A stretch of DNA of 64,000 nucleotides from Podarcis muralis (Eukaryota): positions 682,001-746,000 of the forward strand of contig NC_135663.1 of assembly GCF_964188315.1 (NCBI RefSeq), read 5' to 3'. The notes beneath the pieces are model-generated. The model was not told the DNA's origin and made no database searches. It worked only from the letters and a program-made list of their open reading frames with translations. Positions 1 through 64,000 of the stretch are shown here, one piece after another. Each line of letters begins with the position of its first letter. Positions within the stretch are counted from its first letter, which is position 1. Made by a program: the position numbers and the translations under genes.

Positions 1-601
1 AAGGGTCATTTTTGCATGGTAATATCACAAATTTAATGGTCTGTTTTAGCACTGTATGATTTTTCAGTATATTGGCCAAAATCGGTTCTGAAATCACACC
101 GCGATAACAATTTTGACCCGGTAATAAGCAGCAATATATTGCTCTGACTTCAAGGCACCGCTGACACGGCACAATGATCTCGGCCGATAACGCTCCTGAT
201 CTGAGCTGTCTTCCCTCCCTGAGCTGAGGGAGACCAGGGCATCTGATTGCCCTCACTTCAAGGCACCATGGCACCTCCTTTCCCCTGGCACTGAGGCGGA
301 GCAGCTTTTCTCAGCAGGAAAGCAGCAGCAGTCACAGTGGACGTGCATCTTCTCTAGCTGCTCCGCTGATGGTGACTTGATGTGCCCCCTATCCCCATCC
401 CCTTCCACTCAAACCATGCAGTGGGGGTGACTCTTCTCCTTCCTCCCCCCACCCCACCCCCACTTGCCTGATTTTTGTGATGGCTCCTTCCCTCATCCCC
501 ACGCCTGACCTCCAAATTCAGACATGGTGATATATTGGAATATCACAATGTTTAGCCACTGATACATCACAATGTTGACAACCAGATATCACGCAGCCCT
601 A
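1..601. mobile_element. One end of a hAT-like DNA transposon (rest upstream of window)
   Basis: Ends in gatatcacgcagcccta (reverse complement TAGGGCTGCGTGATATC, a hAT-type terminus); other end not visible. Confidence 0.4.
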
Positions 602-828
602 GTCTGTTTTTTAGTATATCTAAAATCCTTTGCTTATTGGGGCTACCTCACATTTTGTTCAAAAAATTGCTTTGCAGAGTTATCAACATTAGGGGGTTCA
701 TGGCTTGGCTTTTGAAAAATAGGGGGTCCTCAGTAATTAGCAAATTGTGAGCCGCTGCTTTACATAATTCACATGTTTATAAGCCGCACTTTCATCAGAA
801 TATATTGAGGCGCTATACAACGTACAGA

Positions 829-1194
829 GGGACGCAGGTGGCGCTGTGGGTAAAACCTCAGTGCCTAGGACTTGCCGATCGCATGGTCGGTGGTTCGAAT
901 CCCCGCGATGGGGTGAGCTCCCGTCTTTCGGTCCCAGCTCCTGCCCACCTAGCAGTTTGAAAGCACCCCTAAGTGCAAGTAGCTAAATAGGTACCACTTT
1001 ATAGCGGGAAGGTAAACAGTGTTTCCGTGTGCTGCGCTGGTGCTGGCTCGCCAGAGCAGCTTCGTCACGCTGGCCACGTGACCCGGAAGTGTCTCCAGAC
1101 AGCGCTGGCTCCTGGCCTCTTAAGTGAGATGGGCGCACAACCCTAGAGTCGGACACGACTGGCCCGTACGGGCAGGGGTACCTTTACCTTTACT
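829..1194 (+). mobile_element. Sauria SINE, full length
   Basis: tRNA-like head with B box (ggttcgaatccc), ACCTTT-type tail, 13-bp TSD tatacaacgtaca at 814-826 and 1195-1207. Confidence 0.9.
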
Positions 1195-2211
1195 TATACA
1201 ACGTACAAGAACGAAATCAGCAAGAAGCATCAGTATAACATCAGCCAAGACTTGGGTCTGGGCAGCTGGCGGCCCCTGAGCTAGGCTGTTCCAGGGCTCC
1301 CTTGCCCCCTGCCAGCTTCACCTGGGCTTTGAAAGGGTGCTGCCAGCTGCTTTTTGCCCGGGTGAGCCTGGCTGGGGCTTCTCATGGTAGCACAGCTGCT
1401 GTTGATTGCTTCCTTTCCATCTCGCCCTCCTATTAGTTTCTGGCAGGACACAGAAAAGCTTGAGCTCAAAGACACACTGCTGGCATCCTGGGTGAGCAGG
1501 CCTGGCCAAGAACTAGCAGCCATGTGCCTTTGAGAAGAGCACAGAGCTGGCTTGCCCTGCCTCTCGCTCTCCCTAACATAAGCCACCCCTGGGGTACTCA
1601 TCGCAGCAAGGAAGGGCCCGTTCCCCCTTTGGGAGAGAAGGGCAATGACCACCCCACTCTCCCTGGGACATGGGGAGGGGCTTTGTGCCGCCCTTGGTCT
1701 TGGGCCTTCAAGCACCAGCTTTTCCTAAGGCAGAATCAAGGAAAGTGCAGCAGCAACACACATCAGAACAAGAAAGCCCAAAGCTGCCGCTTTTCATGCT
1801 TATTCTTCCTACGATTAGTCTAGTGGCAGCTTCTGTCAGATCTGGGAAATGAATGGGGGGGGGAGGGGGGTCAACACCCTCTGCCCCCGGCCCAAGTGGC
1901 TGTTGCGGTCGAAATCTGAATCCCCATGACTGCTTTAAGGTACTCCTGCTACTATCAGTTTGTGAACGAGATCTGATCATGGAGTGACCCGAATCCCTGT
2001 GCCTTGGCCCGCAGGCCCTCTGAGCCTTGCACCCCAGAGGGAGAAGTCCTACCTTTTGGCTTCTCAGGAGAGGTGGGCTGTCCTTGGCCTCCAGAGGGTC
2101 TGGTGGAAGTGACCTCTGACTGGGAGAACCTTTCCTGGCCTGGCTTTGAGGGCCCCTTTCCATCTCTGGCAGGGATCCCTTCTTCCTCCACTGCCGCCGC
2201 CACTGCCGCTG

Positions 2212-3222
2212 CTATTGCATGTTTCTCAGGCCTCCTGACCTGCATGGGCTCTGTCCTCCCTCCCTCCCTCCCTCTCTCGCTTGTGCTCTTGCTGCTGCTG
2301 CTGCTGCTTCTTGCCGAACCGTCTCCTGGCTGCCAACACTTTGCATGAGGCCCCAGCTCTGCCTGTCCTCCCATCCTTCAGGGCGCACAGAGAGCAACGG
2401 ACGTCCAGCTGAGCGACTCTCCTTTCTCTTGGGCTCCTGGCGGCAGGTCTTGGCTTGCCTGGCTTGTTTGTGAGTCGGAAGGCAGTGCCGGGGGACTCCT
2501 CTTGTCCCAGGGGGGCTCCCCTTCCTCGTGATGATACGGCTCAGCAGCCTGGAAGAGAAGAGAAGACGGGGCTGCGTTGTGTCTTGTCCCTGAAGCCGCT
2601 TGCCCCTTGGCCCTGGGGGTGGGGGGCAGGTTCTTTCTCCAGCTGGCACCCCCCCCCCAAGTATATACGACATTTCAGCATGCTTAAATCTCTCTTGGCC
2701 CCCTTTTGGTCTCTTGAAAACAGAGCTGGGTTCAGAACAGCCGAAGGTGGCAGCAGGTAAATCTCCGTTGATGAGATTAGGGAGCTCTTTGCAGCACAGC
2801 TCTGCCTTGCTAATCGGGTTACTGGCTCCCTCTGGCTGTGCTTTTTTAGTGACAGATGGTCCCCGTGGTCCCAGAGGGAGAGCCCCCAGAGAGCCCCCCC
2901 CTGCCTGCCCCAACCTATTAACCCTCCCCTCCCCCAGCTCTACCATCTGTCTCCCCGCCCGGAAGGAGCCTCTCTGCTCCTGGTGTCTGCCTTCTAGGCA
3001 TGGTGGCCTCTCCCTGGTGACAGGGAGCACCAGGGCAGGCTGCCTAGTGGCTAGCGCAGCAGGGCCCTCTCCAGCCCTCTGCTCGGCAGGTGAGGCTGAA
3101 GGACCAAGGGCGGGGCCTGGGCAGTGAAGGACCTGCGAAAGGACTGCTGAGCGAATGCTAGAAAGAGCATCTGGACGGCCTCGTGGGCCTTCTAGCAGCA
3201 ACCTTACATCACTTCTCTCCTC
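2212..3222 (-). CDS. Candidate terminal exon of an unannotated antisense gene nested in DCTN1 intron 5 (336 aa + TAG)
   Basis: Part of a 390-codon stop-free frame; phase-0 acceptor cccactcctccccag|GAG GAG AGA at 3223/3222; no homolog recognised. Confidence 0.4.
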   Translation of the reverse strand, partial: EERSDVRLLLEGPRGRPDALSSIRSAVLSQVLHCPGPALGPSASPAEQRAGEGPAALATRQPALVLPVTRERPPCLEGRHQEQRGSFRAGRQMVELGEGRVNRLGQAGGGSLGALPLGPRGPSVTKKAQPEGASNPISKAELCCKELPNLINGDLPAATFGCSEPSSVFKRPKGGQERFKHAEMSYILGGGVPAGERTCPPPPGPRGKRLQGQDTTQPRLLFSSRLLSRIITRKGSPPGTRGVPRHCLPTHKQARQAKTCRQEPKRKESRSAGRPLLSVRPEGWEDRQSWGLMQSVGSQETVRQEAAAAAARAQAREGGREGGQSPCRSGGLRNMQ

Positions 3223-3794
3223 CTGGGGAGGAGTGGGTCTCTGACCCCAGTGGCATTCTCTGGTTCTGTTCCCAAAATGCATCCAGTGCTCCCCCTTCCC
3301 ACTGGGGGGCAGACAGGAAGCGCCAAACTGGACTGGGGGAAACTCCTGCTTAGGTAGATGGTGGTCAGTGAATGATGGGTGCAAGGTGGTGGAGTTGCAG
3401 GAGGCCAGTTATGCACCCAAAAGCTTTTCCACCACCCTCATCCCCCGTTGGGGTATCTCTGAAATGCACTCTGGCATCCAGGCGATCCCCTTGCTCCCCC
3501 CACCCTCTCCCAGACTGGCAGTGGGCGGTGAGCTCTCTGTGGTAGCTGTCCTAGGTAGGAGAGCCTGTTCCCTGGGACGCAGGGATGCTTGTCTAGGACC
3601 CGGAGGGTGCTATTTTTGGAAGCCAGAAGGGGCTGTGTTGGGTCTTCAGAATGGAGCCCTGGTGCCTTACGTACCTCTTTGCTCTCACCTGAGATCAGCA
3701 GGGGCGGGGATGGAATTATAAAAAATAAAACAGGCAACTCTACACAGGTTGTAAGATTGAGTTGGGCCAGATGTGCAGAATGCATATAGCCCTT

Positions 3795-3990
3795 TTGGTG
3801 TCGGGATCCTGACTCACTGAGCAATGGGCCATTCTCTGCACACAGAAGGTCCTTGGCTCAGTGCCCAGCACCTCCCAGTTAGAAGTATCAGGAGGCAGGG
3901 AAGAAAACGTTTTTTGCAAGAGACCCTGGAGAGCTGTTTCTGCCCTGTGCTGGACGGACACACGTAGCCTGGCTTGGTGTTCAGGCAGCC
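3795..3990 (+). mobile_element. Squam2-like tRNA-derived SINE, degraded
   Basis: Shares motifs (gagaccctggagagc, aggcagcc tail) with copies at 4895, 12865 and 32326; boundaries approximate. Confidence 0.45.
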
Positions 3991-4894
3991 TTCTGTGAGC
4001 TTCTCTTCTGCCTGGCGCTTTGTTTCCTTAGTTTGCTGGTACAGACTGTTTCCCTCTTTGTCCCAGCTGCCCCCCCCCCCCCCGTTGGCTGCTGAAAGCG
4101 AAGGGCCTTGTCTCCATGCAGCCAGCAGCGGCCTCTCTGGGGTGCTCTCCTGTTGTTCCAGCGCCCTGCCTGGGCCTTTGGGACTTGGTGTCATCTTGCA
4201 GAGCTCTGCTCTTCTGAGCTCCTTTTATCAGGTCAGCACTGATTGCAGCTTCCCGGCGCCTTAATGGCTGCTCTGCCAGGGCGTCCTCATTGGGAGCTCA
4301 CTTTTGAGTCAGAGATCTTGCTTGTCAAGGGAGCTGCTTTGCCCGGGAGAGGAAAGACAGGGGCTTGTACCCAGCAGAGTCTCATTTGTGCAAGGACTTT
4401 TCTCTGAGCAACAGAACTTCTCCTCCTCCCTCTCCTTGTCTCCTTCCCATGCACAGGGAGACAAGGAGAAAGGAAAGTTCCTTTGTGTAAGTGGAAGAAG
4501 TCCTGTGAACAGAGCAGCTTCGTCGAATACAATGTGGTCTTTCTGTTAGCGTTGTGCTTGCAGCATTGTGATACCTGGCCTGGAGTAGATTCCAGGTGAA
4601 ACATGCTGCCAGCTTAAAAGGCTTCAGTGAAGTGGTGCTCCTGGCATAGGCTTTGAGCTTCAGCAGAAGTCCCACATGGGCGTGGCGCCATGGTAGCCTT
4701 TCCCAATCCCCTGGGAGATGCTGAGCATTCTCCTGGCTCCAGGTCACCAAGCCCAGCTCTCTGCAGAGTGTGGGGATCCTGTGGCCTGGCCCCTTTCCCC
4801 AGCCAGCTGCCTTGGCAGTAAAGGCAGCCCACAACTCTGCCTTGTCTGCGCCCGCTTGGAAGCTTCCCCGCCACAACTTGTTTCCACAAAAGAG

Positions 4895-5090
4895 ACAGGA
4901 TCCCAGGAAGCTGCTCTTTACCAAGTCAGACCATTGCTCCATCCTCAGTACTGTCCACACTGACTGGCAGTGGCCCTGCAGGATTTCTCCAGGCTGTAGC
5001 CTCTCTCAGCCCTACCAGGAAACGCTGGGGATTGAACCTAGGACATTCTGCACACCAAGCAGTTGCTCCAGTACTGAGCTGCAGCCCTTC
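4895..5090 (-). mobile_element. Squam2-like SINE
   Basis: Reverse B box ggggattgaacc; body motif ctgactggcagtggc; boundaries approximate. Confidence 0.5.
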
Positions 5091-5714
5091 CGATCCTCCC
5101 AAAGTTCGGTCTTTGGGGCAGCTGATCTTCAGGCAGTAGTTGAGATGAGGAGGCATTTTCAACGAAGTGCTCCTGCCAGCTTGCCACAAATACTCCCCAG
5201 CCCCTTGTGCCAGTTGCCGCTGTCCTCTCCCCAAGGAGAGGGGCTGAGCTGTCTATGGTTCTTAACGGTGAAAACTCCCTGTGGGTGACCAGCATCATGG
5301 CTTGGCTCTGCTTTCTCTGGGAGGATGAGAAACAGCTTCTCTAGCCCAGTGTTTCCCAACCTTTTTTGGGCAAAGGCACACTTGTTTCATGAAAAAAATC
5401 TCGAGGCACACCACCATTAGAAAATGTTAAAAAATTTAACTCTGTGCCTATATTGACTACCGTATTTTTCGCCCCATAGGACGCACCGCCCCATAAGACG
5501 CACCTAATTTTTTGGGGGGAGAATAAAGAAAAAAAAAATTTTCCCCTCCCCAGGCACGGGGCAGGCGCGGGGGAAGCCCAAGCTTCCCCCGACCCCAGCC
5601 CCCAGAACAGCCTGATATCCGCAAGCCTAGGGAGCCACACTGGTCTCCCCAGGCTTGCGGAGAGGTGCGTGAAGCCCGGGGGCGCTCTTCAGCGCGCACC
5701 AGGCTTCGGGATGC

Positions 5715-6100
5715 AGGCAGCTCTGCGCTACCCTCCAGAGCCCCGTGCGGCTTCGCGCTGGGATCCGGGGGGTGGCGCGGAGCTGCAAGAAGCCCTGGAG
5801 CGCAGGCAGCTTCGCACCACCCTCCGGAGCCCCGCGCGGCTTCGCGCCAGGATCCAGAGGGTGGTGCAGAGCTGCAGGAAGCCCTGGAGCGCAGGCAGCT
5901 CCGCACCACCCTCCGCAGCCCCGCGCGGCTTCGCGCCGGGATCCGGGGGGTGGCGCGGAGCTGCAAGAAGCCCTGGAGCGCAGGCAGCTCCGTGCCACCC
6001 TCCGCAGCCCCGCGCGGCTTCGAGCCGGGATCCGGGGGTGGCGCGGAGCTGCAAGAAGCCCTGGAGCGCGGGCAGCTCCATGCCACCCTCCGCAGCCTCC
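5715..6100. repeat. GC-rich 89-bp tandem array (about 4.5 copies) inside the hAT element
   Basis: ggatcc recurs at 5761, 5850, 5939 and 6028. Confidence 0.9.
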
Positions 6101-6610
6101 TACGGAGGGCGCCCCGTGCTCCGCGCTGCTGGCTGCCGCCCGCAAGCCGTGCACGGGGGGGGGGGAGTTCCCCTGGGCACGCAAGGCTTGCGGACAGCTG
6201 CGCGAAGAACGGGGCGTCCTCCGAAGGACGCTCCGCGCTGCAGGCTGCCGCCGCAAGCCTTGCGCGCCGGGGGGGGGAGTTCCCCCAGGCGCCCAAGGCT
6301 TGCGGACAGCTGCGCGAAGCACGGGGCGTCCTCCAAAGGGCGCCCCGCGCTCCGCGCTGCAGGCTGCCGCCCGCAAGCCTTGCGCGCCGGGGGGGGGGGT
6401 TCCCCCAGGCGCCCAAGGCTTGCGGACAGCTGCGCGAAGCACGGGGCGTCCTCCAAAGGGCGCCCCGCGCTCCGCGCTGCAGGCTGCCGCCCGCAAGCCT
6501 TGCGCGCCGGGGGGGGAGTTCCCCCAGGCGCCCAAGGCTTGCGGACAGCTGCACGAAGCACGGGGCGTCCTCCAAAGGGCGCCCCGCGCTCCGCGCTGCA
6601 GGTTGCCGCC
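6100..6610. repeat. GC-rich ~120-bp tandem array (about 4 copies) inside the hAT element
   Basis: cccccaggcgcccaaggcttgcggacagctg recurs near 6282, 6402 and 6521, with a variant near 6170. Confidence 0.9.
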
Positions 6611-6651
6611 CCCCCGCCCCGCTTCGGAGCACCGGACCCCCGCCCCGCTGC

Positions 6652-6780
6652 CCCCGGACCTCTTTTGAAGCAAGGGGCTGCGGGGAGATCGCTTCTCCCC
6701 GCAAACCCTTGCTTCAAAAGAGGTCCGGGGGCAGCGCGAAGCGCTTCCCGCAGTCCCCGGACCTCTTTTGAAGCAAGGGG
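6652..6780. repeat. Three alternating-orientation copies of a 25-26 bp motif
   Basis: ccccggacctcttttgaagcaagggg at 6652 and 6755; reverse complement at 6706-6730. Confidence 0.85.
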
Positions 6781-8001
6781 CGGTGGGGAGAAGCGATCTC
6801 GGGCGCCGCGGCGCGCAGGCGCACTGCTCGCTCCTCTTTCTGCGCAGGCGCCTTCTCTCGCTCTTTCGCCTCCTTTTCTTTCTCTCTCGATGGTCCGCCT
6901 ACAAAGGAGCGAGGGAGGCGCCCGCCGTGTTTGGATTTGCATCCAGCAGGAGATGCCGCCGCCGCCCCGCCTCTCCCGCCTCCCTCCCACGGCACACCAG
7001 GCAAGGTCTCACGGCACACTGGTGTGCCACGGAACACCGGTTGGGAAACACTGCTCTAGCCACCTTGCCCAAACCCCTCTGGGCTGATCACAAGGGCAAG
7101 CCATGAGCCAGTGTGCAGATCTCCTACTGCAACAAATGGGCATTCTTCTTCTTCGAGGATAGATCCTAAATGTCATTTCTTCCCAATGTTTGCTCTTTTT
7201 GCATTGTTTGGACTTATTGACCACATTGTCATATTTCACCTTTGGGGCAAGTGCTCACAACCTTCTGCTGCCGTTCTCATTCAGTCCAGTCGCTGTGATT
7301 GTGGAGGATCGGTTGGTCCCGAAGCTGAGCTTGTTTTGGGAAGACGACATGGACACTTTGCAAGCCAAGTGGCAAATAAGAAAGAGCTTGGTGTCTTTAT
7401 TCATAGCTGCCGAAAAGCCTCTTAAAGTTTTGTGAAGGATTTTTATTCATGGTAGCAAAATTAAAGATTCTGAATTTTCTTCCCATTTTATGCAAAAGGC
7501 CAGTTTGAGAAAGTATGAGAGAGAGAGAACCAAGGGAAATCCCTGAAACCAAAAGAGGGTCTTCCTCACCTGTATAGTGTGGTGACAGTGCCACTGAAAA
7601 AGTTCACTTCTGCCCAATTTTTTGGGCTTCTGCTCATTTTTGCTGCTTTCCCCCCCTTTAATCCCATAGTTGATCTGGAAAGCATCAGTCCCTTTCGCGC
7701 ATCCCAAAGTCCAGATGGGGAACCTCCAGCCCAGTGTCAGGCAGAAAGGTGGCTAAGTCTGGAAGGAAGTGCCGACGACTCTGGGCCTCCTGAGAACCTG
7801 CAGCCTGCTTGATGTAGTGACAGGAGGTTCAGAGGTTCAGAGCGCAGGCATCCCTGTGGACAAGCTTCTTGGGCACTAGTGAGATGGAGAACAAATGGAG
7901 CAGGCGGAAAGGAAGGCGGGGGCTGCGCTCCTCTCTCTGGCCTGCCCTGGAGATGCTTCCAGAAGAGCAACCAAGAGGAACATACCCAAAACACTAGAAG
8001 G

Positions 8002-8395
8002 AATAATAATAATAATTAATAATAATTTATTATTTATACCCACCCATCTGGCTGAGTTTCCCCAGCCACTCTGGGCGGCTTCCAATCGAGTGTTAAAACA
8101 ATACAGCATTGAATATTAAAAACTTCCCTAAACAGGGCTGCCTTCAGATGTCTTTTAAAGATAGGATAGCTGCTTATTTCCTTCACATCTGATGGGAGGG
8201 TGTTCCACAGGGCGGGCACCACTACTGAGAAGGCCCTCTGCCTGGTTCCCTGTTACCTCACTTCTCGCAGGGAGGGAACCGCCAGAAGGCCCTCGGAGCT
8301 GGACCTCAGTGTCTGGGCAGAACGATGGGGGTGGAGACGCTCCTTCAGGTATACTGGGCAAAGGCCGTTTAGGGCTTTCAAGGTCAGCACCTTTA
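8002..8395 (-). mobile_element. L2 LINE 3' fragment with (TAA)n tail
   Basis: Encodes AFSVVVPALWNTLP-type L2 ORF2 C-terminus; same family as 17833, 58205, 61494 and 62588. Confidence 0.8.
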
Positions 8396-8899
8396 AAGTT
8401 TGCATTATAGCCCGTTATGACATGAGCAGCATCAAGTAACACAGGCCTCTGCCTGTGGTGAAGTGTCTGAGTGACAGCTGTCATTTAGTTTGGTTCATAA
8501 TAATTCTCAGCATGAGATCATCTACTCTGTGATGCTCAGGTTGGTACAATTGCTGAAATCAGGGCTAGGGGGCTTCCTTGGCACCCGATATTTCATACAT
8601 ATTCCACAGTCCTCCAGAGGCATCTGTGCTGCGTCCGTCTTCTCCTGTGTCCTGGAGACCCTGGTGGTCAACTTGCCCATGGCATGGGACCTTCCCCACA
8701 AGCAGACAGGACTCCTCCATGGGTCCAGCTTCAAGTCACGTCGTGTCTTCCTAAAGCCATCCCTTCTTAACGTTGGATTTTGTGCTCCTGTGCTGCATGT
8801 GTGTGTTGCCTCTTTGTTTTTCTGCCTGCGATGGTGAGCAAAGGACTTGGCTTGACTGATGGATCCTTTGATGACGGCGGGGTGGCGGGTGCAGTTGTG

Positions 8900-9595
8900 C
8901 CCAAGTCCTGGCAAATGAGATCCTGTCCTCCGCGAGATCCCTGAAGCGAGTTGTGGAACGGAGGAGGAGGGAGCTCCCGGAGACTAAGACCAGCCCCTTT
9001 GCTTTCCCCGGGAGAAGGGAGAGGGAGGGAAGCACCAAGAAGCCTTTTAATTAGCCGGGGAGACAGCTGAGCCGAAGGCGTTGCTAAGTGACAAGGAGCC
9101 CCTCGCCTGTCCCCGAGAGGCGCATCCCTTTCTCTTCCCTCCTCTTCTCACTTTGCCGAAGAAAAGGCTCCGTCTCCGGTTCTGCAGTCGCAGCAGCGGC
9201 GCGTCTGGATCAGAGATCTGCCTGCGAGGAACTCGGGGGAGGGAGGGGATGATCCAGGAGTGGTGATGTAATGAGCAGCCGGGGCGGTGGTTGGAGGCCA
9301 GTGGCGAAAGGATGTGCGGCCCACGGTGCTGGCTGCTGGGGTGCTCCTGGGCTCCCGAGCCCCTGTAATTGCCCCGAGGTCTGAGAGGAGCCGCCGGGGC
9401 CGGACTGCCGGGCTGGAGGACAGCGGAGGGAAGACGACGGAGCTGCAGCCATTTGCAAGATCTCCTGGACAGGCTGTGCTGCTTGGGAGTGCTGCATTGT
9501 TGTGATTGAATGGTCTAATATTCTGCCTGCCTCTTTCTCTCTCCCTCTGTCTCTGCCTTCCTCTTTTCTGTCTCTGCCTCTTATCTCCTGCAACC
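8900..9595 (+). promoter_or_regulatory. Probable internal promoter / 5'UTR of the DCTN1 p135-type isoform
   Basis: Local CpG enrichment; X-box-like GTTGCTAAGTGAC at 9080-9092; ends at in-frame ATG 9596. Confidence 0.5.
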
Positions 9596-9622
9596 ATGAA
9601 GCAGGCCGCAACTGCACGGAAG
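9596..9622 (+). CDS. DCTN1: DCTN1 exon 6 microexon (9605-9622, AATARK) with p135-type start ATG at 9596 (MKQAATARK)
   Basis: cag|GCC...AAG|gtacag; matches human APTARK exon and p135 N-terminus MMRQAPTARK; Kozak accATG. Confidence 0.85.
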
Positions 9623-9904
9623 GTACAGTCTAATGCAAATGTTGCTGCTGCTGCTGCTGCTGCTTCTAAACCATTTTGTTTGCTGAAACGATTTTTTTTT
9701 GGGGGGGGGTTGTCATTTTGAGTTTGTCTCCTTCATGCGGGCCATGGGGAGGAGGAGTGTGGAGCTGCTGGAAGGGGGTTGGAGACGGCACATGTGTGGA
9801 TCTAAGGCGCGATGTGCTTGCATTTCATTCCCCATCTTCCTGAGTTTGAGTTCCCCTCCCTCTTCATCTCCTTGGTGTTGCATGCAGCATATATATTTTT
9901 TTAC

Positions 9905-10447
9905 CTCCAAGCAGCCTGGAGGGCCAGTGTTGCTGCTGCTGCCGCTGCTGCCGCTGCCCGGGGACCGGGGCCGGGGAAGAGGGGGTTGCCTGCTCTGGGA
10001 AAGTTGCCCGTGAACTGCTCTCTCTTGTCTTCTTCTCCGCCGGATCAGCCATTTTCCTCGGCTTCTCACACTTCTGGCTAATTTGACAGTCTTCACTGTC
10101 AGGAGCTTGCCCTCCTCCTTCTCTGAGGGGCATTTTGCTCTTCGGGCTGCACAGTCCGTCCCCTCCGCTTTGCCCATGCCATCGCTGGGGTCTTCTGCAT
10201 GCAAGGCTAAGCGTGTGAGCAGTTGAGAGGCAAATGTGCAAGTTTCCTGCCGCAGCAGGGATGCTGCGCAGCCTGGCTTACGTGACGGGAAATGTGCCCA
10301 GTGCCCGATTCTGGGCCATTGGGCTGGCCAGACTGGGGTGAGGTGCTGCTGCCTGTTGGCTATTTTGAGAGGTGCCTTTAAAATCCAGCAGAAGGGGAGC
10401 CTTGGCGGAGGCCAGCTCTTGAGGTCCTGCTCGCTGCCCCCGGTCAT
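9905..10447 (-). CDS. Candidate first coding exon of the antisense nested gene (181 aa from ATG 10447)
   Basis: Frame open 10540 to 9713; phase-0 donor TTG GAG|gtaaaa at 9905/9904; joins 3222 in frame. Confidence 0.35.
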
Positions 10448-10963
10448 GCCAGGGATTCTTCTGGCGCCCACATTGCCTGGCTGTTCAGGCCCTGGGGCAC
10501 TGATGCCGCTGCTTTGATGCCCTTGCTCCTGCCCTTGCCCCTATTTTGGCTAGTTTTGGTTTTCATCCATCTTGTGCTACGCTGCTGAGAGATGTTATTT
10601 ATTTAAGGCGGTATAGAAATAGATCCCAATAAATTAATGCCCCCCTGGCATTTGCGGGGGCCTCTTTAATCCTCCCCGTCCTGCTTTGGAATAAGGAGGC
10701 TTTGCACGGCTGCAGTGACGGGATTTGTTTCCTGGCAAATGCCCTTTTGGGGTGTGATGACCTCGCCTTGCATGCCTCAGGCTCCCTCGGCTTCTTCTCG
10801 TGGTTATTGAACTAGGCAGGAGGCTTGGTGGACAGCGGTCACTGTAGGGGAAAGCATGCAGCTCAGCTGTTGGAAAGCCGCAGAAAGTTGATTCCAGCAG
10901 GTTTGTCCCCAGTTGCGGACTTGAGGCTGGTCCTGGAGCCATGGTAGGCCATAATATTGCAAG

Positions 10964-10992
10964 AAGGAAGGAAGGAAGGAAGGAAGGAAGGA
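10964..10992. repeat. (GGAA)n microsatellite
   Basis: Direct reading. Confidence 0.9.
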
Positions 10993-12864
10993 GTTGTGTC
11001 AGGTGGTACAGGGAAGCACAATCAGCTTTGCTTCCAGCGCGTGCAAGTGCTAGGATACACCTTGTGCCTGGACCCGGCATCCTGTGGCACTTGGACAAGG
11101 AGACCAGGCAGAGCCAGGCTGCCAGTCACCCATCTCTACCCTGAGGCTTCTCTTGACAGCCCCTTGCCCTGTATGCAGACAGAAAAGGCACTGAATTGGA
11201 GTTCCTGGCACCCCAGCTGGGATTTCCGCCCGCCCCCAGTCTAAGGAAGTAGCCTGAAGCTGTGTACATGAAAGCAGTCCTGAATCGGCCTTTCTGTGAA
11301 AGGGACATGTTGCTCCTTGGGCAATTCTTTTTTGGGGGGAGTGGTGTTTGGAGCCTGAGGCATCTGCTCAATTGCAGGACCACAGAGACTGAAGGCCAGT
11401 TTTTGACCTTGCCTGCTTTTGTGTCAGGGCTCTTGCTTTGAAAGGCAGGGCAAGATGGCTGATGTAGATCCCAATTTAGCCCTGGCATGCTGGCCAGTCA
11501 GCTGATACAACAAACCAATCTGTATCTTGGGAAAGGCAGGCTCCTTCCTGGAGCGCCAGCTTGGGAAGTCACTCCTGGGCTGCAGGAGGGAGGGTGGGGC
11601 CAGGTGTGGGCCGGTGGCTTGCTTGCCTAGGCTGGGTCACCTCATCATGGTCTGGGTCTTCAAGAAAGAAAGCTAAATGGAGGGAATCATAGTTGAACTT
11701 GCAGCGTCTGCACCTGGAAAACTCATGCCCATTCAGACTGAAATGCAGCCCTTCATCCATCTCTCTCTTTTAAAATGTGTTTATTCCTGTGTGTGTCTTG
11801 AAGAAGACTGCTTTGCTCCCCAAAAGTTTCCCACTCAAGAACTATGCAAGGAACGTGAACCACGGCTTGCTGCCTGCACCACGAGAGCCTAAGATTGCGT
11901 CTTGGGTTTAATGGGTGGCTGTAGATGTCGCTGATATTCATGGACTTCATAGGTCATGGGTTGAATGCCTCGTGGAGGGCAGGATGAGGTGGGCGAAAAG
12001 GGCACCAAGCCGTTGTTGTCCTTGCGTTGGAGCGTGGCTGCAGCTGGCCTTTCCATAGCCAGAAACAGGTGGGCTGAAATCATCCGCTCTGGATGGGGAG
12101 AGCACCTGCCTCGGGTGGGGCTGGAGAGGGTGTTGCTGCAGCTGAGAGGCAGGCAGGGAGGCCGCCTTGTCCAGCCTGGGACAGGGCAGGGAAAAGCCTT
12201 GTTGCTGGTGCTCTGCTGTGGCTGCTGGGCATACATCTCCTCTTCCGAAGAGGCATTTCCTCCTTGGAGCCTGGGGCAGAGCGGCTTTTAGGGGGAGGAA
12301 AATTTGCGCAACAGCATCAGGTATTCAGATTCTGGCACTCCACTTGCATATTGCACATCATTCCTGCTGGCTGCAACCTTTGGCTTGTCCTTGGCACACA
12401 GTTAGGCTGTTTGGTCCTGGTCCTGTAGGAGCTGCGAAGCCACGATGAGGCGGGCAAGGCACTGGCGCATTGGGGGGTGGGGCGTGCTCTGTATTTTTTT
12501 AATATTTATATTAACGTGGTGCACCTGAAGCAGCAGAACCAGACGCTTTCACCTGCCTCACCTGCCAGAAAACATGTCTCTCCAGTCACAGCAGGCGCTG
12601 TAACTCTCCTGTGGTTGGACTTTACTCCCAAAGGCTCCCTCCTCCGCTGTCTCCTGAGACAGAAGGATGCCAACCGTATATGAACAAAACTTAAGCTCTG
12701 CCCTTCTGGTGCATTTATTCTGGCCGGATTGCAACCAGTGGGATCCCAGTGATGTTCTCACAATGGCCATCTTAGGGTTGGGTGGAAGTAGACCTTCCCC
12801 TCCGAGACGTGGACTGCTCTCCTTACCCACTTGGCCAAGCGCCCTCTGACTGCGTTCACCAGCC

Positions 12865-13125
12865 AGGAAGGACTGTGGCTTAGTGGCAGAGGACATGCTT
12901 TGCATGCCTGATGTCCCTGGTTCAGTGCCCTGCTTCTCCAGGTAGGGCTGGGGCTGAAACTCTGGAGAGCGTCTGCCAGGTGCTGGGCACAGTGCTGATC
13001 TAGATAGACCCGTGGCCCGACTCCCAAGAAGGCACGTCCTTAGGCTGGTCTCACCACACTTCAGGGATCTCGACCACATCCTTCTGCTAAAGCAGAGGCT
13101 CTCCCCCTAGGAAGCCTTCCTCCAT
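12865..13125 (+). mobile_element. Squam2-like SINE
   Basis: A/B box head (ggcttagtggcagag, ggttcagtgccc); tgaaactctggagag body; boundaries approximate. Confidence 0.45.
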
Positions 13126-13159
13126 CAAGAGGGGCATTCAGCCCAGTGACTGTCCGTTA

Positions 13160-13515
13160 AAGGTAAAGGGTAAAGGGACCCCTGACCATTAGGTCCAGTC
13201 ATGGCCGACTCTGGGGTTGCAGCGCTCATCTCGCTTTACTGACCGAGGGAGCTGGAGTACAGCTTCCGGGTCATGTGGCCAGCATGACTAAGCCGCTTCT
13301 GGTGAACCAGAGCAGCGCACAGAAACGCCGTTTACCTTCCCGCCGGAGCGGTACCTATTTATCTACTTGCACTTTGACGTGCTTTCGAACTGCTAGGTGG
13401 GCAGGAGCAGGGACCGAGCAACGGGAGCTCACCCCGTCGCGGGGATTCGAACCGCCGACCTTCTGATCGGCAAGCCCTAGGCTCTGTGGTTTAACGCACA
13501 GCGCCACCCGCGTCC
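13160..13515 (-). mobile_element. Sauria SINE
   Basis: aaggtaaagg tail in reverse, reverse B box ggggattcgaacc; gtccgtta repeated at both ends (13152, 13512). Confidence 0.9.
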
Positions 13516-14584
13516 GTTAGATGGTCCCAAAGACCCTACGCAAACTGCCCAGGGCAAAAGATATGCGAGGGCAACTGTGGAGAAAGCAGCCTTGAAGTTC
13601 AGGTTTGCCACTCTCAGAGATACAGGCCACACCTGGCCTGACTCTGCAGGCACACAGGCAAGAGCTGGGAATGGAAAGAGCCTGAGCTGTGCACCCCAGA
13701 GGCAGAAAGTTGGCTACCAGTCCCCCCTGCTCCCCCCCCCCAGCCCCAAGTTCCAGCTGAGCACTTTGTTCTTCGGAAGTTTGTTCTGCAGGGAGAACAA
13801 GGGGCGCTTGAGAGGCTGGCCTTTGCACGCTTGGCAGGACGCTCCATCTTAGCAGCAGGGGAGAAGGGACAATGCCTGACAATGGGGACTTTGTTGGCTT
13901 CCTCTTTTGCCCGGAGGCGCCAGCCTTGGCTGTCAGCAAAGCCTCTGGGCACAGGCGGCTGGCAAGTTGGGGGCTGGAGCTCCGGGAGAGGAGGGCAGAG
14001 CAAGGGGAGGGGTAGCTGCAGCCCCCAGGGGTGTTTTGCAGGTGGCAGAGCGGCGGGGGCACCGTCCTGCAGCCCTCTCAGAGCTGCACCCCAGGATAGT
14101 TCTGCACTGCCATGTGCTGTCTCAGTGTTTCAGCAAGATGGGAAGGGCAGCTGCCTCCTCCTCAATCGCGTGGATCGGGGCCTTGTGGGTGTCATCAGCC
14201 TGCCCAGAGCTTAATAGCAGAGCAGGGATGTCCAGCTTTCGGCCCAGGCATCTCCAGCTGGGACTCCCCTCTGCCAGGGAGCTCCTTCATGTGAGTGGAG
14301 GCGCTGAGTCCTCTGCAGGATCCGTCCCCTTTCCCCCTCTCTCTTATCCTCTGGGAAGTCAGGATGGCCTTTGACCCCCAGAGCTCCCTAGTGCCTTGAA
14401 GGCCCTGGGTAGGGTCAGCTCCAAGCTCTGGCCCGGTTGCAGGTTCCCTTCAAGCTTTCTCTGACTTCACCCGCCTCTGAAGCGAGTCTTGGCTGCTATG
14501 AAGTTTGCTGCCTCCTCTGCTTGCAGTGCTCTGTCACTTAATGGATATCCAGGGTGGGGGGCATGGTTTTTGGTCTGCCACCTT

Positions 14585-15140
14585 TTCTTTTTAATTGGAA
14601 GTTCAAAAAGTACATAATTATATGTGTACTAAACATGATGAGACGCAAACGAGAGAGGAAAAAGAAAAAGAGAAACAGCACCCGTGGAGAAGGGGAAATA
14701 AAGGGAGCAGAGGAAGAAACCCAAAACTGTATACAGTCGTACCTTGGTTTTTGAACAGCTTAGTTCCTGAATGCTTTGGCTCCTGAACGCCACAAACCTG
14801 GAAGTGAGAGTTCCGGTTTGCGAACTATTTTTGGAAGCCGAACAGGGCTTTCAATTGGCTGCAGGAGCTTCCTGCAGCCAATCAGAAGCCGCGCTCTGGT
14901 TTCCGAACATTTTGGAAGTCAAACGGTCTTCTGAACAGATTCCGTTCGACTTCCAAGGTATGACTGTACTTTACAGAGTTGCTATTGTACTTCGCCAGAT
15001 CTTGACCCGTTACAGTATTTGTAAGAATGGATTCCAAATACCATTGAATTTGTCTGCGTTTATATGCAAGTTGTTCATACGTTGCAAGTTTCTACAAGTT
15101 TTCAATCCAATCATGGAAGGGAGCCGCATTTTTATTTTTC
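14585..15140 (-). mobile_element. L1-like LINE 3' fragment interrupted by a MITE
   Basis: Minus strand reads DWIENL*KLATYEQLAY and, frameshifted, DKFNGIWNPFL, resembling an L1 ORF2 C-terminus; boundaries approximate. Confidence 0.55.
14734..14966. mobile_element. pogo/Tigger-like MITE
   Basis: TIR cagtcgtaccttgg / ccaaggtatgactg, TA at both ends. Confidence 0.85.
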
Positions 15141-15516
15141 CAATTCGTCAGTGTCCATCCTTTTGCTGTGGCAAGGGCCCCCTTGACTTCAGAGGCAGGG
15201 AGGTCTGTCCCTTGTCCAGGAAGAGGAGACCAGGCTGCTCGGGGCGTCCAGCCTCGCAGCACTGGGAGGAGCCCCATCTGGACTGTGCATGAGCAGCAGC
15301 TTGGCTTGCGGGTGGGGGGTGGGTGGGTGTCGGGGTGCCAGACTCGCGGAGCTGATGGCGCGCGCACTAACCACTCTCCTGTCTCTCTTCTTCCCTCCGC
15401 ACTTTGTTCTGTCCTGCCACTGCCGCTGTGTCTCTGTGTCTCCCTGTTCCTGTCTTCCCCATCTGTCTGTCTGCCTGTCTCCTCCTCCTCTGCCTTCTGC
15501 TCCTGCCGGCCTCCAG

Positions 15517-15537
15517 ACCACCACCAGGAGGCCCAAG
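15517..15537 (+). CDS. DCTN1: DCTN1 exon 7 microexon (TTTRRPK)
   Basis: ctccag|ACC ACC ACC AGG AGG CCC AAG|gtgaga; identical peptide to human exon 7. Confidence 0.92.
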
Positions 15538-15764
15538 GTGAGAACTGGTGGGCTTTGCGCAGCTCTTTTGAATGCTCTCTGCTGCTGAAGGGTCTGAGGC
15601 CCCTCTGAGCTGACCCTTGCTACAACCTCTCTCCTCTGTGGCGGGGTAGGGAGGGCATCTCAGTATATCTCAGCCTCACCTACCTCCGTGGTTGCTGTGG
15701 GGATTATATGGGCAGGAGAACCACGGGTGCTCCCTGGAGAAACATGGGATAATGCAAATGAAAA

Positions 15765-16125
15765 AGCCAGGGCCTTTTCGGCCATGGCCCCAATCTGGTG
15801 GAACGCTCTGTCCCAAGAGACCAGGGCCCTGCGGGACTTGACATCTTTCCGCAGGGCCTGCAAGACAGAGCTGTTCCACCAGGCCTTTGGCCAGGGCACA
15901 GTCTGACCCCCTCCTTCGACAATCCTCACAGAACTCTAGCCCATGGTTGCCATTAATTTGATTCTGAATTGATTTGATTCTGAATTGATTTTAGAATGTA
16001 TTTTAATTTATTGATTGTGATTTTATGTAAACTGTGTTACTTTTATTGTTAGCCGCTCTGAGCCCGGCTTCGGCTGGGGAGGGCGGGATATAAATAAATT
16101 ATTATGATTATGATTATTATTATAT
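15765..16125 (+). mobile_element. L2 LINE 3' fragment (second subfamily)
   Basis: RAFSAMAPIWWNALSQETRALRDLTSFRRACKTELFHQAF followed by an AT-rich tail. Confidence 0.75.
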
Positions 16126-17388
16126 GACATGGCATGAGTTTCTCATCTTCTAGCAAGGAGGCCAATTTTAGTGACAAGAGGCATAGTTTGATAAGACGGT
16201 AATTTCACATTTTGGGGGCTCTCTGATGTATGCTATCTGGACACAGTGACTTGGTTAATTTTCAACTTGCCCGTTGTCCCCTCCCTCTGATGTGGGCCTT
16301 CAGGTGCTCTCCCAGGCAGATTCTTGAAATGTGAGCGGGAATGTGCACCCATATCGCCATCCTGGGCCCAGAGAAGCCAACTGGGCAAATGCAGAGCAGG
16401 CCTGTCTGGAGGCAGGCGTGGGAGCAGATCCCACAAAGCCCCATATCTGCCCCTCGGCCGCTTCGATTGATAGAAGTGGCACCGCTGCAGGTGCCACATA
16501 ATGCCAGTTCTGCACTTGCCATAACTTGATTATTTAGTGTGGCAGTACAAGCACTTTGGAACTCCCTTCCGGTTGAGCTCAAGCAGGTGCCTCCTTCACA
16601 GTACCCTTTTCGCCACCTGCTAAAACCAGTCTTCTTTAGACCCAGATGCTTAGAAAGTTGGAGTAATTTTAAAAGTTGAAAGTATTCTAACTTTGGGGTG
16701 TTTTGTGTTTTCAAGTGGGTTTTTCTTGATTTTCTTGTTTTACCTTTTCGTAAACCTCTTTGAGGTCCCCCTCCTCCCTTTTTTTTTTACAATAAAGCGG
16801 TTTATCCATTTTATGAAATAAATAAAAGACGAGCTGTGAAGCCAGCGTCCCGCTGCAGGGGAGCCTGGCTGAGCAGGACTCCAGGTTGCAGAGCTCTCAG
16901 GGGTGAGAAGCACCCCAGCGCCTTCTTGGAATGACCCTTCCCTTGACAGTGTCAGGGTTCCCTTTGAACCAGGGCGGTGCCTTGATTTTAAGGCCAAGTT
17001 TCATCCTTGGGATACAAATAGGAATGGCTAAGAGAGTACCCCAGAGCTGGTACAGAGTGCTTTTACCTTCACCACAGCCAGTCCCTATGAGTCAAGCAGG
17101 GCTTCCAAAAAATAATGGGGAGTTTTGCTGTCAAAGTAACATTTTTTTACACACACACACACTCTCTCCTCTGCATTGCCCTTAAGTGCCAGAATCTACT
17201 CCAACTCCTGCAGATTCCTGGATTCATCAGTCCCTGTGTGTTCCTTGCAGAAGCTGTGTGAGATCTGCCGTTTTGGTTGTGCAATGCCATTGCCCCAGAG
17301 AGCAGCCCATGGGCTCTGCAAAGCCAGCGTCCTTCTAACATGCTTTTCCTCCTTCTTCTCCTTCTCCGCCCCAATGGCGGCCTTGCAG

Positions 17389-17580
17389 CCCACCCGGACG
17401 GCCAGCTCAGCAGCCTCCAGCGGCACAACGGGGCTCTCGGGCTCAGCTTCTGCCTCGGCCGGCGAGATGAGCAGCAGTGAGCCAAGCACTCCTGCGCAGA
17501 CGCCTCTGGCTGCTCCCGTGGTTCCCACGCCGTCACTGACTTCTCCCGTGGCTCCGCCATCAATCCTGTCACCCACCAAG
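17389..17580 (+). CDS. DCTN1: DCTN1 exon 8
   Basis: PTRTAS...[19 protein letters not shown]...SPTK; AG/GT, 192 nt. Confidence 0.95.
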
Positions 17581-17830
17581 GTAAATGGGCCCCAGGGCCT
17601 CTGGGCGGCTTCCGGGGAGGCTGCATTGGCTCTGCTGAGCTTTCCCGCCATTTACAACTTGGGGCTTGTGGGATGAGCAGGGAGGGTGAGCTTTGGGATC
17701 CCATTGGCCTCGAAGCCGAGAGCCTCCGACAGCCCTCCTTATGTGCACAAATTCATCAGAGGCAGCCCTCGTAGCGTGGTAATCTGCAGCTCCCTTGTTG
17801 TTGGCATCTCCTGAAAGCAGGAAATTACAA

Positions 17831-17832
<2 letters not shown>

Positions 17833-17891
<59 letters not shown>

Positions 17892-18592
17892 TTATTTATA
17901 TCCCTCCCATCTGGCTGGGTTTCCCCAGCCACTCTGGGCGGCTTCCAACAAATACAGTACAGTGGTGCCTCGCAAGACGAAAAGAATCCGTTCCGCGATT
18001 CTCTTCGTCTAGCGGTTTTTTCGTCTTGCGAAGCAAGCCCATTGACAGCGGAATAGCGCTACAGCGGTCTAGCGGCTTTCAGCGATCAGCTGTTAAGCGG
18101 CTTATCAGCGGAACAGCTGATAAGCGGCTTAGCGCCTTAGGAAAGGGGGGGGGGAGCGGAAAAAACCCGCGGGGACGCGCAAGATTTTTTCGTCTTGCGA
18201 AACAACCCCATAGGGAAATTCGTTTTTCGAAGCGCCTCCAAAACGGAAAACCCTTTCGTCTAGCGGGTTTTCCGTCTTGCAAGGCGTTCGTCTTGCGGGG
18301 CACCACTGTAGTCTGTTAAACATTAAAAGCTTCCCTAAACAGGGCTGCCTTCAGATGTCTTCTAAAAGTCAGATAATTGTTTATTTCCTTTACATCTGGT
18401 GGGAGGGCGTTCCACAGGGCGGGCGCCACCACCGAGAAGGCCCTCTGCCTGGTTCCCCTGTAACCTGGCTTCTCTCAGTGAGGGAACCGCCAGAAGGCCC
18501 TTGGGAGATGGACCCCAGTGTCTGGGCTGAACAATGGGGGTAGAGACGCTCCTTCAGGTCTTCTGGACTGAGGCCGTTTAGGGCTTTCAAGG
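17833..18592 (-). mobile_element. L2 LINE 3' fragment with (TAA)n tail, split by a MITE
   Basis: Halves rejoin and match the uninterrupted copy at 58205-58636. Confidence 0.8.
17960..18308. mobile_element. pogo/Tigger-like MITE (cagtggtgcc family)
   Basis: TIR cagtggtgcctcgcaagacg / cgtcttgcggggcaccactg, TA TSD. Confidence 0.88.
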
Positions 18593-18915
18593 TGTCCAGT
18601 GAGCCCAGAACCTGTCCTCAGAGTTCCCCAGCTTTCGTGCGCTGTTACGGATATTGAAATTGCTGTTCAGTTTTGATGTGCTCTCTCACAGCAACCCTCT
18701 GACTTGGAGAAATATTATTCCTACTGAACAGATGGACAGCTGAGACTAAGCCGTGAATGTGTTCAAAAGAACCACAGAATAGTAGAGTCGGAAGGGACCC
18801 CAAGGGCCATCTAGTCCAGCCTCCTGCCATGGAGGAATAGGCAGGCGGCCCATAGGGGGGTGGTACCTGCATCCTTGGCATTGTCAGCACCAGGCTGAGC
18901 TAAGTGGAGAGTCTC

Positions 18916-19167
18916 CATGAGTAGGCAACCTAAGGCCCGGGGGCCGGATGCGGCCCAATCGCCTTCTAAATCCGGCCCACGGACGGTCCGGGAATCAGCG
19001 TGTTTTTACATGAGTAGAAGGTGTCCTTTTATTTAAAATGCATCTCTGGGTTATTTGTGGGGCAGAGGAATTCGTTCATTCCTCCCCCCACCCAAAATAG
19101 TCCGGCCCCCCACAAGGTCTGAGGGACAGTGGACCGGCCCCCTGCTGAAAAAGTTTGCTGACCCCTA
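18916..19167 (+). mobile_element. OC1 (OposCharlie1)-like hAT MITE
   Basis: ggcccgggggccggatgcggccc near the 5' end; 3' end gtctgagggacagtggaccggccccctgctgaaaaagtttgctgacccct resembles recalled OC1 terminus; no TSD. Confidence 0.65.
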
Positions 19168-19596
19168 TTTCCCAGCAGGGGATAATGGTGGTGGCCCCCC
19201 AGATTTGGCCAGACTGCAAGTTCCCCCTCCCTGCTCTGGGGACCAAGCCTCCCCTTCCTTCTTTGACAACTGGGGGGCTTCTCTGCAATGTTTAGTTGCA
19301 GGACCACGTGACATTGTCTGGATGTTACAGTTCTTGACACAGACTTTGAAAGTCTATAACTATTTGTAAGCCTGGAAAGGAAAGGTGGAACATTGCATTT
19401 CAAAAGGAAGCGCATTCCTTGTGCTAATGCTATGCGAGTGTTCCATGCTCCAAGGAGAGGCTGGTGCTTCTGTGTTACAGCAGGGATTGTGATCCAGACC
19501 CTGGAGGCGGAAGGAAGTGCCCCCTGGTGGAGAGGAGGTGGCACTGCAGCCCTTCCCGTGAGAATTGCCTTATTAGGGCTAAACTGCAAAGCATCA

Positions 19597-19715
19597 CAGA
19601 CTTGGAAGGGACCCTGAGGATCATCTAGTCCAACCCACTGCAATGCAGGAATAGGCAGCTGCCCCATACGGGGATCAAACCCGCAACCTTGGCGTAACCA
19701 GCTGAGCTATCCAGG
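19597..19715 (-). mobile_element. Short SINE with tRNA-like head and CR1-like tail
   Basis: ttggaagggaccctgaggatcatctagtccaaccc plus reverse B box gggatcaaaccc. Confidence 0.45.
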
Positions 19716-19868
19716 TCATGTTATACAGATGGATACTGCAGGTTAAATAGGAGTGATGTGGCAGGAGGTCTCCCCTGGTGCCAGCCAGGTGGCTCTTTCC
19801 TGCTTGGAGGTCCAGGCTTGAGCGCGCAGGGTGTGGCTTCTCATGGTGGGACCCTCCTTGCCTTGCAG

Positions 19869-20066
19869 GAGGAGGAGAACCTGCGCAGCCAGGTGCGAGA
19901 CCTGGAGGAGAAGCTGGAGACCCTCAAGATGAAGCGGAACGAGGACAAGGCCAAGCTGAAGGAGCTGGAGAAGTACAAGATCCAGCTGGAGCAGGTCCAG
20001 GAGTGGAAGAGCAAAATGCAAGAGCAGCAGGCAGAGCTCCAGAAGCGCCTGAAGGAGGCCAAAAAG
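19869..20066 (+). CDS. DCTN1: DCTN1 exon 9
   Basis: [19 protein letters not shown]...RLKEAKK; 198 nt. Confidence 0.97.
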
Positions 20067-20219
20067 GTGAGATAGGAGACGGGCAGCCTACAAAGCATGC
20101 TGGGAACTGAGGAGCTCTGCCTGGGGCAGAGGGGCACCCAGCAGCGCAGGGCTTGGTCCATGCCAGGCCTTGGAAGTCTCAGGGGGTCTCCTTTCAGGGG
20201 AAGCCTCTTCCTCCTAGCC

Positions 20220-20551
20220 CAGGGGTCTGCAACCCGCGGTTCCGGAGCCGCATGTGGCTCTTTTACACCTTTGCCGCGGCTCCGGGGTGGATACTAGCGA
20301 GGGGAGGAGGCGCGTTGTGCACCCCGACACTCCCCACTGTGGCGGGCGATGTACTGGCTGTGACGTCGCATGGGGGCGGTGCGTGCCTTAGTCACGCACC
20401 GTCCCGACGTCACCTTCCCGCCCGCTGTCAGATTGCGGCTCTGGAGATATATTTGTTTTAAATGTCGCAATGGTTTTGCGGCTCCCAGTTGTTGTTTTCT
20501 TCGGAAACGGGTCCAAGTGGCTCTTTTTGTCTTAAAGGTTGCAGACCCCTG
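20220..20551. mobile_element. hAT (Charlie-type) MITE
   Basis: Perfect 15-bp TIR caggggtctgcaacc / ggttgcagacccctg; TSD tcctagcc / gcctagcc. Confidence 0.88.
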
Positions 20552-20793
20552 GCCTAGCCCAAGCAGCCCACGCACCCTCCTTCCCCCAGCATCCCTCAGA
20601 TTTGGGCTGCTCTGCTTGGTCCTTCCCCTGCTGCTCTTCAGAGGGCCTTTCCCAAGACTTGGCCCTGAGATGCCGTCCTGGTTGCCGCTGGTGGCTGCCA
20701 GGCAGGAGTCTCTCAGGGGAGCTGGGCACCCAGGGTGGCTTGAGGGTGGGAGCCGCACGACCGGCCAGGCCCAGCTGCCTCCTCTCCTCCCAG

Positions 20794-20998
20794 GAAGCCA
20801 AAGAGGCCTTGGAGGCCAAAGAGCGCTACATGGAGGAGATGGCTGACACGGCTGACGCCATCGAGATGGCCACTCTGGACAAGGAGATGGCAGAGGAGCG
20901 GGCAGAGTCCCTGCAGCAGGAGGTGGACTCCCTGAAGGAGAAGGTGGAGTACCTCACTATGGACCTGGAGATCCTGAAGCACGAGATTGAGGAGAAGG
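20794..20998 (+). CDS. DCTN1: DCTN1 exon 10
   Basis: [35 protein letters not shown]...; 205 nt. Confidence 0.97.
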
Positions 20999-21389
20999 GT
21001 GAGAGCGGCGGGGGCTCCGGGGGTGTGTGGCAGGAACACTGGCATCTCACTTGGTGGGTGGGTGGCTGGGCCCAGCCTGCCCTGCCCTTTCTTTCAGGGA
21101 GAAAAAGCTCTCCAAGCGGTGGAAGGGTGGATTTCTCCCAGGGCCTCACCTGGCTGGCTGCATCCTTGGGAGAGGCTCTACCACACTCCTGAGCAGGGCC
21201 CGGATCCCCCACAGCAGCAGGGGGCGCTGGGTGCCCTCCTAGCAGGAAGGCAGCTGAGATGCCCCTCCTCCCATAGGCTGGGTGGGGTGGCTGCCTGCTG
21301 AGCCAGAGGCCGGCCCGTTGCTTGCCAGTGAGTCAGTTGCGCCAGCTGCATCCGGTCGGGCTTTCACATGCTCCTTCCCACCTCTCTAG

Positions 21390-21468
21390 GATCTGACGGC
21401 GCTGCCTCCAGTTACCACGTCAAGCAGCTGGAAGAGCAGAATGGCCGGCTGAAGGAGGCGCTGGTGCG
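21390..21468 (+). CDS. DCTN1: DCTN1 exon 11
   Basis: [26 protein letters not shown]; 79 nt, phases fit. Confidence 0.96.
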
Positions 21469-21967
21469 GTAAGAACACAAGCATGCAACCAACACACACC
21501 TCCATGTCAGGCACACACTGCCCGGTGTCCTGGTTCCTGCAGCCTCTGAAGGCAGAATCCTGTCCCACCCTTCCTGGGTCTGTGGCGTGAGCTGTTTCTG
21601 TTGCCCAAGGAAGGCGACCCACTCCCAGAGAAGCTTCTCTCTTTTGAACTGGGCCCAGGCACACCAACACCCACCAACAAAAACATCAAATCTTATTACA
21701 TATTACATATATCCTACTTGGTGTTCTTAAATCTCAATAAAAAGCATTTGGGGGGAAAAATGAACTGGGCCCAGGCTTGTCTGAGGATATTTCAGGGGGC
21801 AGGGAGAAGCCTTTTCTAGCAGGTGCCCCCCCTCTTTCTCCATGCCAGCGTCCTGCTCCTCCTTCCCCTGTCTGGCTTGGGAGGGCCTTGGGGTGGCTCT
21901 GCTGCCCTCCCATCCCGGGGGCGCATGACGCTGAGCCGCCCTCTCTCTCCCCCTCTGGCCTCGGCAG

Positions 21968-22127
21968 GATGCGGGACCTGTCTGCCTCCGAGAAGCAGGA
22001 GCACGTCAAGCTCCAGAAGCACATGGAGAAGAAGAACACGGAGCTGGAGACGCTGCGGCAACAGAAGGAGAAGCTTCAGGAGGAGCTGAAGCAGGCGGAG
22101 AGGACCATCGACGAGCTGAAGGAGCAG
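21968..22127 (+). CDS. DCTN1: DCTN1 exon 12 (followed by a GC donor)
   Basis: [17 protein letters not shown]...DELKEQ|gcatgt; 160 nt. Confidence 0.93.
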
Positions 22128-22691
22128 GCATGTGCGCCCAGGGCCAGGCAGCCCCGCCTTGATGTCCCCTCCAAGCCTTGTGCTCAGCTGCGCTTGGGGG
22201 TTGCTGGGGAGAAGGGGGGGGGCTGGAGGCTTCCACCCCTGGCCAGGATCCCAAACAGGGAAGTCGAGTACTATGGCCTCTCAGGAGCATTCAACACCTG
22301 CAGTTTCAACCAGACGCGGTTGCAGGCTGACTGGTTGAGCTTTTACACTCTCTGCCTTGCTTGCTGGGTAAGCCCCCTCAGCACGTCGGCTCTGGAAGGT
22401 TAGGGATGCTCACAAAGGAGCAGTTTGAGTATAGAGGCTTAGCTCTCTTTTAAGATCCATTTCAGTAAGTTGTTTTGTCTTGGTTGCTTGTAAATGCCAG
22501 CTGCCTTGCTTCACTCTGTGAGAAAAGTTGACTAACAAGCATAACCAATAATAAGGAAGGTGACAATGGTCAGAGCTCAGCCTTGGTTTCTGGGGCCGGG
22601 CTCCCTCTTCTCTCCAGGGCAGGGGCTGGGATGGGGAGGCTGTGCCCGGATCGCTCCAGGTCTGGGCCCAACCCTGTGTCCTTTCTCGCAG

Positions 22692-22796
22692 GTGGATGCT
22701 GCTCTGGGGGCTGAGGAGATGGTGGAGACGCTGACCGAGAGGAACCTGGACCTGGAGGAGAAGGTCCGGGAGCTTCGCGAGACAGTTTCAGACCTG
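22692..22796 (+). CDS. DCTN1: DCTN1 exon 13
   Basis: [35 protein letters not shown]. Confidence 0.97.
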
Positions 22797-22806
22797 GTGA
22801 GATTGA

Positions 22807-23809
<1,003 letters not shown>

Positions 23810-24752
23810 TAGGCGGGGGGGGGGGGGGACGGACAGGGAAGGGGGAGAACCCCATTTCCCATCCCAAACCCATGTTAGAAATTGAAGAGCTGGGGCCAGG
23901 AAGACACGCTTGAGCTTGTCTTAAAGCAGTGCTTCAAAATAATGTTACAGATAGTTTCAGTTCAGACAGACGACCTGTTTTCTGAAGTCTGTGAACCTGA
24001 AAGTTCAGGCTTGATTTTTCAGAAACCAGTTCTGATTAGAATAGTAACCTTGAATGAGGCTTGTATTTTCGAGAATAGTTTACTAGGTTGCAGCAGGATA
24101 TCAGTAAAACAAATAAATACAGGTTCAGGGTAGTCTGCCAGGGCTCCTGGGACACCTTCAGGCTCATCTCAGACGCGATTGTGGAGTCCAGAGCAAAGCC
24201 CCACTGGCACAAATGGTGGAGTAGCAGCGGTGGGAGACATCTCGGAGAGTCTGGGGGTTTTGTGGGGTGAGGCCTTCCGAAAGTAAAGGAAGGATTGGAC
24301 TCTGATAATAAAATACACACAGAGGCTTGAGCCAGCAAGACTCTAGGAGGAGTGCGTATAATAATAATTCCTCTCCACCCTCCGGCCCGGGTCGTTTTAT
24401 TCACAAAATCTGATTGGTTCTTACGAACACTGTGTAAAGTGTTCGGAAGTACCAATCAGATTTCCTCTGAGCATTTCATAAAAAACCCCACATGGGGACA
24501 AAGTTAAAGTCAAAACTACAAAGAGCTAATTTCCTACTTGAGCATGCATATGCAATTCAGAGTAAATAAAAGAGGAAGCAAAGAGGAAGCTTTTAGGAAG
24601 GTCATAAACAGGAGAGGACGGAAGGATGGCAAGGAAAAAGTATTCACCATCTCCTGTGAACTCTCTTCCTGGCCCCTAAGATCTATCTAAAGATTAAACT
24701 ACATCAAGGTAACCTACGATCTTTATGTACTGAGGATGCCTGATGAAGCAAC

Positions 24753-24990
24753 TGGCAACTGGTGGTGTAGTGGTTAAGAGCAGCAGACTCGTAATCTGGG
24801 GAAATCTCCGCTCCTCCACCTGCAGCTGCTGGGTGACCTTGGGCCAGTCACACTTCTCTGAAGTCTCTCAGCCCCACTCACCTCACAGAGTCTTTGTTGT
24901 GGGGGAGGAAGGGAAAGGAGAATGTTAGCCGCTTTGAGACTCCTTCGGGTAGTGATAATGTGGGATATCAAATCCAAACTCCTCCTCCTG
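24753..24990 (+). mobile_element. Squam3-like (CORE-type) SINE
   Basis: ggtgtagtggttaagagc head, gggtgaccttgggccagtcac core, tccaaactcctcctcct tail. Confidence 0.7.
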
Positions 24991-25305
24991 GGCTGTGTAC
25001 ATGACTTGTCAAGCAAGAGAAATAGGACAGGGAAGCAGAGGCGTGGATTGATGAAAAATCATATCAAAATGGCTCAAACCCAGTCAACGCAATGCTTTCA
25101 TTGCTGACACAAATGGCTTGCTCCATATTTTTTCTAATTCCTCATGGCAATCCCACCTGATCACTGCAGTGGGGTTCCTGCTCTCCTGTGCCGCACTCAC
25201 ACGTGGGGCCTGGAGGTGTTCCTGGTGCCGCCCCCAGGTGTCTCTTGCAGCCCTGAGAGCCAGAGAACGGGGGTGTTCAATGGGCTTCTCTCGGTCCCCC
25301 TCCAG

Positions 25306-25458
25306 GCCATCGAGATGGAGCTGCGCCAGATGGAGGTTCACCAGGCCAACCGCCACGTCTCCCTCCTCACCTCCTTCATGCCGGACAGCTTCCTGCGTCA
25401 TGGCGGGGACCACGACTGCGTCCTGGTGCTGCTGCTCATCCCACGGCTCATCTGCAAG
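25306..25458 (+). CDS. DCTN1: DCTN1 exon 16
   Basis: [11 protein letters not shown]...[19 protein letters not shown]. Confidence 0.97.
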
Positions 25459-25631
25459 GTAGGCTGCGAGCGACTGGAGGGGGTGGTGGTGTCGCCACGT
25501 CTTCCTTTCCAACAGAAACACGCCAACCACAAATGATTTAGGTCAGTAAATAATCAGGTTTTTGCTAGTCTGTTTCCTACAGAAAAAATTACGTTGTCTG
25601 AAATTTCTCACCTGAACCTGAATAATTTTTA

Positions 25632-25885
25632 CAGTCATACCTCGGGTTAAAGTTGCTTTAGGTTGAGCGTTTTCAGGTTGCACTCCGTGGTGACCCAGAA
25701 GTAACGGAATGGGTTACTTCCGGGTTTTTCCACTCGCGCATGCGCAGACGCTCAAAATGATGTCATGCGCATAAGCGGTGAGTCGCAACCTGCGTACGCA
25801 CAGACACACAGGCGCAGGTTGCATTCTGCTCAGGATGCGAACGGGGCTCCGGAACGGATCCTGTTCACATCCAGAGGTACCACTG
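25632..25885. mobile_element. pogo/Tigger-like MITE
   Basis: cagtcatacctcggg ... gaggtaccactg, TA flanks; same family as 63244 in the opposite orientation. Confidence 0.8.
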
Positions 25886-26384
25886 TATACTTTTTTAAAC
25901 ACTACCCAGTAGCATATATGGTTGCAGAAAACCTTCAACCTTCACATTACAATAGATTACAAAAATATATCAAGTGGTATTCAAACTAAGTTTTGCTCAG
26001 AATAGACCTGTTGACTAAGTTAGGACAAGGGACTCTGTTCAGAATAAAACTTAATTCAACACCAGTTTTACTTAAAAAAAAAACATTATTATTTAACTCT
26101 CCTCCTTCCCTTACAGGTGAATTAATTTTACCATACATCCCACATCCCAAATTCTCAGCAACCAGGTGCTCACTCTCCCCCCCCTCCCCCGTTACAACTC
26201 AGGGCTATACTATCTGCAGGAAAAGATAAATTAGCATTTCTAATCCTACCCCCCCCCAACCCAATAGATTTTACAAAGCAAAATAATACAACCACATCAT
26301 CTAACATCAAAATAGGCTTGGTCTTCTCTCCTGTGGTTTCCTGCAACTGGTATTATTCAGCAGCATTTTGTATCTCTGACTGTG

Positions 26385-26725
26385 GAGGCAGAGCAGAGAC
26401 TTGTTGTTGTTCAGTTGTTTAGTCGTGTCCGCCTCTTTGTGACCCCCTGGACCAGAGCACGCCAGGCCCTCCTGTCTTCCACTGCCTCCCACAGCTTTGA
26501 GAACACTATCCAACCATCTCGTCCTCTGTCGTCCCCTTCTCCTTGGGCCCTCCATCTCTCCCAACATCAGGGTCTTTTCCAGGGAGTCTTCTCTTCTCAT
26601 GAGGCGGCCAAAGTATTGGAGCCTCAGCTTCAGGATCTGTCCCTCCAGTGAGCACTCAGGGCTGATTTCCTTCAGAATGGAGAGGGGAGATGTCTCTGCT
26701 TTTTAAGATGCTGTCTAGGTTTAGC
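26385..26725 (-). mobile_element. RTE-BovB 3' fragment
   Basis: DSLEKTLMLGEMEGPRRRGRQRTRWLDSV plus (CAA)n tail. Confidence 0.85.
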
Positions 26726-26955
26726 ATAGACTAGTAGGCACCAAAAGCCCTCTCTTCCAGGAATTGCTTGAATCCTCGTTTAAAGGCGTCTCAGTTGTTG
26801 GCCATCACTGCCTCCTGCGAGAGGGAGCTCTGCAGTTTTAGGTCTGCACTGTGTGAAAAGGGCCTTTCCTTTATCCCAGATAATACTGGAGCGATGCCGT
26901 GGGGTGGGGCACGCTGAACCTCTGACGCCTCCCCTCCCTCTCTCTCTTGGAACAG

Positions 26956-27116
26956 GCCGAGCTGATCAGCAAGCAGGCCCAGGAGAAGTTTGAGCTGAAC
27001 GAGAACTGTGCCGAGCGCGCTGGCCTCCGGGGGGCGCCAGGGGAGCAGCTGAGCTTTGCTGCCGGGCTGGTGTATTCCCTCAGCCTCCTGCAAGCCACTC
27101 TGCACAAATATGAGCA
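26956..27116 (+). CDS. DCTN1: DCTN1 exon 17
   Basis: [18 protein letters not shown]...LHKYE; 161 nt. Confidence 0.97.
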
Positions 27117-27239
27117 GTAAGTCCTCCGGCCCGGGGGTCCCGGGGTCCCCCTGAAGCAGCCCCCTGAGTGGGTGGCTTCTGTGCCCCCTCCTGCCTGAGC
27201 CTGATGGCCCCAACCTCTCTCGCCCCCCCTCTTGCTCAG

Positions 27240-27408
27240 GGCCTTGAACAAGTGCAGCGTGGAGATCTACAAGAAAGTGGGGACCCTGTACCCCGAGATG
27301 AGCGTCCACGAGAGGTCCCTGGACTTCCTGATTGAGCTGCTGCACAAGGACCAGCTGGATGAGACCGTCAATGTCGAGCCCTTGACCAAAGCCATCAAGT
27401 ACTATCAG
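27240..27408 (+). CDS. DCTN1: DCTN1 exon 18
   Basis: [14 protein letters not shown]...LTKAIKYYQ. Confidence 0.97.
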
Positions 27409-27933
27409 GTGAGGGGGCCCTGCCCCCCAGGACCACAGCAAGGGGAGCCCGCGTCACGCTGATTTATGCTGGGAAAGGGGGTGGGCATTTCATGAAATCC
27501 TCTAGCCCCACCTCCTGGCTGCCCTCTCTCAATTTTGGCCAGGCACTCCCCCCCCCAAAAGGTAAAGGGGCTGTTCCCCCATCCCCATAATTCAAGCCCT
27601 GGCTGCACCTCCCCCCAGTGCCAGGAAAAGACTGAGAGTGTGGAGCGGCTGGGGCTCCTTTAAGAGCCCAGGGCCGCCAAGCCTGCTTCCCAGAAGGGCT
27701 GTCTGCAGAGTCCGGTCCCGCCATGCTGCTGCGCTGGTTTCTTTCAAGGATGGGTGCCCTTCTGTTTGCTGCAGCTCTCCTGGTGGTGGCAAGATCAACA
27801 GAGGGCAAGGCCGGCATGTTGGGGGGGGGGGCAAGGCCCTCTGGCTCTGCTTTGGCTGAGGTGGATTGAAAGCCAGTTGGAGCTCAGCAGCAGAGGTGCC
27901 CCCCCTCACTGTTCCTCCTTCTCTCCCTTCCAG

Positions 27934-28002
27934 CACCTGTACAGCATCCATCTGGCTGACCAGGCGGAGGAATGCACTATGCAGCTGGCTGACCACATCA
28001 AG
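27934..28002 (+). CDS. DCTN1: DCTN1 exon 19
   Basis: HLYSIHLADQAEECTMQLADHIK. Confidence 0.97.
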
Positions 28003-28156
28003 GTGAGCAGGTGGTGTTTGTGGCTCTCCCCGTCTCCTCATAGGCTGAAAGAGGCAGAGACTGGCCCCCAAGGTCAGTGGGGCAGTGGGGGGGATTTGAA
28101 CCCTGGTCTCTCCCAGCTCTCTCTCTCTCACTCTCCCTCACTCACACACACACACA

Positions 28157-28302
28157 CAGTGCTTTTTTCTTAACAAAATGTTTAGGGATACTCTCATTTT
28201 CCTACTCACATTGAAAAACTTCTCCTCAATGAGGCCAAACTTAAATTCACAAAATGTTTAGGGGTATGCGTCCCCTTGTGTCCCCCCAGAAAAAAAGTTC
28301 TC
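28157..28302. mobile_element. Degraded hAT-like MITE
   Basis: cagtgcttttttc start with a degenerate gaaaaaaagttc end. Confidence 0.45.
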
Positions 28303-28498
28303 TCTCTCCCTCTGTGTGTGTTTCAGAACAATCACACACAAAAAATATGGAGTGAAACCATGCTGTATTCAGAACCCCGCAAAATCAGTCCCCCCTCCCC
28401 AGGGAGCTTGACATCATCAGCCCCATCCCAAGCCACATCTTCCTAGGCCTTGGCTGCCCTGCGCAGGCCCAGGTAACGGTGCCTTTGCTTGCTTGCAG

Positions 28499-28561
28499 TT
28501 CACCCAGAGTGCCTTGGACTGCATGAGTGTGGAGGTGGGCAGGCTGCGGTCCTTCCTGCAG
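28499..28561 (+). CDS. DCTN1: DCTN1 exon 20
   Basis: FTQSALDCMSVEVGRLRSFLQ. Confidence 0.97.
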
Positions 28562-28670
28562 GTAAGCCCATCCGCCCCCCGCCCCCAGGAGGCAGCCAGG
28601 TGGGGGTCTCCTTGGCGAGGCTGCTTGCCCCAGCCGTGGGTCCTGACGTTGCCCTTCTTCCCGCTTTCAG

Positions 28671-28820
28671 ACCGGGCAGGAGGTGTCCGATTTTGCCATC
28701 CTCCTGAAGGACCTGGAGACCTCCTGCAGCGACATCCGGCAGTTCTGCAAGAAGATCCGGCGCCGCATGCCTGGCACCGACGCCCCCGGCATCCCTGCAG
28801 CGCTCGGCTTTGGGCAGCAG
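28671..28820 (+). CDS. DCTN1: DCTN1 exon 21
   Basis: [35 protein letters not shown]...FGQQ. Confidence 0.97.
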
Positions 28821-28937
28821 GTGGGTCGCCCGGCCCGGGACAGAGAGCTGGGCTTCCAGCCCCCTTGAGGGAGTAACGTGCCCCTTTCCCCGAAGCTGAG
28901 CGCATGGCCTCCTCTTGACCCTGCTCTGATCTCCCAG

Positions 28938-29099
28938 GTCGCAGACACGCTGCTGGATTGCCGCAAGCACCTGACGTGGGTGGTGGCTGTGCTGCAGGAG
29001 GTGGCGGCTGCAGGGGCTCAGATGATTGCCCCTCTGACGGAGAACGAGGGTCTCCAGGCCGTGAAGCTGGAAGACCTGGCCTTCAAGGCCAGCGAGCAG
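28938..29099 (+). CDS. DCTN1: DCTN1 exon 22
   Basis: [16 protein letters not shown]...AFKASEQ. Confidence 0.97.
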
Positions 29100-29235
29100 G
29101 TAAGGGGCCTCCGCTGCATTTGGCTGCGTCTGTCAGTGGGCAGAGCAGGATCCCCTGGAGAATCACCGGGGGGGGGGGGTGTGCGGCTGCTGCAGGTTGG
29201 CAGGGTTAAATCCTGGCTCACACACAGCTACTAAT

Positions 29236-29453
29236 TGATTGATTGATTATTGCACTTGTATCCGCCTTTTTCCTCCAAAGAGCTCAAGGGGGCGTCCGTG
29301 ATTCTCCCCCTCCCCATTTTGTCCCCACAAGGATCCTGTGAGTGTGTGGCTGGTCTGGAGTCACCCAGGGAGCTTCCTTGCTGAGCAGGGATTTGCTCGC
29401 TGGCCTCCCAGGTCCTAGATGGATGCTCTAACCACTACACCCCCAGTGGCTCC
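29236..29453 (-). mobile_element. CORE-type (MIR/Squam3-like) SINE
   Basis: Reverse head taaccactacacccccagtggctcc. Confidence 0.55.
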
Positions 29454-29494
29454 AAAGTATTGCTGCTTGGCTCCCTTGAGCAGTTGCCTCGGTA

Positions 29495-30425
29495 GTGGAC
29501 TGGATGAGAGCCAACAAACTGAAGCTCAATCCAGATAAGACGGAGGCCCTGTTAGTGGGGGGTTTGCTTCCCTAGACCGGATGGCTGAGAGGTCACTTGC
29601 CTTCATGGGGTCACACTTCCTCTGAAGGAACAGGTTCGTAGATTGGGGGTCCTCCTGGATCCTTTGCTGTCACTCGAGGCTCAGGTGGCCTCAGTGGCCC
29701 GGAGTGCCTTCCATCAGCTTCAGCTGGTGGTCCAGCGATGCCCCTTTCTGGACAGGGATGGCCTAACTACTGCTGCCTATGCTCTCAAGGTTAGATTACT
29801 GCAATGCGTTCTACATAGGGCAGCCTCTGAAGATGGTTCAGAAACTTCAGCTAGTGCAGAATTCAGTGCCAGGTTGCTCACCAGGGCAAGACTTATTTGA
29901 GCACATTACACTGATCCTGGTCCGACTGCACTGGCTACCAGTCAGTTTCCGGGTCAAATTCCAAGTGCTGGTTTTGATCTCCGAAGCCTTAAACTGTTCA
30001 GGACCGCAATACCGCAAGAACCGCCTCTCCCCATATGAACCTACCTGGGTCCTGAGATCATCTTCTGAGGCCCTTCTACATGTGCTTCCTCCTCAAGAGG
30101 TGCAGAGGGTGGCAACATGAGAGCAGGGCCTTTTCTGCAGTGGCTCCCTGTCAATGGATTTCTCTCTCCAGGGAAGTTTGCCTGGCAGCTTCATTATACA
30201 CCTTTAGGCACCAGGCAAAAATGTTCCTCTTCAACCAGGCCTTTGATTGATTTGATTGACATCCGGTGCCTTTTAAACTGTGGTGTTATTTGGGGGGGGT
30301 GTTATTGGGTTGTTGTCTTTATTTTGATTGTGTATTTTGTGGTTTTATATTTTGGTTTTGTCCTGTGAACTGCCCTGAGACCTCCAGGTATAGGATGGTG
30401 TATAAATTCAATAAATAATAATAAA
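29495..30425 (+). mobile_element. L2 LINE 3' fragment, about 0.9 kb
   Basis: WMRANKLKLNPDKTE, SRLDYCN and LHWLPV motifs; (ATA)n tail. Confidence 0.9.
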
Positions 30426-30707
30426 ATGATAATAATTGGACAGCACTATGGGGGCTGAGGGGCTGTTGGGCTAAGGAACCTCCCTCTGCACCTCCTCAGT
30501 ACAGAGATCTTGGAAGCTCCCCTGCTCTCCCAACTGGGCCAGGCCTGGCCTTTCTCCCCGGTTCTCCCCAGGCCTGGGGAGGCTGGCCCCTTCCTCTTCC
30601 GTTGCTGCCGATTAGGGCTGGGGAGCTCCCTGCAGACCTCAGCCCGGGATCAGCGCCTCCGAGGAACGTGCATTGGCATCCTCTGGACCTGCCCAATTCT
30701 CTTCCAG

Positions 30708-30839
30708 ATCTACGGCACGCAAGGCATCAACCCCCACGAGTGCCTGCGGCAGTCCTGCAACATCCTGATTGCCACCATGAACAAGATGGCCACGGCCATG
30801 CAGGAGGGCGAGTACGATGCAGACAAGCCTCAGGCCAAG
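30708..30839 (+). CDS. DCTN1: DCTN1 exon 23
   Basis: [20 protein letters not shown]...DADKPQAK. Confidence 0.97.
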
Positions 30840-31256
30840 GTGAGCCTGCGCAGAGAGAGGGCAGAGAGAGCTGGCCTCACCCGCCAGCCACCAGCCAGGC
30901 ACTTGCGGGCAGATTCCCCTGGCTGGTGCTTGGCTAACGGGGCCAGCCTATTGGTTGGGAGAGGGTGTCTGTGCCCCAGTGAAAGCCACTCCTTTTCCAG
31001 CCCCATTTTAAATGGGGTCTCAGGTGGGGAGAGGGTTCTGCTTGCAGGAGCCTCAGAGGCAGGGGGGCAGCTACTGTGGGAAGGAGGATGCTGGCTTCCA
31101 TGCTGGGACCCCCTTGGTCTGCTTCCTCGCACTGCCTTCCTTGCAGCTGAATCCTTTGAGGAGGAAGGAAGGTGTGGGGCCTTCCCCTGGCCTTGGGAGG
31201 GGTTCATTGCATGCTCTGTATCTCAAGACGCCTCCCAGAACCTGGTCCATGTCTGA

Positions 31257-31418
<162 letters not shown>

Positions 31419-31665
31419 TAAGGAGCTGCCTCTCCCCGGGAGCAGGTGGGGCTGGGAAGGCTCTGCCACGGGGAGGGTGCCCAGTCTCCCAGGGGGCTGC
31501 TCCAGAGGTGGGTGGCCGTGGGTGGCCCTGCTCCTGCTGCCTGGCTCCAGAGGACATGGAGCGTCAGCGGAGAAGAGCTCTTGGGGTCCTCCTGCGGGTG
31601 CCCCGTCCCCAGAGGCCTGGCCGTCCTCGTTCCCACAAGCGCCCTTCCTCCCTCCCGCTGCCCAG

Positions 31666-31808
31666 GGTGAGGAGCTGAGCGAAGCCAACGTCCGCCTGAG
31701 CCTCCTGGAGAAGAAACTGGACAGCTCCTCCAAGGACGCGGATGACCGGGTGGAGAAGATCCAGACCAAGCTGGACGAGACCCAGGCTCTGCTGAAGAAG
31801 AAGGAGAA
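31666..31808 (+). CDS. DCTN1: DCTN1 exon 25
   Basis: [19 protein letters not shown]...LLKKKE. Confidence 0.97.
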
Positions 31809-32325
31809 GTAAGCGGGAGGCGGGGAGTGGAGGAGGAAGTGGGGTGTCCTCTGAGGATTGACAGATGTAGGAGACGCTGGCTGGCATCTTCTGTGCCAAA
31901 CTCACATCCTCTTGTGTCCTCTGAGCTTGCCTACACACAGATCGGGTCTTGCCAGGCGTAGCCAGGGCTCTGTGGGCTCTGTGTGCCCAGGGATTTCAAG
32001 ACCAAGACTGGATCTGCTCCCTGGCACAGCACCTGGCATCCTGGAGACCTTGGCCTTTGCCTTCTGTGTCCCTTGTGATGGTAGAGCTTGGTTTCAGACA
32101 GCTTCCTCATCCCCTCCTTGTCCGCCTTCCTCTGCCCCCTTCGCTCTGCTCTTTTGCCCAAAGGTCAACTGGGGCTGTTTGATTTCTGGACACTGCTGGC
32201 TTCCACGAATGACCCAGACAGACTTAATGGGCAGCTCAGCTCTGGCCTTGAGATGCACATGGCTGTGTGCTCACACCCAGAGAAGTTTGGGACTGATTGG
32301 CATTGTTTCCTGGCAAAGAGTGGGG

Positions 32326-32480
32326 AGGGTCCCATAGCTCAGTGGTCGAGCCTCAGTCCCCAGTGGCATCTCCAGGCAGGGCAGGTGGGAGAGAACTCTC
32401 TCTGAAGTCCCAGAGAGCAGCTGCCAGTCAGTGTAGTGATGCTCAGCTGGACCAGTGGTCTGGCTCAGAATAAGGCAGTT
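32326..32480 (+). mobile_element. Squam2-like SINE, internally deleted
   Basis: catagctcagtggtcgagc head; gctgccagtcagtgtag body. Confidence 0.55.
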
Positions 32481-32554
32481 TTGTGTGTTTTTATAAATGG
32501 CAAAGGAAATGCAACAGAAGTCGAGTGTCCAGATCAAGGGAAGAGTTCCTCTCT

Positions 32555-32722
32555 CTTCTGCTTTAGTCAGACCCTGCCTGGAATACTGTGTCTAGTTGCT
32601 GAAAGCCGCCCAGAATGGCAAGCCAGTCAGATAGGCGGCATGTAAATAATAAAATTATTAGTCCTAGGCACCACAATTTAAGAAGGACGTTGACAAGCTG
32701 GAACGTGTGCAGAGGAGGAGGG
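32555..32722 (+). mobile_element. Old CR1 fragment
   Basis: ctggaatactgtgtc and gacaagctggaacgtgtgcagaggagg match the CR1 at 42499. Confidence 0.6.
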
Positions 32723-32769
32723 CAACCTAGAAGGGTCTTGAGTTCCTCTGTATCTTTCTCCCTCCGCAG

Positions 32770-32936
32770 GGAGTTTGAGGAGACGATGGACGCCCTGCAA
32801 GCAGACATTGACCAGCTGGAGTCCGAGAAGCAGGAGCTGAAGCAGCGGCTCAGCAACCAGTCCAAGCGCACCATTGAGGGCCTCCGTGGGGTCGGTCCCT
32901 CGGGAGTGGCTTCCGTCATCTCTGGCATCACCGGAG
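32770..32936 (+). CDS. DCTN1: DCTN1 exon 26
   Basis: [20 protein letters not shown]...SGITG. Confidence 0.97.
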
Positions 32937-33710
32937 GTGAGCCCTCGGAAGCATGTGTGGATGCTTTGGGGTGGGGAGACTGCAGGGGAGAGACGCCCCG
33001 AGAGTCTTGGGGTGCTGGAGGGCCAGCAACTCCAGAGAAGCTGGTGGACGCAGGGGCTGGAGGAACCTCCTGGACTCCCTGCCTGCCAGTTGTTCCTTCC
33101 TTGTTGCTGGGGCAGCCCTGGGCAGCACAGTTTGCAGGGGCACGTTGCTTCCTGCTCCCCCTTTATTTCCACTTCCTCCATTTCCCAGCAAGAATCTCCC
33201 CACCCTCCTCTTTTTCCCTTCCCTTGCTGATCCAAAAGAGCCAGGGATTTGGGGAGGGAGGCTCTAGGGTCTAGGCTTTACACTGCTGAGTTCACAGCCA
33301 CCGGCCTCGGAAGCCCTTTCCCACTGCAACTCCTGCTTGGAGCGCTGCAGAGGCGATGCACAGAGGATCACTTCGCCACCTTTGCCCAGAGCTGCAAAAT
33401 TCTGCCCTTTTGGATGGTGAATCTCAAATCCAAACTCACGGAGATCCACGGGGTTCTTTAGACCGCGAATCTCAGAGTTCTGAGCCTGCTGCAGGGGATG
33501 TTCCAGGCTGGAGTGGCTGTCTCTAGGGAGGGGTTTGCTTTGAGCTGAGGCCACCGGACTCACATTCACATGCCGCACTGCCTTTCAGAGATCTCTACCC
33601 ATTAAAAGAGGGCTGATCTGCTCAAGCTGCGCTGGGCTGGGGAGGGTCAGTCAGTGAAGCTTCTGCACCTGGTTGTGGGTTCCCTTGTGCTGGCGCTGCC
33701 CTCTTTTTGT

Positions 33711-34173
33711 TCATAGAATCATAGAATCATAGAATCCTAGAGTTGGAATAGACCACAAGGGCCATCGAGTCCAACCCCCTGCCAAGCAGGAAACACCATC
33801 AGAGCACTCCTGACATCTGGTTGTCAAGCCTCTGCTTAAAGACCTCCAAAGATGGAGACTCCACCACACTCCTTGGCAGCCAATTCCACTGTCGAACAGC
33901 TCTTACTGTCAGGAAGTTCTTCCTAATGTTTAGGTGGAATCTTCTTTCTTGTAGTTTGGATCCATTGCTCCGTGTCCGCTTCTCTGGAGCAGCAGAAAAC
34001 AACCTTTCTCCCTCCTCTATGTGACATCCTTTTATATATTTGAACATGGCTATCATATCACCCCTTAACCTCCTCTTCTCCAGGCTAAACATGCCCAGCT
34101 CCCTTAGCCGTTCCTCATAAGGCATCGTTTCCAGGCCTCTGACCATTTTGGTTGCCCTCCTCTGGACACGTTC
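33711..34173 (-). mobile_element. Young CR1 LINE 3' fragment
   Basis: Uninterrupted [26 protein letters not shown]2 C-terminus; (ATTCTATG)n-type tail. Confidence 0.93.
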
Positions 34174-34481
34174 AGTGATTCACACGAGCTGCTTCTGGGT
34201 CTTTTTTCCTCCCACATGCCCCGGGGGGCTGTGTGACCTTCCTCCAAACCTGGGGGGGGGGCTATTGTTTTTTCCTGAAGGGCTACAGAGCAAGGGAGCC
34301 CCCGTGGCATGCTTGGTGTCCCAGTGCCCTTGAGAAGAGGTGGCCCATCGTGGCTCACAAAAGCAGGTTTGTCGTGTAGTCCAGAGAAGCAAACCCAGAG
34401 AAGCTGCTGTTTTTCCTGCCTTCTCTCGGACGCCTCTCCTAATTTCTGCTCCTTCTCGTCTCTTCCATGCTTCCGCTGCAG

Positions 34482-34496
34482 AGGAACAGCAGAGAG
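34482..34496 (+). CDS. DCTN1: DCTN1 exon 27, 15-nt microexon (EEQQR)
   Basis: ctgcag|AGGAACAGCAGAGAG|gtacag; phase 1-1; matches human EEQQRG. Confidence 0.9.
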
Positions 34497-35215
34497 GTAC
34501 AGTGGCATGGCCCAGGTGGGGCTGCTGGGGTCACCTGGGGCCAGGAATCTCCCGAGGACACAAGGGGGACTCTGAGGCTGCCTTTGGGGGCAGAGGGGAA
34601 TCTCTGACGGCTGCGAGAGTTGTTTCCCCCTATTCCCAGCCTGAGGTGGTTTTTGTGTGTGCCAAGGAAGGGGGGGGGGGGAATACAGCAAGGTCGCATG
34701 CCAGGGTGCAAAGCATGTGTGTGACAGAACATTTCTCCAGCCCGCCCATCCTCTGCTGCAAATGTCTCGTCACCCCCCTGTGCTTGGAAATGAGCCGGGC
34801 TCTGGGGAGGCTGGGCTGGGGCTTCAAGGGGTCTGGTCCAATTTGAGTGCCTCCCTAAGGAAGCACGGTGAGGCTGGAGACCTGTCTTGGTCCCCCACAT
34901 GCATGAGGTGGGGGCTCTTTCTGAAGAGTGTTCGGCATGTTGTTGCATATATTTGTACAAAACTGCGTTTTCTGCCGCTGGCTGCATGTTCCCATGTGTT
35001 TTCCTGGGCCTTCAGCTCTTGTCTCCTCCTGGGCTCAGCTCAAGTCTTGTGGTGCCCTGATGCAGGCGCATCCTGCCTTTCCCTGACCCATGGCAGAGCA
35101 CCTCTTGTGCCAGGATGCAGGTGGGAGGCTCCTTCTGTGAGCTCCCCATGGAGCAGTCCAGGCATGCGCTGCGCAGGGGCATCTTGTTCTGACAGCGCTG
35201 CTCTTCTCTTTGCAG

Positions 35216-35349
35216 GTGTGGGTGCTGGCCAGGTGATGATGGCCGGCTCAGGCCCTGTGCAGGTCAAGGACTCCCCTCTCCTCCTCCAGCAGATCGATGC
35301 TATGCAGCTGTCCATCAAGCATCTCAAGAACGAGAACAACCGCCTCAAG
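35216..35349 (+). CDS. DCTN1: DCTN1 exon 28
   Basis: GVGAGQV...VKDSPLLLQQIDAM...ENNRLK. Confidence 0.95.
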
Positions 35350-35774
35350 GTGAGCGGGGGGGGGGGGGCTTTCCTGCTTGCAGCTCCAGCCCAGCATTCC
35401 CTGGCCGGAGGGAAGGAGCCCTGCAGGCGGGGGGGGGGGGGAGGAGCAGAGGGGGGTCTCTGAGGCTGATGCCTGCTTTGAAATGGACAGAAGAAGCAGC
35501 AGACTCTGGGATGGAGCCCCATTGCCCCACACTCTTGCTCTCCGCAGGCTGTGGGACCCCAGCCACCCTCACCTTTGTGGACATTATATTGTTGCTGTTG
35601 CTGTTGCTGCTGTTGTTATTTATTAGTATACCGCTCTTCCTCTGTAGAGCTCTGGGCACTTCACAGCATAAAAATACAAGACAGAAACACAAAATACATT
35701 ATAAAAACAAAACACTCCCCATGTCATGCAGGAATCCCAGGCACCAAGGAAGACCTGTCAAAGGGAGACTTATT

Positions 35775-35835
35775 TCCTTCCTTCCTTCCTTCCTTCCTTC
35801 CTTCCTTCCTTCCTTCCTTCCTTCCTTCCTTCCTT
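35775..35835. repeat. (TTCC)n microsatellite
   Basis: Direct reading. Confidence 0.95.
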
Positions 35836-36295
35836 CCTTCCTTCCTTCCCTCCTTCCCAGCTCCCTTTCCACACGCCTCTCTTCCATGTTGCTTCACGAC
35901 CCCTCCCTGCACAATTTGACCGGCTGCATCTCTGGTTCTGTCCTCCTTTGTCGTGGAGGGAGTGTGAGGAATGCCTGGGCTGGTTTGGGGGCCAGGCGTG
36001 AAAGAAACAGACTCTTCCTGACCGTTCCTGGAGATCCAAGGAGATTTTTATTATTGTCTTTGTTTTTAAAGGATCTTTTAATCATACATTAATTCTGTCA
36101 GTGTTTTAGTTCTTTTTTTAAATGAATGTATTTTCTATGTTTTTAGCTTGTTTTATTCAATGAGTAAGCCACCTTGAGTCCTGGGCTGGGAAGGAGGCAG
36201 GATATAAATTCATGTCATAATCAATACAATAAGCTGCCCAGAGCAACTGCTTTTTTTGGGTGGGGCTGGAGGTTGCTTGTGCCCCTTTTCGTTTG

Positions 36296-36296
<1 letters not shown>

Positions 36297-36340
<44 letters not shown>
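36297..36340. repeat. (GT)n microsatellite
   Basis: Direct reading. Confidence 0.95.
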
Positions 36341-36341
<1 letters not shown>

Positions 36342-36389
36342 AAAGTGGCTGGCTTGAGCCCTTCTATTCCTCCCCCTCCTCCTCTCCAG

Positions 36390-36579
36390 GGAGCCCAGAT
36401 GAGGCGGGAGCTGGCCTCGCTGACCCCGCTGCGGGTGCCCAAGCTGTCTCTCGCCAAGGATAGGCAAGGGGAGGAGGTGGTCTCCAGCTCCCTCTACCGC
36501 AAGACCAGCCAGCTGCTGGAGACCCTTCACCAGATGAGCGCCAACACCAAGGTGGTGGACATCACGCGGCAGAGGACAG
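36390..36579 (+). CDS. DCTN1: DCTN1 exon 29
   Basis: [11 protein letters not shown]...[12 protein letters not shown]...VVDITRQRT. Confidence 0.96.
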
Positions 36580-36699
36580 GTGCGCCTGGGAGGGGGCAGC
36601 GGCAGAGCTCAGCCTCTCCATCCCTGCGGAGCGTGCCCTTGCAGGGTGGGGAGGGGCAGCAATAGCAACGCCTTTTCCGTCTCTCTGTCCTCCCCGCAG

Positions 36700-36776
36700 C
36701 CACCAGCCCAGCAGCCCAGCTCCTGGAGCAAATGACCCGCCTGAAGTCACTGAGCGAAACCATCGACAAACTGAAG
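36700..36776 (+). CDS. DCTN1: DCTN1 exon 30
   Basis: ATSPAAQLLEQMTRLKSLSETIDKLK. Confidence 0.96.
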
Positions 36777-37136
36777 GTAACCGAGGCCTCTGGCTGTCAT
36801 CTCCTGTCCCGGGCAAGAGCCCTTCACGGTGGAGGGGGTGGGAGTGGCACTGGGGGCCCGAACCAGAGACTCTGCCCATTGGCAACGTGCCCAAGAGCAG
36901 GCTCTGTCTCTCTCGCTGGCAATAAGCTGCTCAGGGCCCTGTTCCCTGGAAGAAAGGGAGAGGCGACATCAGAGGTTGCTCAGAGAGGGGAGGGGGGGAC
37001 GTGAGAGCCCCCCAAGGCCGCTGCATGCTGCATGGTGGCTGTTCCAGGGCTATGTGGCTTCCTCTCCTGAGCAGCCGGGAGGGAAATACAGGGGGGGCTC
37101 AGGCTGGACGGCCCTGACCGCGCTTCCTTCCTGCAG

Positions 37137-37226
37137 GATGAAGTCCTGAAGGAGACTGTCCTCCAGCAGCCTGGAGCCAACGTCCTGACCGACTTTGGCA
37201 CCTTCCCCTCAGCCCCCTTCCTCAAG
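37137..37226 (+). CDS. DCTN1: DCTN1 exon 31
   Basis: [30 protein letters not shown]. Confidence 0.96.
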
Positions 37227-37323
37227 GTGAGCGCTTGGGCCTGGGCAGGGAAGCAGGGGGGGGGGAGGGAGTCCTCTTGGGCCGCCCCCCTGACTCTCCC
37301 GCCTGCTCTGCTTTCCCCTCCAG

Positions 37324-37461
37324 GCCAAAGAGGAGCAGAAGGACGACACCGTCTACATTGGCAAAGTGACCTTCCCCTGCCAGCCGGGCCACGGCCAGGT
37401 CCACAAACTGGTCCTGACGCCTGAGCAGCTGCACAAGCTCCACGCCCGCCTCATCTCCTAA
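37324..37461 (+). CDS. DCTN1: DCTN1 exon 32, coding part to TAA
   Basis: [17 protein letters not shown]...LHARLIS*. Confidence 0.97.
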
Positions 37462-38230
37462 GAGGGTCTCCCCCCCCCCCCGCCCCCTTCCGCCGCTGCC
37501 TCTCCTCCTACAAGATGCACACTAAATATGCAGGCTCTTGTTTGTGCAAGGCCCTCCTGGCACTGCCGACTCTCTGAACGACTTGTGTTTGTTCTGTGCC
37601 CTCCTCAAACTGGGCAGGCAACTCTGCCCGCAATGACCACTGTCCTCCTTCCCTGGTCTTACCCTCTCCCTTAGCGATGGCCACTGCTCCTTCGTGGCTC
37701 TCAGGCCAGGCTTTACTCCAATTTCAGATGCAGTCCGTTCTGCCCCAAGAGCTTCTCTGTGTGCTGTGGCTTTTCCCTCCCAGGCAACTGCCCCCCCTGC
37801 CAGCAAGGGAGAAGGGGAGGCACCCTGCTCGCCACCTGCCAGATGGGGAAGATGGAGGGAATGCCATCGCCAGATCCATGCCCTTTACCTGTTTCATCAG
37901 CACCTTCAGCTTCCCTCCTTCTGCTTCTGGGTGCAGCCCCAGACGGCCCAAGCATGGCAAGGGGTGTCTCTTCCCCTACCCTCTGGGTCTTCCTGGCCTT
38001 ACTGGGGCACTTGGTTAAGGGTGTTGGAGGTCTCTCTCTGCACACTTCATCTTGCAGCTCCACCCCTCTGGCCACAGCCCCTAAGTGCTCTTCTCTTCCT
38101 CTGCTGACTTCTGTGGGCTTCTGTGGTGTTGGGATACTTGGGGGCGAGGAGCCATTTGGAGCCTGGAGATCCACAAGCACTTTGAGGCAGAAACCTTCTT
38201 GCACGTTGATTCCTCGGAGCTCTTGAGATA

Positions 38231-38236
38231 AATAAA
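38231..38236 (+). terminator. Likely DCTN1 polyadenylation signal (second AATAAA at 38352)
   Basis: First AATAAA seen after the stop; GT-rich sequence downstream. Confidence 0.65.
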
Positions 38237-38458
38237 CTGAACTCTTAAACCAAGCTTGCACTGTGTGACATCGTTACTCATATGAGTTAGAGGGGCCTTT
38301 GAAAATAACTTCTTGTATTTTCCAAATTTAACAAGGAAAAATGGGGAAATGAAATAAAATTAAAGGGGGAAAGTAGAGTAATAATAATGTACAAATAGTA
38401 CCAAATAACAGTAAACTACCCAGTGGCCATTGGTGCACAAATATTACATTGAACATGT

Positions 38459-38814
38459 AAGGTAAAGGTAAAGGGACCCCTGACCATTAGGTCCAGTTGT
38501 GACCGACTCTGGTGTTGCGGCGCTCATCTCGCTTTATTGGCCGAGGGAGCCGGCGCACAACTTCTGGGTCATGTGGCCAGCATGGCTAAGCCGCTTCTGG
38601 AGAACCAGAGTAGCGCACGGAAACGCCGTTTACCTTCCCGCCAGAGTGGTACCTATTTATCTACTTGCACTATGACGTGCTTTCGAATTGCAAGGTTGGC
38701 AGGAGCAGGGACCGAGCAACGGGAGCTCACCCCGTCGCGGGGATTAGAAACCGCCGACCTTCTGATCAGCAAGTCCTAGGCTCTGGTTTAACCCGCAGCG
38801 CCACCCACGTCCCT
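38459..38814 (-). mobile_element. Sauria SINE (subfamily 1)
   Basis: Similar to 13160 copy; flanked by cattgaacatgt at 38447 and 38815. Confidence 0.9.
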
Positions 38815-38826
38815 CATTGAACATGT

Positions 38827-39190
38827 AAGGTAAAGGTACCGGTACCCCTGCCCGTACGGGCCAGTTTTGACAGACTCTAGGGTTGTGCGCCCATCTCACT
38901 CAAGAGGCCGGGGGCCAGCGCTGTCCGGAGACACTTCCGGGTCATGTGGCCAGCGTGACGAAGCTGCTCCGGCAACCAGCACCAGCGCAGCGCACGGAAA
39001 CGCCGTTTACCTTCCCGCCAGTAAGCGGTCCCTATTTATCTACTTGCACCCGAAGGTGCTTTCGAACTGCTAGGTTGGCAGGCACTGGGACCGAGCAACA
39101 GGAGCGCACCCCGCCGGGGGGATTCGAACCGCCGACCTTTCGATCGGCAAGCCCTAGGCGCTGAGGCTTTTACCCACAGCACCACCCGCG
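38827..39190 (-). mobile_element. Sauria SINE (subfamily 2)
   Basis: Reverse complement resembles the 829-1194 copy. Confidence 0.9.
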
Positions 39191-39975
39191 TCATGTAACT
39201 TGATATAAATGTAACTTGATATAAATCTCCCAGATGCCCAAAGAGGTATCCACATGAAATGGCTTCAGGTGCAGCCAAGGCAGTGAGAGGCTCAAAGCAG
39301 ACGTCTCTCAGCCACCATAAGGGCTCACAAAGCTCCCTTTGGTTTCCCGGTGTTGTAAACAAAATCTGCCCTTCTTCCCTTATGGGGGGTGTACAAGAGC
39401 CCTTTAGAGAGTCCTTTGTAGGTTCTCCATCGGCAGGAGAAAATAACAGAGGCCAAGCAGAGAATATTGAGAAGCAAAGCAGCTCATAAGCCTGATCTTT
39501 ATTGATCTGTTGCAACAGGGTGCTCCCCTCACAAGAAGGAAAGGAGGAGGAACCCAGAACAAAGGTGTGCCAGCCCTTATATAGACATTTAAATTTCTTG
39601 CCCTGGAGCTCAAGACCACCCCTCCATACATCATACATACATCACAGAAGGGGTGTAGCTCAATCCGCCCCCCACAAACATCAAACCTACATCATAGAAA
39701 AGGTGGTCTACAACAGAAATTTGAATGCTGTTGTTTTTCCTGTCTGCCAGTTTCTCTGATAATGCCTTTTCTGATTGACTTTCCTGGTAGTCTGCCCGTT
39801 CCTTTGAGATGGCGATTTCCCAATTCCTCACCCCCTCCCTCCTTGCAGAGAAAACATTTGGTCAGCTGGGGAGTCAAAATGGTTTCAGGACTGTCTTCCT
39901 GTGCTGCTCCAGACATGTGGTCCACATATCCATGTACCTGCCTGGTTGGTACATTTATGAACATTTATTATATAT

Positions 39976-40176
39976 AGAAGACTCCCTGGAAAAGACCCTG
40001 ATGCTGGGGAAGATGGAGGGCACAAGGAGAAGGGGACGACAGAGGACGAGATGGTGGGACAGTGTTCTCAAAGCGACCAGCGTGAGTTTGACCAAACTGG
40101 GAGGCAGTGGGAGACAGGAGTGCCTGGCGTGCTCTGGTCCAGGGGGTCACGAAGAGGAGGACACGACTAAACAAGA
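39976..40176 (+). mobile_element. RTE-BovB 3' fragment
   Basis: EDSLEKTLMLGKMEGTRRRGRQRTRW. Confidence 0.85.
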
Positions 40177-40215
40177 CCTTAATTTTTTTATTACACCGGC
40201 CATTAACCTCCTGCG

Positions 40216-40369
40216 CAGTGGCGTAGCGTGGGGGGTTCAGGGGGGGCCGGCCGAACCGGGTGCAACATCTGAGGGGGCGCTCGCACTCGCAGCTCTCTGC
40301 CCCTACCTGGTTAGGGGGCGCAAATTACTTGCCTTGCCCCGGGTGCTGACAACCCACGCTACGCCACTG
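40216..40369. mobile_element. hAT MITE, 154 bp
   Basis: Perfect 17-bp TIR cagtggcgtagcgtggg; perfect 8-bp TSD ctcctgcg (40208, 40370). Confidence 0.92.
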
Positions 40370-41028
40370 CTCCTGCGTCTGGAATGTAGTTGCAAAGCGC
40401 CTGAGCACCTGCAAAGAACAAGGACTTTGCCAATGGAGAAGGGTGGCGGCGAGTGGCAACTAACTGCGGGCGCCAAGCCTGATGCGCCTCTGGCCGAGCG
40501 CACGCCTCGTGTCTCCCGGGGGCATCCAGCCCCTCGGAGGAGCCCCGGGGATCAGGCCCCTCCGGAGAATACGATGCAGCCCAACGGACTGGAGATACAA
40601 GGCTTCGCTGAACCCGCCTCGGCCTGCCAGTTGGGGGGCTCCTTCGGGGCGCCCTCCTGGCGCTGCTTGCGCCCCCGCCTTGGAGGGGGTTGGTCTAGAT
40701 GACCTTTGGGGGTCCCTCCCAGCCCCGCCTTCCAGCCCTGCGAGCGGCGCCTCCTGCCGCGCCTGCGCCGAGTCCGAACCTCGTGGACTGATGGACGTCG
40801 AGGAGGCCGCCCTTGAGAGGAAGGGGCGGGACCTGCCGCCGCCTCCCATTGGCCGAGCGCACGACCGCCGCCGCCTCCTCGCCTTCCCATTGGCGGGCCT
40901 CGCGGAGGGGCGGGGAGGGGAAGCGGAAGGGGCGGGTCCGGTGGGCCCTCGACGTCCTTCCGGAGCGCGAGGCCTGCGCGGCCCAGTCGGGCGAGAGACG
41001 CGGAGGAGGCGGCGGCGGCGGCGGCGCC

Positions 41029-41031
41029 ATG
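41029..41031 (+). CDS. NOP56: NOP56 exon 1, coding part is the ATG only
   Basis: gccATG|gtgagg; same structure as human. Confidence 0.9.
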
Positions 41032-41126
41032 GTGAGGAGCGGGAGGGAGCCGGGGGGGGGGGGCGGGCGCGGGTCTCCCTCGGGTCGGACTTGACTGACG
41101 GCGCGTCTCCTTCCCCCCCCGCGCAG

Positions 41127-41216
41127 GTCCTCCTTCACGTCCTCTTCGAGCACGCGGCCGGCTACGCGCTCTTCGCCCTCCGGCAGGTGGAGGAGGTGGC
41201 TCTGCTGCTGCCCCAG
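41127..41216 (+). CDS. NOP56: NOP56 exon 2
   Basis: VLLHVLFEHAAGYALFALRQVEEVALLLPQ. Confidence 0.96.
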
Positions 41217-41280
41217 GTGAGCGAGGGGGGAGGGCAGGGGGGCCGGGCCGGGCCTTGGGGGGGCCGCATACCCCCCCCCG

Positions 41281-41357
41281 GGGCGCCCTGATGACCCTCC
41301 GTCGGAATCTGTCAATCCTCTGACTCGGATGATGCCACGTGTGGACTCTGAGCGCCC
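41281..41357 (+). ncRNA. SNORD110: C/D snoRNA, SNORD110-type copy 1 (18S Um1288 guide)
   Basis: Stem gggcgc/gcgccc; C box 41289-41294; guide AATCTGTCAATCC; D' 41320; D 41348. Confidence 0.85.
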
Positions 41358-41750
41358 GGGGGAAAGACACGTGCGCCTGGCCAGGGCCCAGCGGGGAGGC
41401 CTTTGCGGCCACGGGAGAACAACTCGCGAGTAGGCCCGGCGGGATCAGAGGGAGGGCCGCGCGGCGGTGGGTTTCAATAGGTTTCCCCCCCCCCCCTCCA
41501 TATGGCTTTCTTCGATGGGATCTGCACGCACGGCCCCTTTTTGTTCACTTGCACCAGTAAAGAGGAATATTCGGTAGGTTTTGGCATAGATTTGCATAGA
41601 TTAGAGCGATCTCGCCCCCAGCAACAAAATTCCACCATCCCAAAGCACGTGGCTGCTCCCGCCATCTTGGTCTTGGGGGGGAGGAGGAGGCATCGTGGAT
41701 TGATTCAGTGCAGGGCAAAAGCAGGCCATGTGCTCTTGGCGGTTCTGCAG

Positions 41751-41865
41751 GTGGAGGAGAGCGTCCTGAATCTCGGCAAGTTCCTCACGGTGGTCAAACT
41801 CGTGGCCTTTTCCCCCTTCAAGTCTGCCCAGAGTGCCTTGGAAAACATCAATGCCATCTCCGAAG
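41751..41865 (+). CDS. NOP56: NOP56 exon 3
   Basis: [11 protein letters not shown]...ENINAISE. Confidence 0.96.
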
Positions 41866-41959
41866 GTGAGCAGCGCCCAGATTCCTTCCTCTTGGCTCAG
41901 ATTCTGCTCTGTTCCGTAAGACGCCCCACTGAGTCTTGTCTTTCTCTTGCCCGGTCCAG

Positions 41960-42121
41960 GGATCCTCCATGAGGATCTCCGTCTTCTCCTCGAGACGAAC
42001 TTGCCGGCCAAAAAGAAGAAGGTCGTTGTGGGGGTCAGCGATGCTAAAATCGGGGCTGCCATCCAGGAAGAGCTGGGCTTCCAGTGCCAGGCTGGAGGTG
42101 TCGTGGCTGAGATCACCCGAG
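41960..42121 (+). CDS. NOP56: NOP56 exon 4
   Basis: [16 protein letters not shown]...VAEITR. Confidence 0.96.
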
Positions 42122-42254
42122 GTAAGTCTGTGGAAAGGGCAACAGGAATGGGAAGAACTGTTTTCTGTAGAAGGATGAGGTGTTTGGAGAGTGTTTCTCT
42201 GCCAGCGCTTGGCAGGGCTGAACCCCCTTTCTTCTGTCTTCTCCCTCCGCCCAG

Positions 42255-42453
42255 GTATCCGGTTGCATTTCCACAGTTTGATCAAAGGTCTGACAGCGCA
42301 GTCCGCCTCCAAGGCTCAGCTGGGACTGGGGCATAGCTACTCTCGGGCCAAAGTGAAGTTCAACGTGAACCGGGTGGATAACATGATCATCCAGTCCATC
42401 AGCCTCTTGGATCAGCTAGACAAGGACATTAATACCTTCTCCATGCGGGTCAG
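42255..42453 (+). CDS. NOP56: NOP56 exon 5
   Basis: GIRLHF...[25 protein letters not shown]...FSMRV. Confidence 0.97.
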
Positions 42454-42498
42454 GTGAGGGGTCTCTGGTGCTTTTGAGAGATGTTCTGGCCAAAGTGG

Positions 42499-43090
42499 AT
42501 CCTTCTGGGCTGCATCAATAGGAGTATAGCATCTAGATCAAGGGAAGTATAGTGCCACTGTATTCTGCTCTGGTCAGACCTCACCTGGAGTACTGTGTCC
42601 AGTTCTGGGCACCACAGTTCAAGAAGGACACTGACAAACTGGAACGTGTCCAGAGGAGGGCAACCAAAATGGTCAAAGGTCTGGAAACGATGCCTTATGA
42701 GGAACGGCTAAGGGAGCTGGGCATGTTTAGCCTGGAGAAGAGGAGGTTAAGGGGTGATATGATAGCCATGTTCAAATATATAAAAGGATGTCACATAGAG
42801 GAGGGAGAAAGGTTGTTTTCTGCTGCTCCAGAGAAGCGGACACGGAGCAATGGATCCAAACTACAAGAAAGAAGATTCCACCTAAACATTAGGAAGAACT
42901 TCCTGACAGTAAGAGCTGTTTGACAGTGGAATTGGCTGCCAAGGAGTGTGGTGGAGTCTCCTTCTTTGGAGGTCTTTAAGCAGAGGCTTGACAACCATAT
43001 GTCAGGAGTGCTCTGATGGTGTTTCCTGCTTGGCAGGGGGTTGGACTCGATGGCCCTTGGGGTCTCTTCCAACTCTATGATTCTGATTCT
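42499..43090 (+). mobile_element. Young CR1 LINE 3' fragment in NOP56 intron 5
   Basis: [19 protein letters not shown]...YEERL; near-identical to 33711-34173 over their overlap. Confidence 0.93.
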
Positions 43091-43098
43091 TCCTCACA

Positions 43099-43238
43099 GT
43101 CTCCCTATGCTTACCACAGGCAGCGTCACCACACATGCTGACTGTATAGAAACGGGAGATAGAGAATCGATAGCCCTGCGTATACACCACAGCCAGGCCG
43201 ACTTTCCCCTGAGCTGTATTGTTAGTACGGGTACAAAA
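43099..43238 (+). ncRNA. SNORA51: H/ACA snoRNA SNORA51
   Basis: TGCTTACCACAGGC, CTGACTGTATAGAAA, TATACACC and CTGTATTGT match recalled human SNORA51; H box 43161-43166; ACA 43233-43235. Confidence 0.88.
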
Positions 43239-43351
43239 AAACCACACACCCAAGATCCCGGAGCCTTTTCTAAACTTGGAGCCGGGTAACACTCTGCTTG
43301 GAGAGGCTGTGGGTGCTCTGTCCTGACTGTGCCTCCTCTTCCCCCTGGCAG

Positions 43352-43539
43352 AGAGTGGTACGGATATCATTTCCCTGAGCTGATCAAGATCGTGAGTGAC
43401 AACTACACCTACTGCCGCCTCACCAAGCTCATTGGGAACCGGAAGGAGCTGAGTGAGGAGAGCCTGGAGGCCTTGGAAGAAATCGTCATGGACAGTGCCA
43501 AGGCTCAGGCTATCCTGGAGGCCTCCCGCTCATCCATGG
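43352..43539 (+). CDS. NOP56: NOP56 exon 6
   Basis: [10 protein letters not shown]...EASRSSM. Confidence 0.97.
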
Positions 43540-43860
43540 GTCAGTAGGGGCGGGGTGGGGCCTTGGGTATGCCAGGTGAACAAAGGTGCTGAACCGCGGC
43601 TCTTGCACAGTTTTTTTATTTCAAGCAGCTCATCTACTTGGTCTTGAGTCTTTCTGGTGCTAATGTCCGTTTTCAGTTCCTTTGTTTTAAATTTGATGCA
43701 TGCAACAATTTGTAATAACTTCATCCGGATCCTTTTTAGGCTGCTGTTAACAAGGGCCCGCTTTTTAAGAGAAGCTGCACTGCGGAGGGAGGTTAGGAGT
43801 GTGGCCCGGTTCTCCTTTCTGCCTCCTCTGTGTTCTGATGTGCCTCCCTCCTCCCTACAG

Positions 43861-44012
43861 GGATGGATATCTCTCCCATTGACCTCATCAACATCGAGAG
43901 CTTCTCCAGCCGCGTCATCTCTCTCTCCGAGTATCGCAAAGGCCTGCAGGAGTATCTGCGCTCCAAGATGAGCCAGGTGGCTCCCAGCCTCTCAGCTCTG
44001 ATTGGAGAAGTG
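43861..44012 (+). CDS. NOP56: NOP56 exon 7
   Basis: [12 protein letters not shown]...LSALIGEV. Confidence 0.97.
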
Positions 44013-44076
44013 GTAAGTGGCTGCCGTGTGTGTAGAGAGAGGAACCCCCTGTCCGTCCGTCCCATTCTCACTGGCT

Positions 44077-44150
44077 ACAGATATGATGTGCAATGTGAAT
44101 CTGTCAATCCACTGAGCTCTTGTGCTGACACCCTCTCACTGCTGATCTGT
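44077..44150 (+). ncRNA. SNORD110: C/D snoRNA, SNORD110-type copy 2
   Basis: Stem acaga/tctgt; C box ATGATGT at 44083; same guide at 44098-44110; D' 44112; D 44142. Confidence 0.82.
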
Positions 44151-44420
44151 GCCGGAGTGGAGTTTTAAGCATTGTAACGTTTTGCATATGCAACGTTAGC
44201 TGGTTGCTGAGCAAGGCCTAGGGCAGCTCCCATGGTTTGGGCCACTAGTGCAGGTGGATGCTTCGGACTTTTCTACCTTCCTGTTTGGGGCTCAGCAAAC
44301 CCCGAGCCCCTTGCGCAGCCTGGGAAGCAATTTGTCTCCTGGGCACAATTGTGGGTCTGGCTGCTGCTCTCTGAGGCGGCTGCGCCACATGATTGCCTTG
44401 CCTGTCTCCTTTCCCCGCAG

Positions 44421-44521
44421 GTGGGCGCCCGCCTCATCTCCCACGCTGGCAGCCTGACCAACCTGGCCAAGTATCCAGCTTCCACAGTGCAGATCCTGGG
44501 TGCAGAGAAGGCTCTCTTCAG
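44421..44521 (+). CDS. NOP56: NOP56 exon 8
   Basis: [33 protein letters not shown]. Confidence 0.97.
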
Positions 44522-44536
44522 GTACAGCTGCAGGGC

Positions 44537-44637
44537 GGCCGCAGTGATGGCAGGCTCCTGGGGTGCTGGGCTTGATGTGCTGGTCAAGTCCCATTGGCCG
44601 CATGTGTGATGGGCTGGCCCCCAGCCTCTGAGCGGTC
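44537..44637 (+). ncRNA. SNORD86: C/D snoRNA SNORD86
   Basis: Intron 8; stem ggccgc/gcggtc; C box GTGATGG 44544; C' GTGATGG 44606; D 44628; both GTGATGG boxes match recalled human SNORD86. Confidence 0.8.
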
Positions 44638-44827
44638 ACCCGGGCCATTCCCTTTCCCCTCCATCCGGTAGGTTAGCTATTTCAGGCTTGGCCTGCGATG
44701 GTTGGACACAGCTGGGAGGAGGGAGACAAGCCGCGGTTGGTGTGTTGGAGGCTTAATTTGTGGGTCTCGAGGTGATTCTCTTCCTCTGCCAATTGTCTTG
44801 GTGAACCTTGCCCCCTCTTTCCCGCAG

Positions 44828-44976
44828 AGCCTTGAAGACTCGGGGAAACACCCCCAAATATGGCTTGATCTTCCACTCCACTTTCATTGGCCGAGCAGCT
44901 GCCAAGAACAAGGGCCGGATCTCCCGCTACCTGGCCAACAAGTGCACAATTGCATCCCGCATTGACTGCTTCTCAG
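44828..44976 (+). CDS. NOP56: NOP56 exon 9
   Basis: [21 protein letters not shown]...RIDCFS. Confidence 0.97.
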
Positions 44977-45030
44977 GTGAGGAGTCAGGGCCTGGCCTAT
45001 CTCTGTATGGAGCTGGACAAGCGGCCAAGC

Positions 45031-45109
45031 AGCTTTGCTATGATGGTTACATTTTTCGTCAACAGCATTTCACCCAGTGAATGGTGACGCATCAAGGCTG
45101 AGCGAAGCT
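45031..45109 (+). ncRNA. SNORD56: C/D snoRNA SNORD56 (18S Cm517 guide)
   Basis: C box ATGATGG 45040; ATTTTTCGTCAACAGC; D 45098; 8-bp terminal stem. Confidence 0.92.
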
Positions 45110-45231
45110 TGCTGGGGGTGGCCGTGGGGTGGAGGGGAGAGTGGGTGACGTACTGCCGCCCTTCTCTGGGTTGTGGCCATGTAGAGCAGGTGCCCTCGGA
45201 GTCACGCATTCCTGTCTGTGTTTTTTTGCAG

Positions 45232-45341
45232 AGACCCCGACCTGCGTCTTTGGAGACAAGCTTCGAGAGCAGGTGGAGGAGCGCCTGGCCTTCTACGAGA
45301 CGGGGGAGCCTCCACGCAAGAACCTTGACGTCATGAAGGAG
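45232..45341 (+). CDS. NOP56: NOP56 exon 10
   Basis: [19 protein letters not shown]...NLDVMKE|gtgggc. Confidence 0.9.
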
Positions 45342-45399
45342 GTGGGCAATGGGCTGTGGAGCCGGGGTGGGAGGGCAGAGGGGCTGCCCCATAGCAGTC

Positions 45400-45477
45400 G
45401 CTGGATGTGATGAAATGACCTAAGCCTGACCTATCCACCGGTGGAGGCAAAAGCTGATTTAATGAGTCTGATTCAGC
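45400..45477 (+). ncRNA. SNORD57: C/D snoRNA SNORD57 (18S Am99 guide)
   Basis: C box GTGATGA 45407; guide CTGATTTAATGAG; D 45468; stem gctgga/ttcagc. Confidence 0.92.
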
Positions 45478-45551
45478 CTTTTGCTGCTGCTGCAAACAAC
45501 TGAGGGTGCGTGTGCTGGTGCTGACCACTTTCTCTCTCTCCGCATTCCCAG

Positions 45552-45689
45552 GCCACAGAGGTGGCTGCCGAAATGAAGAAGAAGCTGTTGAAGAAAGAGA
45601 AGAAGAAAAAGAAGCGAGAGAAGAAGCGGCTGGAAGCCCTGGAGGCCGCAGAGGAAATGGAGAACTCCACACTCGAGACGACAGCTGAG
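45552..45689 (+). CDS. NOP56: NOP56 exon 11
   Basis: ATEVAAEMKKKLLKKEKKKKKREKKRL...; 138 nt, in frame. Confidence 0.9.
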
Positions 45690-45817
45690 GTGAGAAGCCC
45701 CTTTGGGGAGCCGGCGGTTGGTTGTAGGGTTGGGCATAGCAGGAGCTGAGGGTCTGTGATAGACAGAGCTGTGCGCATCCTCCATTCTCTTCTCTCTCCC
45801 CTATAAATTAATCTCAG

Positions 45818-46027
45818 GAAAATGATGTCACGCCCAAGAAAAAGAAAAAGCGAAAGCACCAGGAAGAGGAGGACGTGGAGCCGTCTGAGAACGGCCTGGA
45901 GGAGGAAGAGGTCTCCCCCAAAAAGAAGAAGAAGCTGGGCCTTGTGGAGACGCCCCACCCAAAGGGGAAAAAGACAAAGAAGAAAAAGGCCAGAATGGAG
46001 GAAGACGAGGAGGAGGAGGAGGACTAG
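45818..46027 (+). CDS. NOP56: NOP56 exon 12 to TAG (total 538 aa)
   Basis: K/E-rich tail ENDVTPKKKKK...EEEEED*. Confidence 0.88.
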   Translation, partial: ENDVTPKKKKKRKHQEEEDVEPSENGLEEEEVSPKKKKKLGLVETPHPKGKKTKKKKARMEEDEEEEED

Positions 46028-46390
46028 TGGGCAGGACGAGCGGCAAAATCCCGTCCAACATGGCCAGCCTGAGACTTAAGGTCCACTGAGGGTTTCTTTA
46101 AAAACTGGCTTCTGGGCTCTTTGCTCTCTGCCCAGTACTTTTGTGACAACTGAATGTAGCCACGGTTGGGCCTCCCATGGGCAGAATGGCAGCCCAGGAT
46201 CCGTTTCCTGTCCCTTTCTTGGCGGCAGAAGGGCTTAGAGCTCTGAGTGGGAAGGAGAGAGAGTGAGCCAGGCTGGCTTCTACAAGGGGGAGGAGGGGAG
46301 GGTGTTCTGTGGCTTGCAGCCGAAGCCCCTCTCAGGAGACGTCCATTCAGCAAGTTCCACCTGGACATTTCATGTACTTAACCAGCTAAC

Positions 46391-46396
46391 AATAAA
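46391..46396 (+). terminator. NOP56 polyadenylation signal (further AATAAA at 46566 and 46892)
   Basis: AATAAA followed by T-rich sequence. Confidence 0.7.
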
Positions 46397-46861
46397 ATTA
46401 CTGTCTTTTTATAGCAGCTTTGCCTTTGGGTTTTCTGTTAGATGAGACCCAGGAAGGGGGTGTAGCAGAACAAAACGAGGTTTGCCCTTCCAAGTAGTGT
46501 GGCACATTCTGTTTATTCCATGTCTGTTGTGTATAAAGGTTTGCAGCTGTTGCAGATGCAGCTTGAATAAAGATGTTTGATGAGGGAGGTGTGTGGTTCT
46601 GGGCAGCTGGTGGGTTTTACTGCCAGCTTCTAAGCCAAGACACTCCACATTCAAGACTGAGGTAGCAAACAGTGAGCATCCCTGGTGCTCCAGTGGCTGA
46701 CTGCAAGATTTGCAGACTTCAGTTCTTTGCTTATAGCTGCTTTTCACTTGTCAGAGGTAGCTGAACTCCGCAGCCGGCCCCTTCTCACTTTCCCCGAAGA
46801 GTCCTCCAAGGCCTGCTAGGAGTATTTCATGCATACAACTCATGGGAGTGGCCACATTCAC

Positions 46862-46867
46862 TTTATT
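46862..46867 (-). terminator. Polyadenylation signal of the distal IDH3B last exon
   Basis: tttatt about 105 nt past the TAG at 46971. Confidence 0.7.
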
Positions 46868-46970
46868 TGTGCAACACTGAGCTAAGCTCACAATAAATTA
46901 ATTAGCAGAAGCAGAAAGCAGCATCATAATTAATCTCCGAATTCCTCCCCCATGTGTTTCTTGGCAAGCC

Positions 46971-47048
46971 CTACTCGCTCAGAGCTGTGATAACGGCACG
47001 TGTGAAGTCGTGGGATGTGGAGTAGCCGCCCATGTCTGGTGTCCGCAC
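46971..47048 (-). CDS. IDH3B: IDH3B distal alternative last exon (VRTPDMGGYSTSHDFTRAVITALSE*)
   Basis: ctctcttcacag|GTG; homologous to human VRTSDMGGYATCHDFTEAVIAALPHP. Confidence 0.9.
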   Translation of the reverse strand: MRTPDMGGYSTSHDFTRAVITALSE

Positions 47049-47689
47049 CTGTGAAGAGAGATGGGGAGGTTAGCAGAAAAGGCCATTTCTTCCCCCAGAA
47101 GAGTCCTTTGTGCAAGAATAATAATGTACCGCTTCCAAAACAAAGTCAATAGGAACAATATATATTTATGGAGGGAGCAATATGTGTTTGTGTCTAGGAA
47201 TTTAAAAACTTCCATATTTATTATGGCAGTGGCTCCAATTAGCTAAGTACTGTGGACCCTTTTTTTAACAAGGCCAAGCCATGGACCCCCAACTTTTGAA
47301 AATTGTGATCTTCATGGTGGTTTTTATTACGTGACTGGTGCCACGGACCACCAACTGGGAACTACTGTATTATGATATGAACTTGTATGGGCTGCAGTTC
47401 ACTGCATCGCATGCATTAAGTGTTATCCCAGGGTGGAATTGTGAAAAGCAAACTCTGAGGGAAAGGAAATGCCAAACAGTACCAGGTACCAATGTTAATT
47501 ATGCAATTACTGCTAACTTCCAAACAGTGGATTGCACATAATACATAATTGCAAAGAACTTCAAAGATTTTAAAATTCCTAACCTTATCCCTAAATTGCA
47601 AAAAATGGCTTGTTTTCCCTGGATCCTAAACCAAGAGGGAAGAGCTGCTGCAAAAATCTTAAAACCATGGAGAGACCTGGTCTGAACAA

Positions 47690-48030
47690 AGACATTGGAT
47701 TCTTATCTCATTATACATGACAAAGCCATTTTTCACCTTCTCACCCCTTGCTTTTTCCTGTAAGACCTATTGCAGTCGTTAAGAGTCGTCAACAGGCTCA
47801 TCACAGCTATCTGCCAATCACCCATTCCCACCACCCTTCTGAGTAATACCCCTCCCCACCTTCTCACTATATAGAAGGATCTGGCAACTTCTGTTTCAGT
47901 GTATCTGAAGAAGTGTGCATGCACACGAAAGCTCATACCAAGAACTAACTTAGTTGGTCTTTAAGGTGCTACTGGAAGGAATTTTTTTTGTTTTGACTAT
48001 GGCAGACCAACACGGCTACCTATCTGTAAC
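47690..48030 (+). mobile_element. Penelope-like (Poseidon-type) element 3' end
   Basis: tctgaagaag...cacgaaagctcatac, gttggtctttaaggtgctac and agaccaacacggctacc motifs; 5' boundary approximate. Confidence 0.75.
47901..47938 (+). ncRNA. Minimal type-I hammerhead ribozyme motif
   Basis: GTAT-CTGAAGA-A-GTGTGC AT GCACAC-GAAA-GCTC-ATAC. Confidence 0.75.
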
Positions 48031-49989
48031 TGCAAAAATCTTCCAAGAGATGATGGGGAGTGACTTGTTCAGGACTGCCACCTGCTGGAGTTTCAAATTA
48101 AAAAGATCATGCAACAGAGGGGGGTATTAAGAAGGGACCTGAAGCCACACAGATTATGCCCTCATTTCTGCTGCAGATCCCATGATTTACAAACTCCTCC
48201 CTTCTAGTTTACAGTCTGCTGTGCAGACAGGGAGCCAAAGCAAGAGCTGGGCCCACTGATCACTAACTGCAACGGATCTGCAGCCTTGCTGCTGCAGGAA
48301 AGAGCAGAGCACTCAGGTCTCCTCCTTCCTCTTGAGGCCACTGCTGGCTTTCTTAGCCTTGACTGCCTGGCCAGCCTTTCAAGCCATCTAGCCACCCTCC
48401 CTTTTTGTTTTCCAAACTCTTGCTTTCACCCCCAATTATTTTGGCCTATGGTGCAAAGGGGGGTTAGACGCTCTTTCCAATCTAGGCAAAAACTTCAGCT
48501 GTTAGAAGCTGAAGATAAACATGAATGATCAGAAGCAACAGAGACAGATAGAAATAGACTGGTGACATTTCATCTGGTGTTTATTTCGTCTTGTCTCTCT
48601 CCCGTCCTGCTTTGCTCAGCTCTTTATGGAAATAAGTGACTGCAACACAATGGTGGACATTGTTAGAAACTGAGGTATGGAAGCCAGGAGCTAAGTGGCA
48701 CCTTAAAATATGTTCATTCTTCACATGGTCTAGTCCTTCCCTAATATTTTAAAGAAGGTCTCTTCTCCAGAGTAGCTGGAAGTGGGGAGGCAGAAAAAGG
48801 CCCTCTTTTCCTTCCACTCTGCAGGTTTAATCTGAAATCTCAGGTGCAGTACTGCACCCAGAGCTCAGAAACTGCTTGCACTAATGAAATTTCCTGTCGC
48901 AAAAGGCACCTAGAACAGTGGGAGTTTTGAACAGTAATTTCCTCTTTTTTAAAAAACTGTAATGCGGCTGAGTCTTCCCATTTGATTGCTTTTGCCTGCT
49001 CATAAACTGGTATGGTCAAAGAGGCTCCTTACAGTTCAGCAGCTTGCAGTTTACAATCTTGTAACAAAGATTGTAAACATTTCAAAATGCACAGTTAATT
49101 TCTAATTATTGTTTGAACACAAACTGAACTTTTAATATACCAAACATAATTTAATGGTAAACCAAGTTACACATAACATGTTTTATATTCCTAAAGGAAC
49201 AAAGTGACTTTTGACGTGCACTAACAAACTATTGCATATTCTCCATTTCTACCCAAATTTGGTATTCCCTCCCCCCCCCCACAAAACTCTCTAGCAAAGA
49301 TCTGGTTCTTTTTCAGTGACTTCAGAAGACTTCTCTAAAGCTGTCTGGAGTTGGCAGACAGTACAAAGTCTTGCGGAAATCATTTTTGTGGCCAGTCCTT
49401 CATTTACTAGTAATCCATTCGATAGGGTGACATTTCTGGCATTATGTCAAAAACCACCTCTATTCTCACCATGCTGTCAAGTGCAGGAGCTGTTGCTGTG
49501 CTGCCCTCATTGTGTGCAAGTCTCGCCCTCCTACAAAGCCATGAAGCAAAACATGCAAGGACCCTTTCTAAGCAGGTCTGTGAAATAATCTTTTGGTTCT
49601 CACCTGACAGCGTTTTTAACCAATGTGTGGTCAGAGCTGTGAATGATGAGAAAGTTGTTTGGACACCACGAAGTAGGAATCCCTGAGGTCCTAAAGAGTT
49701 TTTGTCCTTTCTGAGTAGTCTTTGTAATCTCAATTCCCTGCCCGCCCAAATCAGGATTTTTCTTTTCTGTGGTGAGTTTGTCTGAGATCAGGTAATCCCT
49801 ATAAGTTCCTTTGGCAACTACCACTTAAACAGCAAGTGCGGGTGAATCTTCAATTGTGCGAGGGGAAAACGGCTTCCTCTCAACCGATGGGCAACGGAAC
49901 AGAAGCCTCGGGCGACACAAAGCCCTGCCTGGTACTGTGGATTTCTTCTGCAATTATTGTAAAGTTCCACCGTGTTTCTACAGGACTGT

Positions 49990-50405
49990 TAGTTGTACTG
50001 GGGGAACTTTAAGTTGAGGTCAAGCAGGATTATAAGATAAATAGAAAATCCTTGGAAGTAACAAATAGGCTTAGGGGTAGAATAAGGATACGTGGTAGTA
50101 AATATTAAGGATTAGAATATTAATAAAGGAGAAGAGGTTAGTAAATGAAAGGAGTTAATATTATTAGAAATATGAACTTGGAGAACTGTTATAAAGGTGA
50201 TATAATGAAATTCAGCTAGAGGGGATTCGAGGAAGTCAGTCAACAATGTGATGAAAGTTGGATATTTGAAGAGATCTTTTTTCCTTTCTTGTGTTTAGTT
50301 TATTGTAGTGTGGTGTGTGTTTTTTCTTTGTTGTGTATTTTGTTACGTTATTTTTGTGATGAATGTTGAAAAGCAATAAAATTTTTGGGAAAGGGAAAAA
50401 AAAGT
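49990..50405 (+). mobile_element. L1-like 3' UTR fragment
   Basis: Purine-rich then GT-rich tract, AATAAA and A-rich tail; boundaries approximate. Confidence 0.45.
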
Positions 50406-50924
50406 TGAGGTCAGGCAGGGTCTGGGAGAGGAGCAAAGACAGGAGCGCAATCGGCAAGGCTCTGAAGGGCTAGTCCTGCAGAAGCCAGAGCGGAGCCCTT
50501 TGTTGTCGCTGCAGAGAAGCACTGGCTGGGAAGGACAAAGCAGAAGATCTTGGCTGAAGGACAGGAGGACCAACAGCTTCCGAAGAGACAGGAGCTGCAC
50601 CAAAGTGGGACCCTCTTCCTTGGGGGGCGTTGGGCTGTCCTTCGCTGGAGGCGTTGCAGTAGGGGCTGACAGCCATCGTGTCAGGGATCCTGCCATGTGC
50701 AGGCAGCAGGGTGCGCTAAAAGACCGCAAAGGTCCTTTGCCACCCCACAACTCCTTTTGCCTTTCTCACTGCTGCCACACAGGGAGCCAACGTTTCCCAC
50801 CTGCTGTCTACAACCCCTTCCCCACCAGCTCAGACCCCATAAGCACAGACGTGAAGGGAGGACCTTGGCCGCCCACCCCAGGCACAGCAAATATACTTAC
50901 TTTCAGCGAATTGTTCATACTGTA

Positions 50925-51367
50925 CAGGGGTTCCTTGGTTCTCATACGCCTTGGGACTCAAACAACTTGGAACCCAAACACTGCGAACCTGGAAGTATGT
51001 GTTCCTGTTTGCGAACTTTTTTCGGAAGCTGAACATGCTCCGTTTTGAGTGTTGCGCTGGGGTCTGTTTTTGCTATTTAGTTTGCCTTTGTTTTTGTGTT
51101 TGTGGCATTTATGTTTTGTTTTTGTGGCTGTGTGGAACCCAGTTCAGCTACTGATTGATTGTGTGACTGCAGTACATTGTTGCTTTCATTTTAGGGATCA
51201 CTGGTCTCGTTAGATAGTAAAATTCATGTTAAATTGCTGTTTTAGGGGTTGTTTTTAAAAGTCTGGAATGGATTAATCAATTTCCCGTTACTTTCTATGG
51301 GAAAGCGTGCCTTGGTTTTGGAACGGACTTATGGAATGGATTAATTTTGAGATCCAAAGTACCACTG
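50925..51367. mobile_element. pogo/Tigger-like MITE
   Basis: Degenerate left TIR, right ccaaagtaccactg, TA flanks; interior resembles the 14734 element. Confidence 0.7.
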
Positions 51368-51772
51368 TACTTATCTGCCATTTCGTGGCCTGTCGCCTGC
51401 CTGGGAGAGAGCCCTTTGGAGCTCTTCAGAGCTACCTCCTGTTTCCCATGAGTTTCGCTCGCAAGCCTGGCCACCTGACCTCTGACTCCAGATCAGGGAA
51501 CCCCCCCCCCAGGCCCGGCACCATCCTTTGGGCACCCCACTTTTCACTTCTCTCCATTCACCCCTCAGCGCTTCCTGTTCCTTAAGCAGCTGTTCGCTCA
51601 GGGGCTTTTGGCCCTCGACCAGGCAAATGCTGCTGGGAAATCCTGGTCTGCTGCATCTTCCCAATCCTTGTAGAAGCCAGGCTGCCCCTCCTGCTCACTG
51701 GGGCGCTCAGAAGGGCAACTTCAGCAGCACTTTCCAGCATTTGTCAGGAACAGAGGGAGTTAAGCTGACATA

Positions 51773-52051
51773 CAGTGGTGCCTCGCAAGAGGAAATTAAT
51801 CCGTTCCGCGAGTCTCTTTGTCTTGTGGTTTTTTCATCTTGCGAAGCACGGCTATTAGCGGCTTATCGGCTATTAGCGGCTATTAGCGGCTTGGCGGCTT
51901 TAAGAAAAAGGAAACAAACTCGCAAGACGTTTCGTCTTGCGAAGCAAGCCCATAGGGAAATTCGTCTTGCGGAACGACTCAAAAAACGGAAAACCCTTTC
52001 GTCTAGCGAGTTTTTCGTCTTGCGAGGCATTTGTCTTGCGGGGCACCACTG
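51773..52051. mobile_element. pogo/Tigger-like MITE (cagtggtgcc family)
   Basis: cagtggtgcctcgcaag ... cttgcggggcaccactg. Confidence 0.85.
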
Positions 52052-52998
52052 TTCTGAGTTTCCTGAATCCCCATTTATTTAAAAATATTTCTATGTCACC
52101 TTCCATAAATCCTAAGGCGCTTCACAAAGCACACCTTAGAAGTACAAGTGGCCCATCAGGGAAGAGGCTAAATGAACAGGCATCCCTATAAGCAGGCCAG
52201 CCAGCAACATCCTTGGAACCGGGGGGGGGGGGGGGGGGGATCTTTAGCAAGAGCTTAAATGACACAGCTGCCAGCACCTGCCTCCTGGTTACCATAAGGA
52301 GGCCTTCTACTGGCACCCCCACCCTGGTCTGAAGTGCTGCCGGGGGGGGGGGGGGGAGCAACTGGAGCCCTTTGCCACTGAAATGCCCTCTCCAGGGAGG
52401 CCTGCCTGGCACCCCTCACCATGGCTGTTTCTTCTTTGAACATCTCACGTGTATAGTTCTAACTTGTGGGAAAATCTAAACAACCTGGATGAATTGCTGG
52501 TGGTAAGCGTGATGCTCACTTTCTGCTGTAGTGTTTACTGCTTTGCAAGTCATGGTATGTATGGTCATGCAATGATGCTGAAGGCGCAGGATGGACAGTG
52601 TGCAAATGAATATGGAGGCAGGGAGAGGAAGCTCTAGTAGGGCGGGAAGAGGACGTCTGTTGTTTCACGCGGACATGGAACAAACCCTAGAGCCAGAAAG
52701 GGAGAGGGGAGCATCCGTGGGGCTCCGTTGGGGGGCCAAGAGCAGGGAGGGAGGGAGGCAGACCCAGGCGAAGCCTCTGGCTCCTGCCCACTCCAGGGCT
52801 GCCAGGTCAGTTGGGGCTGGGCAAATGCTTAGCCATGCAGAGGTTCCCCACGGCTGGACCTTCTCCAGGGGCCTGGTCTGGAGTCCAGAGGCCCAGTGCT
52901 CTCCCTCTGGGGTCCACAGCAGAGATGTTGCCAGGAATCAGACACACACAGCCCCAAGGAGGGAGCAGAGCCACTTGGTGCAGAAAATCCACAACAGT

Positions 52999-53004
52999 TT
53001 TATT
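52999..53004 (-). terminator. Polyadenylation signal of the proximal IDH3B last exon
   Basis: tttatt about 900 nt past the TAG at 53905. Confidence 0.65.
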
Positions 53005-53904
53005 CACAATTAATATGGAGTATGATGACAGCTGAGCACACGTGGGATTCTCTGCCCACGCGCTCACGCCAACACAGCCAGCTGGCCTCAAAATGAGACA
53101 ACCCCCATGGGGGTCAAACCACCACAGGCAGATTCCGACAAATCCCCACGACCTGGATTTCCGTGGGCCTAAAGGTCCATCTGCAGAGACTGGTGCTGGG
53201 CTGTCATGATTCTGCAAGGGACCACAGCTGTAACAAAATCTCCTTTTTACCCTCCCCACCCCTCTCTCTCACACACAGAGCACTCCTCCTCCTGTGTCAG
53301 AACTGCAGGAACCAAGGGTCTAGCCACAAAAGGTACCCTCCTCAGCAAGGTGGGGGGACTGGGACCCTTCCCCACAAAGGTCACAGCATCACCTGCAGAG
53401 CTCAGCTTTGCTGAAAAGGGACTATGGGCAGGATAAACCTCTTTCCCTTGAAAGGGGGACCAAGGCCAGTTCCAGCCTGGGCTTCAGTGGGAAGGGGGGG
53501 TATTTCCACCCAGAGAAAGAGGGGGAATGGGAGGGGGCAGAGCAGCCTGAAGGACCCCAGCCTCTCAAGAGTGCCTGCTTTCAAAACTATGGGCAAGTCT
53601 TTGTGGGGGGCTCCAGGGGAAGGCCTGCCTGGGGACCCCAGGCCTGGAGCAGTTCCCAAAGGCTCACAGCACCGAGGAGTGTCCTCAATTCATCTATGGG
53701 ACCCATACCCAGGGTTAAGAGATTTGGGGGGGGGGGGCAAGAAAACATTCCCTCCCCAGTAGGGACCGGCCAGCTTCAGATCTGAGACGCAAGGGAGAGC
53801 ACGCCCAGATCTCTTCCGAGACAGGCAGCCCCGAGGGAGGAGGTGTCTGTGGCGCCCATGTGCTGGGGGGGCCGGGCGGGGAGCAGCCGAGGGCCAGGCC
53901 AGCC

Positions 53905-53994
53905 CTAGGCCCCGTAGTGGGGGTGCAAGTGGTCAATCACAGACTTGACGAAGTCAGAGGTGGTCGAGTAACCGCCCATGTCCTGCGTCCGCAC
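53905..53994 (-). CDS. IDH3B: IDH3B proximal alternative last exon ([29 protein letters not shown])
   Basis: ttgtag|GTG; homologous to human [23 protein letters not shown]. Confidence 0.92.
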   Translation of the reverse strand: [29 protein letters not shown]

Positions 53995-55103
53995 CTACAA
54001 TCCAACACAGGGAAGGAGGGGAGAGGGAGACAGACATGTGGCTGTGAGATGTGGGAGGGGGGAAACACGAACCCCCCCCAAAAAAAAACAGGGAAGGGGA
54101 CAGTCCCAAGCTGCACCCAGAGAAAGTGAGAGGCAGAGGGAGACACAGAGACACTCTCACCCCACCGAGGCCACAGACCACAAGACGGCACATCTGTGGA
54201 CCCCACAAGACGGTCCACAGAAGGCTCTGAAGAGGGGAGATGACAGGACAAGGGGAACAGCTGGGAGAAGGGGGCAGAAGACGCAGGACCCCAGCCCCAT
54301 TTCCCGCTGGATGCCAGCAAGTACACATGGCTGGCTGTTTGCAGCTGCAGAGAGGAGAGAGGCTGTGCTGGGAAGAGTCGCATCCTGTGAATGGGACCAA
54401 GAACCAGTCGTGCCACAAGCGGCGAGGTCCCCCCAAAGGGGTCTTCCTTAGGGGAGTCACAGGGATGGAACAACCACACACACAAGATTCCCAATCAGGT
54501 TCTGCGTGAGAGAGAGGCGGCCCTGTTTGTGGCCAGGCCCCAGGGTGGGAGAAGTCTGAGATGGGTTGGGGGCAGGCACTAGAGTCCATCGTCCCTTCCC
54601 TGCCAAGGGAATCTGATCTTTATTCCCGGTTCCACACAGAGAAACTGGTGTCTCTCTGAGAGCTGGCTGGTGTGCAAGGCCTTGGGGGAGAATGGCAGAG
54701 CCTCCTTTGTGGTGGCTCCCAGGGGGGTGGACTGACCTCACTCGGAGGGATGTATGCCTGGCCACCATTGGCCAATTTACCCAGGAGGCCTTGGGCTGAG
54801 CAGGAGACTTCCCTCCTGCTGCTGCTCTGTGAGGCTGTTTTGTTACTTTTGTAATTTGGGGGGTTTTATTTTAGGAGTTTTTGGTGGGGCGCAGGAGTGG
54901 GCCTTCTCAGGAGCTGGGCTGCCTCCCTCTTTGCTGTCCTTCTGTGGGCAGATGAAGCCTGTTTTGTTCCAACAGGCCTTTGGGAACTGTTTTTTAAGCA
55001 AGGGCTTTTAATTGTGCTGTGCTGTTTTTGCTATCTGTACTTTAAAGGATTTAATTTTACGCTGTTTTAATTCTATTATAGTTTGATCACTTTTTAACTT
55101 TTA

Positions 55104-55317
55104 CAGTGGTACCTCGGGTTAAGTACTTAATTCGTTCCAGAGGTCCATTCTTAACCTGAAACTGTTCTTATCCTGAAGCACCACTTTAGCTAATGGGGCC
55201 TCCTGCTGCTGCCGCCGCCGGAGCCCGATTTCTGTTCTCATCCTGAAGCAAAGTTCTTAACCCAAGGTACTATTTCTGGGTTAGCGGAGTCTGTAACCTG
55301 AAGCGTATGTACCACTG
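55104..55317. mobile_element. pogo/Tigger-like MITE
   Basis: cagtggtacctcggg ... gtaccactg, TA flanks. Confidence 0.75.
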
Positions 55318-55720
55318 TATATGTTTTTTGCTTTTCTATTTTATTTGTGCTGCTTTAATTTGTGTAAGCTGCCTTAAGTCCTGCGCTGAGGAAAAGGAGG
55401 GGTATAAATAAATATAATAATAATAATTTGAAAATAATTTTAAGTAGGATATTTTTGTGATCCACCCGGGCACTATTTGATGAAGGGTGAGCTCTAAGTA
55501 CAAACAAGCCCCAATAGCCTCCTCCTCCTGGGGGAGTGAGTCAGCTGCCCTGGCAAATTCTGCCCCCCCTTCTCTCCTTGGCCTGAACTCCCCCCCCCAA
55601 CTGCCCCAACGGAGGAACCTGCCAGCCAGAACTGGGCACAACACGGAGGGAAGAGAAGCAGAGACAGGCTCAGCACACAGCAGAAAGAAAAGGACAGAAA
55701 TCAGACAGCTCAATACTCAC

Positions 55721-55781
55721 TTTGCCAACTTTGATCACCTTCCTGACGGCGTCCGAGATCATGGTGGAGTGGTATTCCAAG
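55721..55781 (-). CDS. IDH3B: IDH3B exon 11
   Basis: LEYHSTMISDAVRKVIKVGK; 61 nt. Confidence 0.96.
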
Positions 55782-56256
55782 CTAGACAGGGGAGGAGGAA
55801 AGAGGAGGCTGTCACGAGGAGTAATAACCCTGTGAGGTATGTCACCCCGGCCATCACCTCTTCATAGCTATCAACCTTTCCCTTTTCTTGCAGGGAATCC
55901 TATTCGGAATAAGGGAATTTCCCTTTAAAAAAGGGAAATGTTGAGAGCTATGCACCTCTTTAATCTTCTGCCCTTGGGAAGGAGATATAGAAGTATAATC
56001 AGCCGTACCAACAGGCTAAAAAATAGCTTTTGTCTGGGGGCTGTTAGGCTGTTGAACGGAAAATAACACAGTGAAATTGATTTGTGAGGTGGTGTGTTGT
56101 TCGATAAGCACACAGAGTGCAATGAGACTGAGTGTTGGGGGGGAGGGAGGCTCATTTAATTTCATTGTACACAGGTTGTACAATGACAAGGAAGGTGGTA
56201 TTATTATTCTGCTGGAAGGCTCCCCACCCTCTTGCCACTCAGCCCAGGGAACTCAC

Positions 56257-56351
56257 TTGAGATGCCTCAACATGTTGGCCGAGGAGAGCAGCATGGCCGT
56301 GGGGTTGGCGATGTTTCTGCCCACTGCCTGAGCAAAGGGGTGACGGGCGCC
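56257..56351 (-). CDS. IDH3B: IDH3B exon 10
   Basis: [22 protein letters not shown]; 95 nt. Confidence 0.97.
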
Positions 56352-56460
56352 CTGGAAGGAAGGAAAGGGGAAAACGCTCTCAGACACGTCGTGCCGCCCA
56401 GTTTCCCCTGAAGCCCCCGGGACGGAGGGAGGGCGAACCCGGCCCCGCTCAGTTCCTCAC

Positions 56461-56607
56461 CATCTCAAAGACGGCGTATTCGGCACTGTAGCTCTCTCCA
56501 GGAACCACGCCGGCTCCACCCACCAGGCCGGCCGCCAGGTTGTCGATGATGTTGCCGTACAAGTTGGGCATGACCAGGACGTCAAACTGGTAAGGGTTTT
56601 GCACCAG
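56461..56607 (-). CDS. IDH3B: IDH3B exon 9
   Basis: [31 protein letters not shown]; 147 nt. Confidence 0.97.
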
Positions 56608-56893
56608 CTGGAAGGAAGACACAGCACACCATTGCACGTGGAATCGCGGCAGGGATCACCCTCCTGTCATGCCAGTCTCACGGGCAGCTCACATTTTTGT
56701 GCCCAAGCTCCTCTGCAGGCCACATGCCAGGAGGGGGTGAGGCCGCCCAGCAACCGAGACTTGCAGGGGCACACCACCAACGCTGGGGGACTCGTCTGGC
56801 AACCCACAAGCCTGGGCAGAGGGGAAGGGTCCCCAAGGGAATGCATCTGCTGAAGGAGGCAGGGGGAGGGAGGGGCCGAGGGGCCTGAACTAC

Positions 56894-56996
56894 CTGCATG
56901 CAGCAGTTGTCTATGATCATGGTGTCAAATTTAATCTTGGGATACAACTCGGACACCTCTTTACAGCAGCGCAGGAAAAGCCCATCGCCCAGTTTC
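56894..56996 (-). CDS. IDH3B: IDH3B exon 8
   Basis: [11 protein letters not shown]...IIDNCCMQ; 103 nt. Confidence 0.97.
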
Positions 56997-57333
56997 CTGA
57001 GAGAGAGAGAGAGAAGGCAGTTTGAAATTCTGGACGCTGTCCAAAGTGGGTAAGGTGGAAACAGTAGACAGACTTGGGGTGGAATTCAGCGAAGGCTGAC
57101 CCACTGAAAGGAAGGAGCATGATCATGTTAGGCCATTCATCTCAACAGGTCAACCACTTTGTTCCATGGAATTGGCTCTGTCCCCAAGGGTCGTTCAGCA
57201 TTTGTAAGAACATGACCCCTTAGTGTGGCAGCACAAACACTTGGGAACCCCCTGGGTGTTGAGATGGGGACTGGGGGCAGGAAAAGGAGCCCCCAGCCGG
57301 CCGGCCCCTGCCCTCCCGCTGCTCCCCACTCAC

Positions 57334-57467
57334 ATGATGTTGGCTTTGTGGACGGCCGTGACCTTGGAGCGCCCCTTCTTGGTGGCAAAGTCAAAGGCAA
57401 ACTTGGCAATGCGCTGGGACTTGGCCCGAGTGATGATCTTCATGCACTCGATGACACCCTTGGCACT
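57334..57467 (-). CDS. IDH3B: IDH3B exon 7
   Basis: [25 protein letters not shown]...VHKANI; 134 nt. Confidence 0.97.
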
Positions 57468-58204
57468 CTGAGCACAGAGGGGGCACAAGCAGCACAAACC
57501 ACATGAAGGAAGGCTTTGCCCCCACCAAGCCCCCCCCCCCTTTCAAGCACAGGGTGGGAAGAGACATCAGGTCTCCTGGGCTCTGCTCAGAGACTGGCTC
57601 CACCTGGCTCTTCCTCCTCCTCTGCCCCCTCCTGCATGAGAACTGTTTCCTTTCAAACTTTAAGAACTGGTGCCAGGGTTTGCTTGTTTTCCTCATCCCA
57701 TCCCAACCCATTTCCTTTTGTGCTGCGTCTTTTGGAATGTAAGCCTGCCAACAGGGGTTGTCTTGTACATCAACGTTCTTAGGCAAGTTGCCCTTAGAGC
57801 GAAATGAACCTGCTTAGCATGAATGAATGAATCTGAAGCAAGCAGAGCCTGCCTTCTCCAAGCCAAGGGGAGAAGCCCCACACCAGAGGGGTGTACAGTT
57901 AAACAGACTGGCTCCTATCCCACTAGAAAACTGCTTTGCATGCTCCCCTTCCGACCTCCACCCCAAAGGTTCACACAAGCTTTGTCTCCTCCCCACTCCC
58001 CATTTTACTGTGGGGGCTGTCAGTGTACACAGCCTTTCGCCCCCGACCCCATTACCAAACATTACGTTAGAAACGTCCTTCCCATTCACACAGCGGCTCT
58101 CGCACTCCCTGCATCTTGCTCAATTGCGTAACATTAGGCAAACTGCAGAACCAGCACAGCCAGGAACAGAAGCCCTTCCAGCAGATGCCAAACAGATATA
58201 ATAA

Positions 58205-64000: not shown

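Follow-up and report, generated by a model that had tools for sequence, protein, structure and literature searches.

Every box C/D snoRNP contains NOP56 as a core protein, and the human SNORD86 switch is, to our knowledge, the only described case of a snoRNA that gauges how much of its own core proteins is available and redirects the splicing of one of their genes. One intron of the NOP56 gene of the reptile Podarcis muralis raises the question of whether such a switch also exists outside mammals. This intron lies within the 64,000-nt stretch of DNA that we analysed (hereafter the window; the two exons and the parts of the intron described below are on its + strand). A preliminary description of the locus had proposed that the SNORD86 circuit is conserved here and that it dates at least to the amniote ancestor.

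According to the literature on the human switch, an excess of core proteins brings SNORD86 into its snoRNP form, which turns the upstream donor off and the downstream donor on, and the product of the downstream donor is a substrate of nonsense-mediated decay (NMD) that ends as a cytoplasmic snoRNA-capped lncRNA (PMC7038934, PMC11028025, PMC8162545, PMC7277114). When the core proteins are absent, one of these accounts has the D and D′ guides pair into a stem, termed the 'non-snoRNP conformation', and the upstream donor is used (PMC7038934). The same reviews credit the switch to Lykke-Andersen et al. 2018 (PMC7038934, PMC11028025, PMC8162545), and the statements on conservation in two of the reviews give it within Eutheria only (PMC7038934, PMC11028025).

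The NOP56 intron and its box C/D element

The intron under study is bounded by two coding exons. The upstream NOP56 exon (44421–44521), recognised from its translation, its Pfam Nop-domain relatives and the acceptor AG at 44419–44420, has 44421 and not 44422 as its first base; it encodes 33 residues plus the two leading bases of an Arg codon, and ends in …EKALFR. The next NOP56 exon (…RIDCFS) spans 44828–44976 and is followed by the donor CAG/GTGAGG at 44977 (here and below, a slash marks the splice junction). Measured from its upstream donor the intron is 306 nt long, and its remaining part (44678–44827) closes with the acceptor AG at 44826–44827. Translation shows at least three more coding exons farther downstream.

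Three snoRNAs in other introns of the gene are recognised at the Rfam gathering level, namely SNORA51 (43098–43238), SNORD56 (45035–45105) and SNORD57 (45402–45474), the latter two being found in related loci too. The element that we describe (44534–44640) is placed between SNORA51 and the SNORD56/SNORD57 pair, as a SNORD86 orthologue should be. Human NOP56 has its snoRNAs in the same order, with the intron under study as the SNORD86 slot.

The element has the anatomy of a box C/D snoRNA, with a GUGAUGG box that departs from the expected sequence once, in its final G, a CUGA box and a 9-pair terminal stem. In the consensus structure, the 5′ strand of this stem (GGCGGCCGC, 44534–44542) pairs with the 3′ strand (GCGGTCACC, 44632–44640). 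The C box, in which the final A has become G, occupies 44544–44550 and is followed by a conserved CAG; both it and the CUGA D box (44628–44631) are invariant in both of our alignments. It begins 22 nt past the GT of the upstream donor, exactly where a SNORD86 C box (GTGATGG) had been read before. A G-rich D′ guide region (44551–44572), containing AGGCTCCTGGGG (44552–44563), would form the 5′ strand of a rod, its alignment columns 20–41 pairing with columns 80–99. Next come an internal hairpin (44575–44605, helix 4 of the consensus) with a UGAUG-like box (TGATGT, 44573–44578), the C′ box region GUGAUGG (44605–44612) and a C-rich D guide region (44611–44627), assigned from the fold and the alignment, which contains CCCCCAGCCT (44618–44627) and would form the 3′ strand of the rod. 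The two guide segments for which an alternative pairing had been suggested are present in the window as written, and they are paired with each other in the centroid fold of the element. Both the C box (GUGAUGG, 44544) and the C′ box (UGAUGG, 44607–44612) end in G, and in human SNORD86 an A-to-G change likewise ends both boxes (PMC10234308).

Similarity to the eutherian SNORD86 family is low, at 12 bits in a human–reptile comparison made through Rfam and the literature. The Rfam SNORD86 model (RF00594) gave no match to the whole window at the gathering level and no match in a scan of 601 nt with E-values up to 10. A search of 126 nt returned an alignment of 12.1 bits (E 8.9), under the gathering score of 35, which is weak but runs end to end. 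The element is also longer than the model, at ~105 nt compared with 86 nt, and the predicted stability of the 105-nt sequence (−47.7 kcal/mol) is not above that of dinucleotide shuffles (z −0.51). Since the Rfam score is sub-threshold, orthology rests on position, motifs and structure, and on these grounds we consider it very probable that the element is the orthologue of SNORD86/U86 in this reptile, in which case the Rfam model misses non-mammalian members of the family.

The terminal stem starts 12 nt past one donor and ends 30–35 nt ahead of two closely spaced candidates for another. Donor 1 (CAG/GTACAG, 44522–44527) opens the intron directly after the exon end at 44521; reading the sequence bears out the preliminary description of it as weak, with neither an A at +4 nor a G at +5. 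On an approximate donor matrix it scores 0.9 bits, against 5.7 and 7.0 bits for the two flanking constitutive NOP56 donors. A second donor had been proposed at 44668, and the GT found there (CCG/GTAGGT, 44668–44673), which extends the exon by 146 nt, is the best-scoring GT of the intron with 4.0 bits on the same approximate matrix. The site that is conserved elsewhere, however, lies 4 nt downstream at 44672 (TAG/GTTAGC, 44672–44677; 150-nt extension, 1.5 bits), where it forms part of an AGGTYAR motif. Our candidate position for donor 2 is 44668, 44672 or both.

Continued from the exon into the intron, the reading frame runs to a TGA at 44607–44609 (ORF end 44609) within TGTGATGG, in the C′ box, as described previously. 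The TGA ends 58 nt ahead of a junction at 44668, also in agreement with the earlier count, so that the predicted distance from stop to junction in the window is 58–62 nt for the two candidates (44668 and 44672). Because at least three coding exons follow, several junctions would lie far beyond a stop at 44607. A stop in frame is expected by chance in a non-coding extension of 146–150 nt and counts little on its own.

Conservation of the layout in related loci

Related loci were collected by a word search with the exon and its read-through into the intron, which recovered short ORFs on genomic contigs. In group 1, these ORFs read …FRYRCxVVAVMAG…; AVMAG in this string is the C box in translation, spaced as in the window. 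Those of group 2 read …FRYWGxPSLLGxxVAAVMAG…. The group 1 contigs are L001–L012, together with L016, which a DNA pattern search among metagenome contigs added, and the group 2 contigs are L013 and L019. Two more, L017 and L018, were reached via the downstream exon, and the L018 contig stops short of the relevant part of the intron. L007 and L008 are near-identical. As distinct sequences, group 1 amounts to nine: the window, a bird-like clade of six, L005 and the metagenome contig L016.

Exon identities separate these loci into several lineages. L001, L004, L007, L009, L011 and L016 form one GC-rich clade with 92–96% exon identity, which appears to be bird-like, a tinamou NOP56 fragment being within the same match list. 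The window shares 85–89% exon identity with this clade, and L005 shares 82–85% with all other loci (the window was omitted from that comparison). Between L013 and L019 the identity is 88%, and each is 83–87% identical to the remaining loci. At least three lineages, separated by 82–89% exon identity, carry the layout described here, in eight distinct sequences other than the window; the sample behind the group 1 counts is small, with six of its nine sequences coming from one clade.

Some further sequences were set aside. P0012 might have been taken for a spliced transcript that reads through donor 1; its source is a set of short metagenome contigs, from an organism without the upstream intron, which makes it uninformative. 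The rodent UniRef fragments P0174, P0203 and P0205 are apparently intron-retaining or 5′-incomplete models and have no bearing on the donor.

Within group 1 the order and spacing of the elements are strongly maintained. The donor AG/GTAC is present in 9/9 sequences and GTAC in all 11 of the related introns that have a snoRNA; the read-through search needs open first codons and is blind to GTAA, GTAG and GTGA donors, so these counts overstate the universality of the weak GTAC donor, which is in part an ascertainment effect. In every one of the nine, exactly 22 nt lead from the GT of donor 1 to the start of the C box, and the D box is found at +96 to +106. Translation from the exon first meets a stop at the TGA of the C′ region in nine of nine, a frame that the search biases likewise, and the C′ box itself is more degenerate in the bird-like loci (UGAUCA, UGAGCU or UGACGG). 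AGGTYAR follows donor 1 by 136–189 nt in all nine, as AG/GTTAGC, AG/GTTAAC or AG/GTCAGA. The spacer that leads from the 3′ stem to this motif varies in length and is unalignable, and the motif is invariant nonetheless; it is expected by chance in 0.2–2.7% of shuffled spacers, depending on the species. The distance from stop to donor 2 ranges from 57 to 101 nt across the nine sequences.

The conserved motif is weak as a donor on the approximate matrix (1.5–3 bits). A pyrimidine at +3 is rare among real donors, and one of the constitutive donors of this same gene, G/GTCAGT at 43540, has it; its use indicates that GTY donors work in NOP56. AG/GTYAR is the best or second-best GT in 7/9 group 1 introns, the exceptions being L004 and the window, whose top-ranking GT is the one at 44668, and donor 2 scores above donor 1 throughout group 1 except in L004.

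As a separate observation, the pyrimidine at +3 of AG/GTYAR (44672–44678 in the window) is itself kept in all nine group 1 sequences, a constancy unexplained if a donor were the only thing needed.

Group 2 carries a variant of the same arrangement. Both L013 and L019 have a GTACTG donor, a C box at +43, a longer snoRNA (127–141 nt) and GAG/GTAG placed 13–15 nt past the 3′ stem. A covariance model built from group 1 ranked the elements of L013 and L019 first within their loci, with 22.1 and 20.8 bits respectively (E 0.003 and 0.006), and the Rfam SNORD86 model gave no match to the group 2 element. The 44668 donor of the window is absent from the bird-like loci and resembles the GAG/GTAG of group 2, and GGTAGGTTAGC in the window unites both types of downstream donor, the AGGTYAR motif and the GAG/GTAG-like site.

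These comparisons bear on the simplest alternative, in which the boxes, stems and GTs of a GC-rich intron would only by chance look like the human layout. A folding z-score of −0.51 and a sub-threshold Rfam score are what such a coincidence would give. The conservation data contradict it, with the same order and 22-nt spacing in eight other sequences, compensatory changes in the stems and recurrence of the elements in a second lineage (L013 and L019), and we regard it as extremely improbable. Judged from the loci compared, the SNORD86 layout of the window is more than chance since it recurs in eight other distinct sequences, and the full switch layout is conserved over at least three deep lineages.

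The guide-to-guide rod and the putative donor switch

RNAalifold, applied to the nine snoRNA sequences, predicts the 9-bp terminal stem and a rod. In this rod the CAG just past the C box forms pairs with the CUG in the D box, the G-rich D′ guide region is joined to the C-rich D guide region, and a hairpin occupies the middle. Over the consensus rod and terminal stem, 90.5% of cells are paired, compared with 31–43% for slid partners, and 9 double-change pairs were observed, compared with 1–4; 0/500 shuffles reach the observed values, a comparison that relatedness can inflate according to the pair-counting method's own trials, and the structure was derived from the same nine sequences that were used for counting, six of them from one clade. 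Taken by parts, the terminal stem (9 pairs) has 95% of cells paired with 3 compensatory pairs among the nine sequences, the guide-to-guide helices have 88.8% paired, compared with 22–56% when slid, and 4 double-change pairs, and helix 4 (9 pairs) has 88.9% paired with 2 double-change pairs. As to the covariation analysis suggested alongside the preliminary description, the stems change in a compensatory manner across the nine sequences, and the pairing register that it had put forward is itself 78.8% paired.

In a longer alignment, RNAalifold also draws a small hairpin that encloses donor 1 (44511–44536 in the window), the last exon bases GCUCU..CAG pairing with CUG.AGGGC. The GGG of this hairpin shares bases with the terminal stem, on the 5′ side, which makes the two structures mutually exclusive. 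The exon side of the hairpin is coding, so covariation is uninformative there.

The arrangement found here matches the human switch in several respects: the host gene is NOP56, an orphan C/D snoRNA lies between two donors (known here from sequence), the C and C′ boxes end in G, the D and D′ guides pair mutually, and use of the downstream donor is predicted to retain the snoRNA and add a premature stop. By this analogy, our preferred reading, held with moderate confidence, is that the donor switch operates in the reptile as in human. When the core proteins (SNU13, NOP58, NOP56 and fibrillarin) are scarce, the RNA would keep the rod form, which would sequester the D box and the bases adjoining the C box; donor 1 would then be chosen and the entire intron removed, giving productive NOP56 mRNA. 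In excess, the core proteins would assemble on the C/D motif beside donor 1 and block it, whereupon splicing would shift to donor 2 and the snoRNA would be retained in the mRNA. The TGA at 44607–44609 would end translation 58–62 nt before the new junction, with at least three further junctions beyond, and the transcript would become an NMD target. It is from the human system that we infer the use of donor 2, the decay of its product and the dependence on core-protein levels.

A related logic is known for SNORD2 in EIF4A2, where alternative pairing in cis shifts splicing of the host to an NMD isoform (PMC10324135, PMC11028025). Both cases involve an intronic C/D snoRNA and an alternative pairing in cis; SNORD2, however, pairs with the downstream intron and hides a branch point, whereas the pairing in the window is internal to the snoRNA and the putative choice is between two donors.

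The element might instead be an ordinary orphan snoRNA that is cut from its intron, with AGGTYAR not a productive donor, no NMD isoform and no feedback. The conserved motif could then be a binding site for U1, or another intronic element, that defines the weak upstream donor or aids processing of the snoRNA. Its low score and its pyrimidine at +3 fit this account, as does a thermodynamic signal that does not rise above shuffles. The placement of the snoRNA, 12–22 nt from the 5′ splice site and 115–236 nt from the 3′ splice site, is atypical for such a passenger, since intronic snoRNAs usually lie ~70–90 nt upstream of the 3′ splice site. Guides that pair mutually, with covariation, are ill-suited to a trans-acting guide RNA, and in most of the introns no more than one GT outscores the motif. 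The same layout is, moreover, a proven switch in human (PMC7038934, PMC11028025). Taking these points together, we consider an ordinary passenger snoRNA unlikely.

A second alternative comes from frogs. Filippini et al. 2001 and Renzi et al. 2002 are said to have described the production of Xenopus U86 as an alternative to splicing. Applied to the window, the weak donor would splice poorly and cleavage of the unspliced pre-mRNA by a XendoU-type endonuclease would free the snoRNA; snoRNA and NOP56 mRNA output would compete, and neither a second donor nor NMD would be necessary. The Xenopus laevis U86, like the element in the window a non-mammalian U86 within a NOP56 intron, is a XendoU substrate, and one of the two intron-encoded snoRNAs that this enzyme processes in Xenopus (PMC3113570, PMC4427830). 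Conservation of the weak GTAC donor agrees with this mechanism, which leaves unexplained both the invariant downstream AG/GTYAR or GAG/GTAG and the guide-to-guide rod. We find it slightly less probable still than the passenger reading. It differs from the favoured donor switch in releasing the snoRNA by endonucleolytic cleavage in place of donor choice and NMD. These two main rivals, the passenger snoRNA with its U1-binding element and the XendoU-type competition, could each be compatible with a switch.

Loss, age and snoRNA context of the cassette

One locus has lost the arrangement. In L017 the homologous NOP56 intron (L017:294–475) is only 182 nt long and has the donor GTAACC. In the alignment of L017 with L001, GGCTGGTTGCTG-GAGCGCAG aligns to GGGTGGTTGCGGTGATGGCAG, the C box being destroyed. 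The relic keeps CTGA at +132, and the downstream motif has decayed, with GGAG/GTCGTC found 33 nt before the acceptor. The group 1 covariance model gave no match to this homologous intron. Although a single case, L017 fits the view that weak donor, snoRNA and second donor are interdependent. Another lineage, without the C box but still with GTAC, is hinted at by the ORFs P0017 and P0019, so this dependence of donor and snoRNA is not firm. The earlier proposal of a conserved switch holds in so far as the DNA layout recurs in eight other sequences and a second lineage; it does not extend to L017, where the cassette is gone.

The age of the cassette can be approached from its distribution. The U86 of Xenopus, being in a NOP56 intron, indicates that the snoRNA itself predates amniotes, and an origin of the circuit in the amniote ancestor, as previously suggested, is plausible. 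The human switch is reported within Eutheria, whereas the element described here belongs to a reptile and has relatives in bird-like and other vertebrate genomes. We tentatively entertain, as possible though short of probable, that the complete cassette is far older than Eutheria, spanning lepidosaur-like, bird-like and group 2 lineages and reflecting autoregulation in an ancestral amniote or tetrapod; its decay, of which L017 is an example, would involve loss of the C box and of the downstream motif and a change of donor 1 from GTAC to GTAA. If true, the NOP56 feedback loop would be pushed back by more than 300 million years, and natural variants together with one natural loss would be at hand for dissecting the essential features of the switch. 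What is new here is a SNORD86-type cassette in non-mammals, while regulation of this kind is known from human.

Other NOP56 introns of the related loci contain further snoRNA matches. L013 has a SNORA26 match (45 bits, exceeding its gathering score of 40) and one resembling SNORA42 (49 bits, short of 70), at L013:900–1021 and L013:2711–2840, and SNORD56 gave no match in this group 2 locus at E-values up to 1, so its snoRNA complement differs from that of the window. In three related loci, the intron directly upstream of the EKALFR exon contains weak matches to SNORD110 (L005:53–123, L007:363–432 and L009:945–1014), with 26–31 bits against a gathering score of 64.
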